From Chiloscyllium plagiosum (taxonomy: Eukaryota), in assembly GCF_004010195.1 (NCBI RefSeq), contig NC_057718.1, positions 44,926,143 through 44,952,791 on the forward strand: a stretch of 26,649 nt of DNA, read 5' to 3'. The stretch's first letter is position 1. Each line of letters starts with the position of its first letter. Under the pieces are notes generated by a model, which was given only the letters and a program-made list of their open reading frames with translations, was not told where the DNA came from and ran no database searches. A program made the position numbers and the translations under genes. Of the stretch, positions 1 to 26,649 are shown piece after piece.

Positions 1-480
1 GTATTGACCTGTTTGAAGTATATTATGCCTTTCTAAGCATATTGTTAAGACCCCCTTGGTACTACATGCCAGCATTATCCCAATTGATATTAGATTAACT
101 GAGCTGTTGTCCCATGTTTTCTCCTTGTCTCCTTTTTGAAAAGTGATCCAATACTTGGCAACTTTTAATCTAATGGAACCATTTCCGAGTCCAAGGAATT
201 TAGGAATATAACAGCTAGTCATCCATAATCTTGGTGTTTATCTTTTTTGGAATACTGGACTATAGACCATTGGGTTCTCAGGATTTGTCAGATTTTAGTC
301 CCTTGCTTTCTGCAATTTTTTTTTCTCTCTCTGTCAATATTCATTTCCTTATTGTTTTTAGCCCCTAAATTGCTGTTTGCTCTGTGTCTCTGAAACTTGT
401 GTCTCCTTCTGTAAAGACAGGTATCAAATAAAACAAGTGCAATAACATTAAACGTCAGTGACTATTCTATTGCTATTACT
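1..480 (-). mobile_element. Highly decayed CR1-clade LINE ORF2 fragment
   Basis: Resembles the reverse complement of the CR1 pre-RT region (KSPGPD..HPRVLKE..W..ANV): 'caggatttgtcagattttagtcc' and 'acttttaatctaatggaacc..ccaaggaattt'. Similar to 21880-21975 and 26260-26330 in this window. No intact ORF. Confidence 0.55.
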
Positions 481-580
481 CTATCCCACACAATGCCGTC
501 AGGATATCATCCTGAGATTTTAAGTTATTGTCTCAGTCTATATTTTCAAATTGAGGAAAACTGTTCAATTAAGAAATATT

Positions 581-948
581 AGCAATGGCTCAGTGATTGC
601 ATTCTTGCCTGTGAGTCAAACAGTTTAGATCCCATCCAGGACTTGAGTACATAATGTTGACTGTCACTTCAATGGCACTGAAATATTAAATTGAATCCAT
701 GTGGATGTAAAAGATCTCATGACAAATTTGAAGAAAAGCAGGGCAATTCTCCAGATGCCCTGGGTAATATCCATCCCAAAAACAGAATTAAGTGTGGATT
801 ATTTGGTCATGCATCTCACTGCTCTTTGCCAGACATTGCTGGTCAGACATTGCCTGTTGTGCTTGCCTACCCTGACTAAGCTTCCAAATTAATTCAATTA
901 TTGTGAAGCACTTTGAAACATCCTGAGCATATAAATGCTACTATCTTT
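581..948 (+). mobile_element. Deu-domain SINE (SacSINE1/AmnSINE1-like), decayed
   Basis: tRNA-like head 'tggctcagtgattgcattcttgcctgtgagtca'; central Deu-like core 'ggatgtaaaagatctcatgacaaatttgaagaaaagcaggg..gattatttggtcat'; tail 'gtgaagcactttgaaacatcctgag..tataaatgc'. Recognised from memory of the DeuSINE consensus. Confidence 0.72.
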
Positions 949-1216
949 TGTTTTTAATTTTAGAAAACAGAAAATAATTATTACATGAACGATTTCTTAA
1001 ACTTTCAAAAGCACCAAACATTTCCTGAAATGAATGCTAGCTATTATTTCGCACCTAATATCTGTGTAGTTCAGTTGATGAGTTAAATATTCTTCTGAAT
1101 ACTAACAGCACAACACTGGCTCATCTATACTAATTTTTGCATCAGTTCAATTTTCAATGTCATATGCATGTAAAAATATATCATTATTCAATACTTGTTG
1201 TTTTATTTACTTCCAG

Positions 1217-1697
1217 AATTTGGGCTTCACTGGCTGGTCCAACATTTGTTGCCCATCCCTAGTTGCTAATGAGAAGGTAGTAGTGAGGAAGGAAGGTAGT
1301 CTTCTTGAATTGCTGCAATCCATTTGGTTTAGGTACATCCACAATCCCATTATGGAGGGAGTTCCAGGATATTGACACAGCAACACTGAGGTTTTAGATT
1401 TCCATTTCCGGATGGTGAGTGTCTTAGAGGGCAGCTTGCAGATGGTGGTGTTCCCATGAAACTACTGCCCTTGCCCCTATGCATGGTAGTGATCATTTAT
1501 TTAGAACTGCTGTCTGAGGAACATTGGTAAATTTCTGCAGTGCATTTTGTAAATGGTACATACTGCTGCTTCTGTGCATCGATGGTGTGGAGACTGAATG
1601 TTTGTGGATGTGGTGTCAATCAAGCAAGCTATTTTGTCCTAGATGGTGTCAAGCTTCCTGCTGTTGGAGTTGCACTAACCCAGGCAAATGGGGAGTA
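1217..1697 (-). mobile_element. 3' part of a CR1/L2-group LINE, left half (interrupted by MITE)
   Basis: Typical reverse-complement 3' end 'catttgttgcccatccctagttgc..gagggagttccaggat'. The sequence resumes seamlessly at 2600 (gggagTA | ttctatcacactcc). Confidence 0.7.
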
Positions 1698-2597
1698 CAG
1701 AGGAACCTCGATTATTGGAATGAGATGGGCGGGCCATATTTCCTTTGGATAATTGATTATTCGGTTATTTGATTCAATGCCTCTCCTCTTGGGCTTGGAG
1801 TTTTCTGAAGTTTCCTTTTTCCTCGCTCTGCCTGCCTTGCTCTCTGTCTCAGGGTTTGTTTCTGAGCAGACACACACTTGTGTGTAAGGGGCCAGCAGCA
1901 TTGCTGAAGCCTCCCACTTTCCCCCCCACCACCCATCAGTTCAATGGGATTGACACAGCGAACACTTGCTAAGTCCGCTCCCCGTTCAGGAGACTAGGCA
2001 GCAGCACACCATCTGCGAGNNNNNNNNNNNNNNNNNNNNNNNNNNNNNNNNNNNNNNNNNNNNNNNNNNNNNCCACCGACCATCCGCGCCCCTGCCCCTG
2101 TTCTACCCGGATACCCTGTCCCTGTTAGCACTCCGTCATGCCTCTCCACCTCCACCCCATTCCAGGGCAGCCAGACTGGATACCAACACCAAGATTGTTG
2201 CTGCCTTGGAGGCGGGGGTGGGGGGAGAGGGTGAGTCATAAAATACCATAAACACACATGCACCAACATACACATTTTTACTGCGACTTTTTGACAGGTT
2301 GCTCCTTTGCCCTGTACAGGACAATGTTGGGGAGATTATCTGGGGAAGGGCAGTTCAGAGTGTACACCCTGTGTAGAACTCCAGAGAGAGTTTGGGGAGA
2401 GAGAGAGGGCAGGAGGTCAGTCATTTGGAGACGGTGCCTGGACTCCCATTGATGTCTATGACCGTTCTCAGCAGCATTTCAGTAAGCCGAGGTCATTTTT
2501 AATCATCGTAAACAAAAGATGTGATTAGTGTTGGAAACACCTCTTCAGATAATCCAAAATTCAGATAATTGATATTTGGATAATCGAGGTTCCTCTG
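1698..2597. mobile_element. Non-autonomous Tc1/mariner-superfamily (Tigger/pogo-like) DNA transposon / MITE
   Basis: Perfect 18-bp TIRs: cagaggaacctcgattat (1698-1715) and ataatcgaggttcctctg (2580-2597). Flanked by TA (1696-1697) and TG (2598-2599, read as a mutated TA TSD). Subterminal gataat repeats at both ends. Splits a LINE; no transposase ORF. Confidence 0.88.
2020..2072. other. Assembly gap (53 N)
   Basis: Run of N inside the GC-rich core of the MITE. Confidence 0.99.
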
Positions 2598-2599
2598 TG

Positions 2600-2805
2600 T
2601 TCTATCACACTCCTGACTTGTGCCTTGCAGATGTTGGACATGCTTTAAGAATCAACAGGTCAGTTATTCACTGCAAGACGTCCAGTGTCTGACCTACTCT
2701 ACTGGCCTCAATACTTATATGAATTGTCCAGTTCAGTTTCTGGTCAATGGTAACCCCAGGATGTTGATAGTGAGGATTCAGTGATGGTAACACCATTGAA
2801 TGCCA
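2600..2805 (-). mobile_element. Continuation of the LINE split by the MITE
   Basis: 'tcacactcctgacttgtgccttgcagat..gtttctggtcaatggtaaccccaggatgttgat' reads on the minus strand as RT C-terminal motifs (INILGVTIDQKL, KAQVRSVIE). Confidence 0.75.
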
Positions 2806-3169
2806 CTTGGGGGAAGTAATGCTAAATTCCATTAACAAAATAATGCACCATTAAAGTTCATTTAAAGTTTGTGATGCTCATGAAAGTTGTTTATTCATGA
2901 AATAAAAGTGTTACCATCAATGTTAGAACATCAGTGGGAACAACTCTGTATACATGAACATTGTCTGCATTAATTCATTATGATTTAAATAGGTAGTGGT
3001 TTTTTGAAGACATTTTTCCACTTCTGCTCTCCCATGATGAAACAGAGCCTTAACAGAAAGGAATTGATTGATTTTCAGTGTGGATGGAACTAAATTGTCA
3101 GAGAGTTGATTACCATAGAGGGCTTTGCACAGATCCATCAATTGTAGAGAGATTGAATGCAGTCCTGTA

Positions 3170-3422
3170 GGAAGGGAAATTATGTAACATGAAACTCACA
3201 AAATTCTTACAGTAAGTGACAGGATGGATATAGATAGGATATTATAGATAGGGGTGACAATCAAGGCACAATTTCAGGATAATCTCAGGTCTTTTGCATC
3301 TGAGGGGAAATAGCTTCACTTGGAAGGTAGTGAAACATTGGAAATCTCCATCCCAGAAGCCAGTGGAAGCTCAAGCATTGATCAGGTTCAAGGCAGAGAT
3401 CGGTAGGTTTCTTGAGACTAAT
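3170..3422 (+). mobile_element. Decayed CR1 3' fragment
   Basis: ORF 3294 peptide 'RGNSFTWKVVKHWKSPSQKPVEA..FKAEIGRFL' matches the CR1 ORF2 C-terminus (FFTQRVV..WN.LP..VVEA..FK..LD). Confidence 0.75.
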
Positions 3423-3439
3423 TCTCTGAATTCAATTCT

Positions 3440-3679
3440 GTTTTCCACTTGCATGCCCATACTGCCTGCCTATCTATTTTACAGTGCAGTCAACTGATAC
3501 TACCCTCACTGTTTGCCACAAAGATGCCCACATTTTGAAATTCTACTCTGTATTCCACAATCTAGGTTTTGAAAATACATATACTTTATACATATAAAAA
3601 TGCAGTGGCTTGAGTACTGACCCATGGGGAACACTACAGCTTACTATCCTTCAGTCTTAAAAATAACTATTTCGCACAA
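3440..3679 (-). mobile_element. Old CR1 RT fragment (outermost element of nest, left part)
   Basis: 'gagtactgacccatggggaacactac' is the reverse complement of the (S)VP(H)GSVL RT motif. Confidence 0.6.
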
Positions 3680-3999
3680 CCTTCCACCATCTCCTCTGGC
3701 AGCTTGTTCCAGGCACTCACCAACTTTTGTGTGGGAAAACCTGCCTTCTTTTTTAATCTCTTTTAAACACATCTCTTTTAAACTTCCCCCCAAACCTTTG
3801 AGCCTGTGTCCCCTGATAACTGACCCCTCCACTCTGGGAAAATGCCTTGTACTTTCCGTTCTATCCATGCTATTCACAATCGTAGAAACTTGTATTAAGT
3901 CATTCCTTCAACCTCCTCAATTCCAGTGAAAACAAACCCAATCTATCCAATCTTCCTTCATAGCTAAAATACCTCATACTATGCAACATCCTGGTAAAC
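3680..3999 (-). mobile_element. CR1 LINE 3' region, left part (continues at 6712)
   Basis: Minus ORF 'MDRTE..FPRVEGSVIRGHRLK'. Ends at 'caacatcctggtaaac', which continues as 'gtaaaccttttctgtaccctctcc' at 6712. Confidence 0.8.
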
Positions 4000-6035
4000 A
4001 TCCTGTTAATTTTCCCAACAGTGACTGGGATACACTTAATGTCAGAGGTCTGGATGGGGTAGAATTTGTAAGAAGCGTCCAGGAGAATTTTCTACAACAG
4101 TATGTCAATAGTCCGAAGAGTGAAGGGGCCGTATTGGACCTGGTACTGGGGAATGAGCCAGGGCAGGTGGTAGAAGTTGTGGTAGAAGATTTCTTTGGGA
4201 ACAGTGACCACAATTCTGTAAGTTTTAGAATACTTGTAGATAAAGAAGAGAGTAGTCCCAAGGGAAGAGAACTAAACTGAGCCAAGGCCAATTATATCAA
4301 AATTAGGCAGGAGCTCGGAAATGTGGATTAGACACAGCTATTTGAAGGGAAGTCTACATTTGAGATGTGGGGTACTTTCAAAGATAGGTTAAAGATAGTG
4401 CAGGGTAGGCATGTCCCATTGAAGGCAAAGGATAGGAAGGGCAAAATTCGTGAACTGTGGATGACAGGAGAAATTGTACGACCGGCGAAGAGGAAAAGGG
4501 AAGCATACATAAGGTCTAGGCAGCTAAGAACAGAATGGGCCCTGGAAGAATATTGGAGGAGTAGGACAAGTGTTAAACGAGGAATCAAGCGGGCTAAAAG
4601 GGGTCATGAATTAGCTTTAGCGAGCAGAATTAAGGAGAATCCCAAAGCATTTTATTCTTATATAAGAAGCAAGTGAGTAACTAGAGAAAGGATTGGTCCA
4701 CTAAAGAGTAAGGAAGGAAGGCCGTGTGCCGAACCTGAGAGAATGGGTGAGATTCTGAATGATTACTTTGCATCAGTGTTCACTGAGGAGAGGAACATGA
4801 TGAATGTTGAGATTAGAGATAGAAGTTTGATTAGTCTGGATCATGTTGACATAAGTAGAGAAGATGTGTTGGGTAGGCTAGAAGTTATTAAGGTGGACAA
4901 ATCCCCCAGGACCGGATGGGATCTATCCCAGGTTGCTGAGGGAGGCGAGAGAGAGGAAATAGCTGGGGCCCTGACAGATATCTTTGTGGCATCCTTAAAT
5001 AAAGATGAAGAGCCGGAGGACTGGAGAGTTGCTCATGTTGTCCCCCTGTACAAGAAGGGTAGTAGGGATATTCCGGGTAACTGCAGGCCAGTGAACCTGA
5101 CGTCGGTGGTGGGAAAGTTGCTGGAGAAGTTACTGAGGGATAGGATCTATTTATATTTAGAAAAGAATGGGCTTATCAGTGATAGGCAACATGGTTTTGT
5201 GTGGGGGGATCGTGCCTTACTAACTTTATAGAGTTCTTCGAGGAAGTAACCAAATTGATAGATGAAGGAAGGATTGTTGATGTCATATACATGGACTTTA
5301 GTAAGGCGTTTGATAAGGTTCCCCATGGTAGACTAATGGATAAAGTGAAGTCATATGGTGTGCAGGATACTCTAGCTAGGTGGATAAAGAACTGGTTGAG
5401 CAGCAGGAGACAGAGAGTAGTAGTTGAAGGGAGTTTCTCAAAATGGAGAAAGGTGACCAGTGGTGTTCCACAGGGGTCAGTGTTGGAGCCACTGTTGTTT
5501 GTAATATGCATAAATGATCTGGAAGAGAGCACTGTTGGTATGATCAGCAAATTTGCAGATGACACGAGCATTGGTGGAGTAGCAGAAAGCATGAGGGACT
5601 GTCAGAGAATACAGGAGGATATATATAGACTGGAGAGTTGGGTGGAAAAGTGGCAGATGGATTTAAATCCAGGCAAATGTGTGGTGATGCATTTAGGCAA
5701 GACTAATTCTAGAGTGAATTATACAATGAACGGAAGGGCCTTGGGAAAAGTTGATGGGCAGAGAGATCTGGGAGTGCAGGTCCATTGTATGCTGAAGGTT
5801 GCCGCACAGGTGGATAGAGTGGTCGAGAAGGCATATAGTATGCTTGCCTTCATTGGACGGGGTATTGAGTATAAGAGCTGGCAAGTCATGTTAAAATTGT
5901 ACAAGACATTGGTTCAGCCGCATTTAGAATACTGTGGTAAAAACAATGACTGTAGATGCTGGAAACCAGAGTCTAGATTAGAGTGGTGCTTGAAAAGCAC
6001 AGCAGTTCAGGCAGCATCCGAGGAGCAGTAAAATC

Positions 6036-6063
6036 GACGTTTCGGGCAAAAGCCCTTCATCAG
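6036..6063 (-). ncRNA. Minimal type I hammerhead ribozyme motif (PLE-type), core intact
   Basis: Minus strand reads CTGATGA-A-GGGC-TTTT-GCCC-GAAAC-GTC: conserved CUGAUGA and GAAA boxes, 4-bp stem II, palindromic ACGT stem III, GUC cleavage triplet. Stem I is weak. Confidence 0.7.
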
Positions 6064-6080
6064 AAATACAGCCTGTATTC

Positions 6081-6108
6081 CTGATGAAGGGCTTTTGCCC
6101 GAAACATC
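6081..6108 (+). ncRNA. Minimal hammerhead motif, mirror copy with CpG-type change
   Basis: CTGATGA-A-GGGC-TTTT-GCCC-GAAAC-ATC; the G>A change breaks the ACGT stem III palindrome. Confidence 0.6.
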
Positions 6109-6711
6109 AATTTTACTGCTCTTCGGATGCTGCCTGTACTGTTGTGCTTTTCCAGCACCACTCTAATCCAGACTTTAGAATACTGTGTACAGTTCTGGTC
6201 GCCACATTATCAAAAGGATGTGGATGCTTTGGAGAGGGTGCAGAGAAGGCTTACGAGGATGTTGCCTGGTATGGAAGGTGCTAGCTATGAAGATAGGTTG
6301 AGTAGGTAAGGTTTATTTTCATTAGAAAATGAGGGGAGACCTGATTGAAGTTTATCAAATCCTGAAGGGTATAGACAGGGTGGATAAAGACAAGCTTTTT
6401 TCCAGGGTGAAGGAATCAATAATGAGAGGTCATGATTTCTAGGTGAGAGGTGGAAAGTTTAAGGGGGATACACGCGGCAAGTACTTCACACAGAGGGTGG
6501 TGGGCGTTTGGAACACATTGCCAGCTGAGGTGGTAGAGGCAGGCACGGTAGATTCATTTAAGATGCGTTTGGATAAATGCATGAGTAGGTGGGGAGTAGA
6601 GGGATACAGATGCTTAGGAATTGGCCGACAGGTTTAGACAGTACATTTGGATTGGCTCAGGCTTGGAGGGCCAAGGACCTGTTCCTGAGCTGTAAATTTT
6701 CTTTGTTCTTT

Positions 6712-7950
6712 GTAAACCTTTTCTGTACCCTCTCCTAAGCATCCATATCCTTCTAGTAGTGTGGTGATCAGAACTGTACACAATATTCCAAGTGTGGACT
6801 AACTAAAATTCTATGAAGCTGCAGCATAATTTGCCTATCCTTATACTCAATGCCTCTTCCAACGAAGGCAAGCATACCATAGGCCTTTTTTACTACCTTA
6901 TCTACCTGCGCAGCCACCTTCAGTGAAATGTGGACCTGTACACTCAGATCCCTCTATATATCAATACTCCTAAGGGTTTTGTCATTCACTGTACAATTTC
7001 CATCCATACTTGATCTTCCAAAATGCATCACCTCACATTCCATCTGCCATTTTTCTGCCCATGCCTCCAACTGATCTATATCCTGCTGTATCTTAACAAT
7101 CCTCCTCGCTATCTGCAACTCCACCATCTTTGTATCGTCCACTAATTAGACCAGCTACAGTTTCCTCCAAATCATCTTTGTAGAACACAAACCAGCAGAG
7201 GTCCCAACACTGATCCCTGTGGAATACCACTAATCACGACCCTCCATTCCGAAAAGCATCCTTCCACTGCTATCCTCTGTCTCCTACGGTAAGCTAGTTC
7301 TGTATCCATCTTGCCAGCTCACCCGATACCAGGTGACTTCATCTTTTGCACCAGTCTGCCATGAGGGACTTTGTCAACAGCTTTACTGAAGCCCATGTAG
7401 ACAACATCAATCGCTTTTCCCTCATCAATCATCTTCATCACCTCCTCAAAAAACTCCATCAACTTAATGAGGCACAACCCCACACAAAACTATGCTGTTC
7501 TATTTCTTTTAAGTCCATCTGCTTCTAAATGTGTATAGATCTTGTCCCTGAGAAGCTTTTCCAAGAATTTCCCTACCAACAATGTGAGGCTTACAGACTT
7601 GTAATTTCCTGGATTATCCCTGCAATCCTTCTTAAACAATGGTACAGCATTGACTATTCTCCAATCCTCTGGGAACCTCACCAGTGGCCAAAGAGGATAC
7701 AAAGATATCTGTCAATGCTCCAGCAATTTGTTCTCTTGCCTCTGTCAATATTCTGGGATAGATCACATCGGGACACAAGATCTTATCTACCTTAATACTT
7801 TTTAAGATGCACAACACCTCTTTGTTTTAAATAACAACTTGGTTTAGTTCAACACTCCCTTCCGTGAGATGGGCCTCCACAAATTCCTTCTCTTTGGTGA
7901 ATACCGACATAAAGAATTCATTTAGGACCTCACCTACCTCTTCTGTGCTC
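6712..7950 (-). mobile_element. CR1 LINE ORF2 (RT), continuation of 3680-3999
   Basis: Minus ORFs with DDTK, IQQDIDQLEAWAEKWQM, PEDWRIVNAVPLFKK..NPGNYKSVSL and IKVDK..PD.IYPRIL; disrupted. Confidence 0.9.
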
Positions 7951-8975
7951 CATCATTAAATGGTTCCTTAAGTTTCATCTGGTTAATGTCAATGCACTCT
8001 TTCATCAACAATGTCTGTTAATTCATCAACAAATGCAACTGTCAAGCACAAATTGCATTTTGCAAATTCAAGCTGGCTCTCCTTAATTAAGTCAAACCTC
8101 ACCTCATGCCTGATGATTTGTTTCCTATTATTTCCGAAGCCATTCCTGCCATTGATGTTAAATTGATGGCCTGTAGTTATTGGAGTGTCTTTACATCATT
8201 TCTTGAAGAAATGTATTACATTTATCACCCTGCAATCCTCTGGCATCACTTCTGTGTCGAGGCAAGATTGTATGATTAAAGAAGGCCTTTCACTGCCTTC
8301 CTACTGCAAACTGGGATGCTAACCCTCTACACCAAGTGACGGATGCACTCTCAAGCAAAGGCAAACTTGCAGAAGATACTGCCTCTCAATTTTCAACTGA
8401 TTCATTACCTCTACTCTTCTACTGATATTTTGTCAGCATCTTCATCTTTAGGAAACATGACAGTCGCATTAAGTATCCTCGTCTTGCCCAGTATTATAAC
8501 ATTTCTGTCTTTAAACATCACCCACTGCTCCATTATCATTTTTTCCTGCTAGTCTTCAGTTTCACTTTATGCTCGCTAGATCCCTACTCATCATTAGATT
8601 GCTTCTTATGTTTCCATCACTAATCTAAACCTTATGACTTGATGATCATTCATGCCCAACTGTTCCCATTGGTACCCAATATTCCCTCATAGACATTTGG
8701 TCCAGTTGACCCACGTCATTCCCCACTACCAGATCTATTGATGGTTCTATCGGGTTGGATCAAGAATGTACTAGACAAGGAAGGTTATCCTAAACGTATT
8801 TAACTTTCTTTTTCTTTGCTACCACCAATATCCTTACCCTTTAATATTAGCCCAATTGACTTTTCAGTAATTGAAGTTCTTAAGTATTACCACTGTATAG
8901 TCCTTGTGGATCTATGATTTCTTGTAGATTTGCTCCTCATTCTTTGTCTTCCATTATTTGGAGACCTATTAAACG
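7951..8975 (-). mobile_element. Old, highly decayed CR1 ORF2 (probable continuation of 3440-3679)
   Basis: Recognisable remnants 'caagctggctctccttaatt' (QHGF region), 'gatgttaaattgatggcctgtagtt' (NYRPI.LTS), 'gcaatcctctggc' (PEDW-like) and 'aattgaagt' (DFN). Confidence 0.6.
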
Positions 8976-8984
8976 TATTTGCCC

Positions 8985-9216
8985 AAAGAGTGGAACTCCA
9001 TGACCACAGGGAGTTGACAAAATTAATGATATTGAAGCATTTTGGGGCAAACTAAACAAACATATGGAGAAAAAGGCAATAGATGGTAATAATTATACAC
9101 TTAGATGAGCAAAGTTGGGAGCAAGATGAAAGCAAGCTAAAGTGGAACATCAACACTAGCATGGACTACTTGGGTTGAATGGCCATTTCCTGTGCTGTTT
9201 ATTCAGTATAATCCTA
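8985..9216 (+). mobile_element. Decayed CR1 3' end
   Basis: 'tggaactcc..' C-terminal remnant and 3' UTR 'catggactacttgggttgaatggccatttcctgtgctg'. Confidence 0.65.
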
Positions 9217-9289
9217 AAGAATTGGATTACGCAGGAAAGTGATCAAACCGTTCTTACTCAAATCCTACCAAATGGCATCCAGTCTTAAA

Positions 9290-10495
9290 ACAAAACCAAA
9301 TGAAGAACTGTGGATGCTGGAAATCTGAAACAAATACAGAAATTGTTGGAGAAACTCAGCACCTTAGGCAGAATCTTTAGAGAAAAAGCACAGTTAATGT
9401 TTTGAATTCAGTGACCCTTCTTCAGAGCTGTTTGTGGCTAAGAAGGGGTTGGTATATCTGCTGAAGCTGTGGTAAGGGGAGGAGTAAACGATAGGTGGAG
9501 ATAGCAGTTGGGCAGACAAAGGTAATAGTTAACGTGGAAGAATGAAAAGCTACTAATGGGGAACATTAGTGGCTCATAATGGGCTATTGTGGTGGCAGCC
9601 CATGTGATCACAAGGCCTGGGTTTGGGGTTCAGGGGAGGATAAGGAAGACGGTGTTCAGGACCTAAAGTGATTGAACATGATATTGAGTTGTGAAGACAG
9701 CAAGGTCCCAGCAGAAAATGAAATATGTTTATTGCAGCTTGTGCTGAGCTTCACTGGAGCACCGCAGCAAGCCTGAGACAGAGATGTTGGTCAAGGAGCT
9801 CGGTGGTGTGTTGAAGTGGCAAGCAACAGGAAGCTCAGGGTCATTTATATGGGCAAAATGTAAGTGTTCTGCAAAGTGGTTGCCATGTCTGTGTTTTGTC
9901 TCCCCAGTATAGAGGAGGAGCACATTGTGAGTGGTGAATGCAGTAAACTAAATTGAGTGAAGTGCAGGTAAAACACCAGGAAGTTGTGTCTGGGGCTTTT
10001 GATAGTGAGGAGGGAGGAAGTAAACAGGCAGGTATTGTACCTTCTGCAATTGCATGGGAATGTGTTTGGGGGTGTGAGGAGGAGTGGACCAAGGTGTCCC
10101 AGAATGGTTCCTGTGGAAGACTGACAAGAGAGGGGAGGACATTCTGTGAGGCTAATGGCAGCTAATGATCCTTTGGATGTGGATGCTGATGGGGTGGTAA
10201 GTGAGGATGAGGGGGATCCTATCAGTGGTGTGAGTGGAAAGAGAAAGGATGAGGGCCTAATTGTGGAAGATAGCTCAGACACAGCTGAAGGGCCTATCAA
10301 TCCAGTGGTGGGGGAACTCCAGTTGAGGAAGAAGGTAGACATTTCAGAGACCCCCTTGTATATGCTGGCATCATCGGAACAGAGGCAATGAAGACGGAGA
10401 AACTGGGTGAATGAATGGAGTCTTTACAGGTGTGAAGATGTATAGGTCACTATGGACGTTGGTGAGTTTACAGTCGATATTGATGATATCCACCT
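9290..10495 (-). mobile_element. Decayed Neptune-type Penelope-like element (RT thumb remnant, Cys linker, GIY-YIG, pLTR)
   Basis: Minus-frame peptides TFPCNCRRYNTC, FTCTSLNLVYCI..C, LLYTGETK..FAEHL..PVACHFN. pLTR at about 9290-9430 with a degenerate hammerhead (9391-9430). Confidence 0.88.
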
Positions 10496-11009
10496 GGTAT
10501 TGAGGTGGGCAGGCAAGTCCAATGGACCTCCCTATGTGTCTGCTCCTGGACCAGGCTAAAGTAGCCATTATAAGTCTATACAGTGGCAGTGGAATGGAGG
10601 AGGGTACAATAACTCCTGACTTCATACCCTTCTTTTGCAGTTACCACATGCCTATGTGTCTTTGGAGAGGGAAAGCTCAGTGTCTGATGGCATGCTTGAA
10701 GCTTTTAGAGGCTGGTGGGCACTGGGTTTTAAGGTGGGCTGGTTGGCACATTACTTCCCCCAGAAATGACACTTCAATTTGATCCCCTCCATTTCGTTCT
10801 ATTTATGTTGCACTAATGAGCTGTTTTGAATTTGCCTTTTGTAAATTTGGTTCAATTTACTTTTATTTTATCAAAATGGAGAATGTTCAAATGTATACTG
10901 TTTGGCTTTTAGTTTTTACAGAAAAGTTTTTAAATGAATATAAAGGAGAGTCATAGTTTTATAGTGTATGCATGGTTCATTGAAATAAAACTCTAACTGG
11001 AATATTTCA

Positions 11010-11310
11010 CATGTAGTAAAATAACAGCAGATAGCATAATATTGCAAAATCCTTTGAGATGAGAGGACTGGAGAGTTGTAACTGGCGCATAATTCTTGTA
11101 CAAGGGCAATTCCGATGTTGCATGTGCTTTACTTCCAAAGTTCATAACTGTGAATGAAATTAGTGCATAACCCACGAAGGATGATAACAGCTTGTCAACT
11201 TGGTTAAGCTGATAGCCTTTTTGGAAGTTAGAAAAGTATATAGGTAAAGAAAATATTGTGATTTGACGTACATTTTCAGAAGACATCCAGTGAGGTGCAC
11301 TTTACAAATC
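11010..11310 (+). mobile_element. Very decayed CR1 ORF2 fragment
   Basis: 'gaggactggagagttgtaact..ttgtacaagggc' resembles the EDWRVANV..L.KKG motif. Confidence 0.5.
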
Positions 11311-12756
11311 TTTCAACAGATAATTTGTCTTTTGGGTTAACAATTGCTGTCATAAATGTACCTCATATTCCGTTCGATATAACATTTCCCATTGTCTATT
11401 ATTTAGTTAAATTGCAGTGACCCAGAGTCAGAGAATCGCTATTGCATATATCAGCAATGTTGCAGCTGCCACCATATGTGGTCTCCTATCTTCAACACAA
11501 ACAGATTTAAAAATTCAAATAAGATGACACATGATTGCAAACCAACAATCTGGCTTGTTTGCAGAAAATATTCATATGAACAGAATGTAGATTTCACTCA
11601 CCATAAATTGAGAAGCCAAGTACCCCTATTGCTCTTCTATATAAAAACTCATTTTGGCAGAAGATGGAATGATCCACTATGGCACTACAAGCTAAAATGG
11701 ATAAATTTCTTTAAAAATTTGATGTCATCCTTTAAAGTCCCACTGAAATCAAACAACTTGATCACATATATTTGATGAGTACAAATAATCTATAGAAGCA
11801 TTCACTCTGTGTAAATAAAAATTGTTAGTTTCAATGTGTCATGCCTGTGAAATGTTAAATTGTTCATCAGTGCACATGGCTGGCTAGCAATGAATTTGGG
11901 TGAAATCTCCCCCTCAGAATGATGTGGGATATTGTGGGAATTATGACAGAATTGCATGAAAATTCAAGCGAGGTCTTTTTTGACATCGGGAGCAACAAGT
12001 CACATTTTCCAACTAAATTCCACACATTAAGATGAAATTCTCATTATGAAGCAGCAAGAGATCTATAACTAGGATTTTGCTCATTATCAGCCTCATTTTT
12101 ACCAAATTTCACCTCATTAATATGCAGGCTTCACCTACCAGGTAGAAACTAGATGTCAAGAATTTGTGACATGCAAATCAGCATGGATACCTAGCTCACT
12201 ACTTGATCCTCCAGACTTCCATCTTGGACATTCGGCACCAACATCTCAGGATATTTTCCGTGGACAGCAGCCACATGCTCTGCACATCCATGGATGCTGT
12301 CATCAACACATTCCAGTGACTCTACACCATCATTGCACATCACCAGTCCACTTAATGTCGCTTCTGCACTGCCACACTGCACTTTGGAGTGCACTGGCAC
12401 TTAACATTGGAATACTGCTGCATGGAGCGTCCCAGTTCACTGTTTGGTCCAAGCTGAAATTCAGGGCGAATTGCTTGCTTTCTTAGCATACACTCATTTA
12501 GCGCTTCACAAGATACTCATAGAATTCCTATCTTGCTTTGTTTTCAGCACTTTGCCTCCTCAGCCAGAGCTAACAGGCTCACAGTATTGACTTGGTGTCA
12601 AAGCTGGGAAGCGTGTCATGGTTGTCAGCAGTCATCCACTGAGGTGGTGGACATGTACCAGTACAGCACCATATCAGGTCAATCTCACATCTGCATCATG
12701 TGCCAGCACCTTATGCTACATGTGTTTCAAAGGTCTAATGGAAGTACTCCTCAATC

Positions 12757-13330
12757 AAGAGTCATAGAAATGTACAGCATGGAAACAGACCCTTCGGTCC
12801 AACCTGTCCATGCCGACCAGATAACCCAACCCAATCCCTCCAAACCCTTGCTATTCATATACCTATCCAAATGCCTCTTAAATGTTGCAATTGTACCAGC
12901 CTCTACCACTTCCTCTGGCAGCTCATTCCATACACATACCACTCTCTGTGTGAAAAAGTTGCCCTGTAGGTCTCTTTGATATCTTTCCCCTCTCACCCTA
13001 AACCTATGCCTTTTAGTTCTGGACTCCCCAACACCAGGAAGAAGACTTTGCCTATTTACCCTATCCATGCACCTCATAATTTTGTAAACCTCTAGAAGGT
13101 CACCCCTCAGCCTCCGAAGTTCCAGGGAAAACAGCCCCAGCCTGTTCAGTCTCTCCCTACAGCTCAAATCCTCCAACCCTGGCAACATCTCTTTGTTCAG
13201 CAACACTCCATCGGGCTTTACCATTAAGTGTATAAGTCTTGCTAAGATCTGCTTTCCCAAAATGCAGCACCTCACATTTATCTGAATTAAACTCCATCTG
13301 CCATTTCTCAGCCTATTGGCCCATCTATTC
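12757..13330 (-). mobile_element. Relatively young 5'-truncated CR1 3' end with internal deletions
   Basis: Peptide MLPGLEDLS..LGLFSLELRRLRGDL..NFFTQRVV..WNELP and the 3' tail ctatgactct. Compared with other copies here, segments are missing near 12835 and 13190. Confidence 0.92.
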
Positions 13331-13399
13331 CGGGGCCCTGATGCAGTAAGTTGAAGGCAGTCTCCATTGTCAGTCCAGAGGCTTGGACACAGACATTTT

Positions 13400-13966
13400 T
13401 GCCACGCATGGCAGTCAGCATCAAGCTTCTCTCCTTGTAGGAGTGAGGAACTGAATACTAGGCATCCCACCACATATCAGTACCCATTTTGCTCTGTTAT
13501 GAAAAAAATTCCCCTGGAATTAGAGAATAGAAGGGATTGAGTAAGGTGAAAGTGGGTGGCTACCCACTGTTGCAGCAGGTGGAGCTCAGGAGTTGAGGTA
13601 TCCCAGTAGGTGAGGGAATTGGGTGGGTAAGAGCAAGTGAAGGAAAATGTCACATGCAATAGTGAGAGTGGTACAGAATGAGTTTTGGTGGGAGGTGGGA
13701 CAGTATCAGAAATAAACTGAATTGGAGATAGCAGAGAGGATGGTGGCATTTACCATAGCAGCACAAAGAAGGTCATTGACCTTATTCTTTTGTTGCTGGA
13801 CGTTCCTCTAGATGGTTCAGACCACACTGACCCAGGCAAGGTCTGGTGTTGTGGACTCCTCTGCTGATCCTAAGGGAAAAGGACATCCCTCCTCTGCAAT
13901 ACCTCAATGCCTAGACCTAGGGTCCATGTCTGCAAAGCATAGTGCCAGTTTCCACTGACCTATCAT
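13400..13966 (-). pseudogene. Fossil PIF/Harbinger Myb/SANT-like DNA-binding protein gene (two exons, intron about 13514-13753)
   Basis: Minus-strand remnants with frameshifts and a stop: MIGQWKLALCFADMD..EVLQRRDVLFP*DQQRSPQHQTL..RNVQQQKNKVNDLL|gtaaat...ttccag|..HNRAK...GGMPSIQFLTP..ERSL. This resembles the APRF..LF..W..Q.RKK.NDL..TGGG pattern of Harbinger Myb/SANT proteins. Confidence 0.65.
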
Positions 13967-14398
13967 GGCCAGAGCAAATGTGACAAACCATGCAGAGCAG
14001 CTCAGTACTGACAGTGTTTAACTGAGTATACTTTTAAAGACAATGCATGCACTAGGGATCCTATTAGTGATGAGTCCTTCTGGCAACTGTGAGTGGGTGA
14101 ATCAGGCTAGCATCAGACAAAAGGGCACCATAGGGGTATGTAGGTAGTTATTGAGGTGTATTTGGGATCAGATCATGAAAAGACCCTTTAGACCTCCAAG
14201 AAACTTCATAAAAGTGAGTTTACCAACATATGGAAAGGTTTAACCCATAATTCCATCTATATAGGAAACAAAAGGAAGTAATTGGTTTTAAATTATGTGA
14301 AGTAGGCTTTAAAAATGTCATTAGGTGACCTTCATTCAATAGGTTTATTACTTGCTGATGAAGAATAATGATCACTGTGTGTTACTTTGTTTCTTCAG

Positions 14399-14491
14399 CA
14401 TTTTGTTTGGGATCATCCTGCAAGCTATCCACACAGTTTATCATTCAAGATCATATGGCTATGCATTACAAGAGGCTACAATCAGCCAAAG
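14399..14491 (+). CDS. SPATA7: Spermatogenesis-associated protein 7, internal coding exon (equivalent to human exon 3), 93 nt, phase 1-1
   Basis: Acceptor ttactttgtttcttcag, donor AAG|gtatca. Encodes xFCLGSSCKLSTQFIIQDHMAMHYKRLQSAK, compared with recalled human AFCTDSSSLRLSTLQLVKNHMAVHYNKILSAK. Confidence 0.9.
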
Positions 14492-15038
14492 GTATCATAG
14501 ATAATATGTAAATAGCTGTGTTGATTTGTGGCTATGCATTAGGCAAAAAACATTATCAAGCATTTTCAATTTTGCTAATATGATACAAATATAGATTCCT
14601 AATGCTACAAGGACAAAATATTTGCTGAAACTATGCAAAAACATCTTTAATTATTTGTGCCAACTGCTCCCATATCAGAAAGGAGCTGTGTAACTCAACA
14701 TGCAGAATTTAAACATTTGTATATGAATATTTGAGAGTATAGCATTGATTTTAACTTTGACTAATAGATTTGTAACAGATAATAGCAGTTTATTTGTCTT
14801 TTATACACCCTCCCCATTTTCTTCACCATTGAAACTGCATTTCATAGCCACCACTGAAATTTAAAATCACTTCAAATATTTGTTCTATTGTAGCCTTCAA
14901 CCATAATCATAAAAGGGTTATATTAGAAAATAAAAGAATGAGACCGTAAATGATTTTCTGACTGACATTTTAGAGCCTGCATTAACTGATACACTTTAAA
15001 TTAGTTAATGCCAACATTAAAGTGACAGACTGTGCTCA

Positions 15039-15152
15039 GGGCTTTGTGGTACAGTGATATCCCTATGCCTGGCTTCAAGTCCCACTGCAGGATGTGATGG
15101 CCACAGAGCTTTAACTTACATAACATAGCAATCAGGTTGATTTAAAATAAAA
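15039..15152 (+). mobile_element. Short tRNA-derived SINE, decayed
   Basis: A-box-like 'tggtacagtga', B-box-like 'gcttcaagtcc', and an A-rich end 'caggttgatttaaaataaaa'. Confidence 0.55.
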
Positions 15153-15164
15153 ATCTCTATCAGT

Positions 15165-15715
15165 GTCAGAGAATATTGCAACAGAAACCTTTCTGCCCAC
15201 ATCCCAATCCTCTAAAAGAGCTTCTTGTTTAATTCCATTCCCTTCATCCTTTTCCTTGATAGTTATCCCTTTACCTTCACTCACTTGTCCAATTTGTTTC
15301 AATAGGCTAATATGGATTTTGCTATAGTCACTACGTTTAGTCCTAATATTCCAAGTTCTTACAACTTACTGCATAAAAAAATTGTTGTAACTTCTAGCCT
15401 CATTCTTCTGAAAATTTGTCCTCTAGTTGATAACTTTTAGACCATTAACTGTAGTGTTTTTCTCATTTTTTTAATCAAAACCCCCGCAAATTTGAATATC
15501 TATTCTGAACTTTTGGTTAAAAAAAAGACCCACTTACACAAACACAAATTGCTGGAAAAAGTCATCAGGCCTGGCAGCACCTGTGGAGAGAAAGCAGAGT
15601 TAACATTACAGGTCCAGTGACCCTCTTCAGAACTCAACGTTACGAGCTTTAGGCCCAATTACTCGATTTCGACTTATAAGTAAAACCCTTCATCTTAAAT
15701 ATCATCTTAAAGTAT
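15165..15715 (-). mobile_element. Very decayed CR1 3' end, interrupted by a PLE pLTR
   Basis: 'attccaagttcttacaacttactgcataaaaaaatt' is the reverse complement of an FF.Q.VV..WN-like motif. Confidence 0.5.
15536..15636 (-). mobile_element. Solo PLE pLTR fragment with degenerate hammerhead (15597-15635)
   Basis: Similar to 9330-9430. Minus strand reads gagtt-CTGAAGA-gggtc-actg-gacct-GTAAT-GTT-aactc: stems I and II retained, GAAA box mutated. Confidence 0.8.
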
Positions 15716-15820
15716 GATAATTAATCCCAGAAATAGAATCTTTTCACAGGTTGTCTCAGTTGCCCACAATAATCCCCACTAGAAGAAGCGTGAAAAACTT
15801 AGTAAGACTGTTTCAGCATT

Positions 15821-16906
15821 TCTAGATTAGAGTGGTGCTGGAAAAGCACAGCAGGTCAGGCAGCATCCGTGGAGTAGGAAAATCGACATTTTAGGCGAAA
15901 GCCCTTCATTAGGATTGAAGGCAGGGAGCCTCCAAGATGGAGAGATAAATGGGAGCGGGGGTGAGCTGGGGAGAACGTAGCAAAGAGTACAATGGGTGAT
16001 TGGGGGTATGGATGAAGGTGATAGGTCAGAGAGGAGAGTGGAGCAGACCACATCATCCGCCGTCATTTCCACCACCTTCAAACGGACCCCACCACCAGGG
16101 ATATATTTCCCTCTCCATCCCTTTCTGCTTTCCACAAAGACCATTCCTCCGTGACTACCTGGTCAGGTCCACACTCCCCAACAACCCACCGTCCCGTCCT
16201 GGCACCCTCCCCTGCCACTGCAGGAATTGCAAAACCTGTGCCCACACCTCCTCCCTCACCTCCATCCAAGGCCACAAAGGAGCCTTCCACATCCATCAAA
16301 GTTTCACCTGCACATCCACCAATGTCATTTATTGTATCTGTTGCTCCCGATGCAATCTCCTCTACATTGAGGTGACCAGATGCCTTTTTGCAGAGCGCTT
16401 TAGGGAACATCTCCGGGACACCCGCACCAATCAACCCCAACGCCCGTGGCCCAACATTTCACCTCTCCCTCCCACTCTGCTGAGGACACGCAGGTCCTGG
16501 GCCTCCTCTACTGCCACTCCCTCACCACCCAGTGCCTGGAGGAAGAATGTCTCATCTTCCGCCTCAGAACATTTCAACCCCAGGGCATCAATGTGGACTT
16601 CAACAGTTTCCTCATTTCCTCTTCCCCCACCTCCCCCCNNNNNNNNNNNNNNNNNNNNNNNNNNNNNNNNNNNNNNNNNNNNNNNNNNNNNNNNNNNGAT
16701 TGTACTCTTTGCTACCTTCTCCCCAGCTCCACCCCCCTCCCATTTATCTCTCCACCCTGGAGGCTCCCTGCCTTCAGTCCTGATGAAGGGCTTTTGCCCA
16801 AAATGTTGATTTTCCTGCTCCTCAGATGCTGCCTGACCTGCTGTGCTTTTCCAGCACCACTCTGATCTAGACTCTGACTTCCAGCATCTGCAGTCCTCAC
16901 TTTTGC
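15821..16906 (+). mobile_element. Neptune-type Penelope-like element, 5'-truncated with inverted pLTR; GIY-YIG endonuclease pseudogene (about 16050-16615)
   Basis: Peptides PCHCRNCKTC, FTCTSTNVIYCICCSRCNLLYIE, ERFREH, then frameshift to VAQHF..H..IFRL.T.QPQGIN. Left arm 15821-16047 is inverted relative to the right end. Flanking direct repeat ctgtttcagcatttct at 15808-15823 and 16907-16922. Confidence 0.93.
16639..16697. other. Assembly gap (59 N)
   Basis: Run of N within the C-rich PLE 3' region. Confidence 0.99.
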
Positions 16907-17704
16907 CTGTTTCAGCATTTCTGTTGATCTATTCAGATCTTCTTTCACAATTACATTAGTTATCAGGTGAGATTCTGTCATAGTATTCTAACTGTAACCT
17001 AGCCAATGGTTTGTTTAGATTTATTATTATCTTTTTGCCTCTATCTTATCCAAAAGTATCAATAAATATGTACTCATAAATAATAAAGTAGCAGCAGGGA
17101 AATGCGACTTGTTTTTAAGAACACAGAGTGTCAGTACATGTGTGGTTCAATATTGCATTGTGTCTTTTCTATGATCCTGTCAAAGGCTAAAATTGTGATA
17201 ACCTAACTTTGATATATTTGAATTGCCTAAACGATTAATTCAACTGGTTAAAAATTAAAGGGTATTTCCATGGAAGTGACATTTTAATACCTGTTTAATG
17301 TAAAAGCGCTGGGTAAACTACAAGTATTGAACTAATCTGATGGATCATTTCTGCCATGCTAATCTACCTCATTGGATAGATGACAGTGGAGCCAACAAAA
17401 CCTGACTCATACTGCAATGACTTGTACTTGGACCATTCTGCCACATTTTATAACATTAAGATTCAGAGCTAATGGTGGTGATTGAATTACTGGTCTGAAG
17501 TGTCAGTACAGCTCTAAATGTATGAATAGAATACCTCAACATTTAAAATATATTCACACATTTCTTTCTCAAAGGAGTGTGCCTTAGTTTTCCATTGAAG
17601 TGAAGTATAGCAAAAAAATCAATGTTTACTATCGTGAACTAAATACCTTGCAATTAGATTAATTCATGCGGTTTTCACTGTTTTCTTGTTTGTGTATATT
17701 TCAG

Positions 17705-17752
17705 CCACTGTTGATTCATCTATGCCGAAAAGCATGTCTACCAGTGTTAAAT
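17705..17752 (+). CDS. SPATA7: SPATA7 internal coding exon (equivalent to human exon 4), 48 nt, phase 1-1
   Basis: Acceptor ttttcttgtttgtgtatatttcag, donor T|gtaagt. In frame with the previous exon: ATVDSSMPKSMSTSVK, compared with recalled human AAVDCSVPVSVSTSIK. Confidence 0.9.
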
Positions 17753-19520
17753 GTAAGTGCTTAATTCATGAGCAATCACAGTATCAATTGTCAAAATTTG
17801 TCGCAGGCAGAATTTGTCTGCAACCACTGGAAATGAAAGATTATGTAGGTTGGCAAATTGTCCTGTTATATGCAGATTTTACAGCACAGCAGTAGGCCAT
17901 TCATCTTAACTGTGCTCTTCTGGTGCTATTACTCTGGTTAAACCTCCTCCTATCCCTATTTCCTTCTATTGCCATATTTACAATTCTTTCTGTTTATAAG
18001 TTCCTATCTATTATGCCCTTTTTTCTTCATTTTGTTTCTCCTTCTACTCTTTAAGTAAGTGATATATGGGGAGGCCTCAATGAGTACATGGAATGTGCTT
18101 GATCCAGATTCCCAATGCTGACTGGTGTACCAGTTCAGGGATGCAGAAATTGGAACTAATTACATGTGGTGCTGCAGCTGAAATGACAAGAAGCTTACAA
18201 CGTGGATGAGAAGGATATAGATGGAGCTAACTGATAAGCAAAATAATGATTGTATTAGCTAGAACATCATCTTTAGTGGCTGAAATCACAAAGACTGTAA
18301 GATTCTCAGAAACTACATTAGAGTTTTTGGTATTGGTAGACTTAAAGGGAAGAAGCAACAGTGCTCACAAAAAAAGAATGTGCAAGTGGAAGTGCATTCA
18401 CAACATAATCTTTTGTGCTAAAATAATTTTAATATCTCAAGCAGGATGACTAAGACTAATGAAGGTACAAGTACTAATGTAAGTACAGAACTAATGAGGC
18501 AAACTTAACTCAGCCTTGAACCATCACTGCCAAATAGTATAAAAGAAGAAAGGAGCATTAATAAGCAGAATATATTGTTCTCCTTCAGTGTCTACTCTCC
18601 TCCCATTGTAGTGTCTTAAGTTACAGCTTCTTTAATGTATAAATAAGAAATAAAGTCAGCAGCTAGTTGCAGATTAATTCAAGAATATTAGTTGGAACTT
18701 AAGTAAAAATACAATTGTGTAATATTCGTAGTGCTCAAAACATTGTGCACTTTCAATAGTGAAGGTTAAGAACTAGAGGTAAAGGGCTGCCACAAATGGA
18801 GGAACAGCTGGAATTGACCCATCCATTGGTATAAAGTGGAAGCTCTATCATTACAGCAATACTGTGGTGTTTTGGGAAAATAAAAATAGTGGAAGTCTGG
18901 AAGCTGGCAATAAGAGAGAATCCTTTCAGAAATATGCTTTGTTCTTTTTAGTCATTCTTGTTATTTAAACAACTTGATATTGCTTCACATTCTTTGAATC
19001 TCAATGAACTGTACCCTTCTAAAATTAATGTCCTATGTGCTCCTGAATTGTTAAATATTAAAGAATTGCTTGATGCTGTAGAACCCGCAGAAAGCTATTT
19101 ACCCAAGCATTGGTCTTCCCATCTGCAATGCATTAACCCTCCTGCAGTCTCGGTCACCACTGTCACATCCTATCTGCTTCCCACTGCTTCAATCTATGAA
19201 TATTGTGCTCACCACTGCAAATAAAACATCAAAACCAAATATGTAGCAGAAAACATTTCATCCAACAACTCTATTCAATCTGCATCAATAAAAAGTTGGA
19301 ATCAACTTTTTGAAACCATTTTGTGTTTTCATTTCTGAGGTGTATGCACAGTGGCTGTAGCTGGGAGGTGGAAGGCTTTGAAAGCGTCAGTGAAAATCCT
19401 TCAGACAGCCATGGCAAGGTCTAATTGCACACAACAGCATCGCAGCATTGATTGGACTAGCTGGCTGTGTGGCACTAGCAAGTGTACTTGGAGAATAGGT
19501 GGTTCAGAGCAAATACTTAC

Positions 19521-19643
19521 TCCTCCTTAGTGAAATTAGCAAATGCCAAGGCGACTGTCCAGGGATTAGGCTTCATCAGTCCTTCATTTTTTAGAAGCTT
19601 AGAGTGCAGGAGTTCTATGATGCTTTGGAAGTCCCTGTCAACA
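19521..19643 (-). other. Candidate antisense exon (123 nt, one open frame), unidentified
   Basis: Acceptor gattttgttttgaattccag, donor GA|gtaagt. Open frame VDRDFQSIIELLHSKLLKNEGLMKPNPWTVALAFANFTKE; no homolog recognised. Confidence 0.3.
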
Positions 19644-20005
19644 CTGGAATTCAAAACAAAATCACAGCTGTTTCTGTTACAATATAGAGCTGTCAAGCAA
19701 AGATATATCTTGATGGGTAACATGAAGCTGTTTTACAGAGCTAACTAATTTTTCAATTTTAAGCAGCATGATGTTGAAGCTCTGTTTGAAGCCCTAAAAT
19801 AGGTTGGAGCTGGATTTTGCCTTGATCTGAGCAACTACAAGGAATCTCACTGACAATGACAACTAACATTACTTGCATCATTACACGCACCTTCTGTGGT
19901 AGCCTGGGCCCTCACAGGCAGCATCTGAGTCCTTTACAGGAGATCGAGAATGCAATTTTGTTGTCAGTGATTCAGTCTCAATCCTGTACTAACCATTCCT
20001 TAAAA

Positions 20006-20578
20006 TGTACAGGACATTGCTTAGGCCACTGTTGGAATATTGCGTGTAGTTCTGGTCTCCTTCCTATCGGAAAGATGTTGTGAAACTTGAAAGGGTTCAG
20101 AAAAGATATTGCCTGGGTTGAAGGGTCTAAGCTACAGAGAGGGGCTGAACAGGCTGGGGCTGTTTTCCCTGGAGCGTCAGATGCTGAGGAGTGACCGTAT
20201 AGAGGTTTAAAAAATTATGAGGAGCATGGATAGGATAAATAGACAAAGTCTTTTCCCTGGGGTCGAAGAGTCCAGAACTAGAGGGCATAGGTTTAGGGTG
20301 AGAGGGGAAAGATATAAAAGAGACCTAAGGGGCAACCTTTTCATGCAGAGGGTGGTACATGTATGGAATGAGCTGCCAGAGGATGTGGTGGATGCTGGTA
20401 CAATTGCAACATTTAAGAGGCATTTGGATTGGTATATGAATAGGAAGGGTTTGGAGGAATATGGGCCGGGCGCTGGCAGGTGGGACTAGATTGGGTTGGG
20501 ATATCTGGTCGGCATGGACGAGTTGGATTGAAGGGTCTGTTTCCATGCTGTACATCTCTTTGACTCCATGACTCTATG
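20006..20578 (+). mobile_element. Relatively young 5'-truncated CR1 3' end
   Basis: Peptide MRSMDRINRQSLFP..RGHRFRVRG..QRVVHVWNELP and an 8-bp tail repeat (ctctttga ctccatga ctctatga). Same subfamily as 12757-13330. Confidence 0.93.
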
Positions 20579-20579
20579 A

Positions 20580-21977
20580 TATAGGAGGACAAATAGATCA
20601 TTCAGCCCATCAATCTAGTCCACCATTCAATGAGATCATGGCTGATCTAATAATCCTGATCTAATTCCACTCTCTTGCCTTATCCCCATGAAACTGATAC
20701 CCTTACTGATTAAAAAGGTGTCTGTCGCAACCTCGAAGACATTTAACGATCCAGCCATGACAATCTGCTATAGTAAAGAATTCTACAGATCGATTCAAAG
20801 AAAAATTGTCTTCTTCACCTCTGTCTTAAGTGGGTGACCCCTTACTCTGAAGTCAATACCTTCTGTTCCAAGTCTCTCTCACTAGGAGAAACAACCTCTT
20901 TCTAGCTACCCTTTCAAGCCCCCTAAAATTCTTAAATGGTTCAATAGATCGCCTCATATTCTACTAACCTCCAATGAATACAAGTCCTCATAAAAAAAAT
21001 CCCTCCATGTCCAGGATCAACATAGTGAACCTCGCTGGACTGCTTCCAATGCCATTATACCTTACCTTAAATAAGGGGACCAAAACTGTCCACAATATCC
21101 CAGCGGTGGTCTGACTAGTGCCTTATGTAGTTTTAGTAAGACCACACTATCTTTATGTGTCATTCCCTTTAAAATAAGGGGCAATATTCCTTTTACTTTC
21201 CATATTACCTGCTGAAGTTGGATACTAGCTTTTTTGTGATACATGCATGAGGACCCCACATCCCTTTCTGCTACAGTTCTCTGCAGTCTTTCCCTATTTA
21301 TATGAAATAATATTTAATTTTCTATTTGTCTTGCCAAAGTGCTAAGCCTCACATTTTCCAACATTGTATACTATCTGCCAAATCTTTACCAGCATACCTG
21401 TATAGATTCGTTGTGCCATTCTCACTACTTGCCTCACCATTTATTCTTGTGTCATCTGCAACATAGTACATTCACTTTTCCTCATCCAAGTCATTAATAT
21501 GTAACGTAAATAATTGCATTGTTGCCTGTGGCACTCCACTCGTTACAGGTTGCCATTCCCAAATCAATTATTTCGCTATTCCTCTGTTGATACAAATGTA
21601 CTACTGCCAACACTGTGAGCTCCTACCTTATTAAATAACCTTATGGATGATATGTTATTGAATGTATTTTGGAAATCCACATATATTACATCCACTGATT
21701 CCCCATTATCTATCCTGCTTATTACCTCCTCAAAGAACTGTAATAAAATTATTAGGTATGATTTTTCCTTCATAATGTCATGCTGACTCTGTTGATTATA
21801 TTATGTATTTCTAAAAGCTGTACAACTTTATCTTTTGTAACAATTTCTAACAATTTCCCAATGACAGATGTTAAGCCTATGAGCCTATAGTTATCTATAT
21901 TTGATTCCCTTTTGAATAAGAGTGTTACCTTTGCAGTTTTCCAATCCTCTGGGATTTTTACTGAATCTAAGGATTTG
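20580..21977 (-). mobile_element. Older CR1 LINE 3' and RT region (continues at 26222)
   Basis: Peptides KLHKALVRPPLGYCGQFWSPYLR and QFFEEVISRIDNGESVDVIYVDFQ; 3' UTR at about 20580-20700. Confidence 0.88.
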
Positions 21978-24900
21978 CGTCATATAGTTGTGCAGCACGG
22001 AAGCAGACTCTCCGATCTAACTCATACATGGTGACCAGATACCCTAGATTAATCTAGTCCCATTTGCCAGAATTCGGCCCATATCCCTCTAAACCCTTCC
22101 TGTTCATGTGCCCATCCAGATTCCTTTTAAATGTTGTAATTGTGTCAGCCTCCACCTCTGGCAGTTCATTCCATACACGCACCACACTCTGGATGAAAAA
22201 GTTGCCCCTTAGATCCCTTTTATACCTTTCTCCCCTCAACTTAAACTTAAATGCTCTTTACTTTGGACTCTCCTACCCTGGGAGAAAGATCTTGGCTATT
22301 TACCCTATCCATACCCCTCATGATTTTATAAACTTCTATAAGCTCTCTTCCCTCAGCCTCCAACGCGCCAGGGAAGATAGTCCCAGCGTATTCAGACTCT
22401 CCCTATAGCTCAAACCCTCCAACCCAAGCTTGTCAATCTTTTCTGCACCCTTTCAAGTTTAACAACATCTTTCCTGTAGCAGGGAGGCCAGAATTGAATG
22501 CAGTATTCTAAAGTGTTCTAACTATTGTCCTGTACAGCCGCAACATGACACTCCAATCCCTATACTCAATGCACTGACCAATAAAGGCAAGTGTACCAAA
22601 TACCTTCTTCACTACCCTGTCTACCTGTGAGTCCACCTTCAAAAAACTATGAACTTGCTCTCCAATGTCTCTTTGTTTGGTAACACTTCCCTGGACCCTA
22701 CCACTAGGTGTATAAGTCCTGTCCTGGTTTGCTTTTCCAAACATCTCACATTTATCTAAATTAAACTCCATCCACCACTCCTTGGCCCATCAGCCCATCT
22801 GATCAAATCCCATTGTACTCTAAGATAACTTTCTTCACTGTCCACTACACCACCAACTTTGGTGTCATCTGCAAGCTTACTTACCATTCTGCCTATATTC
22901 ATATCTAAATCATTTATATAAATGACAAAAAAAGCAGTGGAAGAGTGGGCACCAAACCCTGTGGCACACCACTGTTTACAGGTTGCCACTCTGAAAAATA
23001 ACCCTCAACCATCATCGTCAAGTCAATTTTGTATCCAAATGGCTTCCTCTCCCTGGATTCCATGTGATCTAACCTTGCTAACCAGTCTGCCATGCGGAAC
23101 CTTGTCAAACGCTTTGCTAAAGCCGATATAGACAATGTACACTGCTTTGCCTTTATAAATCTTCTTTGTCACTTCGTCATATAACTCAATCACGTTTGTG
23201 AGACACGATTTCCCACACAAAGCCATGTTGACTATCCTGAATTAGTTCTTCCCTTTCCAAATACATGTAGATCCTGTCCCTCAAAATCCCTCCAACAACT
23301 TACCCACCACTGACGTCAGGCTCAGCAATCTACAGTTCCCTGGCTTTTCCTTACCATCTTTCTTAAATAATGGCACCACATTAGCCACCTTCCAATCTCC
23401 CCGCACCCACGGCTATCAATGATACAAATATCTCAGCAAGGACCCCATCAATCACTTCCCTAGCTTCCCACAAAGTTCTGAGATACACCTGATCAGGCCC
23501 TGGGGATTTATCCATCTTTATGCGTTTTAAGATGTCCAGCACTTCCTCCTCTGTAATGTGGACATTTTTCAAGATATCACTGTTTATTTCTCCAAGTTCT
23601 CTAGCTTCCATATCATTCTCCACAGCAAATACTGACACAAAATAATAATTTAGTACCTCACCCACCTCCTGCAGTTCCACACATAGGCGGCCTTGTTGAT
23701 CTTTATGGGCTCTATTCTCTCCCGAGTTACTCTTTTGCCCACAATGTATTTATGGAATCTTGTTGGATTCTCCTTAATCCTATTTGCCAAAACTATCTCA
23801 TGCCCCCCTTTTTTCTCTCCTGATTTCCCTTTTGAATATACTCCTACTGCCTTTATACTCCTTGAGGGATTCAGTCAATCCTAGCTGTCTCTACCAGTCA
23901 TAGGCTACCTTATTTTTCTTGACCAGAGCATAAATTTCTCTAGTCATTCCCTACACCTACCAACCTTGCCCTTCACACTAACAGGAACATTCTGCCTCTG
24001 AGCTCACATTACCTCTTTTTTGAAGCCCTCCCACTTTCCAACCACCTGTTTACCTGTGAATAACCTCTCCCAATCAACTTTTGGAAGTTCTTGCCTAGTA
24101 CCATTAAAATTGGCCTTACTCCAATTTAGAACTTTAACTTTTCAGTCAGGTCTAAGTTTTCCCATAACTATTTTAAAATTGATAGATGTATGATCAGCAA
24201 GAAGCCCTCCCCCACTGACATCTCAGTCACTTTCCCTGCCTTTTTTCCCAAGAGAAGGTCACGTTTTGCTTCCTCTCTTGTAGTTTCATCCATATACTGA
24301 ATAAGAGAAAGTTCTTGTCGACACTTAACAAATTCCTCTCCATTCAAACCCTTAACACTGTGGCAGTCCCAGTCTATGTTTAGGAGGTTAAAATCCCCTA
24401 CCTTTACAACTCTATCATTCTTACAGATATCTGAAACCTCCTTCCAAACCTGTTTCTCAATTTCCCTCTGACTTTTGGAAGGGGCCTACAGTGCAAACCC
24501 AATAAGATGATAATCCCTTTCTCATTTCTCAGTTCCATCCAACTTCACTGGACGTGCCCACAGAAATATCCTCCCTAAGTACAGCCGTAATGATATCCCT
24601 AACCAAAAACACCACTCCCCTCCTCTCTTGCTTCCCTTTCTATCCTTCCTATAGAATTTATATCCTGAAACATTAAGCTGCCAGTCCTGCCCTTCCCTGA
24701 AACACATGTCTGTAATTGCTATGATATCCCAGATCCTTGTTCCCAGCCATGTTCTCAGGTCTTCTACCTTACATGTCAGGCCTCTTGCAATTAAATAAAT
24801 GCGGTTTAATTTAACAGTCTTACCCCCATTCTTTATGTTGCTCTTGCTGCCTTGACGATTTGATTTGCTCATCTTCTCAACTGTACCAGCCTCAGGTTTA

Positions 24901-26221
24901 TCTCTTTTCTCACTATCTCTTTGGATGCATTCCCCCACCCCCACCTTACTAGTTTAAACCTCCTGAGTTTCATCGCAAATCTTCCCTCCAAGACATTGAT
25001 CCCCTTTCCAATTCAGGTGCAATCTGTCCTTCTTGTACAGGTCACTTCTACCCCAGAAGAGATTCCAATGATCAAAAATGTGAATCCCTGCACTAGCTAC
25101 TCAGCTACGCATTCATCTGCTCTATCCTTCTATTCCGACTCTCACTAGCACATGGCACCGGGAGTAATCCAGAAATTACTACCCTTGAGGAATTATTTTT
25201 TACCCTCTTACTTAATTTTCTATATTCTGTCTTCAGAACCTCATACCTTTCTCTTCCTATGCTACTGGTACCAACATACACAATGACCTGCTGCTGGCCA
25301 GTCCTCCCCTTTGAGAATATTCTGCATCCTCACCAAGACATCCTTGACCCTGGCACCAGGGAAGCAACACACCATTCTGATGTCTCACTGTTGGCTGCAG
25401 AAATGTTTACCTGACCAGAGAGTCCCCTACCACAATTGATCACTAGGAACCCAACATACTCTTCATTGCAGTCGAGCCAATCTCACAGAAACCTGGCTGT
25501 CAGTGCTGCATTCCCCTGAGAGTCCTTCACCCCCTACATTTTCCAAAACAGCATACTTGTTTGAGATGAGGACAGCCACAGAAGACACCTGCACTATCTG
25601 CCTACTGCTTCTACCTTTCCTAGAAGTAACCCATATACCTGACTGTATCTGTGGTTTTTCTACCTTCCTGAAACTGCCATCCATCACACCTCTGGTTCCT
25701 GTAACTTCCTCATTGTCTGCATCTGCCACTCTAACCAACCCATGCCAAATAATAGGCTTCATAACCAAACACACTTCCTGCAGCCATAATCATCAGGAAC
25801 CTTGAAATTCTTCCTAATCTCCCATTTCTGACAGGAATAGCACATCACTATACTAAAGCCCCTCTCTGCACCTTAATCTACCGACCCAGAAAATAGCACA
25901 ATGTTACTGCTCTGAAAATACTGCTACAGAATAACGTAATACCTATATTTTATATATTTTTAAAAATTTAATCAAGAGTGAGATCTCAGTAAAACATTAA
26001 AACAAAACCCTCACCCTACTCCCTATTGTATATTCACAAAAATAAATCAAGGTTTGTAAGTTATTTAAGTCTTAAAAACAAACACTTAGCTGATCAATGA
26101 AATCCTGACACTCCCAGCTGTGAGTAGCTCCAATAATGAGGTCTCTCTATGGTCAGCTGTGAAATTTCACTGTTTTTCTTGGACTGAATGCCGATTTCCA
26201 GAGATGTTTGTACTTTCACAG
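21978..26221 (-). mobile_element. Near full-length decayed CR1 LINE (5' UTR, ORF1, ORF2 APE-RT, 3' tail)
   Basis: ORF2 fragments LNRIYLIARGL..DIIAIT..RKDR, DKSPGPD, FSKAFDKVPHG, GVPQG, LADDTK, NFFIQSVVRVWN. Splits the older CR1 (ctaaggatt | ttggaagattac). Confidence 0.92.
24950..25850 (-). pseudogene. CR1 ORF1 remnant: zinc finger plus SGNH esterase domain
   Basis: Peptides VMCYSCQKWE..DDYGCRKC, SNKYAVLE, VGDSLVR, MVCCFPGARVKDV, VIVCVGTS; disrupted. Confidence 0.8.
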
Positions 26222-26540
26222 TTGGAAGATTACTACCATTACATCCACTATCTCTGTAGCTACTTCCTTTAAAATCCTTGATTGCAACCCATCACAACCA
26301 GGAGACTTATTGGCCTTTAGCTCCATTAATTTCCCCAGTACTTTTCTCTAGTGTTATTTATTGTGTTTATTTTCTTCCCCACCCCCATCCTCCTGAGCCC
26401 ATTGATTATTTAAGTAGTTTTGGAATGCAGTTGGTGCCATTTACCATAGAGACTGATGTCAAGTATTTGTTCAACTCTTCTGCTATCTTCTGGTCCCTCA
26501 TTATTTCTCAAGCCTGTTTTTCTGAGGTCTGTGTACTGAT
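26222..26540 (-). mobile_element. Continuation of the older CR1 (20580-21977)
   Basis: 'cctttaaaatccttgattgcaacccatcacaaccaggagactt' is the reverse complement of KSPG.DGL..RILKE. Confidence 0.75.
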
Positions 26541-26649
26541 TGTAATGAAGTCAGCTAGCTGGACCTCATAGAATATGCATTCCCTGATTGAAGCAGTTAA
26601 CCTGGTCCAATCAGGGAGCCCTGGCTGACAGATATAAACAGGAGTGTCA
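26541..26649 (+). mobile_element. 5' start (U3) of an LTR, cut by the window end
   Basis: Begins TGTAA abruptly within CR1. CCAAT at 26607-26611 lies inside a 10-bp inverted repeat (26581-26590 / 26608-26617); TATAAA at 26633-26638. Confidence 0.65.

Follow-up and report, generated by a model that had tools for sequence, protein, structure and literature searches.

A hairpin insertion in a LINE open reading frame

Within the window, by which we mean the whole 26,649-nucleotide stretch of DNA that was analysed, a LINE ORF2 (RVT_1 match, E 2e-22), which we take to be of CR1 type, is interrupted by a 237-bp insert at 5937-6173. The insert lies between two exact copies of a 14-bp TSD, TTTAGAATACTGTG, at 5923-5936 and 6174-6187, which cannot be extended on either side; a 14-mer match with 3 nt of slack at each end has a chance probability of about 2e-7. 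Removal of the insert and one TSD in silico leaves the CR1 ORF2 frame open for about 40 further codons, and in two other CR1 copies in the window (6717-6797 and 20000-20105) the target is single and unbroken.

The bulk of the insert is a hairpin, its arms being complementary at 93 of 101 positions around C6072, with 2 of the 8 differing sites of CpG type. Its predicted fold has an energy of -176.8 kcal/mol (z = -23.8), and none of 200 shuffled sequences was equally stable. A first-pass annotation of this DNA had described a 237-bp insert with an exact 14-bp TSD, a 34-nt tail and arms symmetric about 6072 with a 1-nt spacer, and had every one of these coordinates right. The features of the hairpin, and of a longer copy of the same family, are as follows.

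5923-5936, plus strand: left copy of the 14-bp TSD, host CR1 ORF2 sequence that is present as a single copy in other CR1 elements
5937-5970, minus strand: Penelope-like element (PLE) tail of 34 nt, on one arm only, the 3' end of the element; homologous to 16872-16906 of the long copy
5971-6071, minus strand: arm A, the sense copy of the pLTR end, beginning 8 nt ahead of the hammerhead core
6036-6063, minus strand: minimal type I hammerhead motif of arm A with an intact core (CUGAUGA-A-helix II-GAAA-CGUC), predicted to be cut between 6036 and 6035; features as in the available text of PMC4209133
6072, plus strand: 1-nt spacer, which may belong to arm B; the homologous position of the long-copy pLTR has the same base (a single base, hence a weak indication)
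6073-6173, plus strand: arm B, the inverted copy of the pLTR end, with no tail
6081-6108, plus strand: decayed hammerhead motif of arm B; G>A at 6106 destroys the ACGU palindrome, and G>A at 6109 the first pair of helix I
6174-6187, plus strand: right copy of the 14-bp TSD
15822-16906, plus strand: longer copy of the hairpin's PLE family, with inverted arm, GIY-YIG fragment, pLTR end, tail and TSD

The host CR1-type LINE (4330-6700, plus strand) adjoins a related LINE fragment of opposite orientation (6707-7770), and more copies of it are found at about 12750-13480, 20000-20570 and 21300-23220.

The parent Penelope-like element

To judge from homology within the window, an endonuclease-positive (EN+) PLE of a shark-like genome contributed its pLTR end to the hairpin, whose sense is on the minus strand. 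Both arms align to the pLTR of the long copy, at 90.5% over 116 nt (to 16780-16895) and 84.6% over 104 nt, and a hairpin arm aligns to the inverted arm of the long copy (15821-15912) at 89% over 92 nt. The long copy begins with an inverted arm (15821-15993) that is at least 173 nt long and may reach about 228 nt, its mate entering the N gap at 16639-16697. This is followed by a frameshifted GIY-YIG fragment from 16046, the pLTR end at 16699-16871 and a tail of 35 nt, and a TSD of 14-16 bp is found at 15808 and 16907. The ORF piece of the long copy is 66-88% identical to P0003, a Chiloscyllium punctatum protein by its NCBI name, which has GIY-YIG and RVT_1 matches, both slightly below the Pfam curated cut-offs. 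Pfam gave no match on the window's own GIY-YIG pieces, and their identity is taken via P0003. Ahead of the GIY-YIG domain a CX4CxxC linker reads CHCRNCKTC in the long copy and CHRRNCKTC in P0003. A CX2-5CxxC linker at this position is described as a feature common to Neptune and Nematis (PMC8557442), and by this motif the parent family carries a linker of the Neptune/Nematis type.

In the hairpin and the long copy alike, the outer end of the inverted arm coincides with the border between pLTR and tail. The tails (34-35 nt) and TSDs (14 to 16 bp) are of similar length, and the TSD sequences differ. The fold-back points are hundreds of bases apart, the hairpin being made of 101 + 135 nt and the long copy of at least 173 + about 860 nt. 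There is no RT and GIY-YIG ORF inside the 237-bp insert, which contains the pLTR end only; it shares with EN+ PLE insertions its pLTR origin, an inverted 5'-truncated copy, a one-sided tail of 34 nt and a TSD. The earlier proposal of a PLE origin, made from the pLTR end, the inverted structure and the short tail, is thus borne out by the recurrence of this layout at 15822-16906.

MITEs carry terminal inverted repeats at either end, with a DNA transposon as partner. While a TSD next to long inverted arms could suggest a MITE or another fold-back DNA transposon, we give this reading almost no credence: the arms are PLE pLTR ends linked to a GIY-YIG element, so that the partner is a PLE, a tail lies beyond the inverted repeat on one side, and the TSD is 14 bp long and unlike that of the long copy in sequence. 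The pLTR homology, the tail outside the inverted repeat and the 14-bp TSD all agree with the first-pass view of a retrotransposed element that merely resembles a MITE. Palindromes are also a known class of assembly and library artefact, which would favour a spurious fold-back here. We regard such an artefact as very improbable, given that the arms differ at 8 of 101 sites, 2 of them CpG-type, that the TSD is exact, that the host frame continues across the empty site and that the layout recurs in the long copy.

Hammerhead motifs of the two arms

A ribozyme motif had been reported in each arm, and both were found: the minus strand reads CTGATGA-A-GGGC-TTTT-GCCC-GAAA-CGTC from 6063, and the plus strand has the same motif from 6081, ending in CATC. 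The motif of arm A has the features of a minimal type I hammerhead, namely CUGANGA and GAAA boxes, an extra base after position 9, a G10.1-C11.1 pair and a NUH triplet. It also has the palindromic 15.2-16.2 (ACGU) for dimer pairing, and helix III is absent. Arm B has kept the boxes and an AUC triplet and has lost the ACGU palindrome (G>A at 6106). Helix I, 4-5 bp in the published minimal form, retains 3 of 4 pairs in arm A and 2 of 4 in arm B; each arm of the long copy has all 4. The arm A features resemble the minimal hammerheads of metazoan PLEs (PMC4209133), which share the core, the extra base between 9 and 10.1, G10.1-C11.1, the palindromic 15.2-16.2 and the lack of helix III. In the hairpin, unlike in those examples, the cores are only 17 nt apart and helix II is 4 bp long, and the available text of that paper names no sharks.

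These assignments rest on the published description of minimal hammerheads rather than on Rfam. A covariance-model check had been suggested, and in the Rfam scan of the window it turned up no hammerhead, the output at E<=1 being two weak unrelated matches. A mir-2131 match, with E 0.067 and 29 bits where the cut-off is 92, was rejected as one that any hairpin might give.

The two motifs being on opposite strands, whichever strand is transcribed yields an RNA with one sense core, which rules out a cis dimer of the two. The earlier description of two opposed hammerheads therefore applies to the DNA and does not carry over to RNA. Likewise, its suggestion that minimal type I hammerheads of the pLTR work as dimers finds the appropriate motif in arm A, but the pair present here cannot act as a cis dimer and arm B lacks ACGU. 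For the 44-nt motif, the best homodimer fold is 5.7 kcal/mol more favourable than the predicted dimer fold. The predicted probability of helix II is 1e-14 within the full hairpin, as opposed to 1.0 in a single arm, and releasing the hammerhead motif from the full hairpin is predicted to cost 38-40 kcal/mol.

Copies of the arm in related organisms

Three DNA runs and one raw RNA run of related organisms (4 of the 24 runs listed) were aligned to 5917-6106. These runs contain only 0.53-0.58 of the words, indicating that they derive from relatives and not from the genome of the window. All three DNA runs are very rich in the arm, with 57,727-85,836 contigs aligned per run. Near-symmetric hairpins occur in each of them: 3 of the 24 listed pieces cross the centre, one per run, with 3-7 gaps each. 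Depth at the centre is 0.5-0.9% of that at 6059 in the DNA contigs, and 19 of 884 reads in the RNA, values that are not a copy fraction because contig depths, when summed, count the arms too often, and because hairpins are poorly represented in sequencing and assembly. Some contigs match the centre letters of the window; at 6069, 37-40% of the depth in the related runs differs from it, and deletions of 1-2 nt at 6069, 6070 and 6076 are found in 13-52 contigs per DNA run. The three DNA runs showed no orthologous insertion, a gap that proves nothing as no listed piece spans the stretch.

Joints between arms also vary. In 14 of the 15 joints shown (362 in total), an antisense arm ending at one of 9 points (5957-6035) is joined to a sense arm starting at 6071-6080, although the reference can show only joints entering at about 6071-6085, so that the 5' hot spot is partly built in, and the sides of the joints are 18-29 letters long (one 42) at 82% likeness and were flagged as unreliable by the aligner. 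Between the joined arms lie 1-5 letters where listed, the number being unknown for 8 of the 14. The best supported joint among those shown, 6028 to 6077, has 23, 12 and 15 contigs in its support. Behind 6063 and 6067, positions to which the reference forces them (6063-6067), loose ends number 519-658 contigs per run and show an agreement of only 0.32-0.34, compared with 0.35 for random tail-end flanks.

Among the loose ends at 6068 in the RNA run, some look like the long copy's upstream pLTR (agreement 0.61), indicating that longer copies are transcribed too. There was no pile-up of ends in this run, a poly(A) single-cell library that is not expected to show a cut site. As a separate observation on 5917-6106, A>G/T>C changes in the RNA run lean, at 7 of the 8 sites listed, to the strand that A-to-I editing would predict (one-sided p 0.035), as against 10 of 21 other sites; this is a hint only, as other changes swing equally between strands and the differences were scored against the window rather than against DNA of the same individual. 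Exact-pattern scans of non-eukaryotic collections gave no matches to the fold-back (metagenome contigs) or to the ribozyme arm (viral, genome and metagenome contigs).

These data bear on whether the hairpin belongs to a self-propagating, non-autonomous palindromic family, in which a master hairpin would be transcribed whole and retrotransposed, its copies sharing centre and length. Near-symmetric hairpins in all three DNA runs, the contigs with the window's centre letters and the minority variants common to both arms are what such a family would give. The variants are T at 6006 and 6029, where the relatives have G at 52-75% of depth, and their presence in both arms, which also have the 5' letters in common, seems to point to a single source. 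They fit equally well, however, with a snap-back at each insertion, in which one cDNA arrives at the 5' terminus of its template, folds back and copies itself into a mirror arm. Several observations speak against a master hairpin: the centre letters and lengths vary and joints of many lengths are present in the relatives, the fold-back point of the window's long copy of the same family is a different one, a transcript of the whole hairpin would lock its priming region and ribozyme into a duplex of -177 kcal/mol, and the layout with a tail on one arm is what a PLE enzyme makes anew. We therefore consider a palindromic family improbable. From the varying centre letters and the many joint lengths in three related organisms, the comparison, which is indirect, favours hairpins made anew at each insertion over a family with a fixed centre, though a modest family of that kind may exist in this genome.

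The first-pass annotation had offered two options, an extreme truncation product of a Neptune PLE or a distinct ribozyme-bearing family. Truncation fits the data best, with a linker of Neptune/Nematis type in the parent family, while a distinct fold-back family with a common centre found no support in the long copy, which folds elsewhere, or in the varying centres and joints of the three relatives.

The snap-back described above has in its favour the near-exact symmetry of the arms along with the variants that both of them carry, and junction palindromes have been read as a sign of self-priming, as proposed for rotifer PLEs (PMC3846280). On its own, however, it does not account for the position of the inverted arm's end, at the pLTR/tail border in the hairpin as well as in the long copy, or for the strongly unequal arms seen in the long copy and in the joints of relatives. 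We hold it to be unlikely, although it is the chief competitor of the origin proposed next.

A proposed origin from twin cDNAs

We consider it likely that the insert consists of head-to-head copies of the pLTR end that were built at the site, in trans, by a PLE GIY-YIG/RT protein through twin cDNAs. The endonuclease would nick both target strands, 14 nt apart, and each nick would prime one cDNA, one from the tail end and the other from the pLTR end. Both cDNAs would copy the same kind of RNA toward its 5' end and halt 8-10 nt before the hammerhead core, after which the joining of the two cDNA 3' ends would give the head-to-head arms. The near-perfect mirror would then result from both cDNAs halting in one narrow zone, probably the 5' end of a short ribozyme-headed template. 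As both copies extend through the predicted cut site, the template would have been uncut at the ribozyme. Copies seem to end shortly before the ribozyme core rather than at its cut site. Both the spacer C and the G ahead of it are also found at the homologous positions of the long-copy pLTR, suggesting that the arms may have stopped 1-2 nt apart. After insertion the element would probably be inert, its one sense ribozyme and its priming region being buried in the 101-bp duplex.

The twin-cDNA step is extrapolated from in vitro work on a Poseidon-clade enzyme. For the anole PLE, two RT start sites bounding the tail were found in vitro, both target strands were cut and extended, the protein is predicted to dimerise and uncut RNA was the main substrate (PMC11167929). 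The mechanism described for Poseidon_Ac (PAc; Frangieh et al. 2024, PMC11167929), with two RT starts at the borders of the tail, both strands cleaved and extended, an AT-rich target and an uncut RNA template, would yield the layout of the hairpin. PAc belongs to another PLE clade, however, and the main text of that paper contains neither hairpin products nor a stop zone before the ribozyme.

As for the cause of the 5' stop zone, transcription start is the simplest guess. A splice acceptor was rejected as an explanation: at this boundary a pyrimidine run and AG are present in the long 3' pLTR, but the AG is absent from the hairpin arms and the long inverted arm.

If a unit propagates alone, it may be a ribozyme-headed monomer of about 135 nt rather than the hairpin. 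A bolder version of this idea is that a non-coding shark-PLE RNA of about 135 nt, starting just ahead of the hammerhead, spreads in a SINE-like manner, ACGU-paired RNAs feeding a dimeric GIY-YIG/RT such that one event produces two head-to-head cDNAs. Taken as a whole this is speculative, and we would not expect it to hold. Were it true, the minimal hammerhead would be a module for template pairing and 5'-boundary setting more than a cutter, and the hairpins would provide a genome-wide read-out of an unsolved step in PLE insertion.

Relation to described elements

The standard layout of an EN+ PLE insertion is an inverted 5'-truncated copy with a tail of 30-40 bp (PMC8557442), and head-to-head junction palindromes have been described in PLE insertions (PMC3846280). 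The hairpin resembles the complex insertions of EN+ PLEs (Penelope/Poseidon, Neptune and Nematis; Arkhipova et al. 2013, PMC3846280; Craig et al. 2021, PMC8557442) in its head-to-head inverted copy, one-sided tail, TSD, junction palindrome and pLTR homology. It differs from those presented in the available text of these papers in having no coding sequence and in that both copies are cut to about 100 nt, with the arms one base apart. Its TSD is 14 bp long, compared with 8-10 bp in the rotifer examples (PMC3846280, PMC8557442). Pairs of minimal hammerheads spaced about 100-700 bp apart on opposite strands, as well as masses of solo motifs from truncated PLEs, have also been described (Cervera and De la Pena 2014, PMC4209133). 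With the inverted pLTR and tail and the opposed minimal hammerheads all in print in the available text of these three sources (PMC3846280, PMC8557442, PMC4209133), the earlier suggestion of an undescribed system was too strong. The insert is an extreme but expected form of the described PLE insertion pattern.

Non-LTR retrozymes were reportedly described by Cervera and De la Pena in 2020. They are head-to-tail tandems with same-sense hammerheads (Li et al. 2026, bioRxiv 10.64898/2026.07.22.740005). The hairpin shares with the retrozymes of that preprint, which include some in one chondrichthyan genome, a non-coding, PLE-derived sequence and a type I hammerhead, but its copies are head-to-head and each strand has one sense core. 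Among the papers listed, our literature search found no palindromic non-autonomous PLE and no shark hairpin, a weak result given that Repbase and most subscription papers were outside its coverage.

A single insertion of this kind is ordinary. As a class, the hairpins bear on how the inverted copy of PLEs arises and on the role of the conserved but weak PLE hammerhead. If both cDNAs stop independently 8-12 nt before the core instead of at the cut site, the 5' terminus of their template would be mapped, and cleavage would be dispensable in vivo, in line with the in vitro result on PAc. The residue of interest is thus the 5' stop zone, together with a short ribozyme-headed monomer as a possible independent template. 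Hairpins of 100 bp, if very abundant, would also be a source of dsRNA in shark transcripts.

A second PLE family in the window

The window also contains an older copy of a second PLE family at 9290-10456 (minus strand), with a decayed RT-thumb/GIY-YIG fragment (27-30% to P0003), a tail, and a pLTR in which a decayed hammerhead motif lies at 9425. We looked for a TSD and an inverted arm at this copy and neither was clear. A solo, tail-less stub of about 100 nt from the same family lies at 15536-15634 (minus strand), is 73.5% identical to 9330-9429, and has no TSD that we could find around it. Its homology begins about 4 nt ahead of the hammerhead core, making this a second boundary in the window at the front edge of a ribozyme. 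Between the two PLE families helix I differs in sequence yet stays paired (AGUU/AACU versus AAUC/GAUU and AGUC/GAUU), a comparison of just four sequences (the motifs at 15630, 9425, 16780 and 15912) that gives a hint of selection on the fold.
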